A DNA stretch of 64,000 bases from an uncultured delta proteobacterium (GTDB lineage: Bacteria; Myxococcota; UBA727; VGSZ01): NCBI GenBank assembly GCA_963775425.1, contig CAVZJB010000017.1, forward strand, positions 128,001 through 192,000, written 5' to 3'. Of this stretch, positions 1 through 64,000 are shown one piece after another; position 1 is the stretch's first letter, and every line of letters starts with the position of its first letter. The notes beneath the pieces were generated by a model, which had not been told where the DNA came from, did no database searches, and saw only the letters and a list, made by a program, of their open reading frames with translations. Both the position numbers and the translations under genes were made by a program.

Positions 1-379
1 CGCCCGCCTGCAGGTGCGCCCCGTGGCCGACGGCGATCCCTCGAAGGGCCTGCGCTTCACGTTCGCGAGCGTCGCCATGGAGCGCAGCGACTCCAGCATC
101 CCCGACACCTTCCCCGAAGCGCACAGCGTCGACGTCCCGCTGCCCGCCGTGGGCGACGCCTCGTGGCTCACGCTCACCACGCCGGACCTGCAGCTCGCCG
201 CCGCGGACCTCGACGGCGCCTCCTATCCGTTCGCGCCGCCGAAGACCACCAGGTGGGACTTCGCCATCGAGCGCCCGGCCGACGGCGACGTCCGCCTGCT
301 CCTCTCGCCGTCTGCCTGCACCCTGAACGCAACGCAGCTCGGCATCGACGAAGACGTGCCCCCTGTGGACTCCCCATGA
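1..379 (+). CDS. Hypothetical protein, 5'-truncated by the window edge
   Basis: Open frame with high-GC codon usage; its TGA (377-379) overlaps the next ATG (ATGA coupling). Confidence 0.6.
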   Translation, partial: ARLQVRPVADGDPSKGLRFTFASVAMERSDSSIPDTFPEAHSVDVPLPAVGDASWLTLTTPDLQLAAADLDGASYPFAPPKTTRWDFAIERPADGDVRLLLSPSACTLNATQLGIDEDVPPVDSP

Positions 380-1194
380 GGCTCTCCATGAACCGCTCGC
401 TCATCGCCCCGTTCGTCCGTTTCCTGTCCCGCCGCAGCGCCGGCGTCGTCGTCGTCGCCGCCGTCGCCGCGCTGTCGGGGTGCCCGCCGCCGGAGGAGCA
501 GCCGCCGCCGGACAACACCATCTCCCCCGCGTGCACCGAGCCCACCGAGGTCGTCTGTCGCGACGCCAACACCGAGCAGACGCTCGACATGAACCCCAAC
601 GACGTCACCGCCGGAGTCATCACCGACGAGGACAAGGGCGACCGCTTCCACGCGCACATCGACGCCAGCGTCGGCGGCATCGGCGGCACCGGTTACGTCT
701 ACGCCAAGTTCACCGACACCGGGCTCGAGCGCGTCGACATCACCGACGACGAGTCCTTCGACTCCATGGATTGGGACATCGCGTTCCACCGCTTCGTCAT
801 CCGCCTCAACAGCGGCACCGGCGGGCCCTCGTGCGTCACCGCGGCGCGCACGGCCCCGGACACGGACTTCGCGTCGCTCGACAGCGTCGATGACAACCTC
901 GAGTTCCACGCCGAGGCCTTCATGTCGCAAGACGGCTGCACCATCATCCCCGACGGCTCCGGCATCGGCGCGCCGGGGACGGTGTTGCAGAACTTCTGGG
1001 AGTACTCGACCCAGCAGTGCCTGCAGATGACGGGCTTCGTCTACGTCGTCGAGCTCGCCGACGGCCACCACATCAAGCTCACGGTGACCAACTTCTACGA
1101 CGACGCCGCGCAGGCCGAGTGCCAGACCGACGGCACGCTCGCCGCGAGCCACCAGTCCGCGCAGATCCAGCTCGACTGGGCGCCCCTCGACTGA
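376..1194 (+). CDS. HmuY-family heme-binding lipoprotein
   Basis: Lipobox-like ALSGC after a hydrophobic signal; WDIAFHRFVIRLNSG motif typical of HmuY. Confidence 0.8.
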   Translation: MRLSMNRSLIAPFVRFLSRRSAGVVVVAAVAALSGCPPPEEQPPPDNTISPACTEPTEVVCRDANTEQTLDMNPNDVTAGVITDEDKGDRFHAHIDASVGGIGGTGYVYAKFTDTGLERVDITDDESFDSMDWDIAFHRFVIRLNSGTGGPSCVTAARTAPDTDFASLDSVDDNLEFHAEAFMSQDGCTIIPDGSGIGAPGTVLQNFWEYSTQQCLQMTGFVYVVELADGHHIKLTVTNFYDDAAQAECQTDGTLAASHQSAQIQLDWAPLD

Positions 1195-1197
1195 CCC

Positions 1198-2571
1198 GTG
1201 CTGCCGCTCGCCATCCTCACTCTTATCGCAGGCCGCCCCGACGACGCCGCCGGGGACGTCTTCGAGTTCGAGCCCGGCGACGTCGTCGAGACCTTCGACA
1301 GCGGCACCGGCCGCTTCGAGGTGCACTACACGCGCGCGGGCAAAAACGCGGTCCCCGCCGCCGACGCCGACGCCGACGGCGTCCCCGACCACGTGCAGGA
1401 CGTCGCCGCCATATACGACGACGTCCTCGACACCTACCTCGCCATGGGCTTCCGCGCGCCCCTCGACGACGGCGACGGCGTCTTCGACGTCTACCTCGTC
1501 GACACCGACTTCTCCGCCGACGGCCACTTCCAGTCGGAGACCTGCGACGGCGACAACCGCTGCAGCGGCTACATGGTGCAGGAGAACGACTTCGCCGGCT
1601 TCCCGTACCCGAGCGTCGACTACGCCAACCGCCTGCTCGCGAGCCACGAGTTCTTCCACGCCGTGCAGGCCGCGTACGACGCCGACCAGGGTTCGATCAT
1701 CGCGGAGGGCACGGCGGTCTGGGCCAGCGAGCACTACGACAGCGGCCTCGACGACCTCGAGCTGTTCGCCTCCGACTTCCTCGACAACGCCGACCGCGGC
1801 CTCACCGGCGACGGCGGCGGTCCCGTTGATCCGTTCACGTACGGCTCCGCGGTGTTCTGGGAATTCCTGTCGCAGCGCCACGGCGTCGACGTCATCCGTT
1901 CCCTCTGGGAGGCCTGCGACGACGGCAGCGACGCGCACTGGACAGACCGCATCGACGACGTCGTCACCGCCGCCGGCGGCACAGGCTTCGCCGACGACCT
2001 GCAGGCCTTCGCGCTCGCCGCGCTGTCGCTCGGGCCGCGCGCGGATCCCGCCAAGGGCTTCAGCGACGCCGCCGCGCTGCCCGCGCCCGTGCTCCGCAAC
2101 GAGGACGAGCCGTTTTCGCGCGCGAGCTTCGTGCTGTTCCCCGCGTCGTACGTGACGTTCTCCATCCAGGCCTCGGGCCCGGTGCGCGCGGCCATCGCCG
2201 GCGAGACGGGCGACGCGCGGCTCGCCCTCGTGCCGCTCTTCGCCGACGCCGCGGGGGATCCGCTGGGCGACGGCGCCCTCGACGTCACCGACGACACCGG
2301 CGGCCACGTCGCCGTCCAGATCGTGAACGGCTCGTTGACCGACGCCGTGCGCCCGCGCGTGTGCATCGGCGCGCCCGCCGACGTCGACGCCTGCCTGGCA
2401 CAAGACGAGGAGCCCCCGCCGATCGGGGTGAACCCGGTGGCGCCCGAAGGCTGCTCGTGCGGGGCCGCGGCGCAGCCGGAGCTGCCCGCGGCCCTCGCGT
2501 TCCTCTGGTTGTTGTCGTCGGCCGCGCCCCAATCCCGCGCGCGACGCGCTCAGAACCGGTCATCGACGTAG
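1198..2571 (+). CDS. MXAN_6640-like secreted zinc metalloprotease with MYXO-CTERM-like tail
   Basis: HEFFHAVQ zincin motif followed by EGTA; DADADGVPD; C-terminal GCSC, hydrophobic stretch and Arg-rich end. Confidence 0.75.
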   Translation: MLPLAILTLIAGRPDDAAGDVFEFEPGDVVETFDSGTGRFEVHYTRAGKNAVPAADADADGVPDHVQDVAAIYDDVLDTYLAMGFRAPLDDGDGVFDVYLVDTDFSADGHFQSETCDGDNRCSGYMVQENDFAGFPYPSVDYANRLLASHEFFHAVQAAYDADQGSIIAEGTAVWASEHYDSGLDDLELFASDFLDNADRGLTGDGGGPVDPFTYGSAVFWEFLSQRHGVDVIRSLWEACDDGSDAHWTDRIDDVVTAAGGTGFADDLQAFALAALSLGPRADPAKGFSDAAALPAPVLRNEDEPFSRASFVLFPASYVTFSIQASGPVRAAIAGETGDARLALVPLFADAAGDPLGDGALDVTDDTGGHVAVQIVNGSLTDAVRPRVCIGAPADVDACLAQDEEPPPIGVNPVAPEGCSCGAAAQPELPAALAFLWLLSSAAPQSRARRAQNRSST

Positions 2572-3155
2572 ACGCGCTCGGCCTTGGTGCGCTCGCCGAC
2601 GGCGCGCACGTGCTCGGCGGTCTTCTTCATCCACGCGTTGCGGCAGCGGACAGAGCAGTACTTGCCGGCGCCGCGGCGGAGCTGGTGGGTCTGCGCGCGG
2701 AAGGGCTCGTCGCACCAGGCGCACACGCGGAGCATCGACTTGCCAAGCTCCTCGAGGGCGCAGGCGCGGCAACGCCAGATCACCGAGAAGGGGTCGGTGG
2801 CCACGGCGAACTTCGCCTGCATCTCGCGCGTGGGCACGACCTTGCCGCAGGTCGGGCACGCGCCGGGCTTCTCCAGCGCGCCCTTGTCGACGAGGCGGGC
2901 GAGCTGGGCGAAGACGCGGCGGCGCTGCCTCCAGTCCTCGTCGCCCGCGAGGATCTCCTTGCGGCGCCGCGACTGGTCGGCGGACTTGCAGGCCTTGCAC
3001 CAGGCCGAGAGCCCGTCGCGCTTGCGCTTCTCGTGGTTGTAGCTCTCGCGGGTCTTTTCGATGCCGCAGCGGGCACAGCGCTTCACGGCCGCCACGGGGG
3101 CGACGGCGACGCCGTTGTCGGTGCAGATCATCAAAGCGGTGTCGTTGCGGTTCAT
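2550..3155 (-). CDS. Multi-CxxC zinc-finger protein (phage/HNH-associated type)
   Basis: CARC, CKAC, CPTC, CRAC, CAWC and YCSVRC motifs; GGAGGT SD upstream. Confidence 0.7.
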   Translation of the reverse strand: MNRNDTALMICTDNGVAVAPVAAVKRCARCGIEKTRESYNHEKRKRDGLSAWCKACKSADQSRRRKEILAGDEDWRQRRRVFAQLARLVDKGALEKPGACPTCGKVVPTREMQAKFAVATDPFSVIWRCRACALEELGKSMLRVCAWCDEPFRAQTHQLRRGAGKYCSVRCRNAWMKKTAEHVRAVGERTKAERVYVDDRF

Positions 3156-3332
3156 GGTGCACCTCCGGGAGGGGGCGGTGCACCGACGACGAGGAGGTCA
3201 GCGCACCGGTGTTGGTTCGAGTCCTGCTGAACCCATGTGGGCTCCTCCTGTGGAGCCCCGTAGACGGCGCCGGCCCACGTTCGATTCACCGCCCCGGTTC
3301 GGGAGACCGGCTCGGCCCATGAGGTCTCCCGA
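3156..3332 (-). ncRNA. Candidate structured 5' leader RNA
   Basis: Nested inverted repeats 3172-3180/3287-3295, 3239-3245/3252-3258, 3214-3218/3229-3233 and 3299-3308/3323-3332. Confidence 0.4.
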
Positions 3333-3583
3333 CGCTCCGCTGGAGCCGCCGCCGCTGAGCGCAAAGGGCGACGAGCAATGTGATCCATCGGCAAGGCGCG
3401 GGACGGCCCGAACCCGCCACGTGCGCTGATAGCGGGATCACAACACGGCTCGGACCCGCCGTTTCCTCACAACCTGCAGCGGTTCTTGCGCGCCGACGTA
3501 CCTCGATGCGTACGCCGCGCGGCGAGCCACCTTGTGGGCGGCATCGCCGAGTGCCGCTACGAGCCTTGTTTTTCGTCTGCCTT

Positions 3584-4900
3584 TCAGCCGAGGCCGTCGA
3601 GCCACTCCTTGACGACGTCGCCGCGGGGCTCGCCGTCCTCGACGAAGGGCCAGCGCTCCCAGCCCGCCGGCCACGTGACCTTGTCGCGCGTGAAGCGCAG
3701 CGCGTCGCCCGCGGGCCACGGGGCGTCGAGGTCCTCGACGATGAGCTTGAACACGCCGTTGTCGAACGGCTCGCCGATCGCCATGAGCTTCGGCACCACG
3801 CGCTCGCGCTTGCCGCGCTTTTGCATCTCGAGCGCGCGGTGGTGGCAGTAGGGGTTGTTGCCGCGCTTGTCGAAGAAGACATGCGCCGTCCACGAGCAGC
3901 CGCCGCGACACAGCCTGTGGTGGTCGCAGGTCTTGCAGAAGCCCCAGAGGTGCTTTTCGCCCTCCTTGGTGCCCCCGCCCATGTTCATGAGCAGCTCGCG
4001 CGTCTCGAGGATCTCGGCCAGCGGCCGCTCGCGGATGTTGCCGCCCGTGTACGCCTTGGTCGGCAGCGACGGGCACCCCTTGATGGCGCCGTCGGCCTCG
4101 ATGCCGAGCGCGTACAGACCCGCCTGGCAGCCCATCCACATGGCGTTTTCGTCGCCGGGCGCCGAGCGCAGGAGGTTTTCGTAGGGGCCGTAGTAGCCGA
4201 TGTTGTTGCCGCACAGGACGGTGACGCCGTCGGCGTTGGCGCGGCGCACCACGCGCGCGAGCACCGGGTAGACCTCGAGGAGCTCGCACGGCTGCAAGAG
4301 CCACGCGGCGTTGTCGGCGGCGTTGCCCATGGGGACGGTGAGCTGGAGCTGCCACCCCGACGAGCCCGCGTCGCGCACGGCCTCGAGGATGCGGGGCAGC
4401 TCGGGCGCCGACAGCCGGTTGATCTGCGTGTTGGTCCCGAACAGCACGCCCGCGGCGGCCATGTTCTCCATCGACTTGAAGGCCGCGCGAAACGCACCCT
4501 TCTTGCCCCGCTGGAAGTCGTGCGTGTCCTCGAGCCCGTCGATGCTCACCGAGACGCGCACGATGCCCGCGTCTTTCATGCGGCGCGCCGTCTGTTGCGA
4601 GATGCCGTAGCCGCCCGTGGTCATGGTGCAGACCATGCCGCTCGCGTTGATCTCCTTCGCGAGCTCGAGCCAGTCGGGGCGGAGGAACGCCTCGCCGCCG
4701 ATCATCGTCACCTCACCGATGCCGCACGCGGCCATCTGGTGGATCAGGTCCTTGGCCTCGTCGGTGGACAGCTCGTTTTCGCGGGCGTCGCCGGCGCGGG
4801 AGCCGCAGTGGCCGCAGGCGAGGTTGCACGCGAGCGTGATCTCCCAGACGGCGTAGCTCTTGCGCCGGTATCCGACGATCTTTTCGGGGACCTCGGCCAT
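3584..4900 (-). CDS. Radical SAM/SPASM peptide maturase, PlpX-like tyramine-excising splicease (nif11-class rSAM maturase 3 type)
   Basis: YAVWEITLACNLACGHCGSRAG (CxxxCxxC), IGGEAFLRPDW, QLTVPMGNAAD, GNNIGYYGPYE; SPASM CQAG...GCPSLP...CKTC...CRGGC...NNPYCHHRAL; SD GAGGAG. Confidence 0.85.
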   Translation of the reverse strand: MAEVPEKIVGYRRKSYAVWEITLACNLACGHCGSRAGDARENELSTDEAKDLIHQMAACGIGEVTMIGGEAFLRPDWLELAKEINASGMVCTMTTGGYGISQQTARRMKDAGIVRVSVSIDGLEDTHDFQRGKKGAFRAAFKSMENMAAAGVLFGTNTQINRLSAPELPRILEAVRDAGSSGWQLQLTVPMGNAADNAAWLLQPCELLEVYPVLARVVRRANADGVTVLCGNNIGYYGPYENLLRSAPGDENAMWMGCQAGLYALGIEADGAIKGCPSLPTKAYTGGNIRERPLAEILETRELLMNMGGGTKEGEKHLWGFCKTCDHHRLCRGGCSWTAHVFFDKRGNNPYCHHRALEMQKRGKRERVVPKLMAIGEPFDNGVFKLIVEDLDAPWPAGDALRFTRDKVTWPAGWERWPFVEDGEPRGDVVKEWLDGLG

Positions 4901-4946
4901 CAATCTCCTCTCGCGCGCGCGCTCGACCCGGGCGGCGGACGGCCCC

Positions 4947-4974
4947 CGCGCCACGTCGAGCGCGCCACGTCGAG
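4947..4974. repeat. 14-bp tandem direct repeat (CGCGCCACGTCGAG x2)
   Basis: Directly visible in the intergenic gap between the repeat protein and the rSAM gene. Confidence 0.8.
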
Positions 4975-4981
4975 CGCAGGG

Positions 4982-6373
4982 TCAGAAGTCGAGGTGCGCG
5001 TATTGCGTGAGACCGGCGAAGCCGCCGGTGCGCCGGATCCACGCGTTGTCCACCGTGTTCGGGTCCGCGGTGGACGCCGTCGGCGACAGCGCGCCCACCG
5101 GGATGAGCGCGGTGTAGCTGAAGCCGTCGGGGTGGTTTTCGTTCTTGAGCGGGACCTCGACCATGCGCGCGCCGAGCGGGAACCCGGCCTGCCAGGTGAG
5201 CTTGCCTGCGCCTTCGGCCGTCTCGAGCGCGCCGACGATGTGCTCGCGGCGGGCCTCGGTGACCTTCAGGCCGTCGCCGCCGGCCTTGTTCAAGAAGGCC
5301 TGGAGCCTGGTCTTGGCGTCGGCGTCGAAGCGCTCCGGGATCTCGTCGAGCAGGCGGTTGAGGTCCGCGCGCTCGGTCTTGCTCAGACCGCCGTTTTGCA
5401 TCGCCGCCTTGGTGAGGCTGTCCACCTCGGCCGCCGTGATGTGGCAATCGTTGAGGATGTCCTTGGCCGCGTCCTTGAGGTTCTTGCTCTTCAGATCGGG
5501 CAGCGGGATGGGCATCACCAGGCCGTACAGCGGCCGGATCACGGGCTCGCGCCCGATGGCCTGTCCGAGGCGGTGATGCGCCGCGGGCTCCATGAACGAC
5601 GAGAGCTGGTCGTAGACCTTCTCGAGGTCGGCGCGCTCGGTGCGGCTGAGGCCGCCGTTGTCGTTGGCGAGGTCGATGAGCTTGTTGACCTCGTCGAGCG
5701 TGATGCGGCGGTCGCCGATCATGGGCGCGAGGGCCTGCTTGAGGTCCTTGTTGCGCATGCCGTCCGGGATGGGCACCGGGAACACGAGCCCGTACAGCGG
5801 GCGGATCACGGGGTCGGGCATCGGCTTTTGGTCCTTCACGAAGGACTGCAGCGTACGCAGCGCGTCGGCGTCGAAGAACTGGCCGCAGTCGTCCATGAGC
5901 TTGTTGAGGTCGCGCTTCTCGGTCTTGGAGATGACGCCGTTTTCCTTGGCGATGCCGATGAGCGTGCTCACCTCGGCGAGGGTGATGCGGCGATCGCCGA
6001 GCATGCCCTTCACGGCCGCCTCGAGGTGCTTGCCCTTGAGGCCCGGGTCGAGCGGCAGCGGCACGGGCAGGCCGTACATCGGCCGGACGATCATGCGGTC
6101 GCCGAGGCCGCCGGCGCGCAGGCCCGCGACCTGCTGCGACGCGCGCGCGGCGCGCTTGAAGTCCTCGGTGCTCGCCCACCCGGAGCGCGGGAGCTGCGCC
6201 GCGGGCTTCTCGGCCTTGCCCTTGGTGGTCCCGCCGAAGCGGTCGGCCTTGGCCTTTTGGCCCTTCGACGCCTTGGGGGCGCTCTTTTGCGCCGTCTTGG
6301 CGGCGGTCTTGCTCTTGGCGACGCTGCCGGTGGCGCGGCCGCCGACCTTCTTGCTGGTGCTCTTGACCTTCAT
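4982..6373 (-). CDS. 463-aa triple-repeat protein with RP(M/L)YG motifs; putative splicease substrate
   Basis: ATG at 6373 with GGAGGGG SD; Lys/Ala-rich N-terminus; three repeats (IVRPMYGL, VIRPLYGL, VIRPLYGL), each followed by a D-x-x-IT-x-x-EV...NG-x-(I/L)S-x-TE-x-x-DL helical unit; C-terminal RTGGFAG domain. Confidence 0.8.
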   Translation of the reverse strand: MKVKSTSKKVGGRATGSVAKSKTAAKTAQKSAPKASKGQKAKADRFGGTTKGKAEKPAAQLPRSGWASTEDFKRAARASQQVAGLRAGGLGDRMIVRPMYGLPVPLPLDPGLKGKHLEAAVKGMLGDRRITLAEVSTLIGIAKENGVISKTEKRDLNKLMDDCGQFFDADALRTLQSFVKDQKPMPDPVIRPLYGLVFPVPIPDGMRNKDLKQALAPMIGDRRITLDEVNKLIDLANDNGGLSRTERADLEKVYDQLSSFMEPAAHHRLGQAIGREPVIRPLYGLVMPIPLPDLKSKNLKDAAKDILNDCHITAAEVDSLTKAAMQNGGLSKTERADLNRLLDEIPERFDADAKTRLQAFLNKAGGDGLKVTEARREHIVGALETAEGAGKLTWQAGFPLGARMVEVPLKNENHPDGFSYTALIPVGALSPTASTADPNTVDNAWIRRTGGFAGLTQYAHLDF

Positions 6374-6445
6374 GGACTCCCCTCCAGATACGCGGATTTC
6401 GTTGCTTGTAGCCGGAAACCGGCCGATTTGGCACGCTGGCGCCGG

Positions 6446-7933
6446 ATGACCGAGAAGAGACAGCGCGCGACGGATGTGAAGGTGGGCCTTTTCGTGGCCG
6501 CCGGCATCGCCGCCACCTTCGCCAGCCTGTTCCTCGTCGGACAGGAGCGGCGGCTGTGGGAAAAGACCGTCGATCTGCGGGCCCAATTTTCGAACGTCGG
6601 CGGCCTGAAGGTCGGCGGCGCCGTCCGCCTGGCCGGCGTCAACATCGGCATCGTCTCCAAAATCGAGCTGCCGCCCGCGGATCCCCTCGCCGACGAGCGG
6701 GTGGTCAAGCGGACCTCGCTCGCCAACAAGAAGCTGGACCCGGCCACCGCCTGGGACCTGCCCATCGCCAACAAGACGTTCCCGCACCCCATCAACCTCG
6801 CCCTGCTCGCGCACGATCCCGACGAGAAGCTCGAGGTCACCATCGAGGCCCAGGGCAAGAACCTCCAGGGTGAGCCCGCCAAGGAGCGCATCCTCCTGCG
6901 CCTGCGGCAGTCGGAGGGGATCGCGCTCGGCAAGATCTACTTCTCGGAGATCGACCGGGTCTCCGTCGTCGTCCTCAAGGACGCCGACACCGACGACGAG
7001 AAGCGCGGGCCCACCCTCCAGGTGGGCGATGGCACCGTCCGCAAGCTGAACGTGGTGCTGCGCGTCTCGGAGAAATTCCTGCAGCGCATCCGCGTCGACA
7101 GCGAGGCCAGCGTCGTCGGCGAGGGGCTCCTCGGCGACAAGTACATCGACATCTCCATCGGCTCCACGTCCAAGCCGCCGGCCAAGGACGGTGACCTGCT
7201 GTTGTCCAACGACGCCGTCGACTTCACGGCGGCGCTGGCCGACACCGGCGAGATCATCGACAACGTCAACTCGTCCACCGAGTCCATCCGGGCGCTGCTC
7301 GACGGCTTCAGGAAGGCCGGCGGCGAAGCCACGGTGGTGGCGGCCATGGAGTCCATCCAGGACATCGCCAACGGGGTGCAGAAGGGCAAAGGCCTGGAGA
7401 TGCTCCTCGACAAGAAGTCCGCCAAGGACGTGAAGGCCATCGTCGAAAACGCGCGCACGTCGTCCGAGAAGCTCGACAGCAACCTCGCCCGGCTCGACGG
7501 CATCCTCGCCGACGTCAAGGGCAACGACTCCCTCGCGCACGCCCTCCTGTACACCGATGGTGGCGCCCAGACCGTCGGCGACGCGCGCAAGCTCATCGCC
7601 GAGGCCACCGGCGTCGTCGGCGACGTGCGCACGCAGCCGGGCTTCGTGCACAACCTCATCTACGAGAAGGACCGCGGCGAGATCCTGCAAAACGCGAATT
7701 CCGCGAGCGCGGACGTCAAGGCCATGACGGCGGACCTGCGCCAGATCGTCGCCGACGCCAAGAACGGCAAGGGCACCGTGGGCCGCCTCCTCGCGGACCC
7801 GAGCGTCTACGAGGACCTGAAGGTCCTCCTCGGCAACGTGCGCAGAAACGACGCCATCAAGGCCCTCGTGCGCTACTCCATCTCGCAGGAAGACAAGCGC
7901 GCCGCCAAACAGCCGGAGCCGGCGCCGAAGTGA
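6446..7933 (+). CDS. MlaD/MCE-family protein with an internal insertion
   Basis: KVGLFV TM anchor, FSNVGGLKVGGAVRLAGVNIG, IRVDSEASVVGEGLLGDKYIDISIG, C-terminal GKGTVGRLLADPSVYEDL helical region. Confidence 0.85.
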   Translation: MTEKRQRATDVKVGLFVAAGIAATFASLFLVGQERRLWEKTVDLRAQFSNVGGLKVGGAVRLAGVNIGIVSKIELPPADPLADERVVKRTSLANKKLDPATAWDLPIANKTFPHPINLALLAHDPDEKLEVTIEAQGKNLQGEPAKERILLRLRQSEGIALGKIYFSEIDRVSVVVLKDADTDDEKRGPTLQVGDGTVRKLNVVLRVSEKFLQRIRVDSEASVVGEGLLGDKYIDISIGSTSKPPAKDGDLLLSNDAVDFTAALADTGEIIDNVNSSTESIRALLDGFRKAGGEATVVAAMESIQDIANGVQKGKGLEMLLDKKSAKDVKAIVENARTSSEKLDSNLARLDGILADVKGNDSLAHALLYTDGGAQTVGDARKLIAEATGVVGDVRTQPGFVHNLIYEKDRGEILQNANSASADVKAMTADLRQIVADAKNGKGTVGRLLADPSVYEDLKVLLGNVRRNDAIKALVRYSISQEDKRAAKQPEPAPK

Positions 7934-9717
7934 ACGCGCCGACGAAGCCGGCGGCGGACGAGCCGCCGCGCCACGATTCGAGCGAGGGCCGGTACGTCGG
8001 CTGGCGCGCGGTGCGCGCGGGGATGCGGGCCCGCCGCGTGCTGATGCGCCGCCGCCTGGCCGCGGAGCTCGCGCAGGGCACCGGGCGCGCGGTCGGCCTC
8101 TTCGCCATCGGCCTCGGCATCGCGGGCTGCATCCTCCTCGCGGGCTACGCCGGCGGCTTCTGGGTGGTGTTCAAGGGCGCCCCGGAGCTCGTCGAGACGT
8201 TCACGAGCGCCGCGCTCCTGTTCCTGTCGGGCGCCCTCATCCTGTCGTCGCTGGGCCACGCCGCTCAGTGCTTTTTTTCGTCGAAGGAGCTGTGGTTCTG
8301 GGACTCCACGCCGGTGCCGCCGTGGGCCCGCTTCGTCGATCGCGCCACGGAGACCGCCGCCGCCGCCGCGCCCACCACCGTCGCCCTCGGCATGTTCGGC
8401 CTCCTCGGCCTGATGCTCGGCGCGTCGCTCGGCGCGGCCGCCATGGTGCGCGCGATCGTCGCCATCCTCGTCGTCGCGAGCGTGCCGGTGTCCATCGGCA
8501 TCTTCCTCGCGCACGCCGGCGGCGCCGTGCTCCCCGCGGGCAAGCTCCGGCGCATCTCGTTCGTCCTGCTCGGCGTGTCCGTCACGGCGGTGCTCGTGTG
8601 GTTCCGCCGCGCCGGCGTCGACAAGCTCGTCACCCCCGAGGGCGCCGCCGACCTGCTCGCCGCCGCCCGCGGCACCAAGGAGGTGGGCCCGCACCTGCTC
8701 CCGTCGAGCCTTGGCGCGCAGTTCGTCATCTCCGGCGACGCGGCCGCGTTCGCCGGCATGTGCGCGTGGGCCGCGGGCGTCCTCGCGCTCGCGTTCCTCT
8801 CGCACCGCTTCTTGTCGCGGCGCGCGCGCGAGCTCGCCGTCGACGAGTCGCCGGTGGGCATCCTGCGCGGCTCCGCCGCCGACCGCGCCCTCGCGTTCGT
8901 GGTGCGCCCCGTGCGCGACGAGCTCAAGGCGGTGGTGGAGAAGGACCTCCTCGCGTTCTTGCGCGACCCTGCGCAGTGGGGCCAGGTGATCCTGCTCCTC
9001 GGCGTCGGCGTGCTCTACCTCGTCACCGCCAGCGGGATGCGCACGCAGCTCGCGCAGATGCCGCTCGCGTCCACGGTGCTCCTGCCGGGGATGCACACCG
9101 GGCTCGTCGCGTTCATCGCCGCCGGCCTCGCGGTGCGCTTCGCCTTTCCGCAGGTGGGACTCGAGGGACCGGCCGTGTGGATCGTCGACGGCTCGCCGCT
9201 TCACCCGCGCGCGCTGTTGACCGCCAAGGTCATCGCCAGCCTGCCGGTGGTGGTGGTGTACCCGACGATCGTTTGCGTCGTCGGCGGCGGCGTCCTCGGC
9301 CTGCACCCGGCGCTGTGGTTCGCGAGCACGGCCATCTGCGCCTGCGTCGCCCTCGGCGTCGCCGCGTTCGGCGTCGGGCGGGGCGCGGTGAACCCGCTGT
9401 TCGACGCCACCAGCCTCTCCGAGCTCGCCATCGGCCCCGGCGCGCTGTCGACGATGCTCCTGAGCGTCATGTTCGCCTTCTTCGGCTCCCTCGGCGCGTT
9501 CTTCGCCGGTGACGCCGTGGCCGCCGGCCACCGGCTGTCGACGCCGGCGACGGTCGCGGCGGTGCTCGTGTCGTGCGCGGTGCCGTCGCTCATCGCGCTG
9601 TTCGCGGGGCGGCGTGCGCTGGACAAGGGCGCCGCCGCGTTGGTGCGACGCCGCGAGGACGAAGCCGTCCGTCAGTTCCTCACGGACGCGCCGCGCACCG
9701 TCGTCGTGGACGCCTGA
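7930..9717 (+). CDS. Putative ABC transporter permease subunit (ABC-2-like)
   Basis: Many TM segments; KDLLAFLRDPAQW and RFAFPQVGLEG motifs; GTGA overlap with the upstream gene. Confidence 0.75.
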   Translation: MNAPTKPAADEPPRHDSSEGRYVGWRAVRAGMRARRVLMRRRLAAELAQGTGRAVGLFAIGLGIAGCILLAGYAGGFWVVFKGAPELVETFTSAALLFLSGALILSSLGHAAQCFFSSKELWFWDSTPVPPWARFVDRATETAAAAAPTTVALGMFGLLGLMLGASLGAAAMVRAIVAILVVASVPVSIGIFLAHAGGAVLPAGKLRRISFVLLGVSVTAVLVWFRRAGVDKLVTPEGAADLLAAARGTKEVGPHLLPSSLGAQFVISGDAAAFAGMCAWAAGVLALAFLSHRFLSRRARELAVDESPVGILRGSAADRALAFVVRPVRDELKAVVEKDLLAFLRDPAQWGQVILLLGVGVLYLVTASGMRTQLAQMPLASTVLLPGMHTGLVAFIAAGLAVRFAFPQVGLEGPAVWIVDGSPLHPRALLTAKVIASLPVVVVYPTIVCVVGGGVLGLHPALWFASTAICACVALGVAAFGVGRGAVNPLFDATSLSELAIGPGALSTMLLSVMFAFFGSLGAFFAGDAVAAGHRLSTPATVAAVLVSCAVPSLIALFAGRRALDKGAAALVRRREDEAVRQFLTDAPRTVVVDA

Positions 9718-9732
9718 CGACGACAGCCGCCG

Positions 9733-10284
9733 TCAGCCGAACGACGAGAAGAGCGGGTGGTTGCGGTACGTCTCTTCTTCCTCTTCCGTGCCGGTGACCC
9801 GCTCGATGCGGATGGGCTTGAGGGCGCCGCGTGCGCTCGGGATGGGCGCGCGCTGGACGTTCGGGATGGTGGGGTCCTCGGCGGCGTCGAGGAAGATGGA
9901 GGCGGCGCGGCCGAGGTACGGCAGGGCGATGGCCTCGAAGGCCTCGTAGTCGTCGAGGCCCTCGGTGGCGTCGGCGGAGTTCTCGACGATGAAGCGCCGG
10001 ATGACCGGGAGGAAGCCCAGGGCCGCGGTGGCGAAGTCCTCGACGCGAAAGCCCATCGACGCCCGGAGCTGGGCGATGTGGCTGGCGGCGTCGAGGAGAG
10101 CGCGTTCATCACCGCGCGCGAGGAGCGGCTCGACCCCCAGGAGCAGGGCCAGGAAGCTGCGCTCCTGCGCCGTGTTGTCTACCTGCTCGTACCGCGGCAC
10201 CAGGGCGCGGGTCTGTCTCACCAGCGCCCGGGCAATCCGCACGCGGTGGCTTCGCAACAGCTTGACGACGCGCTCCATGCTCAT
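9733..10284 (-). CDS. Hypothetical protein, possible RsbRD-N/globin-like helical domain
   Basis: Helical ORF; IAQLRASMGFRVEDF resembles the RsbRD_N pattern. Confidence 0.55.
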   Translation of the reverse strand: MSMERVVKLLRSHRVRIARALVRQTRALVPRYEQVDNTAQERSFLALLLGVEPLLARGDERALLDAASHIAQLRASMGFRVEDFATAALGFLPVIRRFIVENSADATEGLDDYEAFEAIALPYLGRAASIFLDAAEDPTIPNVQRAPIPSARGALKPIRIERVTGTEEEEETYRNHPLFSSFG

Positions 10285-10393
10285 TCGGGCTCCGTTTGTG
10301 CGGACTCTGGCGGTGGACAGTATAGTGGCGACTCCAGGGGACCACGAGCCCCCGAGTCGCGCGGTGTTCGGAGCGTCGCTCCACGCGCGGCGG

Positions 10394-10409
10394 CGGCGCG
10401 TAGCGCGCA
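10394..10409 (+). promoter_or_regulatory. Possible sigma54 promoter
   Basis: CGGCGCG-TAGC-GCGCA keeps the -24 GG and -12 GC spacing, but is a weak match in GC-rich DNA. Confidence 0.35.
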
Positions 10410-10494
10410 TCGGCGGCGCAGCGTGTCCGTGCCCGAACGGGCAGCAGGAGCGAGGGCTCGCTCCGGTACTCGCCGAGAAGGGAGGTGGTCCAAC

Positions 10495-10539
10495 GTGCAT
10501 TGTTCAAGACCTACGGCTCGTGAGGTGGCGACGACCTGA
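10495..10539 (+). CDS. Candidate 14-aa small peptide MHCSRPTAREVATT
   Basis: GTG start after a near-perfect extended SD (AAGGGAGGTGGTC). Confidence 0.35.
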   Translation: MHCSRPTAREVATT

Positions 10540-10577
10540 TCGCTCCCCGGTCACGGGGAGCTGATCACAGCCCCCGC

Positions 10578-10625
10578 CACCGCCGCGGCTCTGTTCTTCT
10601 TCGAAGAACAGGGCCGCGGTTTTTT
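10578..10625 (+). terminator. Intrinsic terminator
   Basis: CCGCGGCTCTGTTCTT...AAGAACAGGGCCGCGG hairpin followed by a T run. Confidence 0.85.
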
Positions 10626-10667
10626 GTCCGGGGGCCGCGCGCGTTCGGCGCGTCCGCCGCCTGAGCC

Positions 10668-10698
10668 GCGTCAGTGCGTCAGTGCGTCAGTGCGTCAG
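10668..10698. repeat. Octamer tandem repeat (GCGTCAGT x~4)
   Basis: Directly visible; overlaps the stop codon of the sspB-like gene. Confidence 0.85.
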
Positions 10699-11420
10699 CC
10701 TTTGACGAGGCGAAGCCCGGGTCCGCGCGGCGGCTTGTCGTCGTCACCACCGCCGGCGGCGTCGCCCTCTGCGGCGTCGGCCTCGTGCTCCTCGGAAGGG
10801 GCGTCCTCCAACGAGGCACTCCGAAGCTCTTTTTCGTGCTGCTCGCGCGTGGCGCGCAGCAGGCGCTCCACCTGCAGGTCGAGCACGCGCTCGAGGTGCT
10901 CCACCGAGGCCTCGGGCAATTGCTCGAGGATTTCGGTGGGGAGCGAGCCCGCCCAGGTCAGGCGCTCGTTGTCGACGTGCGAGAACAGCGCGTAGACCGA
11001 GGACCAAGGCACGTCGCAGAAGAACGGGTGGCGGTTGAACGACAGCGACGCGCGCACGCCGCGCTCGTCGTAGCCGAAGTCGGCGAGGCCGAAGCGCTCG
11101 GAGAAGTCGAGGTTGAGCTGCGGCTCGTCGACGTATTGCGGGGGGACGCTCACCCCTGCCCTGCGGGCGTCGAGGGTGACCATCACCTTGCCGCGATCGA
11201 TGAACCGGCCGAACACGGCGTACTTCTGCGGCGCGGTGGGGTCGCTCGGCGACGTGCGCTGGGCGCGCTTGAAGTCGACGCGGACGACGTTGGCGACCTC
11301 ACGCTCGTCCTTGTCCTCTTCGTGCTCGTCGTCGTGTGCCTCTTCCGGCGGGTGGGCGCCGTCATCGCCCGTCGGGGTTGCGCCCTCGGACGCGCCGGCG
11401 TCTTCCGTGTCGTCGGTCAT
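10695..11420 (-). CDS. SspB-like ClpXP adaptor (stringent starvation protein B family)
   Basis: VMVTLDARRAGVSVP, LNLDFS, GVRASLSFN...VPWSSVYAL; acidic linker; C-terminal LRLVKG ClpX-binding-like tail. Confidence 0.75.
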   Translation of the reverse strand: MTDDTEDAGASEGATPTGDDGAHPPEEAHDDEHEEDKDEREVANVVRVDFKRAQRTSPSDPTAPQKYAVFGRFIDRGKVMVTLDARRAGVSVPPQYVDEPQLNLDFSERFGLADFGYDERGVRASLSFNRHPFFCDVPWSSVYALFSHVDNERLTWAGSLPTEILEQLPEASVEHLERVLDLQVERLLRATREQHEKELRSASLEDAPSEEHEADAAEGDAAGGGDDDKPPRGPGLRLVKG

Positions 11421-12127
11421 CGTTTGGAGCGTAGCATCCCAAACAAGCCAGCGGCGACGACGAGCACGGAGAAGATCCCGATCGCAACGCCCCACACGAG
11501 ATAGAAGCCCCCGAGCGACTGGGCGACCGCGACGACGTCGGACGCGAGGTCGCCTTCGGCGGTGTGGGCCACGCGCGTGAACAAATAGTCGCCGCGGGAA
11601 AACACCGACATTCCGAGGTCGACGCCGGCGAACGCGGCGACCACCTGCGTGTGCGCGCCCGACAATCGCGCGCCGAGCACGAGGAAGACGACGCCCCAGG
11701 CGGCGACGACGACGCGGCCGAACATGTTGCCGAGCACGAGCGCGGCCGCGGCGACGCAGAGCGCACCGAGCAGGAGGAGCGCGACGCGCGAGAGCTTCCG
11801 TCTGCGCGCGGCGATGAAGAAGAACGCGGCGGCGAAGGCGGGGCCGACGAGGCCGCCGGCGGCGACGAGCCCGTTGGCGACGTCGCCGAGCGCACCGGTG
11901 TGGTGGGTGACGCCGGAGCCGTCGGCGTGGACGGTGACCGTGAACCAACCGCCGCCGAGCACGGTGGCGGTGACGCCGTGCCCGAGCTCGTGGGCGAAGG
12001 TCTGCAGCCACGTAAACGGCCGGAGGAGCATGCGCGCGAGCGGCACGTGCGGGAGCACCAGGAACACCGCGGCGGCGACGAGCAGCGCGCGGCGGGCGTT
12101 CTTGGCGACGTCATTTTCCTCGGCCAT
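11417..12127 (-). CDS. M50 (M50B-like) membrane metallopeptidase
   Basis: HELGH motif, AAGGLVGP, SD motif near the C-terminus, multiple TM segments. Confidence 0.85.
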   Translation of the reverse strand: MAEENDVAKNARRALLVAAAVFLVLPHVPLARMLLRPFTWLQTFAHELGHGVTATVLGGGWFTVTVHADGSGVTHHTGALGDVANGLVAAGGLVGPAFAAAFFFIAARRRKLSRVALLLLGALCVAAAALVLGNMFGRVVVAAWGVVFLVLGARLSGAHTQVVAAFAGVDLGMSVFSRGDYLFTRVAHTAEGDLASDVVAVAQSLGGFYLVWGVAIGIFSVLVVAAGLFGMLRSKR

Positions 12128-12259
12128 CGGCTGAACGTATCGCGGCGAGGGTCCCGGCGCTGTGACCCTTGAGCAGGCGCGGAAGGCCAGGTGTGGGCGT
12201 GCCCCCTGCGAAGAGCGTTGTCGCGCGGCGCCGGGCGAGTACACTGCGAGGGTCGCCAT

Positions 12260-12624
12260 GGGGGCGACCAGGACTTCGACGAGGGGAGGAAGCGCTCTGC
12301 AGCACGCCGCGGGTTCCCAATCCACCGCGTTGAAACGGACAGGGAAAACACAAAAGCCAACGACAACGTTGAGCTCGCTCTCGCGGCCTAAAAAACCGCT
12401 AGCGACGCTGGCCTGAAGACCGCCTCTTCGAAAGGGTCCCAGCGTGTTCAGTGAGGCTGGCGCCGACGAGCCCTTTGCCGTCGTCGGCGTGAGAAACAGG
12501 TGAAGGACTCGGCGTGGGAGGGTGTCCGTGGTCGCCCTCGTCGAGCACAAATCACGGACTAAGCGTGTAGCGGCAGATCGCGGATGCCTTTCGGACGCGG
12601 GTTCGATTCCCGCCGCCTCCACCA
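12260..12624 (+). ncRNA. ssrA: tmRNA
   Basis: 5' GGGGGCG pairs with 3' CGCCTCC-ACCA; T-loop GGTTCGATTCCC; tag frame 12356-12391 ANDNVELALAA*. Confidence 0.97.
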
Positions 12625-12847
12625 CTCGGCGTCGCCGACACGACGCGTGAAGAAGCCCGCCTGACGGCGGGCTTCTTCACGCGTCGTGTCGGACGACCGC
12701 CTCGGGTCGGCCGCAGCACCCGGCGCCCTTTGGCGGCGTTCGTTTGCTCGCCGCGTGAGTGCGGCGCCTGGGTGCCATCGCGCTCTCGCGCGATGAGGTC
12801 TGCGCTGCGCGCAGACGGCGGCCGGGTGCGTTCTCTGTGGGGGCTGC
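12611..12847 (+). repeat. Left direct repeat (attL-like, ssrA 3' end plus flank)
   Basis: 12611-12644 is identical to 19371-19404; 12707-12847 is similar to 19405-19544. Confidence 0.9.
12635..12692. terminator. Perfect 27-bp-arm hairpin downstream of ssrA
   Basis: CCGACACGACGCGTGAAGAAGCCCGCC-TGAC-exact reverse complement. Confidence 0.8.
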
Positions 12848-13038
12848 GCCCCCACACCCCGCTTCAGGCCGGAACCCCGACAAGCATCCACCCCTTCGAG
12901 CCAAGACATCTTCTCGACCGTCTTCCGTCCGCTTGGGATTCCCAATCCAATGCACTTCGGGCTGCCGCCTACCGGCAGCGCACGTCCGGGTGTATCCAGG
13001 GACCCTCGTGGGGATTCTCGCCGGTTGGGGTCTCGGGA

Positions 13039-13137
13039 ATGGCGAATGAACAGGCCGGGAACTTTGCGTTCCTGAGAGGGGAGGACGACCTCCTCCACCG
13101 GCTTGCCATGGACGCCGAGCGCGCGTTCGCGCACGAC
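13039..13137 (+). pseudogene. N-terminal remnant of a type I restriction subunit R (EcoKI-HsdR/DUF4145-like)
   Basis: MANEQAGNFAFLRGEDDLLHRLAMDAERAFAHD matches the NFAFL...LA..AE..F..D start of this family, then breaks off. Confidence 0.55.
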
Positions 13138-13283
13138 TCCGCGTTGCGCTCACGCCACTCGGCTTGCTGCTTCGCCCGCACCTCGCGTCGGCACTCCGCC
13201 GAGCAGATGTGGTGGCGCTTGCCTACGCGAGCATCGACGCGGAACCAGTGGCCGCAGTGCGAACACGGACGCTTCTTCGCCAT
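13135..13283 (-). pseudogene. Truncated zinc-binding ORF of an IS-associated accessory gene type
   Basis: MAKKRPCSHCGHWFRVDARVGKRHHICSAECRRE...WRERN, which runs into the hsdR remnant. Confidence 0.5.
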
Positions 13284-13397
13284 CCGCCAATCGTGCCGCC
13301 GGGCGCGCACAGCGCGCCGCCCGCGGAGGTGGACTGCTTCTCGCGAGCAGACCCGGACTGATTCTCGCGAGCATCAAAGGTCCGCAAGGAGAAGACC

Positions 13398-14162
13398 GTG
13401 GCGGCGTGGGAGTTCGACGTCGAGCTGATTCCGAGGGCGTGGTGCCTGGCGCACTCGCCGGGAGAGCTCCGCGCTCCGGACGGGACCAGCGACACGCAGC
13501 GAGCCTGGTCGTCGGTGCCCACTCCCGCCGAGCCGCTCGGGCGCGAGCTGACGTCGCGTTTCGGCGATCCCGGGGCGCCGGTGGCGAGCGACACGAGTTG
13601 GCTCATCTGGAACGACGACGGAAAGAGCCGCTTCGACCTCTTCAGGGGCGCGGGGATGATCGAGTCCTTCTACGTTCGCGTCGACGCGCGGTCTTCCAAT
13701 CCGGCGTCGAGGAGTCGCGTCGTCGCACTCGCCCGTGCGCTCGAGTGCCTTCTCTGGCCGCGGGGCGGCCGCGTGTTCTTGGAGCCATCGGAGGGCGCTC
13801 TTGCTGCCGCGCTCGAATGTTCGCGGGCGCGCTCATGGGCTGTGCCCGCGCGCGTGCCGCCGAGCGACGAGCACCTCGTCGTCGTGTTTCGTGGCGTCGT
13901 CCTTGGCGTCTGCCGGTTCTCCGGGCGCGACCAGTCGATGGGTGTTGCCTATGGGGAGCTCGAGGTCACCGCCGCCTACGAGAGCCACCGCATCGATGCG
14001 CTCGCCGCCCCCACGGAGCTCGAGCTCTTCAATCGGCTCGGCGAGCGCATCGCGACCAACTCGATGTGGCTTCACGACGTGACCGACGAGCTCGGCGAGC
14101 CGTACGTCGAGGTGACTGCTCAAGGCGGCAGCTTCAGCTCGGACAGCGCGCGCCGCAGTTGA
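13398..14162 (+). CDS. Hypothetical protein
   Basis: 254-aa ORF with AAGGAG SD. Confidence 0.6.
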   Translation: MAAWEFDVELIPRAWCLAHSPGELRAPDGTSDTQRAWSSVPTPAEPLGRELTSRFGDPGAPVASDTSWLIWNDDGKSRFDLFRGAGMIESFYVRVDARSSNPASRSRVVALARALECLLWPRGGRVFLEPSEGALAAALECSRARSWAVPARVPPSDEHLVVVFRGVVLGVCRFSGRDQSMGVAYGELEVTAAYESHRIDALAAPTELELFNRLGERIATNSMWLHDVTDELGEPYVEVTAQGGSFSSDSARRS

Positions 14163-14249
14163 AGGTCCCTGAGTCTGGTGGTGTGCTCGAGGGGCTCGAG
14201 CACACCGCCGACGCTCCACTACGCGGACGCGGCGGAGCATGCTTCGCAT

Positions 14250-14595
14250 GCCCTGACCTCGCGACGAATCTCCCAGCCGATGCCGCCCGGATCGTCCTTC
14301 CAGTCCTCACGATCGCGCACCCCAGGTTCGCGCATCGCCTGTTTCCGGCGGGGATAGACCTTCTCTCGGCGCGGGCGTCCATCAGCGTAACCGGGCCGGC
14401 GTCGAGATGGAGCGCCTCGAGGACGCGCCTTCGCGACCGTCGACGTGGGTCGGTGAGCGCCCAACCCGCCCGGTGCATGAGCTCGTGCGCGCACGTCAAC
14501 CTGCACGTGCGCTCGATATGCGCGGCGTTCATGCGCGTCGTCGTGTGGAACAAGACCGGGTTGCGGGCAGCAAGGGAGGCCGCGTCGAACATCAT
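14250..14595 (-). pseudogene. Possible degraded DUF7002-like (ART-fold-type) gene
   Basis: MMFDAASLAARNPVLFHTTTRMNAAHIERTCRLTCAHELM...GPVTLMD resembles the LYHxT start of such proteins; similarity decays downstream. Confidence 0.3.
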
Positions 14596-14744
14596 CGAAT
14601 CCCCGCACAAGAGTAGCGAGGTCGGCACCTCGTTCACGTGGAACGCGTCCGCGTTCCGGATTCGCCCATGGAAAGTCACGTGGGGCGTTACCCTGCCGGC
14701 TCGAAACCGGAACGCCTGCGTGCCGGGCATCGCCGCTCGGTGCG

Positions 14745-14778
14745 CCTGGTTGCGTTTAGGACGTCCCTGGTTGCGTTT
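14745..14778 (+). promoter_or_regulatory. Direct-repeat operator candidate (CCTGGTTGCGTTT x2, 21-bp period)
   Basis: Two exact 13-mers about 40 bp upstream of the excisionase-type HTH gene. Confidence 0.55.
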
Positions 14779-14816
14779 GGGTCGGTTGGTCTCTATCGTG
14801 GTGCCAGGATGGCACC

Positions 14817-15323
14817 ATGACCACGACGACGCATCGCCTCGAGGATGAGATCCGCCGGATGACGCCGGTGGCCGCACCGCGTGAGCAGATCGCGCAGGTC
14901 GACGCCCTCTTCCACGCTCTCGAGGGCATGAGTCGTCCGGGGAAGCGGAAGTTTCCGCGCTGCCAGCTCGTCGGGCCGAACGGCAAGTCCATCGCGTTGC
15001 CCGAGTCGGTCTTCTACGTGCTCGAGCGCGTTGCCGAAGTGATGGCGCGCGGCGACTCGGTCACCGTCGTGCCGGTCGGCAAGGAGCTCACGACGCAGCA
15101 AGCGGCCGACCTGCTCAACGTCTCGCGCCAGTACCTTGTCCGCCTTCTCGAAGAAGAGCGCATCCCGTTCACGAAGACCGGGAAGCATCGCCGGCTCAAG
15201 ATCGACGACGTGCTCGCGTTCAAGGCGACCCGCGACAAGGATCGGCGAGCCGGCGTGCGCGAGCTCTCCCGGATGACCGAGGAGCTCGGCGGGTACGACC
15301 GCGAGCGGAAGAAGAAGCCGTAG
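14817..15323 (+). CDS. Excisionase-family (HTH_17) DNA-binding protein, putative antitoxin
   Basis: ELTTQQAADLLNVSRQYLVRLLEEERIPFTKTGKHRRL. Confidence 0.9.
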   Translation: MTTTTHRLEDEIRRMTPVAAPREQIAQVDALFHALEGMSRPGKRKFPRCQLVGPNGKSIALPESVFYVLERVAEVMARGDSVTVVPVGKELTTQQAADLLNVSRQYLVRLLEEERIPFTKTGKHRRLKIDDVLAFKATRDKDRRAGVRELSRMTEELGGYDRERKKKP

Positions 15324-15335
15324 TCTCGTCGGGTT

Positions 15336-15986
15336 ATGGCGTTCGTCGTCGTCCTCGATGCAAATGTTCTCTATCCGTTCACACTGCGCGACACCCTCCT
15401 GCGCGCGGCGGCCGCGAACCTCTATGAGCTGCAGTGGTCGGCGATGATCCTCGATGAGATGGAGCGCAACCTCGTCGACAATGGCGCGACCACGCTGGAA
15501 CAAGCGGCGCGGCTCCGCGCAACGATGGAGCGTGTCTTTCCCGACGCGATGGTGACCGGCTTCGAGCGGCTCATCGCTGCGATGAAGAACGACGAGAAGG
15601 ATCGCCACGTCGCGGCCGCGGCCGTGAAGTGCGGCGCTCAGCTGATCGTGACGTCGAACGTGAAGGACTTCGCCGATCTGCCGGACGGCATCGACGTTCA
15701 GTCTCCCGATGAGTTCCTGTGCAACCTCGTCGACCTCGATCCACGCTCGTTCCTCGAGCTGCTGCGGGAGCAGGCCGCGGACCTCAAGAAGCCACCTGTG
15801 ACCTTCGAACAGTTCCTCGAGACGTTCGAGAAGATGGTCCCCAACTTCGTCGCCGCAGTGCGCGCCATCGACCACGATTATGTAGGCGACGCGAACCCGC
15901 CCGACGACGCCGCCGCACACGCGCTGCGGGACGCGTGCGGCGCCGCCGTCGGCGGCATGTTCGGCATCAAGATCGCCCCCGACTGA
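15336..15986 (+). CDS. PIN-domain protein (putative toxin)
   Basis: VVLDANVLYP, ILDE, DEKDRHVAAAA, IVTSNVKDF. Confidence 0.9.
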   Translation: MAFVVVLDANVLYPFTLRDTLLRAAAANLYELQWSAMILDEMERNLVDNGATTLEQAARLRATMERVFPDAMVTGFERLIAAMKNDEKDRHVAAAAVKCGAQLIVTSNVKDFADLPDGIDVQSPDEFLCNLVDLDPRSFLELLREQAADLKKPPVTFEQFLETFEKMVPNFVAAVRAIDHDYVGDANPPDDAAAHALRDACGAAVGGMFGIKIAPD

Positions 15987-16348
15987 TCGAGACCGGCACG
16001 CCTGCCGGTCTCACCGACGCTGCGACGGCCGTGAGCGCGACGGACGTGGGCGCCGGCCGTCGGCGCTCGCCGGCCGCCCCGGCGGCGGGGCGTGACCGGT
16101 GCCCTCACGGGTTTCAGCAGCTCGGCGGCATCGACGCCCAGCGAGACCGCGAAGGCGGCGAGGGTGTCAAGCGGGACGCCATGACGCTCGCGCTCGATGC
16201 GCTGAAGGTATTGCAGCGAGACGCCAACGCGCTCGGCAGCTTTCTCCTGCGATAGGCCGAGCCTCGCCCGGATTGCACGGAGGTTTTCCGCCAATCGGTG
16301 CCGCACCTCGCTTCGCGCGCGCAGGAACACCGGGTCGTCGACGTCCAT
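15878..16348 (-). CDS. XRE/Cro-C1 helix-turn-helix regulator (C-protein-like)
   Basis: LAENLRAIRARLGLSQEKAAERVGVSLQYLQRIER; 3' end uncertain because it overlaps the PIN gene. Confidence 0.8.
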   Translation of the reverse strand: MDVDDPVFLRARSEVRHRLAENLRAIRARLGLSQEKAAERVGVSLQYLQRIERERHGVPLDTLAAFAVSLGVDAAELLKPVRAPVTPRRRGGRRAPTAGAHVRRAHGRRSVGETGRRAGLDQSGAILMPNMPPTAAPHASRSACAAASSGGFASPT

Positions 16349-16530
16349 TCTCGAGACGGACGGTCCCATCGCGACCTCTCCGGTATTAGAACCTGATAGG
16401 TTCGCGCCGGGGGCCAAGAACACATCGGTACTGCGTGGCAAGTGGAGACGCGCCAGCGCTTCCTCGTCTGGAAGGAGAGACAGTGGAAAGCAAGAACAGT
16501 GCGCCGAACGAGGAGCCACAAGCGAAGAAG

Positions 16531-17914
16531 GGCTCTTCGCGGATCGCAGTGGGCCCTCTCAGGCACTTCGGGGCAGCGCGGGCAGGAAAGCCGCGACGAT
16601 TTTCAGCCCCAGGTACTCCTCGTCTCGGTAGCCGTATGCCCGTCTTTGGATGACGCGGATTTTGTTGTTGAGCCCCTCCACGACGCCGAGGCTGATCTTG
16701 TTCTCGGGGCGGCAGTATGAGGCGATGCCATCCCAGTGACGCTCGATCATCGCGGCGAATTTCACGTAGGGGGCGAGCCGTTGCCACTTGAGGCTGTCCC
16801 GCCAGCGGTCGAAGAAGGCCCGCGAGCCACGCTCGGTGCGGTAGTCCCACAGAAGGCCGAAGGACTCCTTGAGGACGTAGGCGGTGTTGAGGCGCCTGTT
16901 GGCCTGCAGCAGCTTCTTGAGGCTCGCCCTGCCGTCGTGGTCGAGGTTCTCGCGGTGGGAGAGCAGCGTGTACCGCTGGCCCTTGATGTACGCGCGGTCC
17001 TTGCCCTTCAGCCGCCGGAACTCGCTGCGCCGCACCTCGTCGAGGGCGTCGGAGAGGTGGCGCATGATGTGGAACTTGTCGAAGACCACGCGCGCGTTGG
17101 GTGCGTTCTTGGCGAGCGACTTCCTGAACGGCTTCCACATGTCCATGGCGGCGATCTCGATGCGGGCACACTTGGCCGGGCCCAGCGCCGCGAAGAAGAG
17201 ATCGAAGTCGGCTTCGGTGCGACCCGTCCCGCCGAACCGGATCGGCCGATGCTGGTCGAGGTCGCTGACGATCACGCGGTAGTTCTGCCCCTTGCGCACC
17301 GAGATCTCGTCGACGCCGATGGCCCTGGGCGCCAACCGACCAGCTCGCTCGACCTGGAGCCGCATGTAGATCTTGTCGAGGTCCTTCACGGTGCTGTCGT
17401 GCAAGTGCTCGAGCTCCGCGACGGCCTTGTTGGTCATCTCGCGGCAGAGCGCACCGACGTGCAGCGCGTACCGCCGCGTGTACCTCGGGTTCTTCGCAAG
17501 CCAGTCGAGCTGCTCTACGAACACCGCGTGGCATCGCGGGCACCGGACGCGCCAGCGCTCGAACTCCACGTAGACGCGCCACCCAGCCACCGAGAGGTCG
17601 CGCGCGCGGCAGGTCCGCTGGTCGTATCGGCCTCGACATCGATGTCCACAGCACGAGCACACCGCCGTTTTTTTCGCCGACGAAGCACGATGACGCGGGC
17701 GTACCGATTGCCGAACTCACCCTTGAGAGCGGAGGCAGCAACGAAGCCCGGCAACGAGAACAGTGCGCGAATGGAGGCCGGGCTCTTCATCCCACCAGCC
17801 TGCCCTCAACTCGACGCAGGTTTCAACCAAGACGCGCCCCTGGAAACGCCAGGCCCCATGCGGCCTTGCGGGCCGTGCACCCTTGCCGATGCCCACTCAA
17901 AAGCGCGAAGAGCC
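16531..17914 (-). mobile_element. ISL3-family insertion sequence (1384 bp)
   Basis: Terminal IRs GGCTCTTCGCG...AGTGGGC; 8-bp TSD CGAAGAAG at 16523-16530 and 17915-17922. Confidence 0.95.
16559..17790 (-). CDS. ISL3 transposase with a -1 frameshift at an A7 tract (17668-17674)
   Basis: zf-ISL3 CSCC...CPRC; IGVDE, AMDMW, FDKFH, VEGLNNKIRVIQRRAYGYR. Confidence 0.92.
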
Positions 17915-18769
17915 CGAAGAAGAAGGGAGGGAACCGCGCCTTGATCGGATGTCTCGCCGCCCTGGCCAGCATCGGTGCGTGCGCCGTTTGCGTGAGCGAC
18001 CTGTCGGAGAAGGCAGAGGACGATCGCATCGCCGCAGCGCAGGCACGCGACGCCGAGGACAAAGCGCGCAAGGCGACTGCGCTCGCAGCGCTGGCCACAC
18101 TGAAGACCAAGGATCCGCCGGACGTCTGGGTCGCGAAGTGCGCTCACGTCGAGAACACCCACGCGGAAATCCCGGACGAGTCGCGAGGCGCGTGCGCTGC
18201 GGCATTCGCCAGCGTCGGGCAAGCCAGGCTGAAAGCCGGAGACGCCACCGCCGCACTTGGCGCCCTGCAAACAGCCAAGCGTCTCGGTGCCGAGCACCTC
18301 GACGAGGCGCTCACAGCGGCGGAGAAACGCGCGCAGGTGGAAGCGGCCGCCGCTGAGAAGCGGAGGGCAGCGGCAGCCAAGGTCGCCGCCGACAAGAAGG
18401 AAAAGGCGGAGGCGCTCGAACGAGAAGCCGGCCCCAAACCGACGATCTGGGCGAACATCGGTGGTTGCTTCGAATGCGAGGAGGCGCTTCGTCAGGTGCT
18501 CAACGATCCAGACTCGTTCGAGCGCATGAGTGTCACCGACGCCCAGCTCGTGACGACGAAGAGGTACGGCCCGTGTTGGCGCGTCGGGATGACGTTCCGG
18601 GCGAAGAACGGCTTTGGCGGGAAGATGATCTACAGCAAGACGTTCCTCATCAAGCACGGGGGTGTCCACATCGAGTAGCGGCGACGACGCCTGGCGCACA
18701 AGCCGAAGCGTCATGTCGCCGACCGGGTCCCGCCTTGCTGGCCGACGCTGGGGATGCGACGATGGGGAG

Positions 18770-18982
18770 GTGACCCGTTTTGACCTCGACACCGAACGAG
18801 AAGACGATGGCCGGTGGCTGGCCGAGGTGGCGGCCCTCCCGGGCGTGCTCGCCTACGGCGCGACGCGCGACGAGGCCGTCCGCAAGGCTGAGGCGCTTGC
18901 CTTGCGCGTCATCGCCGACCGTATCGAGCACGGCGAGGCCGCGCCGGACGTCGGCGCGCTGTTCAACGTGACCGCCGCTTAG
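18770..18982 (+). CDS. hicB: HicB-family antitoxin (short form)
   Basis: EREDDGRWLAEVAALPGVLAYGATRDEAVRKAEALALRVIAD. Confidence 0.88.
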   Translation: MTRFDLDTEREDDGRWLAEVAALPGVLAYGATRDEAVRKAEALALRVIADRIEHGEAAPDVGALFNVTAA

Positions 18983-19191
18983 AGGTCGCCCGGTTGGAGC
19001 CCCGTGTGTTTGGCGATGCGCGCAAGCATCTTCGGGCCGATCTCGTCGTCGTCATGGAAGGCGAACACGTAGTCGGGGACGCCGTCGCGCGCGAGCACGC
19101 GATGCGAGCCGGTCTGCCGCTTCTGCGCCCAGCCGATGCGCAGCAGCGCCGCGAGCACTTTCTTCGCTTTCGTGGAAGCCCACTTCCCCAC
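18979..19191 (-). CDS. hicA: HicA-family toxin
   Basis: KKVLAALLRIGW...RQTGSHRVL...FAFHDDDEIGPKMLARIAKHTGL; GGAGG SD. Confidence 0.9.
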   Translation of the reverse strand: MGKWASTKAKKVLAALLRIGWAQKRQTGSHRVLARDGVPDYVFAFHDDDEIGPKMLARIAKHTGLQPGDL

Positions 19192-19370
19192 GCCCGACCT
19201 CCGCGTCGCCGCCAGCGTACCGCGAGCCCGTGCTACGTCAGGGCGCGGGCTCCCGCAGGGCGCCGCCTTGCACGACGCGCCGGCGGGGTGGGGGCAGCCG
19301 TGGGGGCATCCACCGGGACGTCCGGCCGATCACCGCGCCCTGATGCGGCGCCGCGAAGAGGTGTGATGGT

Positions 19371-19544
19371 CGCCGCCTCCACCACTCGGCGTCGCCGACA
19401 CGACTCGGCCGCAGCACTCGGCGCCTTTGGCGCCTTTCGTTTTGGTCGCCGCGTGGGTGCGGCGCCTGGGTGCCATCGCGCTCTCACGCGATGAGGTCTG
19501 CGCCGCGCGCAGACGGCGGCCGGGTGCGTCTCCGTGGCGCTGCG
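19371..19544 (+). repeat. Right direct repeat (attR-like copy of the ssrA 3' end plus flank)
   Basis: Copy of 12611-12847 lacking the 12645-12706 hairpin segment. Confidence 0.9.
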
Positions 19545-19612
19545 GCGGCGATGAGCCGCCCGGCCTCGTCGACGTCGCTCGAGTCCCGCCTGCGCGCCTT
19601 CATCAGCTCGCC

Positions 19613-20290
19613 TCATCGTTCTCCGTGGGCGGCGACGAGGTCCACGGCGATGGCGTGAAAGAGCCGCGCGAGGTCCCGCGCGAAGTCGCGGCGAAAGCCG
19701 CAGAGCTCCGGGGCGGAGGCGATGGCGCGGTCGACGGCCGGCGCGGGATGGGCGTAGGGCCACAGGCCCGTGACGACCACCGCGCCGTCGTTCAGGAGCT
19801 GGACGGCGTCCGCCGGCTCGAGGAGCGGCGCCTTCGACACCATGAACGACGCCGCCTGCTCGAAGAACGCGAGGCTCAAGCGCTTGAACTCGCGGATGGC
19901 GTCCTCGCTCAGGTTCTGCTCCAACACCGACGGCAGCGCGCTCGTCAGGAGACACAACAGCGGGCGCGCGGCCAGCGTGCGGGCGAGGTGGTCCGTGAGC
20001 GCGCGCAAGGACGCGCCCGGCGTCGCCTTCGCCGGCGACTTCCACGTCGCCGTCAGCGCCACGAACCACGCCGTCCACTCGTCGCGGAGCAGATCGAGGA
20101 GCACGTGCTCGCGGCTCTCGAAGTAGCGGTAGACGTTGGACTTGGTCATCGACGCCCGGCGGGCGAGCTCGTTCAGGCTCAGGTCGCGCAGCGCGGTCCC
20201 CTCCTCGAGCATCGCGCGGGCCGTCCGCAAGAGGCGCCCGCGGCGCTCCTCCTTCTGTTCGGGCTGCCGGGCGCGGGTGAAGCTCGTCAC
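19613..20290 (-). CDS. TetR/AcrR-family regulator
   Basis: RARQPEQKEERR...LSLNELARRASMTKSNVYRYFESRE. Confidence 0.92.
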   Translation of the reverse strand: MTSFTRARQPEQKEERRGRLLRTARAMLEEGTALRDLSLNELARRASMTKSNVYRYFESREHVLLDLLRDEWTAWFVALTATWKSPAKATPGASLRALTDHLARTLAARPLLCLLTSALPSVLEQNLSEDAIREFKRLSLAFFEQAASFMVSKAPLLEPADAVQLLNDGAVVVTGLWPYAHPAPAVDRAIASAPELCGFRRDFARDLARLFHAIAVDLVAAHGER

Positions 20291-20311
20291 ACGGCGATCC
20301 TAACGGATCGC

Positions 20312-20356
20312 TTGACTAGAGACCAGTGGTCTCTTACTTAGAGACCACCGGTCTCC
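20312..20356. promoter_or_regulatory. Sigma70-like promoter overlapped by twin TetR operators
   Basis: TTGACT (-35) and TACTTA (-10-like); palindromes AGAGACCAGTGGTCTCT (20318-20334) and AGAGACCACCGGTCTCC (20340-20356). Confidence 0.8.
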
Positions 20357-20388
20357 AATCGCGGGACCCAAGAACAGAGGAGCCGACC

Positions 20389-21369
20389 ATGCCCCATCCC
20401 CATATGTGCCCGCCCGAGCTGTTCGCCGGCGATCTGAGCGGCCGCACCTTCATCGTCACCGGCGCCAACTCGGGCATCGGCCTCGTCACCGTCGAGCAGC
20501 TCGCAAAACAGGGCGCCAACGTGGTCCTCGCCTGCCGCCGCGTGAAGGAGGGCGAGCAGGCCCGCGCCGGGATCGTCGCCCGCGGCGCCAAGGGCAGCGT
20601 GGAGGTCATGGAGCTCGACCTGGCGGATCTCGCCTCGGTCCGCCGCTTCGCCGAAGCCTTCCTCGCCGCGCACGATCGACTCCACGGCCTCGTCAACAAC
20701 GCCGGCGTGATGAACGCGCCCCAGGGCAAGACACGGGACGGCTTCGAGACGCAGCTCGGCGTCAACCACCTCGGGCACTACCTCCTCACCGAGCTCCTCC
20801 TCGATGCGCTCAAGCGCGCGGCGCCCTCGCGCGTCGTCGTGCTCTCGAGCTGCTACCACGACGTCGCGCGCGGCCGACAAGGCAAGATCGACTTCGACGA
20901 CTTGATGTTCGAGCGCCGCCCCTACGACGGCTGGGCGGCGTACGCGCAGTCGAAGCTCGCGAACCTCCTTCACGCGCGCGCGCTCGCGAAGCGCCTCGCC
21001 GGCACCGGCGTCACCGCCGTCAGCGTGCACCCCGGCTGGGTGCGCACCAACCTCATCCGCTCCACGATGCCGACCTGGATGCAGGACGTCGTCCTGCGTC
21101 CCTTCCTGCGCGCCGCCGGCATGATCGAGCCGTGGGAGGGCGCGCAGACGACGCTGTTCGCCCTGCTCTCCCCCGACGTGCCCGAGCACGCCGGCGACTA
21201 CTACTCGCAGCTCGGCATCTACCGCGACAAGGCGAGCAACAAGGGCGGTTGGCCGATGCGCTCCCCGAACCCCGAGGCGCACGACGACGCCGCCGTAGAC
21301 CGCCTCGACGTCGTGAGCCGTCGGCTCGTCGGGCTCCCTCCGGTGACGGACGCCGTTCGCGCCGCGTAG
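20389..21369 (+). CDS. SDR oxidoreductase (retinol dehydrogenase-like)
   Basis: TGANSGIG, NNAG, YAQSK, HPGWVRT. Confidence 0.93.
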   Translation: MPHPHMCPPELFAGDLSGRTFIVTGANSGIGLVTVEQLAKQGANVVLACRRVKEGEQARAGIVARGAKGSVEVMELDLADLASVRRFAEAFLAAHDRLHGLVNNAGVMNAPQGKTRDGFETQLGVNHLGHYLLTELLLDALKRAAPSRVVVLSSCYHDVARGRQGKIDFDDLMFERRPYDGWAAYAQSKLANLLHARALAKRLAGTGVTAVSVHPGWVRTNLIRSTMPTWMQDVVLRPFLRAAGMIEPWEGAQTTLFALLSPDVPEHAGDYYSQLGIYRDKASNKGGWPMRSPNPEAHDDAAVDRLDVVSRRLVGLPPVTDAVRAA

Positions 21370-21398
21370 CCTCGACGCCTCGACGCTGCGGCGCCCCC

Positions 21399-22127
21399 GT
21401 GATCGGCCCGCCGGCGGGGCGGGGCGGGACCGGAGCATGCGCGCACCTGAAGATCGAGCGCGACGACGCCGGCGGCCTCATCGTCGTCGACCTCGAGAGC
21501 CGCGGCGGCACCCGCATCGGCGGCGCCCCGCTGTCCGGCCGCCAGGCGCTGTCGCCCGGGGCCGACATCGACATGGCCGGCGTCGTCGTCCGGACCACGC
21601 CCGCGCCGGACGGCGTGTGGCTCGTGCCCGCGCTGGCCCCCGATCGCCGCGCGCTGGCCGCCACCGGCGACGACGTCGCCCTGCCCCGGCCCGCGCTTCA
21701 GCGGCGCCACCGTGACCGTGCGGTTCGACTCACGCGGCCGCGCGCTGCTGCTGCCGCCGGCGGCGCTCAACGGCGAGGCGCTCAAACGCCCGACAGCCGC
21801 GCCCTCGACCGCATGAAGTCGCCGCGCATGGCCCGCCGGGTCACCTGGGACGACGCCCGCGCCGCCGAGACCGAGGCCCCCGCCGTCGACCCCGGCCTGC
21901 GGATGGAGCGCGAGCGCGTCCGCCAGGCGCTGACCGCGCTATCGCCGGATCAGCGCGCGGTCGTCGACGCCTGCTACTTCGCCGGCCTCTCCACCGCCGA
22001 GGCGGCGGAGAAGCTCGGCTGCCCCGTGGGCACCGTGAAGTCGCGCCTGAGCGCCGCGCGCGAGCGCCTGCGCGCCGCCCTCGCCGACGACGACGCGCCC
22101 GCGACCGCCGGAGGGACCTCGTCATGA
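21399..22127 (+). pseudogene. Chimeric remnant: FHA fragment fused to ECF sigma region 4
   Basis: HLKIER...IVVDLESRGGTRIGG (FHA); LSPDQRAVVDACYFAGLSTAEAAEKLGCPVGTVKSRL (sigma region 4); sigma region 2 missing. Confidence 0.6.
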
Positions 22128-22396
22128 CCGATCGCGACGACGACCTCGACGACGAGCTGTTCGCGGCGCTGGTGCCACGGCTACACCGCGACTCCTGGCC
22201 CGGACCTCATCACCCTCGTCGTGGTCCAGCAGGGCTTCGACATCGGGGACGTCCACTTCGGCCCGGATTCGCCTGACGCCTGACCTCGACCGGTGCTGCT
22301 CCTCGTGGGGCGGGGCTTGTCGCCCGCCGATGCCGGCCGCGCCCTGCGGGAGCCTCCGCCGCCGCGCTGCACCCCCGAGCTATCTTGTCCCTCGAC

Positions 22397-23050
22397 ATGA
22401 CAAACGACGAAGAGCGAGCGGTCTCCGACGAGCCGCCGCAGCCACCGCGCGACATGTCCACCGAGGACGTTGCCCGACGCCCGCGCTTCAACGTGCGCTC
22501 GCCCCTCGTTCTCGGGGCCGTTGCCGTGCTCGTGCTCCTCATCGGCACCGTCGCGCTCCTGGTCGCTGTCGGGAGCGGCGAAGGCATCGCGCTCGTGCGC
22601 GCGAAGAAGGCGCCGCCGCCGCCACCGCCGCCCCCCGCTCCGCCGCGCGCGCGCATCGCCAGCGTCACGGTCACCGGCGACCTGTCGCCTGAACGGGTCA
22701 CCGCGGCGCTCCTCCCGGTGCAGCCCGCGCTCGACCGCTGCGCGGCGGCGTCGCCGGGGCAGCACATCATGTTGCGCGACGTCGTCGTCGGCGCCGACGG
22801 CGCCGTCGCCCCGATTCCCCGGAGCGGGCGCGTCTATGGCGACTGCGTGGCCGGCGCGCTGCAGGCCGCGCGCTTCGATCCCCCGGTGGCGCCGGACGTC
22901 TCGCTCGACATCCACGTCGCCGCGGACGCCGGCAAGGGCGATGACCGCCCGTTCCTCGACGCGAGTCGCATCGTCGCCGCCGCGCCGCGCGACCACGGCC
23001 ATGTTGGCGGCGCTCCGTCACCGGAACCGATGCGCGCGGAGGAGCGGTGA
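22397..23050 (+). CDS. Membrane protein with a Pro-rich linker and AgmX/TonB-C-like domain
   Basis: TM segment, poly-Pro, VTGDLSPERV...LDRC...GADG...DCV...ARFDPP. Confidence 0.5.
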   Translation: MTNDEERAVSDEPPQPPRDMSTEDVARRPRFNVRSPLVLGAVAVLVLLIGTVALLVAVGSGEGIALVRAKKAPPPPPPPPAPPRARIASVTVTGDLSPERVTAALLPVQPALDRCAAASPGQHIMLRDVVVGADGAVAPIPRSGRVYGDCVAGALQAARFDPPVAPDVSLDIHVAADAGKGDDRPFLDASRIVAAAPRDHGHVGGAPSPEPMRAEER

Positions 23051-23520
23051 TGCCACGCGTGATCGTGACGGGGGCGAATCGTGGGCTCGGCTTCGCGACG
23101 GCCGAGAAGCTCTTGCGGCGCGGCTGCGCCGTGGTGCTGACGTCGCGCGATCCCGCGGCGGGCGAGGCCGCCGCCGACGCGCTGCGCGCCGCCGTGCCGT
23201 CGGCGCAGGTGGAGGCGCGACAACTCGACACGTCGCTGCGCGCGTCCATCGAAGGCTTCGCGCGCGCGTTGTGGGCGGACGGCGCGCCCATCGACGTCCT
23301 CCTCAACAACGCCGGACGCATGAACCGCGATCCGCAGCCGGCCGTCGACACCGCCCTCGTCGCCGCCGGGATGGAGCTGTTCTTCGCGTCGAACGTGCTC
23401 GGCCCCTTCCTGCTGACGCGAATGCTGTTGCCGCTCCTCCTGCGGGCGCCCGCGCCGCGCGTGGTCAACGTCTCGTCGCGCACGCACCTGCGCCTGCCGA
23501 AGGGCAGCTTCCCGTTCGAC
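23050..23520 (+). pseudogene. Truncated SDR oxidoreductase
   Basis: TGANRGLG, NNAG and RVVNVSS present; no YxxxK, and sequence quality is lost after ~23520. Confidence 0.7.
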
Positions 23521-23984
23521 GGGAGTCGATCACAATCAGTCTTGTCTGCTTGTTGTCGACGAGCCCGCGGCGCGCGCCTGCGCGATGACGAATCGCCTGG
23601 TACAAGACCGCTCATGAAGCAGCTCGCGCCGCCGTCGGAGCATCGTTCGACCACGACAGCGCTGCGCTGCGCTGCTCTCGACGCTGCTCGCGTCGTCATG
23701 GCAAGCGGCCTGCTCCACCTGCGACGTGGAGACGGCGTGCAAAGCCGCGGAGCCTGGCGAGGTCGTGTTCGTGAGCGAGGAGTGCATCGTGAAGTGCGGC
23801 GAGGCCCTCGATGGCGGCGTGCCCGACAGCGGGGTCGATCCTGATCCCTGAGTTGCGGCGCGCCCTCGCGACGCACGCCGCCGTAACCACGTAGTCGCCA
23901 AGCCGGCACCACTCGCGTCAACCGATACCGCGACGCTCGGGCACGGGCACGGGCACGTTGACGGCGTGCCAATTCAATAGCCTG

Positions 23985-24371
23985 CTAAAGCAGGACGGAC
24001 GCGATCATCACCATGCCGGCGATGGACACCGCCCAGATGGCGGTGCGCAGGTAAGGGACGCCGATCATGTAGACCGCCGCGTGAGCGACGCGCGCCCCGA
24101 GGAAGACCTCGGCCCCGAGCGCCGTGGTGCTGTTGGCCTTGCCGAGCACATGGACGACCAGCACGAGGATGGCGAACAGCGGAAGGTTCTCCTTCATGTT
24201 CTTGCTCGTGCGCCGCCAGCGCTTCTGCCAATCGCTCTCCGCGGGCCGCGCTTCGTCTCGGTTGCCCAACGCCCACAGCGGGTGCTTCAGCAGCGTGGGC
24301 GCCGAGGAGATCATCATCAGCGCCCACGTGAGGACGACGCTGCCCAGGAGCATCCACAGGTCGGTCGTCAT
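23985..24371 (-). CDS. MAPEG-family membrane protein
   Basis: RWRRTSKNMKENLPLFAILV...FLGARVAHAAVY...YLRT. Confidence 0.88.
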   Translation of the reverse strand: MTTDLWMLLGSVVLTWALMMISSAPTLLKHPLWALGNRDEARPAESDWQKRWRRTSKNMKENLPLFAILVLVVHVLGKANSTTALGAEVFLGARVAHAAVYMIGVPYLRTAIWAVSIAGMVMIASVLL

Positions 24372-24573
24372 GCGGGACTCTTAGCACAACTTCGCGTGCC
24401 GTCCGACCGCGACGGCGGCGCCCGGATCGAGCGGCTCGCCTATCGTCGACATGCACGGCCGCGTGATCGCTGTGGACCTCAGCGGCGTGACCGAGAGCCC
24501 GATCTCCTTCGGTGCGCGGAACCGTGGCGAAGGGCAGGTCGGTGTTCTACAGCTCCACCGGAGGCGATTGAGC

Positions 24574-25365
24574 ATGGCTGTGATGAGCTTGGCGGAGAGG
24601 CTCGCCGAGGCGTTCGGCGAGATGCCGGCGAACGTGCGCCTGTCATTTTCACCCGCGGACGACGGCGATCCGGGGTCATGCGCCAACGTCGTCATCGACG
24701 TCGTGGGCGACGACGGCAGGGTCGTGCGCCGCCTGGAAGAGAGTGTCCTCGTCGACGGTTGTTCCGATCCGCGCTTCGACGCTTTTCTGATCGGATCCGC
24801 GCGGGCCTTTGCGGCCCTCGTTGCGCGCAACCAGATCGAGATCGGGAGTGACTTCTATCCGCATGACCTCCTGGTTGATCACGCGCTGACGAAGAGAGCG
24901 CTGGAGAGCGCGAGCGACTTCGAGGCCGCGCTGGCGAGCGTCGCGACGCGCGAGGCGCTGTTGGTCGAGAAGCTCATGCTCGAGCACCTTCGCGCGATCG
25001 GCCGCGAGTCGATCTCGGGCCCCGAGGACGCGCCCGCGCTGGCGCTGCTCTGCCGGCGCCAACTGGCCCTGGAGGAGGTGCCGATTCGAGAGCTGGCCGC
25101 GGCCGTGCGCCACCTCGCGGCGGCCGCGGACATGCGGCCGGTGTTTGCATCGCTGGTCGAGGCCTGGCTCGAGGAATACGACCCATTTGCCGAGGAAGCC
25201 TGGCCGGACGGGCCGAAGGTGGCCGCGCTCCTCGCCGCCGGCGCCTATCGGTCGCTCGCGTCACAGGTCGACCGCGACGCCGACTGGTGGGCCGCGCTCG
25301 TTCGCGCCGTGGACCGGTTGCCGCGCCGGCCCACCGAAGAAGAGCTCAGCCGCGCGGGGTTCTGA
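24574..25365 (+). CDS. Hypothetical protein
   Basis: Long ORF with plausible composition; start uncertain (24451-24583). Confidence 0.55.
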   Translation: MAVMSLAERLAEAFGEMPANVRLSFSPADDGDPGSCANVVIDVVGDDGRVVRRLEESVLVDGCSDPRFDAFLIGSARAFAALVARNQIEIGSDFYPHDLLVDHALTKRALESASDFEAALASVATREALLVEKLMLEHLRAIGRESISGPEDAPALALLCRRQLALEEVPIRELAAAVRHLAAAADMRPVFASLVEAWLEEYDPFAEEAWPDGPKVAALLAAGAYRSLASQVDRDADWWAALVRAVDRLPRRPTEEELSRAGF

Positions 25366-25398
25366 AAGCAGTCATCGGCGACGACGCAGAAGCGGTCC

Positions 25399-25740
25399 TC
25401 AGTGTGAGGACCCGTTCAGCATCGCGAACACTTCGCCGTGTCGCGCGCCGCTCCTCGCGTGCGGCACATCGAGCCGCGCCTTCGCATCCAACAACGCGCC
25501 CATTGCGTCGACGTTGCCGCGCACCGCGGCCAGCGACAGCGGCGTCATGCCGGTGGCGTCGTGGGCGTTGACGTCGCCGCCCGCCTTGATCCACGTGCGC
25601 AGCGCGTTGACGTCGCCGCCCTTGATGGCGTTCATCGCGCCGTCGACGGCAGGGCGGCGGCCCGCGATGAGGAGGCCGAGCGCGCAAAGCACCCCGCCGG
25701 CACGACGCTCATGATGCCACACCGTCATCGCCATGGGCAC
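25399..25740 (-). pseudogene. Ankyrin-repeat protein fragment
   Basis: AIKGGDVNALRTWIKAGGDVNAHDATGMTPLSLAAVRGN. Confidence 0.6.
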
Positions 25741-26017
25741 GGCATGCGTGCGGGTGTCAGATCACCTTCGCCGGCGGCGACGCGTCCCACCACCGTGTCG
25801 AAGCCTCAGCGCCTCGAGGGCCTCGGCGTCGCTGGAGAGATCGCCTGCGAGGCCGAGCGCGGCGCAGGCGACGACTCCAGGCGCCTTCGGCTAACACGCG
25901 CGCCGACGAGCACCTGCGATCCCCGTCACCGGACGGACAACCGCCGGATGATCCGCTGCGTCGATGAATCGCACCGCCCACTCGCACGTACCAAGACGCT
26001 CACCAAGCGAGGGACCG

Positions 26018-27457
26018 ATGCGCTCTTCGACCGCGATCTTGTGGACGTTGCTCTTCCTCTCCGCCGCCGCCTGCGGCACCGCCGACGACGCAGGCCGCCG
26101 GCACGATCGCCGCGACGATCCGGGCGAAGGGGAAGGCGAGGGCGAGGGCGAGGGTGAAGGCGAAGGCGAGGGTGAAGGCGAAGGCGAAGGCGAGCACCCG
26201 CCCGCCGGGTGGACCTGCCCCGCGCAGTACTACTTCGACAGCTCGTGCGACTGCGGGTGCGGCCTGCGCGACCCCGGCTGCCCGTCGACGAGCGCCCCCG
26301 GCGATACGAGCTCGTGCCGGTACATCAACTGCCGCTCGCCGACGGACTCCTTCGACAACCCGGACCCCGGCCCGTACGAGTACCCCGACCCGCACGACAG
26401 CACGCGCTGCATCCGCGCGTCCGCCATCGCGACGCCGCCGGGAGACCTGCTGCGCGACGGCGGGGGCGGCTTCTCCGCGACGCGCACGCCCCAGGGCGGG
26501 CTCGCGTTCACCTGGGTCGACCGCGATCTCCCCGGCGACCCGATCGTGGTCACCGACGCCGAGACGGACGGCGCCACCACGACCCTCCTGCCCGGCATCA
26601 TCAGCGAGAGCAGCGGCGTGGTCTACGTCGACGACGAGGCCCACGCGCTGTCGATCTACGACGGCGACCTCGCCCTGTTCTCGTCGCTGACGCCCGACGC
26701 CACCCGGACCTCGCTGCTGCCGGACATGTTCACGGGCTTCTCCATGCTCGGCAAAGACGGCGCCATCTGGATCCCCGGCCCCGTGCGCGCCGACGGCGCC
26801 ACCACCAACGACGGCGCGCCCACGTTCCTCTTGCGCTTCGACCCCACGAGCGGCACCGAGCTGTCACGCCTCGAGATGCCCGGCTCGAGCGCGTTCGACT
26901 TCAACATCTCGTACGAGAGCATCCACCCCGGCATCGTCGCGCGCGGCGACGAGGTCTACGTCGTCGACCGCGACGACGCCGGCGCCATCTTCGCCTGGCG
27001 CGTCGTCGACGGCGCCGTGGACGCGACGCTCTCCCTCGGCGACAACACCGACCCGTACGATCACTTCACGGCCGTGGACGCTGGCGACGACGTCTTCGTC
27101 GCGTTCCCGTCGAGCGACGTGCACGACATCGAGCTCGCCACCATCGACGACGGTGGGAACGTCACCCGCGAGCGGGTGCCGCTCGGCCTCACCGCGGACT
27201 TCGGCCGCCAGCCCTGCTTCAACGTCGCGGTGGTCGCGCGTTCGGGCAGCGACGTCGACGTCGTGTGCGCCGCTTCGGGCTTCTTCGAGCAGCGAGGCCT
27301 GCGCGTGGCGCGCCGCCGCGGCGGAACATGGGACACGCGCCTGGTGTCCTCGCGCAACATCGGCAAGGTGATCGCCTTCGCCGCCGGCGACGACCTCGAC
27401 GTCGTCCTCAGCGACGACGACGCGGGGATTCGCCGCGTGACGCTGCCGGCGCCTTGA
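26018..27457 (+). CDS. Lipoprotein with (GE)12 linker, Cys-rich module and beta-rich C-terminal domain
   Basis: AAAC lipobox; WTCPAQYY...CDCGCGLRDPGC. Confidence 0.75.
   Translation: MRSSTAILWTLLFLSAAACGTADDAGRRHDRRDDPGEGEGEGEGEGEGEGEGEGEGEGEHPPAGWTCPAQYYFDSSCDCGCGLRDPGCPSTSAPGDTSSCRYINCRSPTDSFDNPDPGPYEYPDPHDSTRCIRASAIATPPGDLLRDGGGGFSATRTPQGGLAFTWVDRDLPGDPIVVTDAETDGATTTLLPGIISESSGVVYVDDEAHALSIYDGDLALFSSLTPDATRTSLLPDMFTGFSMLGKDGAIWIPGPVRADGATTNDGAPTFLLRFDPTSGTELSRLEMPGSSAFDFNISYESIHPGIVARGDEVYVVDRDDAGAIFAWRVVDGAVDATLSLGDNTDPYDHFTAVDAGDDVFVAFPSSDVHDIELATIDDGGNVTRERVPLGLTADFGRQPCFNVAVVARSGSDVDVVCAASGFFEQRGLRVARRRGGTWDTRLVSSRNIGKVIAFAAGDDLDVVLSDDDAGIRRVTLPAP
26123..26194 (+). repeat. Coding hexamer repeat (Gly-Glu)x12
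   Basis: GGNGAR repeated 12 times. Confidence 0.9.
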
Positions 27458-27518
27458 GGGGCGCGCCTCGAGCCCGCAGCGGTCGACGCGGGGCGACGTT
27501 TCGCGTTAACCCGGCCGC

Positions 27519-29801
27519 ATGCGCGCCTCATCGAAACGTCGTCTTGGCCTCCGCGCCGCCGCCGGCATCGCCGCCCTGCTCGCCGCCCCTGCCCTCGCCG
27601 GCGCTCCCCGCGTCCCCGCCGAGCTCGTCGGCGAGTGGATGCGCGCCGAAGCCGCGAAGGCGCTGCTCTCGCGCGGCGCGCTCGACGACCGCGATCTCGA
27701 CAGCCTGCGCATCACCTCGTCGAAGCTGTCGCTCCAGGAGAGCGGCGATCGCGCGGCGCGGCTGCTGCGGCCCACGTCCGTCGACGCCGCCGCGAAGACC
27801 ATCGGCGTCGACGGGGACACGTGGACCTGGGACGCCGCGCACCGGCTCCACCACGGGAGCGACGTCTGGGTGCGCATCGACGACGCGCTGCCCGCCGCCG
27901 TCGGCTTGTCCGCCGCCGACGTCGTCCTCGCGGCGGCGCTGTCCGACGGCTTCCTCGACGGCAAGCAGCCGCTCGTCACCGCGCCGGCGTGGGAGCGGAA
28001 CGGCAAAGGCCGCGCCTGGTTCGGCGCGGCGCAGGCCCGCGACCTCGTCGTGGACGGACACGCGCGCACGGTGACGTTCGGCGACGAGGCGTACCACGTG
28101 CACCTCGAGCGCCAGGGCGTCGCGTTGAAGCCCATCGCGAAGGGCGCCGCGCGCACGCTCACCCGCATGAAGGACCCACCCTTTCGCGTGCTGGCCGACG
28201 CGCTCCTCCTGCGCGCGGCCCCCGACGGCGCGGCGCCGGTCGTCGCCACGCTCTTCTTCGGCGCGACGGTGCGCGTGTGGGGCGCCGCCGCCGAGGACAA
28301 ACAGGAGGGCCACTTGCACGGGCGCTGGTACCTGGTGCAACGGCAGGGGAAGCTCGGGTGGGCGTTCGGCCCGTTCCTCGCTCGACAGGTCCCGCCCTTC
28401 ACCGCCGGCAAAGCCGGGCGCGCCTCGACGTTGCTGGCGCCGCCCGACGAGCCCCTGCAACTCTTTGCCGGCGCGAGCCCCGACGACCCGGACGAGCTCG
28501 GCTGCTTCGCCGCCCGCCTCGACGTCGACGAGCCCGAATTCGTCGGACCCGATCCATGGGACGCGTCCGAGGTGCGCGACGTCTACATCGAGCGAATGGA
28601 CTTCAACAAGGACGACGTCCTTGATCCCGTGTGCCTCGCCCGTCGACGCGCGGACGTGCAGGTGTGTCCCATCATGAGCAGCAGAGGCGAGGAAGGGTTC
28701 GTCGCGCTCCCGTGCGTGACCTGGACGGGCAAAGGCCTGCCCGCCCTGTCCGCATCCGACGTCAACGGCGACGGCTTCTCCGATCTCTCGGTGAAGGGCG
28801 GCGACGTCACGACGACCTTCCCCTTCCGCCCCGAGCTCGGCGACTTCGTGACGGAGGCAGAGGCGAACAAGCCCGTGAAGCTCGACGACGTCCTCGCCCG
28901 CGTGAAGCTCGCGGACAAGATCAAGAAGAACGACAAAGGTGAGATCGTGCGCATCGCCCTCGGGGGAGCGGGCATCCAGATCCACCGCTTGCCCGCCGAC
29001 CTCTTCGACGTCGCGTCGCTGCGCTCGCTGTGGGTGCCGAACGGCGAGCTGCGCGACTTGCCGAAGGCAATCGGGAAGCTCAAGAACCTCCGCGAGCTCG
29101 TCCTCGATCACAACCGCCTCGAGCGGCTGCCGGACACCATCGGCGAGCTGCACGAGCTCCGGTCGCTCGATGTGTCCAACAACGCGCTCTCCGCCCTGCC
29201 CGCGTCGACGGCGAGCCTCGCGCACCTCGACAAGCTCAATCTCAGCGCCAACCACTTCGCCACGCTGCCCGCCGTGGTCCCGAAGCTCGCGGCGCTGACG
29301 AGGCTGCGCATGAGCGACAACCAGCTCCGGGAGCTGCCGCGCGAGCTCGCCGGCGTCGACGGGCTCCGCGAGGTCGACCTCAGCCGGAACCCGCTCGGCA
29401 GGGTCCCGGGTGTCTTGTGCCAGCTCGACGCGCTCGATCGGCTCACCCTCGATGAGACCGGCCTGTCCGCGGTGCCTGCCTGCCTGTTCGACACCGAGGT
29501 CACGGATCTGTCCCTCGCGCGAAACCCGCTCACCGCGCTGCCCGCCGTTCCGTCGGGGCACGGGCTCCGGCGGCTCGACCTCAGCCACGACCGGTTCACG
29601 CAGTTGCCATCGTCGGTGCTCGCGCTGCCGAAGCTCGTCGGGCTCTACTTCACGGACAACCCGCTCGAGGAGCTGCCGGCGGCGCTCGCCGCGTCGACGA
29701 CGATCACGGATCTCGTTCGCTACAGTTGCTCGAAGAAGAAAGGCGAGGCGCTCAAGGACGCGGTCGAGCGCTGCACCAGGAAGCGCTACCGCTGGAAGTA
29801 G
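27519..29801 (+). CDS. Secreted leucine-rich-repeat protein with SH3-like and FG-GAP-like segments
   Basis: Signal peptide; ADALLLRAAP...GRWYLV...GWAFG (SH3b); DVNGDGFSDL; about 10 LxxLxLxxNxLxxLP repeats. Confidence 0.85.
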   Translation: MRASSKRRLGLRAAAGIAALLAAPALAGAPRVPAELVGEWMRAEAAKALLSRGALDDRDLDSLRITSSKLSLQESGDRAARLLRPTSVDAAAKTIGVDGDTWTWDAAHRLHHGSDVWVRIDDALPAAVGLSAADVVLAAALSDGFLDGKQPLVTAPAWERNGKGRAWFGAAQARDLVVDGHARTVTFGDEAYHVHLERQGVALKPIAKGAARTLTRMKDPPFRVLADALLLRAAPDGAAPVVATLFFGATVRVWGAAAEDKQEGHLHGRWYLVQRQGKLGWAFGPFLARQVPPFTAGKAGRASTLLAPPDEPLQLFAGASPDDPDELGCFAARLDVDEPEFVGPDPWDASEVRDVYIERMDFNKDDVLDPVCLARRRADVQVCPIMSSRGEEGFVALPCVTWTGKGLPALSASDVNGDGFSDLSVKGGDVTTTFPFRPELGDFVTEAEANKPVKLDDVLARVKLADKIKKNDKGEIVRIALGGAGIQIHRLPADLFDVASLRSLWVPNGELRDLPKAIGKLKNLRELVLDHNRLERLPDTIGELHELRSLDVSNNALSALPASTASLAHLDKLNLSANHFATLPAVVPKLAALTRLRMSDNQLRELPRELAGVDGLREVDLSRNPLGRVPGVLCQLDALDRLTLDETGLSAVPACLFDTEVTDLSLARNPLTALPAVPSGHGLRRLDLSHDRFTQLPSSVLALPKLVGLYFTDNPLEELPAALAASTTITDLVRYSCSKKKGEALKDAVERCTRKRYRWK

Positions 29802-29820
29802 CTCGCCTCGCGGGCATCCA

Positions 29821-30135
29821 TCACAGCCGCGCGGCCACCCAGCGCTGGACGAGCTTGAGGTCCTCCGCTTCGATGCGGACGAATTTCACGCCCATGCCGG
29901 CGCCGTCGTCGAAGCGGTGATGGAAGCGCGCCTCGGCCACGCCGTTGATGTTGCTGCCGTCGAGGATGAGCGTGAACGCGAAGCTGCGACCGACGGGGAG
30001 CGTGGCGCCCAGGAAGAAGAAGCCGCCGAGCGAGAGATCACGCGCGGTGCCGCGCATGATGCCGCGCGGTCCCGCCAGGGTGACGGCGGCGCCGCAGGGG
30101 ACGCGCGCGTTGCGACGGCTCTCGGGCTTGCCCAT
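29821..30135 (-). CDS. PilZ-domain protein
   Basis: RRNAR and DLSLGG motifs; GMGVKF. Confidence 0.9.
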   Translation of the reverse strand: MGKPESRRNARVPCGAAVTLAGPRGIMRGTARDLSLGGFFFLGATLPVGRSFAFTLILDGSNINGVAEARFHHRFDDGAGMGVKFVRIEAEDLKLVQRWVAARL

Positions 30136-30296
30136 GCGCCATGATCGGCCGCATGGGCGCGCGCCACAACCCGCCCCGTGCGATCTGCGCGCTCTCCGTC
30201 TCCCGTCCCCTCGAGGCTCGCCGCCCCGTCGACGCGCGCGGACACGGGATCTGTCCCGCCGCCACATCGCTTGCGCCCGTCCGCTACACTCGAGCC

Positions 30297-30974
30297 ATGA
30301 CGGATCTCGCGCTCTCCCCGCCGCTGCCCCGTCCCTCCCGCCTCGCCGTCGCACTGTCGTGCACCGTGCTGACCGCGTTCGCGGGCGACATCATGATCGC
30401 GGACGGCGGCGTGCCCCATCGGCTCGCGCCGGAGAGCCGGGGAGGCGCCGTCGTCGACGTCGAGGCCGAGATGACCCGCGTGGGCGCCTACGAGCCCGGG
30501 AGCGACGGCATCCGGAGCTTCCAGGTGCCGGAGGACGACGCCGCCCACGCCTTCCGCGCGGCGCCCGCGGATCGCCGCGGGCTCTACGACCCGAACAACG
30601 GCCTGAGCTACTTCCTCGAGGATCCGTGGGCGCCTTTCCCCGGACCGGGCGGCGCGTTGCGCGTCGACCTCCGCGGGCCCGACGGCGCCGCGTCGTCGAC
30701 GTACCTCGTGAACGGCGACCTCTTCGTCGACTCCCACCGCGCGCTCGCCTTCCACGTCGTCACCGGTCGCGCGGCGCCCACGCTCATCCTGGTGCGGGGC
30801 AACATCCACATCGCCGACGACATCGACGCCGACGGCCCGCTCGAGCTGCGCGCCGTGCGGCGCGCGGACGGCACCGGTGGAGACATCTTCCTCGGTGACC
30901 CGCGCTTCGGCACGCTCTCCCGGGTGGACGTGCTGCTCGCCGCCGACGGACGCATCGTGCACGGGCCGCAGTAA
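30297..30974 (+). CDS. Hypothetical exported protein
   Basis: N-terminal hydrophobic segment; beta-rich VNGDLFV/VRGNIHI repeats. Confidence 0.55.
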   Translation: MTDLALSPPLPRPSRLAVALSCTVLTAFAGDIMIADGGVPHRLAPESRGGAVVDVEAEMTRVGAYEPGSDGIRSFQVPEDDAAHAFRAAPADRRGLYDPNNGLSYFLEDPWAPFPGPGGALRVDLRGPDGAASSTYLVNGDLFVDSHRALAFHVVTGRAAPTLILVRGNIHIADDIDADGPLELRAVRRADGTGGDIFLGDPRFGTLSRVDVLLAADGRIVHGPQ

Positions 30975-31057
30975 CGCCCAGACGCCCAGACGCCCAGACG
31001 CCCAGACGCCCAGACGCCCAGACGCCCAGACGCCCAGGGACCCGGGACCCGGGACCC
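30974..31057. repeat. Tandem repeats (ACGCCCAG)x8 followed by (GGGACCC)x3
   Basis: Directly visible between convergent genes. Confidence 0.95.
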
Positions 31058-31074
31058 GCGAAGCTCGCCGCGCG

Positions 31075-31551
31075 TCAGCGCAGGAGCGGCTCGACCGTGG
31101 GCCACAGGGCGACGGCGCGCCCCGCGCCGCTCACCGTCGACGACGCGCCCGCGCGCATCTTGTCCGCGACCTCGACGAGCGCGGGCTCTTCGCGGCGCTG
31201 GCGCTCGTGGAGCGCCTGCTCCGAGGCGCCGGCGAGCCCCGTGGCGACGCGCGCCGCGAGCCGCGCGGCCACGGCGGCGTCGAGCGGGCCGCCGGCGAGG
31301 AGCGGCGCCGCCGCCGACGCCAGCGCGCAGGCGACGACGACGGCGTCGGCGGCGGGCGGCTCCTCGCCCGGCAGCGACACCAGCCGCGCGCTCTCCGCCC
31401 ACACGGCCTTGACCGCGGCGCGCCACGCATCGTCGTCGTCGCTCGCGCCGAGGGCTGCGAGCGCGGCGTCCATGCGCGCCCCGCACGTCTCGAGGAGCGC
31501 GCGCAACGCTCCGCGATCGCCGCGCCGCATGGCGCCGAACGCGTCGCTCAT
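31075..31551 (-). CDS. Hypothetical Ala-rich helical protein
   Basis: ATGA overlap with the upstream gene. Confidence 0.55.
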   Translation of the reverse strand: MSDAFGAMRRGDRGALRALLETCGARMDAALAALGASDDDDAWRAAVKAVWAESARLVSLPGEEPPAADAVVVACALASAAAPLLAGGPLDAAVAARLAARVATGLAGASEQALHERQRREEPALVEVADKMRAGASSTVSGAGRAVALWPTVEPLLR

Positions 31552-33290
31552 GCGCGCGCCGTCTCGTCGAGGACGCGCTCGAGCGCCGCGTGGATCCCCG
31601 CGCTCGCGAAGAACTCCATGGCCGCCGTGGAGACCCACGTGTGCACCGAGGCCTCAATCTCCTTGGTGTCGCGGCCGGACTCGATGAGCTCGCTGAGGCC
31701 CACGGAGAAGCGAACCATCTCGTTGCAGAACGTCTTGCGCGCGGCGTCGATGGTCTGCTTCTCGACGTCGGTGAGTCCCGGAATGGACTCGTAGCTCCAA
31801 AGCGGCGACTCGAACGCGAAGCCGTTCTTGCTGCCGGCCCCCGCCGTGCACATCGCGAAGATGTCGTCGAACGACATCTCGGCCCGCTGCTCGAACGCCT
31901 GATGCTCGGGCGTGAGCGTGTGCCAGTAGGCCCGCGTGTCCGCTTCGAGCTCCTTGGAGATGCCGGGCTCGCCGGCGTTCCAGCCCTCCCACGGCGGCGT
32001 CGGCAGCTTCTCGATGTTTCCGCCGGACAGGAGCTCCTCGAAGCGCGCGCATACGTGGTCGAACTTGGCGGGGTCGGCGGTGGAGACGCCGCGGATCTCG
32101 ACGCCGACGCGGTTGTCGTCGCCGTAGATGCCGGTGCGCATCCCTACGAAGTGGAACTTGTGCGGCAGGATCTCGTCGCCGTCGATCTTGCCTCCGCCGT
32201 CCTTGTCCACGAACGACGACGCCACGGCCCCCGCCGACTCCGCCTGCCACGGCTCCAGGAACGCGAGCGTGTAGTTTTGGTGCGAGACCGCCGCCGCGTC
32301 GGCGAACAGCGACAGGTCCTGCAGCGCCGCGAACGCCGCGAGCTTGGGCCCGAGCCGCGCCTTGTCCTCGGGCGTGCTCAGCTCGGCGACGCCGTGCATG
32401 TGGAAGCCCTGTTGCCCGAAGTGCGACGTGATCCACGTCCGATCGGCGACGCGCTGGTCCTGGCTGGCGTAGCTGCCGTCCGTGATGAGCTCGCCAATCT
32501 GCAGGCGCAGCTCGCGCTCCCACTTGAGCGTCTTCTGCAAGCTCCCGGGCGCCACCTGCCCGTCCGGCGTGACGCGCGGATCGGTGATGCGATGCATCGT
32601 CATCTTGGGGTCGACGTTCTCCCCGTAGGCGACGAGGTATTGCTTCTGCAGCGCCAGCGGCAGGTCCTTCCAGCGGAGCCCCTTCAAGAACGCGTCGTCG
32701 GGGAAGCGCTGCGCGAGCGGCGTGCGCGGCGCCGCGAGGAGCTTCTTGCGCAGCTCCGGCGTCAGCGCGCGCTCGTCGAGCTTTCCGCTCGGGTCGGGCG
32801 CGTAGAACCGAAAGAGCGTCGCCAACGAGTGCGACTCGCTCTCGATCGCGGTGGTGATGGGCTTGTCGGTGCCGGCGACGGTGCGCGGCAGGTGGAACTT
32901 GCGCAGCTCGTCGAGCGCTCCCGGGAAAAGCACGGGCGCGAGCGTGTCGAGGACGGCGGTCTTTTCGGTGGGCGGCAGCTCGATGAAGTCGGGCTCGAGG
33001 TAGCGCGCGAAGGCCGCGGCCACGTCGTCACCCGCGCCCGCGAGCTTCTCGAGGTCCCAGGGCGGCGACCGCTGCGACAGCCCCGCGTGGGGCGAGGGAC
33101 CGTCGGCCCCGGGGAAGCGGCGCAGCAGCTCGGGCATCGCGACGCCGTGGCTGCCGTCGAAGGCGTCGCCGGCGAGCGCGGGGCTCTTGTTGGCGTGCGT
33201 GTCGTCGGTCCCGCGTTGCTTGACGGGGCCGACGTCGAGCGCGCCGCGCGCACGCCTGAGACCGCCGAGCTGCACCCCGAAGAGCTTCAC
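31548..33290 (-). CDS. Hypothetical protein, possible amidoligase/GCS-fold enzyme
   Basis: GELIT, GFHMH, KFHFVGMR and GVEIRG in the order of COOH-NH2 ligase motifs; GTG start assumed. Confidence 0.55.
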   Translation of the reverse strand: MKLFGVQLGGLRRARGALDVGPVKQRGTDDTHANKSPALAGDAFDGSHGVAMPELLRRFPGADGPSPHAGLSQRSPPWDLEKLAGAGDDVAAAFARYLEPDFIELPPTEKTAVLDTLAPVLFPGALDELRKFHLPRTVAGTDKPITTAIESESHSLATLFRFYAPDPSGKLDERALTPELRKKLLAAPRTPLAQRFPDDAFLKGLRWKDLPLALQKQYLVAYGENVDPKMTMHRITDPRVTPDGQVAPGSLQKTLKWERELRLQIGELITDGSYASQDQRVADRTWITSHFGQQGFHMHGVAELSTPEDKARLGPKLAAFAALQDLSLFADAAAVSHQNYTLAFLEPWQAESAGAVASSFVDKDGGGKIDGDEILPHKFHFVGMRTGIYGDDNRVGVEIRGVSTADPAKFDHVCARFEELLSGGNIEKLPTPPWEGWNAGEPGISKELEADTRAYWHTLTPEHQAFEQRAEMSFDDIFAMCTAGAGSKNGFAFESPLWSYESIPGLTDVEKQTIDAARKTFCNEMVRFSVGLSELIESGRDTKEIEASVHTWVSTAAMEFFASAGIHAALERVLDETARA

Positions 33291-33404
33291 CCGGCGAGCG
33301 TAGCACCGGCGGGCGCCGTCCCCGTGGACCCAAGAAGGGGTGTGTGCGCCGTCACGCAGCGAACCGACGTGGGGCGCGGCCGGCGGAGCCGCTAGGATCC
33401 CCGG

Positions 33405-34136
33405 GTGACGACGGCGCCTCTCGAAGTCCCGGACCGCACGGCGGCGTTCCGCGCGCAGTGGCGCAGTCAGAACGTCGGCCCGCGCTACCAGGGGTGGCTG
33501 CACTTCGCCTTCACCACCTCGGGGGCGCTCGCGGCCGTCGTCTTCGCGGCGTCCCGTCTCCACGACGTGCGCGGGTGGGAGTGGCTGGTGCTGCCGGCCG
33601 GCTTCCTCGTCGCCAACGTCGCCGAGTACCTCGGGCACCGGGGACCGATGCACCACCCGACGGCCGGGCTGCGCCTGCTCCACAGGCGCCACAGCCTCGA
33701 GCACCACCGCTACTACACGCATGAGCGTATGGCCGCCGAGTCCCACGTCGACTTCAAGATGGTGCTGTTCCCGCCGGTCATGCTCGTGTTCTTCCTCGGC
33801 GCGTTGGCGACACCCATCGGCGCGGCCGCGTACTTCCTCGTGTCACCGAACGCGGGGTGGCTCTTCGGCTGCGTCGGCGTCGGCTACTTCCTCACCTATG
33901 AGTGGCTGCATTGGAGCTACCACCAGCCCGCGGACAGCGTCATCGGGCGCCTCGGATTGGTGCGCGTCCTCCGTCGTCACCACACCCTGCACCACGACCC
34001 GGCGCACATGCAGCGCGCCAACTTCAACATCACCTTCCCCGTCGCCGACGCGCTGTTCGGCACACGCGAGTCGTTCCACGCAGGCACGGCACACGAGTTG
34101 CGCGACGAGACGGACGTCATGGAGACGCCGCGGTGA
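33405..34136 (+). CDS. Sterol desaturase / fatty acid hydroxylase family protein
   Basis: His boxes HRGPMH, HSLEHH, HWSYH, HHTLHH; NFNITFP. Confidence 0.9.
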   Translation: MTTAPLEVPDRTAAFRAQWRSQNVGPRYQGWLHFAFTTSGALAAVVFAASRLHDVRGWEWLVLPAGFLVANVAEYLGHRGPMHHPTAGLRLLHRRHSLEHHRYYTHERMAAESHVDFKMVLFPPVMLVFFLGALATPIGAAAYFLVSPNAGWLFGCVGVGYFLTYEWLHWSYHQPADSVIGRLGLVRVLRRHHTLHHDPAHMQRANFNITFPVADALFGTRESFHAGTAHELRDETDVMETPR

Positions 34137-34798
34137 GCAGCTTCGTATGGATGAAGGTGTTGGAGTCGACGCCCGAGCGGTACGACCGCGGCATCCGGAT
34201 GCTCTCGCGCGGCCGGATCGACGACGTCTATCGCCGGATCGCCGCCGCCGCCGCCGGCCCCGGCCGCCGCGTGCTCGACATGGGGTGCGGGACCGGCGGC
34301 GTCGCCCTCGCCTGCGCCGCCCGGGGCGCGCACGTCACGGCCGTCGACCTCGACGCGGGCATGCTCGAGGTGGCGCGCACGAAGCCGGTGCCCACCGCCG
34401 GGCGCATCGACTGGTTGGAGATCGGAATCGCCGAGGTGCCCGATCGCATCGCGCGCGCGAGCATGGATGCGGTGGTCTCCTGCCTCGTCATGAGCGAGCT
34501 CGGCGCCGAGGAGCAGGACTACGCGCTCGACGTCGCCTTCGACGCCCTCGTGCCCGGTGGCGTGCTCGTCATCGGCGACGAGACGTTGCCGGAGGACGCG
34601 CTGGCCCGGGCCTGGTGTCGCGTGCGCCGCTCGGCGCTGACGGCGGCGACGTACGCGCTGACGCAGACGACCACGCGCCCCGTCGCGCACCTCGGCGAGC
34701 GCGTGCGCGCCCACGGCTTCTGCGACGTCGAAGAGACGCTGATGTGGTCGGACACGTTCACGATCGTCCGCGCTCGCCGCGGGGAGCGCGCCGCGTGA
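34133..34798 (+). CDS. Class I SAM methyltransferase (corrinoid-protein-associated, CpaM-like)
   Basis: MKVLESTPERYDRGIRML; VLDMGCGTG; MSEL. Confidence 0.85.
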   Translation: MSSFVWMKVLESTPERYDRGIRMLSRGRIDDVYRRIAAAAAGPGRRVLDMGCGTGGVALACAARGAHVTAVDLDAGMLEVARTKPVPTAGRIDWLEIGIAEVPDRIARASMDAVVSCLVMSELGAEEQDYALDVAFDALVPGGVLVIGDETLPEDALARAWCRVRRSALTAATYALTQTTTRPVAHLGERVRAHGFCDVEETLMWSDTFTIVRARRGERAA

Positions 34799-35910
34799 GG
34801 CTCCGTGACGTTCCCGGCTACGTCCGCGACACCGCGCTGCGCATGCTGCCCCACCGCGCGCGCCCCGGCCTCGTCCCCGTCGGGCATCCCGGGAGCGACT
34901 CGCCCGTGCTCCTCACGGGCAACTTCACGCTCACCGTCCGGCGGATGAAGGAGGCGCTCGCAGGGCAGGACGTCTGGCTCCTCGTCGCCAACAGCAAGGG
35001 CATCAACGTCTGGTGCGCAGCGGGGGGCGGCCACCTGACCCACCACGACGTCGTCTCCGCGCTGCGGGTGTTCCACGTGGCGGATCGCGTTCGGCACCGC
35101 GAGCTGATCCTGCCGCAGCTCTGCGCCACCGGCGTCGAGCGAAAGAAGATCCGCGAGGCCGGCTGGCAGCCTCGTTGGGGGCCCGCGCGCCTCGAGGATC
35201 TCCCCGCGTTCCTCGCGCGCGGACGCCGCGTTCACGGCGACGAGCGCTTCATGCGCTTTCCGCCGTGGGAGCGAACCGAGATGGCGGCGATGTGGTCCGT
35301 GCCGATGCTCGCCGTCGCCTCGCCGCTCTTGGTCTGGCTCGCGGGCGCCGCCACCGGCTTGTGCGCCGCCGGCAGCGTGGCCGCGGGGACCTTGGGCTTG
35401 TTCCTGCTGCTCCCGTGGCTTCGCGTCACCGGGCGCGCCCGGCACCTGACGTTCGCGGCGTTCGCGCTCCTGGCGGCGGCGGGCGGCGGGGCGTGCCTGT
35501 GGGCCGCGGGCGCGGCGACGGCGGGACACCTGGCGGTGGTCGCAGGCACCGCCGCCTGTGGGATGGCGGTGGTGTCGGTGGACCTGGCGGGCACCACGCC
35601 CTGGTACGGGAGCACCCTCAACACCTTCCACAACAACGCCCACATCGAGCTCGTCGAGGAGCGCTGCACCGGCAAGTCGGACTGCGTCCAGGTCTGTCCG
35701 CGCGACGTCCTGCATATGAACGGCCCGAAGCGCAAGGTGGACATCGTCCGGCCGGAGCAATGCATTCAATGCGGCGCGTGCGTCGTGCAGTGCCCGGAAG
35801 ACGCCCTGCGCTTCCGATACGACGACGGGCGCGTGGCGGAGGCCGGCACGCTGCGCACGACGCGGATGAACATGCTCGGGCGTCGCACCCTCCCCGTCGT
35901 GGACGGCTGA
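34795..35910 (+). CDS. HgcAB-like fusion: corrinoid-binding domain, TM region and 2x[4Fe-4S] ferredoxin
   Basis: DSPVLLTGNF; GINVWCAAGGG cap helix (35005-35025); LILPQLCATG; WGPA; CTGKSDCVQVCP; CIQCGACVVQCP. Confidence 0.88.
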   Translation: MRLRDVPGYVRDTALRMLPHRARPGLVPVGHPGSDSPVLLTGNFTLTVRRMKEALAGQDVWLLVANSKGINVWCAAGGGHLTHHDVVSALRVFHVADRVRHRELILPQLCATGVERKKIREAGWQPRWGPARLEDLPAFLARGRRVHGDERFMRFPPWERTEMAAMWSVPMLAVASPLLVWLAGAATGLCAAGSVAAGTLGLFLLLPWLRVTGRARHLTFAAFALLAAAGGGACLWAAGAATAGHLAVVAGTAACGMAVVSVDLAGTTPWYGSTLNTFHNNAHIELVEERCTGKSDCVQVCPRDVLHMNGPKRKVDIVRPEQCIQCGACVVQCPEDALRFRYDDGRVAEAGTLRTTRMNMLGRRTLPVVDG

Positions 35911-35949
35911 GGCGGGCGCGCGCCGCCGACGAGCGCGCGACGAAGGCGA

Positions 35950-38900
35950 TCAGATGCCCGAGGGCAGCGGGACGCCGGCGCGCTGCGCGACGACGGCGGC
36001 GACCTGGCGCGGCTGTTGGTTCCAGAACGTGGCGAGGCCCGTGTTGGTGCCCTGCGACTGAAGCGCCTTGCCGATCTCCTGACGCACGAACGCGTCGATG
36101 GCGGGCGTCCATTGGGGGCCCCAGCGCGACGCCAGCGAATTGACGAAGCGGTTTTCGTCGACGGGCAGCCGCGGCAGTGAAGCGCCCCGGCCCTGCGCCC
36201 GCACCTGCTGCAGCGCGTAGTCGTGGCCGTATTGCGCAGACCAGTTGGCGTAGTTCTGCACCACCGCCGGCCCGAGCCCGGCGGCGAGGCACGCCTCGAC
36301 GAATTTCAACAGCTCGTTGGTCTGCGGCAACGCCTGGGCGTAGGTGGCGAGGCTCTGGCGGATGTGCGCCTCCACCGCGGCGGCGTCGTAGCTGAGGTCG
36401 GGGATCCTGGTGCCGATGAGGTAGATGCCCCGCTGCCGCAGCGCCTCGGCCAGCGACATCTGCCCGGCCGACTGCAGCGCGTACTGCAGGTTCTGGACGG
36501 GCACGCCGCCGTCGACGGCGACGCGCACGAGCTGCTTGAGGGGATCGTCGAACTTGAAGCCCTGCTGCTGCGCCGTGGGCTCGAGCATGGCGTCGACCGC
36601 CGCCCAGTCGCGCGCGAGCCTGGGCCCCGGCACCTTGAGCCTCTTGGCCTCCTGCTCGACGACGAGCTCCGCGTTCTGCCGCAGCGTGGACACGAAGGAG
36701 ATGGCCTCCTGCGGGCCGCGGGTGTCCGCGACGACGCCGAGGAACTTCTTCAACGCGTCGTCGACCTCGAAGTACTGGGTGCGCAACAGCGGCTGCGCCT
36801 GAAGCGCCAGGCGCTCCGCGGACGCGCGGAGCTTGGGGACGTCGCCGGCGACGCCGCGCTGCTGGCCCACCTGATCGAGGCGCACCTGCGGGTTGGACGC
36901 GAGGTTCGCCACGAGCTGACGCACCTCGTACGCGGTCATGCCCGCGCCGGCGGCCTTCTCGATGAAGCGCGCGATGTCCGCGGCGAAGCGCGGCTCGACG
37001 GCCGCCGTCTCGAGGTTGCGCTCGATGACCGCCCTGCCCCACGTGGAGCCGTCGAGGAGCCGCTTGACGTCGACGGACGGCACCGGCGCCGGCGACACGC
37101 CGAGCGACTGCGCGATGACCTGGAGCGCCTGCGCGTCCTGCGTGTTCTGCATCTGCGTCAACGCGCTCTCGAGCTGCGCCGGCGGGAGGTTCTGCGTGGT
37201 GGCGTTGTCGAGCATGCCGAGCGCGGCGGCGTCGGCGGACAGGCCGAGCTCCTCGAGGCGCCCCTGCACGCGCCCCTTGAGCTTGCCCGTGTCGTACTCG
37301 AGCGCGACCGGGAAGCCCGCGAGCTGTTGCAGCCACATCGGGACGTTCTTGGCCGCGCCGTTGGCGATGCCCTGCGCGAGCAGCTTGCGCTTGGCGGGAT
37401 CGTTTTTGAGCGCGTGCTCGATGCACTGCTGCACCGGCTGCGCCCACGTGAAGCCGGCGCCCTCGACGGCGTCCTTGGCGGCCTCGCGCAGGGCGTCATC
37501 GCTGAACGACACCAGGCCGAGGAGCTCCGCGGCGTGCGCCGCCTTCTGCCGCCCCGTGGCCAGGCCGTTCGGAAAGAGCGCGCCGAGCATGCGATCGGAG
37601 ATGCCCTCGAACGCGCGGTACGAGGCGGTCTCGCGAAACGCCTTGTTCTCGAGGTCCTTCACCTCGTGGAGGCGCGGCTCGATGTCCATGGTGACGTTCT
37701 GCGACGTGGCCTTCAGCCACGAGTCCTGCTCCTGCTCCGTGGAGAAATGTGCGGTGCCGACGCTGCTGGCGGCGACGTAGTTGGCCTGGTTGGCGCTCTG
37801 AAGCTGCAGGTGATCGAGCTCGGCCTCGAGCACGCAGAACTCCACCTCGCGCGGCTGCCCGTCTCGGCCCGCTTGGTTCGGGCGCGTGGTCTTTGCCTTC
37901 ACGAAGTCGAGCGACAGCTCGATCTCGACGCCCTTGTCGTTCTTGACGGTGAACTTGTGCCGCTCCTGCACGACGTCGAGCCACGGCACCAGGCACTGGG
38001 CGAGGTTGAGCGTGGCGTCGAGCTTGTTCACCTCGCGCTGCGCCTGGTTGAAGATGGTGCCCGACCACTGCGCGTTGCCGGCGATCATCTGAAGCACCTG
38101 CGCGCAGTCGGCGGTGTTGGCCTTCGCGAGCAACATCAGCGCGTACTCGATGCGCTGCGTGATCTTGGTCTTGTCGTCGCGGCGGCCGCCGCCGGGCTTG
38201 ACGTTGACCTCGGTGGCCTGCTTGTTCTTGCGCAGGCGGATGGCGCCCTCGTGCGCGGTCATGTCGAGGTTGGCGTTGTCCATGTACGTGTCGTGCATGG
38301 GGTCTTGCAGCGGCCAGCCCCGATCGTCGACGCGATACCCCTTGGTGAGCCCGCTGCCGGGCTTGCCCGGCTGGTTGGCGGCGCCGTCGTCCTTGAGCCA
38401 GTAGCGGCTGACAGGCTCGATGCCCCAACCCTTGCCCAGGATCTTCTCGACCTCGGCGGTCTTTCCCTCGTGGGCGAGCGCCGACAGCCGATAAGCCTCT
38501 TTGACGCCGGCGACCATGTCGTCCTTGGAGGTGCAGCCCTTCAGCTCGCTCTCGAGGCGCGAGAGGATGGCGCCGTCGGGCTTGAGCTGCGGGACGGCCT
38601 GCACGAGCTGCTGCGGATAGCCGACCTGCATGTCGAGGGGGACGTCGAGCTTGTCCGTGGCGCCCGACGCGTTGGCCGCCCTGACGTTCAGCGCGCTCTG
38701 CGCCGTCGACGCGGGCGGCAAGCGGAAGACGCCGCCGCGGCCGAAGCCGCCCGCCTGGTGCCCCACCGACCAGCGCGCCGCCACCGCGAGCGTGGTGGAG
38801 CCCGGCGTCACGTGCAGCGCGCCGTTTCTCTGTTGGAGCCACTTGTTGACGTCGTCGTAGCTGATGTCGAAGTACGTGTTCCCGCGAAAGCTCTGGCCGT

Positions 38901-39369
38901 TGAGGTTCTCGCCGTTGGCGAGCACCGAGAGCGTCACCGTGCGCAACTGGTTGGTCTTTTCGTCGAGGACCTCGGCGAGCAGGTAGAGCGTGATGCTGTC
39001 GTTGTGGTTGCCGTGGAAGCTCTCGACGTGGAGGCGGCAACCGCCGGGGATGGGCGAAGCGTCGCAGCGAACGAAGCCGCGCGACACGGGGCCCTCGCCG
39101 GTGCCGTTGTAGGCGTCGAACGAGGTGTCGCGCGAGAAGCGGTTGGTGGTGGCGCTGGCGTCGTTGCGCGCGCTACCGAGGCCGCCGATGGTGACGCGGC
39201 GGGCGTTGACGACGTTGCCGCCGCCGGCGGGGACGGTGCCGCCGGCGTTTACGTCGACGCCGTTTCCGCCCGTGGCCTGCGCGTTGACGCTGCCGGCGTT
39301 GACGACGTTGCCGGCGTTACCGGCGTTGGGGGTCTGCGGGGTGGGGTTCGATCCGCCGATGACGGGCAT
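35950..39369 (-). CDS. 1139-aa protein with a central CYTH-like (triphosphate tunnel) domain
   Basis: DTYMD...IRLRK...VNVK...RIEY...ERHKF...IELSLDFV...LEAEL; low-complexity N-terminus; helical C-terminal half. Confidence 0.7.
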   Translation of the reverse strand: MPVIGGSNPTPQTPNAGNAGNVVNAGSVNAQATGGNGVDVNAGGTVPAGGGNVVNARRVTIGGLGSARNDASATTNRFSRDTSFDAYNGTGEGPVSRGFVRCDASPIPGGCRLHVESFHGNHNDSITLYLLAEVLDEKTNQLRTVTLSVLANGENLNGQSFRGNTYFDISYDDVNKWLQQRNGALHVTPGSTTLAVAARWSVGHQAGGFGRGGVFRLPPASTAQSALNVRAANASGATDKLDVPLDMQVGYPQQLVQAVPQLKPDGAILSRLESELKGCTSKDDMVAGVKEAYRLSALAHEGKTAEVEKILGKGWGIEPVSRYWLKDDGAANQPGKPGSGLTKGYRVDDRGWPLQDPMHDTYMDNANLDMTAHEGAIRLRKNKQATEVNVKPGGGRRDDKTKITQRIEYALMLLAKANTADCAQVLQMIAGNAQWSGTIFNQAQREVNKLDATLNLAQCLVPWLDVVQERHKFTVKNDKGVEIELSLDFVKAKTTRPNQAGRDGQPREVEFCVLEAELDHLQLQSANQANYVAASSVGTAHFSTEQEQDSWLKATSQNVTMDIEPRLHEVKDLENKAFRETASYRAFEGISDRMLGALFPNGLATGRQKAAHAAELLGLVSFSDDALREAAKDAVEGAGFTWAQPVQQCIEHALKNDPAKRKLLAQGIANGAAKNVPMWLQQLAGFPVALEYDTGKLKGRVQGRLEELGLSADAAALGMLDNATTQNLPPAQLESALTQMQNTQDAQALQVIAQSLGVSPAPVPSVDVKRLLDGSTWGRAVIERNLETAAVEPRFAADIARFIEKAAGAGMTAYEVRQLVANLASNPQVRLDQVGQQRGVAGDVPKLRASAERLALQAQPLLRTQYFEVDDALKKFLGVVADTRGPQEAISFVSTLRQNAELVVEQEAKRLKVPGPRLARDWAAVDAMLEPTAQQQGFKFDDPLKQLVRVAVDGGVPVQNLQYALQSAGQMSLAEALRQRGIYLIGTRIPDLSYDAAAVEAHIRQSLATYAQALPQTNELLKFVEACLAAGLGPAVVQNYANWSAQYGHDYALQQVRAQGRGASLPRLPVDENRFVNSLASRWGPQWTPAIDAFVRQEIGKALQSQGTNTGLATFWNQQPRQVAAVVAQRAGVPLPSGI

Positions 39370-39856
39370 GGAGACTCCAGGGTCCACCTGTCTATCGCGT
39401 CCGGCCCGCGCCCGCGACGGCCGCTCGCCTGACCCCGCGCGTCGTGAGTCCGGCGCGTCGGCGCGGGCGCCGGCAGCGAGGGATTGGTCGCCGCGAGAGG
39501 CTCTCGCCGCGAAACGTTCTCGCCGCGAAAGACGCGTCTGCGGCCGGCGACTGCGCGCGACGACGCCTCTCACCAGGCTGCCTCCTTCTTCGCTGCGATC
39601 CTCCTCGAGGCGCCACGCGCCTTGACGACGCGCACGTGCACGCCGTCGCACACGCGCGAAAAGCGCACCCGCTCGTGTGAGATCTCGCTCCCCGCGAGCC
39701 GGACGCGAGCCGGCTTCGCCCCTCGACGTCGACCGCACGCACGACGCATCGGTGGCCGCCGCGCTGCGCATCATCACCCGACGGATCGTCGACGGAGGCA
39801 AGGTGGGGCGCATGACGACGCCTGCGTGCGTGTGAGAGCGCCCGGTGCACGGCGCG

Positions 39857-39872
39857 GGGCACGCAGCTTGCT
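39857..39872 (+). promoter_or_regulatory. Sigma54 promoter
   Basis: GGGCACG-CAGC-TTGCT, 25 bp upstream of the ATG at 39897. Confidence 0.7.
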
Positions 39873-39896
39873 CATCTCGGGCGCGGAGGTGAGGCG

Positions 39897-40706
39897 ATGG
39901 ACGGTCTCGTGATTCCCCTCAGCGAAGAAATCTCATCTCGACCGTCGGCGCACGCGCGTTTCCGGGACAGCTACTTTGGTCGTGCCTTCCTTCACCCGCT
40001 CCACGGTGTCGCCCTCGTTGCGATCTGCGCGCTGTCGTCGGGCCTCGGCCTCGGCGTCGCCCTCGTCCTCGTGGAGAGCTTGATGCTCGGACTCCTGCCA
40101 CGGTCGTCGTGGTTCCAGCGTCGCGTCAATGAACAGCGCCGCGCCCTCGAAGACCGCAAGCAGAGCGACACCCGGATGCTTCTGTTGAACCGCATGCGCG
40201 ACGACGACCGCATCGAGTTCATGCGCCTCGATCAGCTCGTCACCGCGATCAAGGCACGCATCGGCCGAAGCGGCATCAGCAAGCGCGTCCTCGACGACTA
40301 CATGCGGCTCGAGCGCCTCTTGATGGTCTACGCACAGCTCGCCGCGTCCTACGCCGACAGCGATCGTCTCCTCGGCCTCACCGATCGCGCCGACGCCGAC
40401 GACTTCGTCGACGGTGATTCGCCGGCGCAGCCGCAGGTGTTCGACAGCGCGCGCGTGAGGAACCTCGCCGAGCGGCGGCAGGCGGTCGCCCGCCTGCGCG
40501 CGGCGACGGCGGAGGAGAACGCCGAGGCGTTGCACGCGCTGCGCGGCGAGCTCGGGCTCATCGGCGACCTCGTCACGCTCCTGTTCGAGCGCACCGCGAC
40601 GCCCGTGGTGCCGGGGGAGATCGCCGAGGAGATCGACCGCTACGTCAGCGGGCTCGACGAGACGGGCCCGCTCGTGCGGGAGCTCATCACGCTGCGTGCG
40701 GTGTGA
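39897..40706 (+). CDS. Hypothetical membrane-anchored coiled-coil protein
   Basis: GGAGG SD; two TM segments followed by a helical domain. Confidence 0.7.
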   Translation: MDGLVIPLSEEISSRPSAHARFRDSYFGRAFLHPLHGVALVAICALSSGLGLGVALVLVESLMLGLLPRSSWFQRRVNEQRRALEDRKQSDTRMLLLNRMRDDDRIEFMRLDQLVTAIKARIGRSGISKRVLDDYMRLERLLMVYAQLAASYADSDRLLGLTDRADADDFVDGDSPAQPQVFDSARVRNLAERRQAVARLRAATAEENAEALHALRGELGLIGDLVTLLFERTATPVVPGEIAEEIDRYVSGLDETGPLVRELITLRAV

Positions 40707-40965
40707 CCTGATCGTGCACGTGGGGCGGCTGGTCCCCGGGCCACGGCTCACGCGGCACCGACGCGGTGGCGCCGTGCTCGCGGGGCTCGGGGTGGCGGTC
40801 GAGGAAGCGGCTCACCACGAACCAGCGCTGGTAGACCCCGATCGCCACCACGGCCGCGCCGCTCGCCGCGAGCGGCAACGACCAGCCCGTGGCACGCAGG
40901 AGAGGCGCAGCGACGACCATCAACCCGCCGGCGACGAAGAGAACCATTCCCCGCACCATAGCCAT
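40687..40965 (-). CDS. Small two-TM membrane protein
   Basis: GGAGG SD; two hydrophobic segments. Confidence 0.55.
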   Translation of the reverse strand: MAMVRGMVLFVAGGLMVVAAPLLRATGWSLPLAASGAAVVAIGVYQRWFVVSRFLDRHPEPREHGATASVPREPWPGDQPPHVHDQVTPHAA

Positions 40966-41309
40966 CCTCCGTGCTCGTCCACGCCGTGGGCTTGCACGTC
41001 CTGGACCGCGCGCGTCCGCTCCGCGGCAGGCTTGATGCAGCGCCGCGTGGTCCGGAAGAAGGGCGCGCGCGCGATTGCGCTGTCGTTGGAGCGCTCGGCG
41101 GAGGTCGAGCCTCTTCGGGCGCGCCGCGCGCCGGATCGGCGCGCTGGACGATGAGGGCCGACAGGTCACCGCCCGCGACATGGGCGTTTCGGCGCATCGC
41201 CCCGGTGCGGGAGCGCCCAGGCCGGCGCGACGCGCGCCCGAGGAGACGCTCCCGACGCCCGGCCGTGCCATTGGCCCGGAAATCGCTACTCGCCGGGCGA
41301 GATCACACT

Positions 41310-42746
41310 TTGCACCACATTCAAGAGCTCAAGGACTACGTCGGCTTCACCGACGCCGACGGGCAGAGCCTCCGGGCGCTCTGGCCGCAGGTGGCGCCCG
41401 GGGCGGAAGCCCTCGCGGGGCGCTTCTACGACGGCGCGGCGCGGCTCGAAGGCGCGCGCGCCTTCTTGCAGGACGCCGCGCGGGTCGCCGAGCTGCGGCG
41501 GACGCTCATCGAGTGGCTGCGCGAGCTGCTGAACGGCCCCTGGGACGACGCCTACTGCGAGCGGCGGCGACGCATCGGCGACGCCCACATGCTCGTCCAC
41601 CTGCCGCAGGCGTTCATGTTCACGAGCATGAACCTGCTGCGCCATGACCTCCTCGACATCGCGGGGCGGGCGCTGGCGGGCGAGCCCCTCGAGCGCACCC
41701 GCACGGCGCTCCTGCGCATCATGGACATCGACCTGGCGCTGATGGTCGGCGCGTACATGGAGGTGCACGAGCAGGCCCACCTCGCCGATCTGCGCGAGCT
41801 GATCATCTCGCGGCTGCCGACGCCGGTGGTGATCTTCGACCGTGAGCAGCGCGTGCTCTCGATGGCGGACCCCTCGGGCCTCTTGCGTCCCGGCGAGACG
41901 TTCACCGACGTCATCCCCGCGGCCATCATCGAGGCGGCGGCGTTGCCCGCGCGCGTCGTTCGCGCCACCAGCACGCGCCGCGAGATCATCCTGCCCCGCG
42001 TCGACGCGACCATCGACGGCGAGGAGCGCTGCTTCCGCGTCACCATCGCGCCGCTCGACCACCCCGTCGCGGAGACGATGATCCACGTCGAGGACCTCAC
42101 CGAGGTGGTGGCTGCCCAGGCGCGCACGGAGATGGCGGAGCACCTGGCGGAGCTCGGCATGATGGCGGCGAGCATCGCGCACGAGCTCCGCAACCCTTTG
42201 GGCGGCATCCGGGCGGCGCTGCAGGTCGTGCGCTCGTCGTTCGCCGACGAGGACCCACGCTCGGACGTGCTCGACAAGGTGCAGGAGCAGACGGTGCGCC
42301 TCGGGTCCCTCGCCGCCGACCTCTTGAGCTTCGCGCGCCCGCTCGAGCCCAAGCCGCGGCGCCTCCGTCTGCGGGTCGTCCTCGACGCCATCAAGAACGC
42401 CGAGCCGGGCGCGGTGACGGTGACCGGCGACGGCTTCGCGCTGGGCGACGCGGCGCTCCTCACGCAGGTGCTCTTGAACCTCGTCCAGAACGCGACGCAG
42501 GCGGGCGCCTCCGAGGTGCAGGTGTCGGCCGACGGCCCACGCGTCCAGGTCGTCGACAACGGCCCCGGCATCGAGGCCGCGCTCCGGCAGCGGGTCTTCG
42601 AGCCCTTCTTCACCACCAAGACCCGCGGGACCGGTCTCGGCCTCCCCATCGCGCGCAAGCTCGTCGTGTCCATGGGCGGGACGCTCGACCTGTGCGCCTC
42701 CCCTCTCGGCGGCGCCGGCTTCCTGTTGTCGCTGCCGGAGCCCTGA
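41310..42746 (+). CDS. Protoglobin-domain (globin-coupled) sensor histidine kinase
   Basis: YVGFTDAD...FY...RRRIGDAH; IAHELRNPL; NLVQNA; DNGPG; FFTTK; GTGLGL. Confidence 0.9.
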   Translation: MHHIQELKDYVGFTDADGQSLRALWPQVAPGAEALAGRFYDGAARLEGARAFLQDAARVAELRRTLIEWLRELLNGPWDDAYCERRRRIGDAHMLVHLPQAFMFTSMNLLRHDLLDIAGRALAGEPLERTRTALLRIMDIDLALMVGAYMEVHEQAHLADLRELIISRLPTPVVIFDREQRVLSMADPSGLLRPGETFTDVIPAAIIEAAALPARVVRATSTRREIILPRVDATIDGEERCFRVTIAPLDHPVAETMIHVEDLTEVVAAQARTEMAEHLAELGMMAASIAHELRNPLGGIRAALQVVRSSFADEDPRSDVLDKVQEQTVRLGSLAADLLSFARPLEPKPRRLRLRVVLDAIKNAEPGAVTVTGDGFALGDAALLTQVLLNLVQNATQAGASEVQVSADGPRVQVVDNGPGIEAALRQRVFEPFFTTKTRGTGLGLPIARKLVVSMGGTLDLCASPLGGAGFLLSLPEP

Positions 42747-42790
42747 CGCGCCGCTGGCACGGAGGTTGGATAGCTCGACGTGGAGGCACG

Positions 42791-43285
42791 ATGACGTTCC
42801 AGCTCAAAAGCATCCTCGTTCCCGTCGCCGTCGGCTCCGCCGATGATGTGGTCGTCGCGGAGCACCTCGTGGACGCGGCGTGCGAGCTGGCGAAGCTCCA
42901 GGGCGCCAAGATCACCCTCGTGTACGTCGACGCTCCGCGCATGGCGCTGGTGCCGCTCGACACCGGGGGCGCGTCGCCGGCGGCGTATCAGGCCATGGCG
43001 GAGGTCTGGGAGGCGAACCGCGGCGCGGCCATCGCCAACCTCGAACGGCTGCGCACGCGCGTGAACGAGGCGAAGGTCCCGGTCGCCATCGACGTCGTCG
43101 AGCCCACCGAGGGCCCCGGCGAGACCATCGCCGAGATCGCCAGGGAGAGGAACGTCGACCTCGTCGCGTTGGCGTCCCACGGCCGCCGCGGCATCAAGCG
43201 GCTCTTCCTCGGCAGCGTCGCCGAGCGTGTGGCGCACCTCGCGGATGCTCCCGTGCTCATCCTGCGCACCGCCGACCTCCACTGA
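42791..43285 (+). CDS. Universal stress protein
   Basis: ILVPV...ASHGRRGIKRLFLGSVAERV. Confidence 0.92.
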   Translation: MTFQLKSILVPVAVGSADDVVVAEHLVDAACELAKLQGAKITLVYVDAPRMALVPLDTGGASPAAYQAMAEVWEANRGAAIANLERLRTRVNEAKVPVAIDVVEPTEGPGETIAEIARERNVDLVALASHGRRGIKRLFLGSVAERVAHLADAPVLILRTADLH

Positions 43286-43295
43286 GGGGGGGGGC

Positions 43296-43760
43296 GTGCT
43301 CGACATCGACAATCGCTCCGCCCACCTCGCCGGCGCCTCCGTGCGCGAGCGGGAGAGCGAGACGGACTTCATCGTCGACCGCTACCACAGCGCCTTCAGG
43401 GACGAGCTCCGCTTCCTGTTCGCCCTGCTGCGATCGCGACCGCGCGACGACGGGCTCGGCGAGGCCGTCGCCCGCCTCGCCTCCCGGCTCGCGTCGCACC
43501 ACGCCCTCCAGGAGCTGCGCATCTTCCCGGCCTACGAGGCCAACATCCCGTGCGGCCCGGGCATGCTCGACGCCTGGACCCGCGACGAGATCGAGCTGTA
43601 TCGCGCCGTCGACGCCTTGCGCGACGCCTGCCGCATCGACGTGGAGCCGGCGCTCGTCGCGCGCGCGCAGGGCCTCGCCGACGCCGTGCGTGATCACCTG
43701 CGAGTCGAGAGCCAGCTCCTCGGCCCGTGGGTGCAGGCGCCCGACGACGCCGTGCCGTGA
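43296..43760 (+). CDS. Hemerythrin-like domain protein
   Basis: IVDRYH; HHALQELRIFP; HLRVESQLL (degenerate HxxxE motifs). Confidence 0.6.
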   Translation: MLDIDNRSAHLAGASVRERESETDFIVDRYHSAFRDELRFLFALLRSRPRDDGLGEAVARLASRLASHHALQELRIFPAYEANIPCGPGMLDAWTRDEIELYRAVDALRDACRIDVEPALVARAQGLADAVRDHLRVESQLLGPWVQAPDDAVP

Positions 43761-43763
43761 GGC

Positions 43764-44615
43764 TCAGCGCGCGCGCGCGGCCGCGTACAAGACCGCAGCG
43801 TGAAACGACGAGCGCACCAGCGGGCCGGCGGCGACGCCGGCGAAGCCGAGGGCGAGGGCGTCGCTGGCCAGGTCCTCGAAGGACGTCATGTCGGCGTAGC
43901 GCATGACCGGCGCCGCCCGCGGCGACGGCCGCAGGTATTGTCCGACGGTGACGATGTCGACGTCGACGGTGCGCAGGTCGATGAGGGTGTCGACGGCCTC
44001 GTCGTCGGTCTCGCCGAGGCCGAGCATCAAAGACGACTTGGTCACGATGTCCGGCGCGATCTCCTTCACGGTGCGCAGGACGTCGAGCGAGCGCGCGTAC
44101 CCCGCGCGCCGGTCGCGGATGCCCGACGTGAGGCGCGCCACAGTCTCGATGTTGTGGGCGAAGACGTCGGGGCCGGCGGCGAGGACCGTCTCGAGGAGCC
44201 GCGGGTCACCGTCGAGGTCGGGGCTGAGGAGCTCGACGAGGGCGCCGGTCTCGCGCACGGCGACGACGCAGGCGGCGAGGTGCGCGGCCCCGCGGTCCTC
44301 GAGGTCGTCGCGATCGACGCTGGTGAGGACGACGTACTCGAGGCCGAGCTTCGTCACGGCCGCGGCGACGCGCGCGGGCTCGTCGGCCTCCGGCGGCGGC
44401 GGACGCGCGGCCTTCTTCACGTGGCAGAAGCGGCAGCCGCGGGTGCAGGTGTCGCCGGCGAGGAGGAACGTGGCCGTGCCCTCGCTCCAACAGGTGCCTT
44501 GGTTCGGGCAGCGGGCGGACTCGCAGATGGTGGAGAAGCCGCCGAGGGCGTCGCGCACGAAGGCGACGCGCTCGTCCGACGGGGCCGGCGCGGAGAGGAC
44601 CGGGAGCTCCCTCAT
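43764..44615 (-). CDS. lipA: Lipoyl synthase
   Basis: CESARCPNQGTC; CTRGCRFC; HNIETV; GQYLRP; PLVRSSF. Confidence 0.95.
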   Translation of the reverse strand: MRELPVLSAPAPSDERVAFVRDALGGFSTICESARCPNQGTCWSEGTATFLLAGDTCTRGCRFCHVKKAARPPPPEADEPARVAAAVTKLGLEYVVLTSVDRDDLEDRGAAHLAACVVAVRETGALVELLSPDLDGDPRLLETVLAAGPDVFAHNIETVARLTSGIRDRRAGYARSLDVLRTVKEIAPDIVTKSSLMLGLGETDDEAVDTLIDLRTVDVDIVTVGQYLRPSPRAAPVMRYADMTSFEDLASDALALGFAGVAAGPLVRSSFHAAVLYAAARAR

Positions 44616-44851
44616 GCGTGCGCGCGCTCCTCGAGGTACGCGACGGCCGTCTTGAGCGTGCGCAGGCGGCTGTAGTCGGACTCGGGGACGTCGATGCCGA
44701 GCCGCTCGTGGATGCCGACGACGACGTTCAGAAAGTCCATGGAGTCGAGGTCGAGCTCCTCGCGCAGGTCGGCGTCGGGCGGAATGCTCGTGGCCTCGGG
44801 CGCGACGGCGCGCACGGCGGCGATGACGGCAGCTTCGATGGAGTCGGTCAC
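44612..44851 (-). CDS. Acyl carrier protein
   Basis: LDLDSMDFL; IDVPESDY. Confidence 0.9.
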   Translation of the reverse strand: MTDSIEAAVIAAVRAVAPEATSIPPDADLREELDLDSMDFLNVVVGIHERLGIDVPESDYSRLRTLKTAVAYLEERAHA

Positions 44852-46064
44852 GGTTCCTCCGGGTGCTCGAGGCGCATGGCGACGTCACGCAGAAAGAGCG
44901 CGCCCGCGTGGCCGTCGCTGACGCGGTGATCGGCGGCGACGCTGATGCTTGCGACGGAGCGGACCTCGACCTTGCCGTCGACGACCCAGGGGCGCGGCAC
45001 GATGCTGCCGACACCGACGATGGCCACCTGGGGCGGTTGGATGACGGGGACGAGCGCCTCGACGCCGGTGTCACCGAGGCTCGTGAGGGTGATGGTCCCC
45101 GACGTCATCTCGCTGCCGCGCAGGCCGCCGGCGCGGACACGGCGGACGATGTCGGCGATGTCCCTCATCAGCGCGTCGACGTCCTTCTTGTCGGCGTCGA
45201 AGATGCAGGGCGCGATGAGGCCGCCGCCGCGCATGGCGGTGGCGAACCCGAGGTTGACGCGCTCGCTCGGCGCGTGCCCGTCGACGTACGTGCCGTTGAG
45301 GGCCGGGTGGTCGGCGGCGGCGAGCGCGACGGCGCGGGCGTAGAGCACGGCGAGCAGCAGCCGGTCGGTGACGGCGCGCTTGTCGTTCGCGGCCTTGAGC
45401 CACGCGAGCGCGTCAGTCATGTCGACAGTTTCGAATAGATAGTAGTGAGGGATCTCCCGCTTGGAGCGCGCCATGGCCGCCGCGATGGCCCTGCGAATCG
45501 ACGGGACCTCCTCGCGCGCCGGCGGGGCGGGCGCTGCCTCGATCGCCGTCGGCGGCGCGGGGGCGGCCGGGCCGCTGGCGGCGAGGACGTCGGCGACCGT
45601 GATGCGGTCGCCGTGGGAGGGGACGACGTGGGCGAGATCGACGCCGAGCTCCGCAGCCCGTCGCTTGGCGAGCGGCGTCGCGTGCGGCCGAACGTCGTGA
45701 GCGGCTGCGCCGGGCTCGCCGGCGGGAGCGCGGTCGCCCCCGGGGCGGGCGTCACGCGCGCCGGTGCACCGTCGTCGTGGGGCGGGGGCGTACCCGCCGC
45801 GGGCGCCGCACCCGCCGGCAGCGTCTCGACGTGCAGGCGCGCGATGGGCGTGCCCACCGTCACCTGCGCGCCCTCCTGCACGAGGACGCTTTGCAGCGTG
45901 GCGTCCTCGAAGCACTCGACGTCGATAAGCCCCTTGTCGGTCTCCACCTGCACGATGAGGTCGCCGCGGTGGAGCGCGGCGCCGGGCTTCTTCAGCCAAG
46001 CGACCACGCGGCCCTTGTTCATGTCCGCGCCGAGCGACGGCATCTTGAAGTCGATGTCAGGCAC
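44848..46064 (-). CDS. pdhC: Dihydrolipoamide acetyltransferase (E2), frameshifted in the linker
   Basis: Lipoyl domain VETDK in one frame; E3-binding ATPLAKR and catalytic DHRVSDG in the -1 frame; shift at ~45690-45790. Confidence 0.85.
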
Positions 46065-47028
46065 CGCAAGCCTCCCGCGCCGCGCGCACGATGTCGTCCA
46101 CCTGGGGGAGCGCCGCCTGCTCGAGGTGCGCCGGGTACGGGATGGGCGTCTCCTGCGTGCAGATGCGCACCGGCTTGGCGTCGAGCTCGTCGAAGGACAG
46201 CTCCGTGATGCGCGCGATGACCTCCGCCGCGAGGCCCACGCTCCGCCAGCCCTCGTCGACGACGATGGGTCGGTGCGTGCGCGTCACGGTGGCGGCGATG
46301 GCGTTGTCGTCGAGCGGCCGCAGCACGCGCAGGTCGAGGACGTCCGCCTCGATGCCGTCCTTCGCCAGCACCGACGCTGCCTCGAGGCACTTGTACAGGC
46401 ACGCCCCCGACGTGATCAGCGAGACGTCCTTGCCGAGCCTGCGCAGGCGCGCGCGGTCGATGTCGACGGGCCCCGCGGGCAGCTCACCCTCCATGTTGTA
46501 GAGGCCGGCGTGCTCGAAGATGAGCACCGGGTCTCGCTCCTTCATCGCGGCCGGCAACATCCAGCGCGCGTCTTCGAGCGTCGCCGGCACCAGCACGCGC
46601 AACCCGGGGACGTGAGAGAACCAGCCCTCGAAGCTGTGGCTGTGCTGCGCCGCGAGCTGGCGGCCCGCGCCCGTCGCCATGCGGATGACCACGGGGCACT
46701 CCACCTGTCCGCCCGACATGTGTCGCAGCGTCGCCGCGTTGTTCACGATCTGGTCGAGCGCGAGCAACGCGAAGTTGCACGTCATGACCTCGGCGATCGG
46801 GCGCATGCCGCCCATGGCGGCGCCGATGCCCGCGCCGACGATGGCGGACTCGGACAGCGGCGTGTCGCGCACGCGCTCGGGCCCGAGCTCGGCGAGGAGC
46901 CCCTTGGTCACCGCGTAGCAGCCGCCGTAGGAGCCGACGTCCTCGCCCATCAGGAACGCCTTGGGGTCGTCGAGGAGCGCCTGGCGAATGGCCTGCTTGC
47001 AGCACTCACGGTACGTCGTCGTCGTCAT
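46057..47028 (-). CDS. pdhB: Pyruvate dehydrogenase E1 beta subunit
   Basis: MGEDVG; RVRDTPLSE; AAQHSHS. Confidence 0.93.
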
Positions 47029-48008
47029 GGCCGCTCCTCTCCCGCGTCGGGCGGCGAGCCCGCGCCCGGAGATCGGGGTGCCACCACGTGCTTGAGGAGG
47101 TCGCTCACGGGCTCCCAGGTGCCGGCCTCCGCGAAGCGCACGGCCTCGTCGAGCTCCCGCTCGATGCCCGTCTCGATCTCGCGGATCACGGCGTCGCCGA
47201 GCTCCGCGGTCGCCTTCTTCAGCACCACCAGCGGGTCGCGCTCCTTCCAGCGCTCGATCTCCGCCTTGTCGCGGTAGAGCTGCGCGTCGAACATCGAGTG
47301 CGCGCGGAAGCGATAGGTGCGCATCTCGAGGAACACCGGCGCGCCCGCGCGCACCTCGGGGATCGCGCGCTCCGCCGCCGCCAACACCGCCGTGATGTCC
47401 ATGCCGTCCACGGTCTCGGCTCGAACCCGGTAGCTGCGCGCCTTGGCCGCAAGGTCCTGCTGGGACTCGTCGATCTCGAGCGCCGAGCCCATCGCGTAGA
47501 GGTTGTTCTCGCAGACGAAGAGCACCGGCAGCCGCCACAGAGACGCCAGGTTCAACGACTCGTGGAACTCACCCTCGGCGACGGCGCCTTCACCGAAGAA
47601 GCACGCCGTCACGCGGGGGCGCTTCTGCATCTTGTCGGCGAGAGCAAGGCCGACGGCGATGGGCAAGCCGCCGCCGACGATGGCGTTGCCGCCGTAGAAG
47701 TGGCGGCCGACGTCGAAGACGTGCATGGAGCCGCCGCGCCCGCCGCTCACGCCCTCGCGCTTGCCGAAGAGCTCGGCCATCAGGCGGTCGGCGGGGACGC
47801 CGCGGGCGAGCGCCTGCCCGTGGTCACGGTACGTGGCGACCACGGCGTCGTCGTCGCCGAGCGTGCGGCAGACGCCGACGGCGACCGCCTCCTGCCCGTC
47901 GTAGAGGTGGAGGAAGCCGCGGATCTTGCCCGCGCTGTAGAGTTCCGCCGCGCGGGCCTCGAAGCGGCGGATGCGCGCCATCTCCCGGTACAGCTCCACG
48001 GGGGTCAT
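47025..48008 (-). CDS. pdhA: Pyruvate dehydrogenase E1 alpha subunit
   Basis: [11 protein letters not shown]; GRGGSMH; FFGEGA...ENN; YRFRAHSM. Confidence 0.95.
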
Positions 48009-49726
48009 GACTTGCCCTCGAGCGTCGACGTGTCGCCCTCGGGGAGCCCCAGCTCGCGCGCGCGCAGCAGGCGCCGCATGATCTTGCCGCTGCGGGTCTT
48101 GGGGAGGTCGGCGACGATGTCGATCTCCTTGGGCGACACCGCCGGCCCGAGGCGCTTGCGCGCGAAGCCGAGCAGGTCCGTCCGCACGTCGTCACCGGCG
48201 GGCGTTCCGGGCTTCAACACCACGAACGCCTTGAGCACGTTGCCCGCGATGGGATCCGGCTTGCCGATGACCGCGGCCTCCGCCACGGCCGCGTGCTCCA
48301 TCAGCGCGCTCTCGACCTCGAACGGGCCCACCAGGTGGCCCGACGTCTTTACGACGTCGTCGGCGCGCCCGACGAACCAGAAGTAGCCGTCGTCGTCCCT
48401 GCGCGCGAGGTCGCCGCTCAGGTACCAGCCGCCGGCGAAGCACTTGTCGTAGCGCGCCTCGTCGTGGAGGTAGCCGCGGAACATCGAGGGCCAGCCGCGC
48501 TTGAGCGCGAGCTCACCCTCGCCATTGCCTGCGACGACCTCGACGACGTCGCCGTCGCGGCGGACGATGGCGGCCTCGACGCCGGGGACGGGCTTTCCCA
48601 TGGACCCGGGCTTGATGGGCATCGACGCGAAGTTCGCGATCATGATGCCGCCCGTCTCCGTCTGCCACCAGTTGTCGTGGAACGGCAGCCCGAGCACGTC
48701 ATTGCCCCACCACACGGCCTCCGGGTTGAGCGGCTCACCGACGCTGCCGGCGAAGCGCAGCGCGGAGAGATCGAAGCGCGCCGGCAGCTCGGGCCCCGCC
48801 TTCATCAACATGCGGATCGCCGTGGGCGCCGTGTACCAGACGCTGACCTTCTGCTCGGCGAGGATGCGGTACCAGCGCTCGGCGTCGAAGTCGGCCGCGT
48901 CGATGATGGAGGTCACGCCGCACGTGAGCGGCGCGATGATGCCGTAGGACGTGCCGGTGACCCAGCCGGGATCGGCGGTGCACCAAAAGACGTCGTCGTC
49001 GTGCAGGTCGAGGACGAGCCGGCCCGTGAGGTGATGGACCACCACGGCCTCGTGGACATGCACCGCCCCCTTGGGCGTGCCGGTGGTGCCGCTCGTGAAG
49101 TGGAGCAGCGCGGGCTCGCTCTTGTCGGTGGCCGGGATCTCGAAGCGAGCGTCCGCGCGCGCGAGCAGCCCGGGCAGCTCCTCGTCGACGATGATGACGT
49201 GCTCGAGCGTCGGCACCTGGTCACGCACCACGCGGACCTTGCGCTCGTACAGCCGCCGGGTGGTGACGAGCACCTTGGCCTCGCCCTTCTGCAGACGCGT
49301 GGCGAGCGGCTCCGGGCCGAACTGCGAAAACAGCGGGGAGAACACGCTCTTGTTCTTGAGCGTGCCGATCGCCGCCGTGTACAGCTCCGGCGCGCGCCCG
49401 AGCAGCGCGAAGACGGCGTCGCCGGGGCCGACGCCGAGGCTCCGCAGCGCGTTGGCGAAGCGGTTGCTCTGTTCGGCGAGGGCGGCGTAGGTGACGTCGA
49501 CGGCGGCGCCGTCCTTTTCGATGAAGCGCAGGGCGACCTTGTGCGCGAGCGGCCCCGCGGCGTGCCTGTCCACGGCCTCGTACGCGATGTTCAGGCCGCG
49601 ACCGCCGGGGAGGCCGCTGATGCCGGAGGTCCAGCGGACGTCGGCGCGGAGGCGCTCGATGTCCGGCGCGTTGGGGGAAACGCGCATGCGCGCGCGACTC
49701 TTTTCGATGAGCGCAGGTCTCGTCAT
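48005..49726 (-). CDS. acsA: Acetate--CoA ligase
   Basis: [11 protein letters not shown]; TADPGWVTG; DNWWQTETG; [12 protein letters not shown]. Confidence 0.95.
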
Positions 49727-49878
49727 GCCGCGCGTGGATCGAGATTCGTGCCAGCGCGCGGCGGAGCCCCTGCCTGCGCTCTGCGCGCGGCCTTGTGGCG
49801 GCCCACACAGCAAGCGTGCGGTCGCGCACCACGCCGCGCGGCCCGCCGGACGGGCACGCGCCCCAGGCGGCGCGGTGG

Positions 49879-49894
49879 CGGCCCGATCGTTGCT
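49879..49894 (+). promoter_or_regulatory. Sigma54 promoter candidate
   Basis: CGGCCCG-ATCG-TTGCT upstream of the USP gene. Confidence 0.55.
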
Positions 49895-49920
49895 TTCAGG
49901 GCCGGAGGCAGGAGGACCGC

Positions 49921-50730
49921 ATGAGCATCGTCGTCGCCACCGACTTCTCCGACAGCGCCCGCGTCGCCGCCGACGTCGGCGCGCGCATCGCCAAGGCGCT
50001 CGACGAGCCTTTGATCCTCGTGCACGCCCAGGAGCACGGCGACGACGGCGGCGTCCGCGCCCGCGCGCGCCTGGCCGAGGAGGTCGACCGCGTCGCCGAC
50101 TTCGGGCCGCGCCAATGCGAGGCCATGCTGCGCTCGGGACCGATCGTGCCGGCGCTGCGGGCGGCGGTGGAGGCCCTGGCGCCGCGCATCGTCATCGTCG
50201 GGGCGCAGGGCGCGGCGGTGCGGGGGGTCCTCGGGACCGTCGCGAGCGCGCTGGCGGCGCGCGTGCCGTCACCGGTGCTGGTGGTGCGCGACGGCGCGCG
50301 GCTGGTGCGCTTCTTCGACGAGCAGAAGACGCTGCGGGCGCTCCTGCCCTACGCCCTCGACGCGAGCTCGCAAGCGGCGCGCGACGCGTTCATCGAGGTG
50401 GCGCGCCTCGGCAAGGTGCAGGGGATCGTCGCGCACTTCTCCTTCCCGCCCGCGGGTCAAGGCCCGCTCGCCTCGGACGTGCGCTCCTTCCTCGCCCGCG
50501 ACGTGAAGGAGAGCCTCGGGGACGTCCCCGGCGCACACATCGTGGTGCGAGACAGCTACGGCGCGCTCGACGGGCACATCTGCGACCTCGCGGGCGAGAT
50601 GGACGTCGACTTGATCGTCGTCGGCACGCACCAGCGGCGCCACGTTGATTGGGTGACCGAGGGCTCCATCGCGGGCGGCGTCCTCAAGCACGCCCCGGTG
50701 AGCGTCCTCGTGGCCCCGCTCGTGCGCTGA
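49921..50730 (+). CDS. Tandem-domain universal stress protein
   Basis: [10 protein letters not shown]; LGTVAS; VVGTHQR...GSIAGGVL. Confidence 0.9.
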
Positions 50731-50733
50731 CGA

Positions 50734-51918
50734 TCAGCCGACGGCTGCCGGCAACCAGAGCGTGAAGCGGGCGCCGCCCTCCGGGGGCGACGCCACCTTC
50801 AGCGTGCCGCCGCGGCGCTGGGCGAGCTCCTTCACCATGGCGAGGCCGAGGCCCGTGCCCTCCTTGCCCTTGGTGGTGAAGAAGCTCTCGAAGATCTTGT
50901 CGCGCAGCTCGTCGGGGACGCCGGGGCCGTCGTCGATGACCTCGACTGCGGCGCCGCCGTTGTTCTCGCGCAACACCACGGTGACGGTGCCGCCGCAGTC
51001 GGCGACGGCGTCGATGGCGTTCAGCACGAGGTTGGTCACGGCGGCGACGGCGTCGGCGATCTCGACGCGCACGCGGGGCGCCTCGTGCGCCTCCACGACG
51101 AGGGCCACCGCGTTGGCGGCCTGCGCGGCGCGGGGCCGGCACAGGCCCACGGCGTCGTCGATGATGCTGTGCAGACCGGTGAGCTCGCTCTCGTCATCCG
51201 CGCCGAGCTTGCTGAACGCGCGCAGGCGCTCGACGATGCCGAGCCCCGTCTGCAACGGCCGCCGCATCCCCTGCACGCGCTCCGTGAACGCGGCGACGTC
51301 GTAGTTGCCGCGCGACAGGACCTCGATCTGCATGAGCAGCGGGCCGACGACGTTCTTGAGGTCGTGGGCGATGCCGGCCGCCATGCCGCCGATGGCCCGC
51401 AGCTTCTCCGCATGCCCCAGCGCGCGGCGCGACGCCTTGAGCTCCTCGTAGGCGCGCTCGAGCTCCTCACGCTCCTTGGCCCGCAGCAGCGTCGAGGCCG
51501 TGATGTCGACCACGGCTGCCGCGAGGCTCATCTGCTCGTCGTCCACCATGGAGCCGGGGTCGAACAGGACGAGCACCCCGTACAAGCCGCCGCCGGCGAC
51601 GAGCGGGAGCTGCTCGACCGCGGCGAAGCGCCCCTGGGCACACGCGAGGAAGTGCTCGCCGAGCGGCGCACCGAGGTCGTCGAGGGCTACCCCGATGGTG
51701 CTGGTGTCCCCGAACCCTCGCTGCGCCACCACCCCGGGCCGCCCCTGCTCGTCGAGCTGCACGAGGACGGCTGCGGCGGCCGCCAGGAGCTCGACGGCCG
51801 TGTCCACGAGCAGCGTCTGCAGCTCGGTGGAGGTCGGCGCCGTCGCGAGGAGCCTCGCGAAGCGAGCCAGGGCATCAATTGAACGAGACACTGCTTCGGT
51901 TACCTGCCTATTTCGCAT
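50734..51918 (-). CDS. GAF-domain sensor histidine kinase
   Basis: IAHDLKN; NLVLNAIDA; DDGPG; FFTTKG; GTGLGL. Confidence 0.9.
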   Translation of the reverse strand: MRNRQVTEAVSRSIDALARFARLLATAPTSTELQTLLVDTAVELLAAAAAVLVQLDEQGRPGVVAQRGFGDTSTIGVALDDLGAPLGEHFLACAQGRFAAVEQLPLVAGGGLYGVLVLFDPGSMVDDEQMSLAAAVVDITASTLLRAKEREELERAYEELKASRRALGHAEKLRAIGGMAAGIAHDLKNVVGPLLMQIEVLSRGNYDVAAFTERVQGMRRPLQTGLGIVERLRAFSKLGADDESELTGLHSIIDDAVGLCRPRAAQAANAVALVVEAHEAPRVRVEIADAVAAVTNLVLNAIDAVADCGGTVTVVLRENNGGAAVEVIDDGPGVPDELRDKIFESFFTTKGKEGTGLGLAMVKELAQRRGGTLKVASPPEGGARFTLWLPAAVG

Positions 51919-51956
51919 ATGACACGGGCGTCCAGCAGGCAAGCACAGGAGATCCC

Positions 51957-52871
51957 GTGGCCGAGCCCGATTACATGGTCTTGTTGAAGCTCGACGAGGC
52001 CGAGCTGCAGAGCCGTCGTGCTTTTTTCGAGATCACCGACGAGGACCTCGCCCTGCTCGCGTCGATGCACGGCTTCGCCGAGAAGCACATGGACGAGTTC
52101 GTCCAGGAGCTCTACGTTCTCATCCTCGGCCACGCGGAGTCGCGCCGCGCGTTCCCCAACGACAGCGTGCTGCGGCACGTGCAGCGCGCGCAAAAGGAGT
52201 ATTTCCTCGGCGTCTTCGCGGGCAAATGCGACCTCAACTACGTCGAGAATCGCTTGCGCATCGGCATCGCCCACGAGCGCGTGGGCATCGCGCCCAAGTG
52301 GTACATCGGCGCGTACGGCCGCTACCTGCGGCTGCTCCTCGCCCGGCTCGTCCGCGACGTCCCCGAGCCCGGCATGGCCCACAAGGTCTTCGCCGCCGCC
52401 ACCAAGCTCATCGCGTTCGACATGGCCCTGGCCATGGACACGTACATCGCGGCGCAGCTCGACACCATCAATCGCCACCAGGCCGCCATCCGCGAGCTGT
52501 CCACGCCGGTCATCCAGGTGCACGCCAAGGTGCTGCTGCTCCCTCTCGTCGGCACCGTCGATACGCAGCGAGCGGAACAGGTGATGGAGGCCGTGCTCAC
52601 CAAGGTGGTCGAGCACCAGGCCGCCGTCGTCATCACCGACATCGCCGGCGTCGCCGTCGTCGACACCAAGGTCGCCGACCACCTCCTGCAGACCACGGAG
52701 GCGGTCCGCTTGCTGGGCGCCGAGAGCATCCTGACGGGCATCTCGCCGCTGGTCGCCAAGACCATCGTCAAGCTCGGCATCGACATCACCGCGATGCACA
52801 CGAGGAGCCGCCTGGCCCAGGGGATCGAGCTCGCGCTGCAACTCGTGCGGGAGCGCGGGGAGGACGCGTGA
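51957..52871 (+). CDS. rsbR: RsbR-like stressosome sensor (protoglobin + STAS)
   Basis: YVENRLRIGIAHERVG (globin); IRELSTPVI...PLVGTVDTQRA...DIAGVAVVDT (STAS). Confidence 0.9.
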   Translation: MAEPDYMVLLKLDEAELQSRRAFFEITDEDLALLASMHGFAEKHMDEFVQELYVLILGHAESRRAFPNDSVLRHVQRAQKEYFLGVFAGKCDLNYVENRLRIGIAHERVGIAPKWYIGAYGRYLRLLLARLVRDVPEPGMAHKVFAAATKLIAFDMALAMDTYIAAQLDTINRHQAAIRELSTPVIQVHAKVLLLPLVGTVDTQRAEQVMEAVLTKVVEHQAAVVITDIAGVAVVDTKVADHLLQTTEAVRLLGAESILTGISPLVAKTIVKLGIDITAMHTRSRLAQGIELALQLVRERGEDA

Positions 52872-53233
52872 GCCCCATCCCGATCCTCCGGGTCGGCGGC
52901 TCGCTGCTCGTGACGGTGCAGGTCGATCTGAAGGACACGCTCGCCGACGCGTTCCAGGAGGACGTGCTGAGGGCCCTAGACGCTTCGGACGCCTCCGGCC
53001 TCGTCATCGACATCACCGGCCTCGACTTCGTCGACAGCTACGTCGCGCGCGTGCTCGCTGAGACCGGCAAGATGGCCAAGCTCATGGGGGCGAACACCGT
53101 TCTCGTCGGCATGCGGCCCACGGTGGCGGCCACGCTCGTGCGCATGGGCTTTCACATGGAGGGCGTGACGACCGCCCTCGACGTCGACGCCGGCCTCCTG
53201 CGCCTCGACAAGCTTCGGTCCGAGGAGCGATGA
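52868..53233 (+). CDS. rsbS: RsbS-like STAS protein
   Basis: IPILRV...IDITGLDFVDSY...LMGANTVLVGMRP. Confidence 0.9.
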   Translation: MSPIPILRVGGSLLVTVQVDLKDTLADAFQEDVLRALDASDASGLVIDITGLDFVDSYVARVLAETGKMAKLMGANTVLVGMRPTVAATLVRMGFHMEGVTTALDVDAGLLRLDKLRSEER

Positions 53234-53646
53234 CCGCGACGGTCCTTTCCGAGGAGAACCTGCCCATCTCGTGCGAGGATGACGTCGTCGTCGTTCGCAC
53301 CAAGGCGCGCGAGCTTGCCGAGCGCGTCGGCTTCAATCCGTTCGCCACCGCCGCCATTGTCACCGCCACGTCCGAGCTCGCGCGCAACGCCTGGCGCCAC
53401 GCGCGGACCGGCACCGCGCTCGTGTGCGTCATCGAAGAGCGCGGACGCACGGGCGTGCGTGTCGACGTCGACGACCGGGGCCCGGGCATCGCCGACCTCG
53501 AGCGCGCGCTCGCCGGGGGCAATTCCACGGTGCGCAGCCTCGGCCTCGGCCTCGCGGGAAGCAGGCGCCTGGCGGACGACTTCTCCATCGAGTCCGTCGT
53601 CGGCAAGGGCACCCACGTGAGCTTCACCAAGTGGAAGCGTCGCTGA
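53230..53646 (+). CDS. rsbT: RsbT-like Ser/Thr kinase
   Basis: ATSELARN; DRGPGIADL; SLGLGLAGSRRL. Confidence 0.9.
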   Translation: MTATVLSEENLPISCEDDVVVVRTKARELAERVGFNPFATAAIVTATSELARNAWRHARTGTALVCVIEERGRTGVRVDVDDRGPGIADLERALAGGNSTVRSLGLGLAGSRRLADDFSIESVVGKGTHVSFTKWKRR

Positions 53647-54650
53647 TCGACGTCTGGCTCCCCGAGCCAGACGTCCTGATCCTCGACGAGGCTTCCGTGG
53701 CGGTGGCGCGCGAGCGCGTGCGCGCGGTGGCGAAGGAGGCATCCCTGCCGGTGCTCCTCGGTGAGACCATGGCGCTCGTCGCCAGCGAGCTCTTGCACAA
53801 CCACCTGCGCCACGCCTCGGGCGGCCGCTTCCTCGTCCGCGTCATCGAGAGGGACGGTGTGCGCGGGCTGGAGGTCATCGCCGCCGACCGCGGCGCCGGC
53901 GTCGAAGACCCGGCCGCGGCCATCGAGGGCGCGCACGCGCGGACGAGCACGAAGCCGTCGAGCCTGGGCGCCGGCCTGGGCGCCGTGTTCCGCTTGAGCG
54001 ACGAGGTCGACGTCGACATTCGCGTCGGCGAGGGCACCTGCATCCGCGCGCGCAAGCTCGAGCAGCCGCCGCGCTTTCGCTCGGAGGTGGGCATCTACGC
54101 GCGGCCCTGCCCCGGCGAGCGCACCTCCGGCGACGACGCCCTGTTCGTGCGCGACGGCGGTTGTCTCGCGCTCGTCGTCGCCGACGGGCTCGGCCACGGC
54201 ACCAAGGCGCGGACGGGGGCGGCGCGGGCGGCGGCCCTCGCGAGCGTGTCGCGCGCGCCCGACGAGACGCTCCAGGAAGCGGAGCGCGCCCTGCAGGAGA
54301 CGCGCGGCGCCACCGTCGCCGTGATGCGCCACCAGCCACAGGCCGGGACGCTCGAGCACGCCGGCATCGGCGACGTCGCTGCGCGCGTGGAGTGCGGACG
54401 CAAGACCGTGGGGCTCCCCGGCCAGGCGGGCACGGTCGGCGTCGGCCGCATGCGCGGCAAGCGCATCCGCCTGGAGTCGGTGCCCGTCGACGCGGGCGAC
54501 TTCGTCATCGTCACCACCGACGGCGTGGCCTCCGCGGGCGGCGCCGAGCGCGTCGGCCTGCGCCACCCCATCCTCGCGGCCCACGCCCTCGTCGCCGGCT
54601 ACGGCCGCAACACCGACGACGCCCTCGCCGCCGTCGCGCGCCTCGCCTGA
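53631..54650 (+). CDS. RsbX-like HATPase + SpoIIE/PP2C phosphatase
   Basis: ASELLHN...DRGAG; SGDD; VADGLGHG; TDG; DDA. Confidence 0.85.
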   Translation: MEASLIDVWLPEPDVLILDEASVAVARERVRAVAKEASLPVLLGETMALVASELLHNHLRHASGGRFLVRVIERDGVRGLEVIAADRGAGVEDPAAAIEGAHARTSTKPSSLGAGLGAVFRLSDEVDVDIRVGEGTCIRARKLEQPPRFRSEVGIYARPCPGERTSGDDALFVRDGGCLALVVADGLGHGTKARTGAARAAALASVSRAPDETLQEAERALQETRGATVAVMRHQPQAGTLEHAGIGDVAARVECGRKTVGLPGQAGTVGVGRMRGKRIRLESVPVDAGDFVIVTTDGVASAGGAERVGLRHPILAAHALVAGYGRNTDDALAAVARLA

Positions 54651-54665
54651 CCACCCCGTGAGGAC

Positions 54666-55499
54666 TCACAGGCCGAGCGAGCGCAGGGTCGCGTCGACGT
54701 CGGCCACGTAGCCGCCGCCGAAGAGCCGCACGTGCACCATCAGCGGCCACAGCCGGTACACGCGCGCGCGAACGTCGCGTCCCGGGCGCGGCGGGCGCCG
54801 CTCGAAGTAGGCGGGCCAGAACGCGCCGTCGGCGCCGAAGAGGTCGAGCAGCGAGAGATCGAGCTCGGCGTCGCAGAAGCAGGGCGCGGGATCGACGAGG
54901 GCGACGACGTCGCCGCCCTTGCACAGCACGTTGCCGCTCCAGAGGTCGCCGTGGACGAGGCGCGGGCGATCCGGGGCGTCGATGACCTCGTCGATGCGCC
55001 TCGCGAGCGCCTCGAGCCGCCGCGCGAGCGGCGGCGGGAGAGCGTCGACGAAGGCGAGCAGCCGATGCTCGGCGAAGAACGCCGGCCACGAGGCGGTCCA
55101 CGGGTTTCGCTGCACCAGCCCGCCGATGGCGGTGTCCTCTTCGAAGCCGAAGCGGGCCGCCGTGACGTCGTGCAACCTGTCGAGCACGGCCGCCAGCGAC
55201 ACCGGCGCGCCCGGCCGCCCATCGACGCGCTCCATCACCAGCGCGCGCGCGGTGACCGCCACGACGCGCGGCACCGGCGCGTGCGCCGCGAGGAAGCGCA
55301 GCGTGCGCGCCTCGAGCTCCGTGGCTGACGGCCCCTCGTGGCTCCCTCGAGGGCGCTCATCGAGCTTGGCGACGAGGCCGTCCACCTCGAGGACGGGGCC
55401 GGTGTGTCCGTGCGCGAGCGTGCGCCACGCGCCCGGCGGGCGACCGAGGGCCTCGGCGAGGGCCCCGCCGATGGATGCGGCGCGGGCGTCGTCGCGCAT
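54666..55499 (-). CDS. Fructosamine kinase family protein
   Basis: FGFEEDTAIG; LVHGDLWSGN; VDPA...ELDL. Confidence 0.9.
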   Translation of the reverse strand: MRDDARAASIGGALAEALGRPPGAWRTLAHGHTGPVLEVDGLVAKLDERPRGSHEGPSATELEARTLRFLAAHAPVPRVVAVTARALVMERVDGRPGAPVSLAAVLDRLHDVTAARFGFEEDTAIGGLVQRNPWTASWPAFFAEHRLLAFVDALPPPLARRLEALARRIDEVIDAPDRPRLVHGDLWSGNVLCKGGDVVALVDPAPCFCDAELDLSLLDLFGADGAFWPAYFERRPPRPGRDVRARVYRLWPLMVHVRLFGGGYVADVDATLRSLGL

Positions 55500-55548
55500 G
55501 GCGCACTCTACCGCCGCGCGGCGCGGGCGGCGGACGGCAGGCGCGGCG

Positions 55549-56784
55549 TCACCGCGTCTCCAAGCACTCGATGGGCTTGAGGCGCGCCGCCTTCACCGCG
55601 GGCCACGCCGCCGACGCCACCGTGACGACGACGCCAATGGCGGCGAACGCGATGACCTTCTCCGGGGACAGGTCCGGGTAGATGTGCAGATCGAGCGGGA
55701 CGCCGCCGGCCTCCATGGCCTGTCCGCCCGCGAGCTTGCTGAAGTCGAGCCCATGGATGGACGCCAGCGCGTTGGCCCCCACGCCGAGCGCGGTCCCCAA
55801 AAGCACGCCGCCGACGCCGAGCAGCGACGCCTCGTACACGACGAGCGCGGCGAGCTTCTTCGGCGTGAAGCCGAGCGCGAGCATCACGCCGAGCTCCGGC
55901 AGGCGCTCGAGCACGCTCATCAGCACGGTGTTCGTGATGCCCATGGCCACGATCACCGCGATGACGATGAGCAGGATGTAAAGCCCGGCGTTGTCGTAGC
56001 GCACCCACTCGGCGAGCTGCGGCAGCGCGCGGTCCCACGACAGCACCTCGACGTCGCGCCCCGCCAGAGCCGTCTTCACCCGCGCCGTCAACGCCGACGC
56101 GTCGTGGTAGCTGCGCGTGTGCACCGAGAGCTGCGTGACGTCGCCGTCGAGCGCGAGCAGCTTCTGCGCCGTGGCGAGAGGGACGTGCGCGAAGAAGCCG
56201 TCAATCTCGTCGATGCCGACGGAGAAGATGCCCTTCACGTGAAACAGGCGGCTCTCAATCTCGCCGCCCCGCTGCGTCATCAACACCACCTTGTCGCCCA
56301 CGCTGACGCCGAGCGTCTTCGCGAGGGTCTTGCCGAGGACGATGCCGTCCGGGGCGTCGTCAAGGTAGGTGCCGGCGACGAGCTTGTCGTCGATGTCGTT
56401 GACCTGCGCCTCCGGGCCCGGCTGCACGCCCACCAGCGCCACGCCCGACGAGCCGTGCGGCGCGGTGAGCAGCCCCTGGAAGAACACCCGCTCGACGACC
56501 ACCGCGTCCTTGGGCGCCGTCGCGCGCAAGTGCGCGGCGACGGCGGCGGTGTCGGGCACGACGATGTCCACCTCGCGCTTTTGCTGCCAGCCCCTTCCCT
56601 GCACCACGACTTCGCCCGCAGTGGCCTTGATGCCGGCTTCGATCATCTGGCCGTGCGCGCCGTCGGCGAAGCCGCTCGAAAACACGAGGAGCGCCAGGCC
56701 GAACGCGATGGCGCTCGACGTGATCAGCGTGCGCCGCGTGTTTCGCAGGAGGTTTCGCACGGCCAGCTTGAGCAACAACCCCAT
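55549..56784 (-). CDS. ABC transporter permease (LolE/FtsX-like)
   Basis: LAVRNLLRNTRRT; NTVLMSVLER..ELG. Confidence 0.9.
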   Translation of the reverse strand: MGLLLKLAVRNLLRNTRRTLITSSAIAFGLALLVFSSGFADGAHGQMIEAGIKATAGEVVVQGRGWQQKREVDIVVPDTAAVAAHLRATAPKDAVVVERVFFQGLLTAPHGSSGVALVGVQPGPEAQVNDIDDKLVAGTYLDDAPDGIVLGKTLAKTLGVSVGDKVVLMTQRGGEIESRLFHVKGIFSVGIDEIDGFFAHVPLATAQKLLALDGDVTQLSVHTRSYHDASALTARVKTALAGRDVEVLSWDRALPQLAEWVRYDNAGLYILLIVIAVIVAMGITNTVLMSVLERLPELGVMLALGFTPKKLAALVVYEASLLGVGGVLLGTALGVGANALASIHGLDFSKLAGGQAMEAGGVPLDLHIYPDLSPEKVIAFAAIGVVVTVASAAWPAVKAARLKPIECLETR

Positions 56785-56791
56785 GGCGACC

Positions 56792-58066
56792 TCAGTGCTG
56801 CCTCATCGCCGCCACGGGCTGCAGCCGCGCGGCGCGGATTGCGGGCCAGATGGAGGCGAGGAGGGAGACGATGAGCAGCCCGGCGAGCGTCTCGACGACG
56901 CCCTCGATGCGGAACGCGCCCTTGAGCACCGGCGGGAACGAGGCGCCGCCGAAGCTCCAGTCGCCGATGACGCCGGTGAGGTCGAGCCCGTGGTGCACGA
57001 GGTATGCGTCGGCGCCGAGCCCGAGCGCCGCGCCGACGACGCCGGCCACGCCGACGAGGACGAGCGTCTCGAGCACCACGAGCGCCACCAGCCGGAGCGG
57101 CGTGAGCCCGAGGGCCAACAAGACCCCCAGCTCGCGCGCGCGCTCGAAGACGCTCATCAACATGGTGTTGAGGATGCCGAGGGCCGCCACGCTGAACACG
57201 ATGAGCAACAACAGACCGTTGCCGAGGTCCTGGATGCTCAACATCTGCGCGATGAGCGGGCTCACCTGACGCCAGGAGCGCACGAGGAGCTTCGGCTCCT
57301 CGGGGTGCGCGAGCGCGTACGACGACGCCGCGCCGTTCACCTCCGCGACGAGCTTGTCCACGGAGTCGGCGCTCGCACCGTTCACCGCAATCTCGTGGAC
57401 GGCGCTGCCGAGGACGAGCAGGTCGCGGGCGTCGTCGATGTGCATGTACGCCGCGCCGCGGTCGGTGATGACGTTGCCGGACTTGAAGACGCCGACCACC
57501 TCGTACAGGTCGTTGCCGAGCGAGCCGTCTGCGGCCTGGGTGACGGCCGCGACCTTCTCTCCGAGGCGCGCGTGCAGCGACTCTGCGAGGCCGGAGCCGA
57601 GGATGATCTCGTGCCGGGGGCCGGGGGAGAGGTAGCGGCCCTCGGTGATCTTGTCGTCGAGGCGCGACAGCCGCGCTTCGTCCGCCGGCACCACGCCGAT
57701 GAGCTGAGCGCCCGCGGAGCGCTGCGGGCGCCCGGGGAGATCGTCGACGCTCACGAGCGCGTAGCCGAACACCCGCGCCGACACCGCGCGCGCGTCGGGG
57801 AGCTTCGCGATCTTCTGCGCGAGGCCGTCGCCGTCCTCGATGACGTCGCCGAGGGCGCGCTCTCCGGGGAACGCGGGGTTGTGCACCTGCACGTGGCCGA
57901 TGCCCTCCGTGACCATCTGCTCGAACGCCTGCGCGTAGATGCCGTCGGAGAACGCGATCATGGCGATGCTGCACGCCACGCCGACGGCCATGGCGCCCGA
58001 CGTGATCAGCGTGCGACGGCGCTGACGCCACACGTTGCGCCACGCGATGCGAACGAGCAGAGGCAT
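56792..58066 (-). CDS. ABC transporter permease (LolE/FtsX-like)
   Basis: IAWRNVWRQRRRT; NTMLMSVFERARELG. Confidence 0.9.
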   Translation of the reverse strand: MPLLVRIAWRNVWRQRRRTLITSGAMAVGVACSIAMIAFSDGIYAQAFEQMVTEGIGHVQVHNPAFPGERALGDVIEDGDGLAQKIAKLPDARAVSARVFGYALVSVDDLPGRPQRSAGAQLIGVVPADEARLSRLDDKITEGRYLSPGPRHEIILGSGLAESLHARLGEKVAAVTQAADGSLGNDLYEVVGVFKSGNVITDRGAAYMHIDDARDLLVLGSAVHEIAVNGASADSVDKLVAEVNGAASSYALAHPEEPKLLVRSWRQVSPLIAQMLSIQDLGNGLLLLIVFSVAALGILNTMLMSVFERARELGVLLALGLTPLRLVALVVLETLVLVGVAGVVGAALGLGADAYLVHHGLDLTGVIGDWSFGGASFPPVLKGAFRIEGVVETLAGLLIVSLLASIWPAIRAARLQPVAAMRQH

Positions 58067-58300
58067 CGGCGTCGGCGATGCATCGCCCGTTCCACGGCAC
58101 ACCGCACCGGCGCCCGCGCCGGGAGGGTGCGCGCGTGCCAGGAAGCGCAAGCGCCGGCGCGAGATGGCACAGGCGGCTGACAACGCGCGCCACGGCGGCG
58201 CGCCCACACCGGGAAGCGGCGCGCCACGCCGGGAGGCGGCGCGCGCCGCGGGGACGTGCCCGACGCCCACCCTGGCGCCGGGTTTGCACACCCGGGTGCC

Positions 58301-59047
58301 ATGCTCGTCCTCATCGCCGCCGCCTCCGCGAGCCTCGCCGTCGCCGCCCCACGCGCCGGCGGCGAGCGAGACGCCCGGACGATCGTCGCCCACGCCGTCG
58401 ACGACCTCTACCGGGGCGCGTCCAGCGTCGGCACGCTCGAGATGCACGTGAAGACGAGTCGCTGGGAGCGCACCCTCGAGCTGCAGCAGTGGTCACAGGG
58501 CACCGACCGCTCCCTCATCCGCGTGCTCTCGCCGAAGAAGGAGCGGGGCGTCACCACCCTCAAGGTGGGAAAGGACGTCTGGAACTACCTGCCCAAGGTG
58601 GATCGCGTCATCAAGGTCCCCGCTTCGATGATGTCCGCGTCGTGGATGGGCAGCCACTTCACCAATGACGACCTCGTGCACGAGTCGCGCTTCGCCGACG
58701 ACTACGAGCTCGCCGTCCGCGAGCGGCCCACGGCCGCCGACGCGCGCTGGTTGATCGAGGCGACGCCCAAGCCCGACGCCCCGGTTGTCTGGGGCAAGGT
58801 GACGTTGGCCGTGAGCGCCGGCGACCTCTTGCCGATCGAGGCGAAGTTCTTCGACGGGCGCGGCGCCCTGGTGCGGACCATCCGCTACAGCGATGTCGAG
58901 GACGTCGGCGGCCGCAAGATCCCGATGCGCATGACGCTCATCCCCGCGGACAAGCCGGGCGAGAGCACGGAGGTGGTGTGGAAGACGCTGAGGTTCGACG
59001 TGAATCTGCCGGCGAGCACGTTCTCGCTTCAGGCGCTGAAGCGCTGA
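58301..59047 (+). CDS. Outer-membrane lipoprotein-sorting protein (LolA-like)
   Basis: SPKKERG..TLK; WNYLPKVDR; SWMGSHFTNDD. Confidence 0.88.
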   Translation: MLVLIAAASASLAVAAPRAGGERDARTIVAHAVDDLYRGASSVGTLEMHVKTSRWERTLELQQWSQGTDRSLIRVLSPKKERGVTTLKVGKDVWNYLPKVDRVIKVPASMMSASWMGSHFTNDDLVHESRFADDYELAVRERPTAADARWLIEATPKPDAPVVWGKVTLAVSAGDLLPIEAKFFDGRGALVRTIRYSDVEDVGGRKIPMRMTLIPADKPGESTEVVWKTLRFDVNLPASTFSLQALKR

Positions 59048-59739
59048 CGGAGGCGCAGCCCGACGTCGTCGTCGAGGGGCTCAGGAAGGACTACGCGCAC
59101 GGCGCGTTGGCCGTTCACGCGCTCCAGGGCGTCGACCTCGAGCTCGCGCACGGCGACTTCGCCACGCTCATGGGCCCGTCGGGGTCCGGCAAGACCACGC
59201 TCCTCAACATCATCGGCGGGCTCGACGCCGCCACCGCCGGCAGGGTCGTCGTCGCCGGGCGCGACCTCGCGACCATGAGCGCCGCGGAGCGCTCGCGCAT
59301 GCGCCTGCAGCACCTGGGCTTCGTGTTTCAGGCCTACAACCTCCTCCCCGTGTTGACGGCGTTCGAAAACGCCGAGCTGGTGCTCCTGCTGCAAGGCCTC
59401 GACAAGGGCGAGCGGAGCAAGCGCGTCACCGCCATGCTCGACGAGGTGGGCCTGAGCGGCTTGTACGACCGCCGCCCCGACGAGCTGAGCGGCGGCCAGC
59501 AGCAGCGCGTCGCCGTCGCGCGCGCCATCGTCGGCACACCCGCGCTGGTCCTCGCCGACGAGCCCACCGCCAACCTCGACTCGCAGACCTCGCACGAGCT
59601 CATCGACACGATGCGGCGCCTCAACGAGGAGCGCGGCGTGACCTTCCTGTTCGCCACGCACGATCCCCTCGTCATGGAAGGGGCGCGGCGCGTGATCCGG
59701 ATGAAGGACGGGCATATCGTCGAGGACCATCGAACATGA
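58978..59739 (+). CDS. ABC transporter ATP-binding protein (LolD-like)
   Basis: GPSGSGKT; LSGGQQQR; LADEPTANLD; start uncertain. Confidence 0.92.
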   Translation: MEDAEVRRESAGEHVLASGAEALTEAQPDVVVEGLRKDYAHGALAVHALQGVDLELAHGDFATLMGPSGSGKTTLLNIIGGLDAATAGRVVVAGRDLATMSAAERSRMRLQHLGFVFQAYNLLPVLTAFENAELVLLLQGLDKGERSKRVTAMLDEVGLSGLYDRRPDELSGGQQQRVAVARAIVGTPALVLADEPTANLDSQTSHELIDTMRRLNEERGVTFLFATHDPLVMEGARRVIRMKDGHIVEDHRT

Positions 59740-60917
59740 CCCCGGCGGCGCTCCTGGCGCTGCTGCTGGCCGCCGGCGCAGGCGATGACGGTGACGACGT
59801 CTTCGAGGCCGGCGCGAACGCGAAGTCCTTCGCCGTCGTCGTCGCCCCCGACGACGCGCTCGGCATCCCCAATCCGCTGTTCGTAGGCGCGGCGTTCGGC
59901 CGCCTGAAGCTCGCGCTCCACGGCGGCGACATCGTCGACGGCTCGCTGCAGCCGGTGCTCGTGGCGCAGACGCCGCTGTCCGGCGCCGGCACCGCTCTCA
60001 CCGGCCTCGGCGGGAGCAGCGAGCGCGCGCAGGTCGTGGACCTCGCGTGGCGCGCCCACGGCGGCGCGCTGTCCCTGTCCGTGGATCGCGCGAGCCTGAC
60101 GGCGCACGTCCCCCACGCCGACGTCACGCTCGGGCGCCAGGCGGTCTCCTTCGGCCGCGGCGTGTTCTTCACGCCGATGGACCTGGTGGCGCCGTTTTCG
60201 CCCGCGGCGCTCGACCGCGAATACAAGCCCGGCGCCGACGCCGCCCGCGCCGACGTCTACTTCGGCACCTCCGGGGCGCTCACCGCCGTGGCCGTGTACG
60301 GCGGCGCGTGGGCGCTCGACGAGAGCATCTTCGCGGCGCACCTGCGGGCCACCGTCAGGGGGATCGATCTCGGCGCCTTCGCGGCCGGCGCCTACGGCGA
60401 CACCGTGCTCGGCGCCGACGCCGCCGGCGACGTCGCGGGCGTCGGGCTCCACGGCGAGGCGACCGCGACGCTGCCGCACGACGGCGGGCGCGCGTTCCTG
60501 CGCGCCACCGCCGGCGCCACCACGCAGCTCCCTGCCAACGCAGAGCTCGTCGTGGAGGCGTACCTGCAGACCCTCGGCGCGACGTCGCCCGCGGGGTACC
60601 TCGCCGTCGCCCGCAGCGCACGGGCGGCCCGCGGCGAGCTCTGGCTCCTCGGCCGCGTGTACGCGGCCGCGCTCCTGTCGTGGCAGGTGACGCCGCTCGT
60701 GCGACCGGCCGCGTTCGCCCTCGCCAACCTCGAGGACGGCAGCGCGCTCCTCGGGCCGAGCCTGTCCTGGTCCGTCGCCGACGACGTCGAGCTCGTGCTC
60801 GGCGCGGAGGTGCCGGTCGGCGCGCGGCCGGCCATGACCCCGTCGGGTCCGGCGCCGCGCAGCGAGCTCGGGCTGTACCCGACGCTCGCCTTCGGCGAGC
60901 TCTCCGTTGACCTGTGA
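59736..60917 (+). CDS. Putative outer-membrane beta-barrel protein of the ABC operon
   Basis: Signal peptide; VTLGRQAVSFG...PMDL...DREYKPGADA. Confidence 0.7.
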   Translation: MTPAALLALLLAAGAGDDGDDVFEAGANAKSFAVVVAPDDALGIPNPLFVGAAFGRLKLALHGGDIVDGSLQPVLVAQTPLSGAGTALTGLGGSSERAQVVDLAWRAHGGALSLSVDRASLTAHVPHADVTLGRQAVSFGRGVFFTPMDLVAPFSPAALDREYKPGADAARADVYFGTSGALTAVAVYGGAWALDESIFAAHLRATVRGIDLGAFAAGAYGDTVLGADAAGDVAGVGLHGEATATLPHDGGRAFLRATAGATTQLPANAELVVEAYLQTLGATSPAGYLAVARSARAARGELWLLGRVYAAALLSWQVTPLVRPAAFALANLEDGSALLGPSLSWSVADDVELVLGAEVPVGARPAMTPSGPAPRSELGLYPTLAFGELSVDL

Positions 60918-61094
60918 GCGCGGCGGTCTGGGCGGCCGTGAACAGCCGCGTGAAAGGCGGCGCGACGCCGGCGCATTTGCCACGGGGCGCCGCGTCCCTG
61001 CGCACACCCTCGAGCTCCCGGCCCGGTCGGGCGCTGGACGTGGCGAGGCGGGAGCGCAGCGCCGGCGGGCACGCTCTTCGCTATTTGCGGACCC

Positions 61095-63023
61095 ATGTGC
61101 GGCATCGCTGGCATCTGGGATCGCGACGAGGCTCCTTCCCGTGATCGGCTGCGCGCCATGATCGGCGCCATCGCCCACCGCGGCCCCGACGGCGACGGCA
61201 TCCGGATCGATCCCCCTTGCGGACTGGCGCACGCACGGCTGGCCATCATCGACCTCGCCGGCGGCGCCCAACCCATGGTCGACGGCGACCTCGCCGTCAC
61301 CTTCAACGGCGAGATCTTCAACTTCGTCGAGCTGCGGCGCGAGCTGGAGGCACGCGGGCGCGTCTTCACCACCACCAGCGACACCGAGGTCATCCTCCAC
61401 GCGTACGCAGCCTGGGGCGACGCGTGCGTCGAGCGCATGAACGGCGACTTCGCGTTCGCGCTGTGGGACCGCGCCCGCCGACGCCTGTTCTGCGCGCGCG
61501 ACCGCGCCGGCGTGCGGCCGTTCTTCTATACGAAGACGAGTCACGGCCTCGTGTTCGCGTCGGAGGTGCGGGCGCTGTTCGCCGCGGGCGTCCCCGCGGC
61601 CTTCGATCCCCTCGGCCTCAGCGAGGTGTTGACGTTCTGGAACGCCCGCGCGCCGCGGACGGTGTGGCGCGGCGTGCAGGAGCTGCCGCCGGGCTGCACG
61701 TTGCTCGCCGACGACGACGGCGTCCGCGTCGCGCGCTATTGGCAGCTCGACTATCCGGCCGCGCGCGACGTCGCGCACCGGCGGGACGACGGCGACCGGG
61801 GCGATCTCGATGGGGCCGACGCGCGCGCCGCCGACGAGCTCCTCGCGCTGCTCGACGACGCCACCCGCATCCGGCTGCGCGCCGACGTGCCCGTGGGCGC
61901 GTACCTCTCGGGCGGCCTCGACTCCTCCGTGATCTCCGCGCTCGCGGCGCGGCACGTGCCGGCGTTGTCGACGTTCTCGGTGACGTTCGAGGAGCGGGAG
62001 TTTGACGAGAGCGCCTACCAGAACGTCGTGGCGCGCGCCCTCGGCACCGCGCATCACACCGTCATGATGAAGAACGGCGACGTCGCCGCGTCCTTCGCCG
62101 ACGTCGTCCGCGCCGCCGAGACCCCGCTCCTGCGCACCGCTCCTGCGCCGCTTTTGAAGCTCGCCGCGCTCGTGCGCGACTCGGGGATGAAGGTGGTGCT
62201 CACCGGCGAGGGCGCCGACGAGATGCTCGGCGGCTACGACATCTTCAAGGAAGCGAAGATCCGCCGCTTCTGCGCCCGACAGCCTTCGTCCGCGCTGCGC
62301 CCGCTGCTCCTGCAGCGGCTCTACCCGTGGATGCCGTCGTTGAAGACGCAGCCGGCGGCGTTCCTGCGCGCGTTCTTCTCCACCGGCGACGTCGACGACC
62401 CGCTCTACTCCCACCTGCCCCGCTGGCGCATGGCGTCGTCCTTGCGCGGCCTCCTCTCGCCCGACCTCGCTCGCGAGGTGGGCGGCTACGACCCGCTGCA
62501 GGCGCTCCGGGACGAGCTGCCCGCGCGCTTTTCGTCGTGGGAGCCGCTCGCCCAGGCGCAGTACCTCGAGGCCACCACGTTCCTGCCCGGCTACCTGCTG
62601 TCGTCGCAGGGCGATCGCGTGGCGATGGCGCACGCGGTGGAGGGGCGCTTCCCGTTCCTCGACGTCCGCGTCATCGAGCGCGCCGCGCAGATGCCGGCGC
62701 GACAGAAGATGCGGGTGCTTGACGAGAAGTACCTCTTGAAGCGCGCCGCGCGGGGTCTGGTGCCCGACAGCGTGATCGCGAGGACCAAGCAACCGTACCG
62801 CGCGCCGGACGCGCAGGCCTTCGCCGCGCTCACCCGCATCTTCGACGGCGTCCTCGCGCCGGATCGCATTCGCGCCGCCGGCGTCCTCGACGGGGAGGTG
62901 GTCCAGCGGCTCGTGGACCGGGTTCGCCGCGCCGGCTCCGCCAGCGCCAGGGACGGCATGGCGCTCAGCTTCGCCGTGTCGACGCAGGTGTGCTTCGACA
63001 CCTTCATCCAGAGGGAAACATGA
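61095..63023 (+). CDS. asnB: Asparagine synthase (glutamine-hydrolysing) family amidotransferase
   Basis: MCGIAG; HRGPD; FNGEIFN; LSGGLDSS; TGEGADE. Confidence 0.95.
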   Translation: MCGIAGIWDRDEAPSRDRLRAMIGAIAHRGPDGDGIRIDPPCGLAHARLAIIDLAGGAQPMVDGDLAVTFNGEIFNFVELRRELEARGRVFTTTSDTEVILHAYAAWGDACVERMNGDFAFALWDRARRRLFCARDRAGVRPFFYTKTSHGLVFASEVRALFAAGVPAAFDPLGLSEVLTFWNARAPRTVWRGVQELPPGCTLLADDDGVRVARYWQLDYPAARDVAHRRDDGDRGDLDGADARAADELLALLDDATRIRLRADVPVGAYLSGGLDSSVISALAARHVPALSTFSVTFEEREFDESAYQNVVARALGTAHHTVMMKNGDVAASFADVVRAAETPLLRTAPAPLLKLAALVRDSGMKVVLTGEGADEMLGGYDIFKEAKIRRFCARQPSSALRPLLLQRLYPWMPSLKTQPAAFLRAFFSTGDVDDPLYSHLPRWRMASSLRGLLSPDLAREVGGYDPLQALRDELPARFSSWEPLAQAQYLEATTFLPGYLLSSQGDRVAMAHAVEGRFPFLDVRVIERAAQMPARQKMRVLDEKYLLKRAARGLVPDSVIARTKQPYRAPDAQAFAALTRIFDGVLAPDRIRAAGVLDGEVVQRLVDRVRRAGSASARDGMALSFAVSTQVCFDTFIQRET

Positions 63024-63280
63024 ACCAGATCGCCGATCGCGTCAGCGAGTTCATCATCGCCAACCTGCTCCTCGGGAGGCAGAGCGACCTCGCCGCCACG
63101 CCGAGCTTCCTCGAGGCGGGCATCATCGACTCCACCGGTGTGCTCGAGCTCGTGCAGTTCCTCGAGGAGACGTGGGCGATCGAGGTCACCGACGCCGAGA
63201 TGCTGCCCGACAACCTCGACTCGCTCGACAAGATCGAGCGCTTCGTGCGTTCGAAGACCTTGTCGGCGGCCGCCCAATGA
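63020..63280 (+). CDS. Acyl carrier protein
   Basis: GIIDSTGVLELV; NLDSL. Confidence 0.9.
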   Translation: MNQIADRVSEFIIANLLLGRQSDLAATPSFLEAGIIDSTGVLELVQFLEETWAIEVTDAEMLPDNLDSLDKIERFVRSKTLSAAAQ

Positions 63281-64000
63281 CCACGGCGATGTGGCTCGAG
63301 TCGTTCCTGGAAGAGAGCGCGCGGCGAACCCCCGACAAGACCGCGGTCGTCTGCGGGCAGGAGCGGGCGACGTACGCCGACATCGAGCGCGCCGCCAACC
63401 GCCTCGCCCGGCGCCTGCGGGCGCGCGGCGTCGCGCGCGGCGACCGCGTCGCCGTCTGCCTCGAAAACGGCGTACCGAACGCGACGACGCTGTTCGCGGT
63501 GTGGAAGGCGGGCGCGGCGGCGGTGCTCGTGAACCCCGCGTCCAAGCCGGACAAGATCGAGCGCATCCTCGACGACGCCGGGGCCGCGGCCCTCGTCGCG
63601 GGCCCGCGCACGCTGGCCGCGTACCTCGAGGACGCGTCCGGGCCCACCGCGCCCACGCCCGACGATGCTTCTCGTGTCGCGCGCGGGCTCCCGGCCGTCG
63701 TCATCGTGGCGGGCGGGCGGCTCGGCGACTTCGAAGCGTTCGAAGACGTCGTCGCGAGCGGTGACGACACGCCGCCGGAGAAGGCGCACATCGATCTCGA
63801 CCTCGCCGTGCTCCTGTACACCTCCGGGTCCACAGGCATGCCCAAGGGCGTGATGCACACGCACGCGTCGCTCATGTCCGCCACGCGCTCCATCGTCCAC
63901 TACCTCGACAACACCGCCGCCGACGTCATCCTGCAGGTGCTCCCGCTGTCGTTCGGCTACGGCCTCATGCAGTGGCTGTCCGTCGCCTGCACCGGCGCCA
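63277..64000 (+). CDS. AMP-dependent acyl ligase, 3'-truncated by the window edge
   Basis: ATGA overlap; YTSGSTGMPKGVM; LPLSFGYGL. Confidence 0.9.
   Translation, partial: MTTAMWLESFLEESARRTPDKTAVVCGQERATYADIERAANRLARRLRARGVARGDRVAVCLENGVPNATTLFAVWKAGAAAVLVNPASKPDKIERILDDAGAAALVAGPRTLAAYLEDASGPTAPTPDDASRVARGLPAVVIVAGGRLGDFEAFEDVVASGDDTPPEKAHIDLDLAVLLYTSGSTGMPKGVMHTHASLMSATRSIVHYLDNTAADVILQVLPLSFGYGLMQWLSVACTGA

What the first reader, a model, noticed from the sequence alone, without database searches (positions are those of the whole stretch)
3584..6373. Splicease-type radical SAM enzyme paired with a 463-aa protein carrying three RP(M/L)YG sites: candidate multivalent ketoamide protein system
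Seen: two co-oriented genes 81 bp apart. The upstream protein has three ~90-aa repeats starting IVRPMYGL, VIRPLYGL and VIRPLYGL (XYG codons at 6071-6079, 5789-5797, 5522-5530). Each motif sits in a Pro-rich extended segment ahead of a conserved helical unit. The downstream enzyme carries the signature motifs of the PlpX/nif11-class-3 rSAM-SPASM family. Known: PlpX-type spliceases excise tyramine at XYG sites (often MYG or LYG) to give alpha-keto-beta-amino acids, and ketoamides are protease-inhibiting warheads. The classical substrates are short Nif11-leader peptides used with a PlpY/RRE helper. Inference: here the substrate is a large folded protein with no Nif11 leader, and no RRE, protease or dedicated exporter is adjacent. 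It may be spliced up to three times and act intact as a trivalent protease inhibitor or effector.
Basis: partly seen in the sequence, partly recalled or inferred. Interest (0 to 1): 0.92.

Follow-up and report, generated by a model that had tools for sequence, protein, structure and literature searches.

The report
Protein-sized splicease substrate with built-in activator
A radical SAM "splicease" gene sits next to a 463-residue protein that carries three copies of the enzyme's known recognition tag plus a built-in copy of the helper element that cyanobacteria encode as a separate small protein, so this is most likely a natural protein, not a short peptide, that receives three reactive ketoamide groups in its backbone.

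Summary
The enzyme is a full-length, near-cut-off match to NCBIfam TIGR04103, the nif11-class rSAM maturase 3 model. It is 65-69% identical to cyanobacterial enzymes that sit between Nif11-leader precursors with [QR]P[LM]YG sites and a small downstream ORF.

All three sites in the 463-aa protein fit P-x-I-R-P-[LM]-Y-G-L-P-x-P. That is almost the published PlpXY splice tag. It holds for 53 of 53 YG dipeptides in 14 family proteins.

The helper is not missing. Residues about 55-85 (LPRSGW plus a helix) match the small cyanobacterial ORF, presumably the Y protein. They were the only confidently predicted contact with the enzyme (ipSAE 0.66, best control 0.00).

The enzyme lies directly downstream of the substrate in all 3 loci with readable context. 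The cassette is rare: 2 of 38 genomes of the order.

The helical units between sites are an uncharacterised domain. Elsewhere it heads proteins with transglutaminase, calpain or peptidoglycan-binding domains.

I read this as a new variant of the known spliceotide kind. The chemistry and the inhibitor or effector role are untested. The 2022 survey of 939 predicted systems was not readable, so it may already list this type.

The parts
4982..6373 (-). Substrate gene (463 aa, stop included): candidate protein-sized spliceotide precursor
   Evidence: Translation. SD GGAGG before the ATG at 6373. No Pfam or NCBIfam family. Only 11 homologues of similar length among 5.8 billion proteins.
6224..6373 (-). 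Lys/Ala-rich N-terminal tail, residues 1-50, with no hydrophobic signal-peptide-like stretch
   Evidence: 14 K and 10 A in the first 55 residues. Sequence.
6119..6211 (-). Y-like activator element, residues about 55-85. The LPRSGW hexapeptide is at 6176-6193.
   Evidence: Invariant P57 A58 L61 P62 R63 S64 F72. Profile of 51 small cyanobacterial ORFs aligns to family columns 57-84, E 1.6e-4, probability 50%. Only confident predicted interface is residues 58-85. Only LPR[ST][AG][WF] hit in the six-frame translation of the whole window.
6053..6094 (-). Splice site 1, residues 94-107, MYG at 99-101. Predicted product: alpha-keto-beta-methionine.
   Evidence: Matches the published PlpA2-derived tag quoted in PMC10533398.
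5816..6052 (-). Helical unit 1
   Evidence: Alignment A3. Domain family of 261 representatives.
5771..5812 (-). Splice site 2, residues 188-201, LYG at 193-195. Predicted product: alpha-keto-beta-leucine.
5546..5770 (-). Helical unit 2
5504..5545 (-). Splice site 3, residues 277-290, LYG at 282-284. Predicted product: alpha-keto-beta-leucine.
5279..5503 (-). Helical unit 3
4985..5263 (-). C-terminal domain, residues about 371-463, shared with other proteins of the phylum
   Evidence: Paralogues in the own genome at C11 and C2. Many matches to model positions 367-453 in the phylum. Partner proteins listed.
4901..4981 (-). 81-nt spacer with a tandem 14-nt direct repeat (4947-4974) and the SD GAGGAG of the rSAM gene
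3584..4900 (-). rSAM-SPASM splicease-type enzyme (438 aa, stop included)
   Evidence: TIGR04103 at 685.4 bits over 1-406/412, cut-off 725; next family 393 bits. Pfam Radical_SAM and SPASM. 65-69% identity to 80 mostly cyanobacterial loci.
4805..4828 (-). CxxxCxxC radical SAM cluster motif (C25, C29, C32)
   Evidence: Invariant in 23 aligned enzymes.
3845..4129 (-). SPASM region with seven invariant cysteines (C258, C276, C322, C325, C331, C335, C352)
   Evidence: Pfam SPASM at residues 258-326.

Best explanation
This is a two-gene spliceotide cassette. The 438-aa rSAM-SPASM enzyme is a close sister of the cyanobacterial Nif11-associated spliceases. The 463-aa protein is its substrate.

Inferred mechanism:
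1. The enzyme docks on the substrate's own N-terminal LPRSGW-plus-helix element, residues about 58-85. This element plays in cis the activating role that the separate small Y protein plays in cyanobacteria.
2. The enzyme then excises a tyramine equivalent at Y100, Y194 and Y283. Each tyrosine lies in a Pro-rich tag P-x-I-R-P-(M/L)-Y-G-L-P-x-P.
3. This leaves one alpha-keto-beta-methionine and two alpha-keto-beta-leucine residues in the backbone.
4. Each ketoamide sits just ahead of a conserved ~75-residue helical unit. I therefore think the product stays a protein with three electrophilic warheads rather than being cut into small peptides.
5. Its most likely role is reversible covalent inhibition of serine or cysteine hydrolases.

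Shown here: gene pairing, motif conservation, likeness to the validated tag, likeness of the N-terminal element to the small cyanobacterial ORF, and a predicted interface.

Inferred only: the chemistry, the number of sites used, the fate of the protein and its target.
For: ENZYME
- TIGR04103 at 685.4 bits, full length; the next family scores 393 bits.
- The CxxxCxxC motif and seven SPASM cysteines are invariant.
- 302 relatives were found in genome contigs. The best 80 are 65-69% identical and almost all cyanobacterial.
- In those 80 loci, 59 have a same-strand ORF upstream of the enzyme that passes a YG filter (at least 2 YG and more than 1.2 YG per 100 aa). Seven of the others were printed: five hold a Nif11-type precursor upstream that fell below the filter, one (L036) is the G034 cassette, and in L039 the contig ends upstream of the enzyme. 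The printed cyanobacterial ones are Nif11-type leaders ending in GG, followed by cores with [QR]P[LM]YG[VI][VI].
- Public sources name these relatives 'nif11-class peptide radical SAM maturase 3'.

SITES
- R-P-x-Y-G is invariant at each repeat in 11 homologues.
- 53 of 53 YG dipeptides in 14 family proteins sit in the motif.
- Passages of PMC10533398 give the PlpA2-derived tag as GGPIRPGYGLPI with an engineered G. They state that PlpXY natively acts on MYG and LYG. Site 1 here reads IVRPMYGLPV.

CIS HELPER
- LPR[ST][AG]W occurs in 57 of 80 loci.
- In 55 it lies in a 48-125-residue ORF right after the enzyme (most of them 49-85). In 2 (L036 = G034, and L083) it lies in the N-terminal part of a multi-PMYG protein.
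- hhalign of the small-ORF profile against the substrate family hits columns 57-84, E 1.6e-4.
- Among 150 helical-unit proteins, the 6 with this motif are all ones with P.YG sites.
- There is no separate small ORF with the motif anywhere in the window.
- Predicted complex, enzyme plus substrate residues 45-190: ipSAE 0.66 (runs 0.64-0.68), best of 3 controls 0.00. That mark was reached by 58 of 80 solved complexes and 2 of 110 mismatched pairs. Runs agree in at least 58% of contacts, and partner pLDDT is at least 62. The confident interface on the substrate is residues 58-85 only.
- PMC11414181 (whole text, parts 1-2 read) shows that engineered PlpY-PlpA3 fusions are spliced without separate Y. 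It also shows that a leader helix replaces Y in binary systems.

PAIRING
- The enzyme lies directly downstream of a substrate homologue in all 3 loci with readable context: the window, G034 and metagenome contig L124.
- A fourth hint: substrate homologue P0012 and enzyme homologue P0165 share source and longest-contig length, 5324.

ROLE
- Passages of PMC11626197 report that two spliceotides inhibit elastase, chymotrypsin and cathepsin B, and that the unspliced peptides do not.
Against: - The TIGR04103 score (685.4) is below NCBI's equivalog cut-off of 725.
- No experimentally validated splicease could be put in the tree. The window enzyme falls outside the cyanobacterial group with weak resolution (SH-aLRT 74; the three cis-helper enzymes are unresolved).
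- The profile match to the small ORF covers only 28 columns, at 50% probability. I infer, and did not show, that the small cyanobacterial ORF is the Y protein. It matches no NCBIfam model.
- The predicted complex did not place any YG site confidently in the active site. It used my own shallow alignments (23 and 11 rows).
- Context is readable for only 3 loci.
- The own genome has no other protein with the helical unit. Any role inferred from other genomes' unit-bearing proteins is by analogy.
- Nothing here bears on whether the protein is cleaved after modification.
Confidence: 0.72

Rival explanations
1. This is a multi-core RiPP precursor. After splicing, trans-encoded proteases cut the protein into three or more small ketoamide peptides. 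The helical units serve only as spacers or per-core recognition sequences.
For: The closest enzymes act on leader-plus-core peptides with 2-4 sites. Related proteins P0015, P0016 and P0019, and L083, carry extra tandem sites without helical units. An invariant F-x-G at residues 46-48 could be a double-glycine-like cleavage site.
Against: The units are a conserved domain family in their own right: 261 representatives, mostly without any YG site. A conserved C-terminal domain shared with other proteins follows them. No protease or peptidase-exporter is conserved next to the pair in the window or in G034.
Confidence: 0.17
2. The ketoamides serve covalent cross-linking or anchoring rather than inhibition. 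The electrophilic keto groups would form imines or hemiketals with lysines, for instance those of the Lys-rich tail, or with matrix or cell-wall components.
For: There are 14 lysines in the first 55 residues. The helical unit heads transglutaminase-type proteins in 8 of 36 scanned proteins and peptidoglycan-binding proteins in 2 of 36. The C-terminal domain co-occurs with long acidic Gly-rich repeats typical of matrix-like proteins.
Against: No precedent for this was found in the papers read. Passages of PMC11626197 and PMC9811515 describe spliceotides only as protease inhibitors. The own genome shows no TGL or TGase_elicitor match. The TGase_elicitor search rang in no control genome either, so that blank is weak.
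Confidence: 0.06
3. The rSAM does other chemistry on the tyrosines, such as a cross-link or hydroxylation, or it acts on another substrate. Its adjacency to the YG protein would then not mean splicing.
For: The score is below the equivalog cut-off. The enzyme lies outside the cyanobacterial clade. A second TIGR04103-like clade in the same genomes has no YG-rich neighbour.
Against: The enzyme is 65-69% identical over about 410 residues to enzymes in A-X-Y type loci. The site is near-identical to a validated splice tag. Pairing is conserved. The predicted docking is specific against controls.
Confidence: 0.05

Closest known systems
Type I cyanobacterial spliceotide systems (PlpA/X/Y and PcpA/X/Y of Pleurocapsa), as described in PMC11414181 and PMC10533398
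   Same: Both have an rSAM-SPASM enzyme of the TIGR04103 type, 65-69% identical to cyanobacterial loci of the same layout. The sites are MYG and LYG in a Pro-rich core. The tag is nearly the same as the PlpA2-derived splice tag. The same LPRS(A/G)W-plus-helix element is present.
   Different: Here there is no Nif11 leader and no separate Y gene. The helper element is part of the substrate. The substrate is 463 aa, with three tags interleaved with folded helical units and a C-terminal domain. The host is a high-GC genome of a different phylum, consistent with Myxococcota.
Binary (type II) spliceotide systems such as RhaX/RhaA and RasX/RasA of Rheinheimera (PMC11414181, PMC11626197)
   Same: Both are two-gene systems without a Y gene. 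A helix in the precursor's N-terminal part is proposed to occupy the Y site on the enzyme. LYG or MYG is spliced.
   Different: Those precursors are short leader-core peptides with one or two sites. I could not fetch their sequences, so likeness of the helices was not tested here.
Engineered Y-precursor fusions and splice-tagged proteins (PlpYA3-33/-45; tags placed in SUMO, MBP, DHFR, mCherry, FtsZ) in PMC11414181 and PMC10533398
   Same: Y fused in front of the substrate suffices for splicing. Splice tags are accepted at internal positions of folded proteins.
   Different: Those are laboratory constructs. The window encodes what looks like the natural counterpart, with three tags.

Membership tests
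Splicease enzymes (NCBIfam TIGR04103, nif11-class peptide radical SAM maturase 3) | Score at or above the curated equivalog cut-off (725 bits) | tested here: not met
   685.4 bits over model positions 1-406 of 412. The next best family, TIGR03913, scores 393 bits. The enzyme is a very close relative just under the naming cut-off.
Splicease enzymes (NCBIfam TIGR04103, nif11-class peptide radical SAM maturase 3) | Radical SAM CxxxCxxC motif plus a SPASM domain with seven cysteines | tested here: met
   C25/C29/C32 and C258, C276, C322, C325, C331, C335, C352 are invariant in 23 aligned enzymes. Pfam Radical_SAM and SPASM both match.
Splicease enzymes (NCBIfam TIGR04103, nif11-class peptide radical SAM maturase 3) | Groups with experimentally validated spliceases in a tree | tested here: inconclusive
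   No validated enzyme sequence was available. In a tree of 80 rows the window enzyme lies next to, but outside, 76 cyanobacterial rows from A-X-Y type loci, with weak support.
Spliceotide system (enzyme plus precursor) | Adjacent co-oriented precursor with conserved XYG sites | tested here: met
   Three sites here; 53 of 53 YG dipeptides in 14 family proteins are in the motif. The enzyme is directly downstream in 3 of 3 loci with context.
Spliceotide system (enzyme plus precursor) | Site resembles an experimentally accepted splice tag | tested here: met
   The published tag is GGPIRPGYGLPI (engineered G at X; native sites MYG and LYG). Site 1 here is IVRPMYGLPV, and the family consensus is P-x-I-R-P-[LM]-Y-G-L-P.
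Spliceotide system (enzyme plus precursor) | Y protein, or a Y-like helix in the precursor, that binds the enzyme | tested here: met
   The element is present in cis. The predicted interface is confined to residues 58-85: ipSAE 0.66, best control 0.00. Binding itself is predicted, not measured.
Spliceotide system (enzyme plus precursor) | [quoted passage not shown] | not testable with these tools
   This needs co-expression and mass spectrometry.
Nif11-leader (type I) precursors | N-terminal Nif11 domain ending in a double-glycine cleavage site | tested here: not met
   The substrate has no Pfam match to a Nif11 family. The cyanobacterial neighbours printed do have such leaders.
Classical RiPP cluster (leader, core, protease, exporter) | Dedicated protease or peptidase-exporter in the cluster | tested here: not met
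   The neighbours are an HmuY-like protein, an MXAN_6640 HExxH protein, a Cys-rich 201-aa protein, an MlaD-like protein, an ABC-2-type membrane protein, an SspB-like protein and an M50B peptidase. None recurs next to the G034 cassette.

The most novel reading that the evidence does not exclude
The 463-aa protein is a natural, functional, folded protein with three backbone ketoamides. Its helical units are an effector-type targeting module of this phylum. The same unit sits at the extreme N-terminus of signal-less transglutaminase-like, calpain-like and peptidoglycan-binding proteins. On this reading the spliced protein is delivered or docked by the same route and acts there as a multivalent covalent inhibitor of thiol or serine hydrolases. 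That would make it a protein-level, rather than peptide-level, use of ribosomal beta-amino acids.
Probability: 0.22. Interest if true: 0.8.

Novelty: new variant of a known kind. Interest (0 to 1): 0.58.

Why it matters
Spliceotides are known mainly as short leader-core peptides, and no final natural product from a native host had been described as of the 2022 review read here (passages of PMC9811515). This cassette offers three things:
- a natural counterpart of the engineered Y-substrate fusion, which would support the activator-helix model;
- a compact two-gene system that installs three beta-amino acid ketoamides in a protein that also holds folded domains, which is useful for protein engineering;
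- a testable lead on what such warheads do in a protein, since the intervening domain is shared with thiol transglutaminase and protease families.

If the survey of 939 predicted systems already lists this architecture, what remains new is the cis-helper reading and the domain context.

Tried and rejected
STRUCTURE AND LOOK-ALIKE TOOLS
The fold of the helical unit and of the C-terminal domain therefore stays unknown.
- A profile search of the helical unit against PDB sequences gave nothing convincing; the best hit had E 0.005 in a coiled-coil protein.
- A Pfam scan of the nine unit sequences gave only scattered weak hits, with no family matched by more than 2 of 9.
- The ESM Atlas did not hold the window protein. 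It gave no usable hit for homologue P0006.
- NCBIfam has no model for the small cyanobacterial ORFs or for the substrate's N-terminal element.

EXPRESSION
- No RNA holder was listed for the locus. One DNA run held a small share of the words. I did not lay reads.

FURTHER HOMOLOGUE SEARCHES
- A metagenome scan with the substrate alignment gave only one locus.
- A search for shorter relatives of residues 45-135 gave one fragment.

THE OWN-GENOME TARGET IDEA
- I considered that the helical units target own-genome enzymes carrying the same unit. I dropped this because the own genome has the unit only in this protein.
- It does have three calpain-like loci, but none carries the unit.

THE SECOND rSAM
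- I checked whether the second TIGR04103-like rSAM of the genome (contig C7) has a YG-rich partner. It has none, nor do seven relatives of that clade.

LITERATURE
- The key survey (Chem 2022, 'Widespread microbial utilization of ribosomal beta-amino acid-containing peptides and proteins') is not held. I know it only through passages in papers that cite it. Its supplements, and those of the other papers, were not seen.
- A search for splicease or spliceotide together with myxobacteria or Myxococcota found no paper linking them in the held library.
Full report
WHAT IS THERE

Two co-oriented genes lie on the minus strand.
- The upstream gene, 4982-6373, encodes 463 residues. It starts at an ATG preceded by GGAGG.
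- The downstream gene, 3584-4900, encodes 438 residues. It starts at an ATG preceded by GAGGAG.
- The spacer is 81 nt and holds a tandem 14-nt repeat at 4947-4974.
Y100, Y194 and Y283 sit in IVRPMYGL, VIRPLYGL and VIRPLYGL.
- The segments after the sites are true repeats, 39% and 47% identical to the first.

THE ENZYME

It has the Radical_SAM and SPASM Pfam domains. It matches NCBIfam TIGR04103, 'nif11-class peptide radical SAM maturase 3', over 406 of 412 model positions at 685.4 bits. That is just under the curated cut-off of 725 and far above the next family at 393 bits. The CxxxCxxC motif and seven SPASM cysteines are invariant in an alignment of 23 relatives.

A scan of one genome per prokaryote species found 302 relatives. 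The best 80 are 65-69% identical and almost all from Cyanobacteria. In 59 of those 80 loci a same-strand ORF upstream of the enzyme passed my YG filter, at least 2 YG and more than 1.2 YG per 100 residues. I printed seven of the 21 that did not pass. Five hold a Nif11-type precursor upstream that fell below the filter. One, L036, is the G034 cassette. In L039 the contig ends upstream of the enzyme. The printed cyanobacterial precursors are Nif11-type leaders ending in GG, followed by Pro-rich cores with [QR]P[LM]YG[VI][VI].

This is the layout that PMC11414181 (parts 1-2 read) and PMC10533398 (passages) describe for the type I cyanobacterial spliceotide systems. There the X enzyme excises tyramine at XYG, natively MYG and LYG. 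Public sources name the relatives by the TIGR04103 name.

In a quick maximum-likelihood tree of 80 enzymes, three rows lie outside the 76 cyanobacterial rows: the window enzyme, its G034 counterpart and one from a Vulcanimicrobiota genome. Resolution is weak (SH-aLRT 74 for the cyanobacterial side; 7 for the three together). No experimentally validated splicease sequence was available to me, so placement rests on context, not on a tree with validated members.

THE SUBSTRATE

It matches no Pfam or NCBIfam family. It has only 11 homologues of similar length among 5.8 billion proteins. In their alignment R, P, Y and G of each site are invariant or nearly so. One subgroup has a fourth site in place of the C-terminal domain. 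Three more distant relatives came from the representative search. Across all 14 proteins, all 53 YG dipeptides lie in P-x-I-R-P-[LM]-Y-G-[LVMI]-P-x-P-x-P.

PMC10533398 quotes the PlpA2-derived minimal splice tag, with an engineered G at the X position, as GGPIRPGYGLPI. The sites here are that tag with the native M or L. This is the strongest single argument that they are real splicease sites.

THE HELPER IS NOT MISSING

In 55 of the 80 loci a small ORF of 48-125 residues (most of them 49-85) directly follows the enzyme. It carries LPR[ST][AG]W followed by an amphipathic basic helix. By position and size I take it to be the Y protein. That is an inference, and it matches no NCBIfam model.

The same hexapeptide and a following helix are invariant at residues 57-80 of the window protein's family. 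They also occur in the N-terminal parts of the multi-PMYG proteins next to the G034 and Vulcanimicrobiota enzymes.

- A profile of 51 distinct small ORFs aligns best to columns 57-84 of the family (E 1.6e-4, probability 50%, 28 columns).
- Among 150 proteins that carry the helical unit, the 6 with this hexapeptide are all among the few with P.YG sites.
- It is the only such hexapeptide in the six-frame translation of the whole 64-kb window. No separate small ORF follows the enzyme.

I then asked a complex predictor to place substrate residues 45-190 on the enzyme.
- The score was 0.66 (runs 0.64, 0.66, 0.68), against 0.00 for the best of three controls.
- That mark was reached by 58 of 80 solved complexes and 2 of 110 mismatched pairs in the tool's calibration.
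- The runs agree in at least 58% of contacts, and partner pLDDT is at least 62.
- My own alignments were used, so the counts hold only roughly.
- The confident interface on the substrate is residues 58-85 and nothing else. On the enzyme it lies mainly in the SPASM half.
- The YG site itself was not confidently placed.

This fits the model of PMC11414181. There Y acts as an activating helix, a leader helix replaces it in binary systems, and engineered PlpY-PlpA3 fusions are spliced without separate Y. The same paper says the non-cyanobacterial pathways all lack a Y gene.

PAIRING AND DISTRIBUTION

The enzyme lies directly downstream of a substrate homologue in all 3 loci whose context I could read:
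- the window;
- genome G034 of the same order but another family, which has a 451-aa protein with five PMYG sites, helical units and the hexapeptide;
- a 1.8-kb metagenome contig, where the enzyme's first 46 residues run off the end.

One further substrate homologue and one enzyme homologue share source and contig length.

The cassette is sporadic. No full-length substrate homologue turned up in the other 400 genomes sampled from the phylum, apart from G034's two-repeat match. Only 2 of 38 genomes of the order have the 66%-or-better enzyme. Flanking genes differ between the window and G034, so the conserved unit is the gene pair.

The phylum is consistent with Myxococcota. A neighbour matches the MXAN_6640 HExxH family. 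I did not test this further.

THE OTHER DOMAINS

The ~75-residue helical unit is a domain family of its own. It has 261 cluster representatives at E up to 0.001 among 1.84 billion. Most lack any YG site, and most carry the unit at the extreme N-terminus.

Of 36 longer unit-bearing proteins scanned against Pfam:

| Pfam result | Proteins |
|---|---|
| TGase_elicitor | 6 |
| TGL transglutaminase | 2 |
| Calpain-type protease | 1 |
| PG_binding_1 (one also with LysM) | 2 |
| EF-hands | 1 |
| DeoC | 1 |
| Weak Big_6 | 1 |
| Nothing | 22 |

The printed examples start with the unit right after the first methionine, without a signal peptide. The own genome has the unit only in this protein.

The C-terminal domain recurs in other proteins of the phylum, often with long acidic Gly-rich repeats. 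Neither domain has a known function. I could not fold them.

READING

The modification step is well supported by context and analogy, though unproven chemically. The fate and role of the product are open.
- I favour an intact three-warhead protein, because the units and the C-terminal domain are conserved domains rather than spacers. Characterised spliceotides inhibit serine and cysteine proteases only when spliced (passages of PMC11626197).
- Processing into peptides stays a live rival.
- A cross-linking role stays a minor one.

NOVELTY

Spliceotides, binary systems with leader helices and splice tags in proteins are all in print. According to a passage of PMC10533398, a 2022 survey that I could not read lists 27 characterised and 939 predicted systems. 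Its title speaks of peptides and proteins.

This architecture may therefore already be catalogued. What I can add is the cis-helper reading with its predicted interface, the tag identity, and the domain context of the intervening units. I rate it a new variant of a known kind, of moderate to good interest.

Noticed in passing
G000 contig C7:104567-105700 (locus L002 1456-2697); also L127-L133 and L135: A second clade of TIGR04103-like rSAM-SPASM enzymes scores 439 bits and is 44-50% identical to the window enzyme. It occurs in 9 of the 38 genomes of the order, counting the own genome and G034, each of which also has the first type. None of the loci read has a YG-rich neighbour or the LPRS(A/G)W motif. 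Its substrate is unknown.
   Followed up: partly
L083 (Vulcanimicrobiota genome record), ORF 2832-4013: A protein of about 254 residues lies directly upstream of a 66%-identical enzyme. It has the LPRSGW-plus-helix element, eight PMYG sites in Pro-rich repeats and no helical units. It is a simpler cis-helper, multi-site precursor in another phylum.
   Followed up: partly
window 5279-6052 (three copies); L007, L008, L009, L016, L027, L028, L033, L034; P0014-P0161: An uncharacterised ~75-residue helical domain with 261 cluster representatives. It usually sits at the extreme N-terminus of signal-less proteins. Their other domains include TGase_elicitor, TGL, calpain, and PG_binding_1 with LysM. 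It could be a targeting, docking or pro-domain module.
   Followed up: partly
window 4985-5263; G000 C11:106083-106355 and C2:122926-123225; L010-L032: A ~90-residue C-terminal domain is widespread in the phylum. In many proteins it is followed or preceded by long repeats of an acidic, glycine-rich unit. It matches no Pfam or NCBIfam family.
   Followed up: partly
window 4947-4974: A perfect tandem duplication of a 14-nt unit lies in the 81-nt spacer between the substrate and enzyme genes, just upstream of the enzyme's Shine-Dalgarno sequence. It may be regulatory.
   Followed up: no
window 1198-2571 (+): A 457-aa protein of the MXAN_6640 HExxH putative metalloprotease family (211.5 bits). Its C-terminal end looks like a Cys-containing sorting tail. 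It follows an HmuY-like lipoprotein gene at 376-1194.
   Followed up: partly
G034 C16:115847-116980 and C16:118176-118451: In G034 a second-clade rSAM and an ORF that carries the helical unit lie convergently, about 1.2 kb apart. I did not examine whether this recurs elsewhere.
   Followed up: no
L038, L041, L051, L053, L076, L078, L080, L084-L086, L088, L092, L094, L096, L099, L101, L104, L105, L110, L112, L114 and others: 23 of the 80 enzyme loci lack the exact LPR[ST][AG]W hexapeptide. Some are cut by contig ends. The rest may have divergent helper ORFs or none.
   Followed up: no
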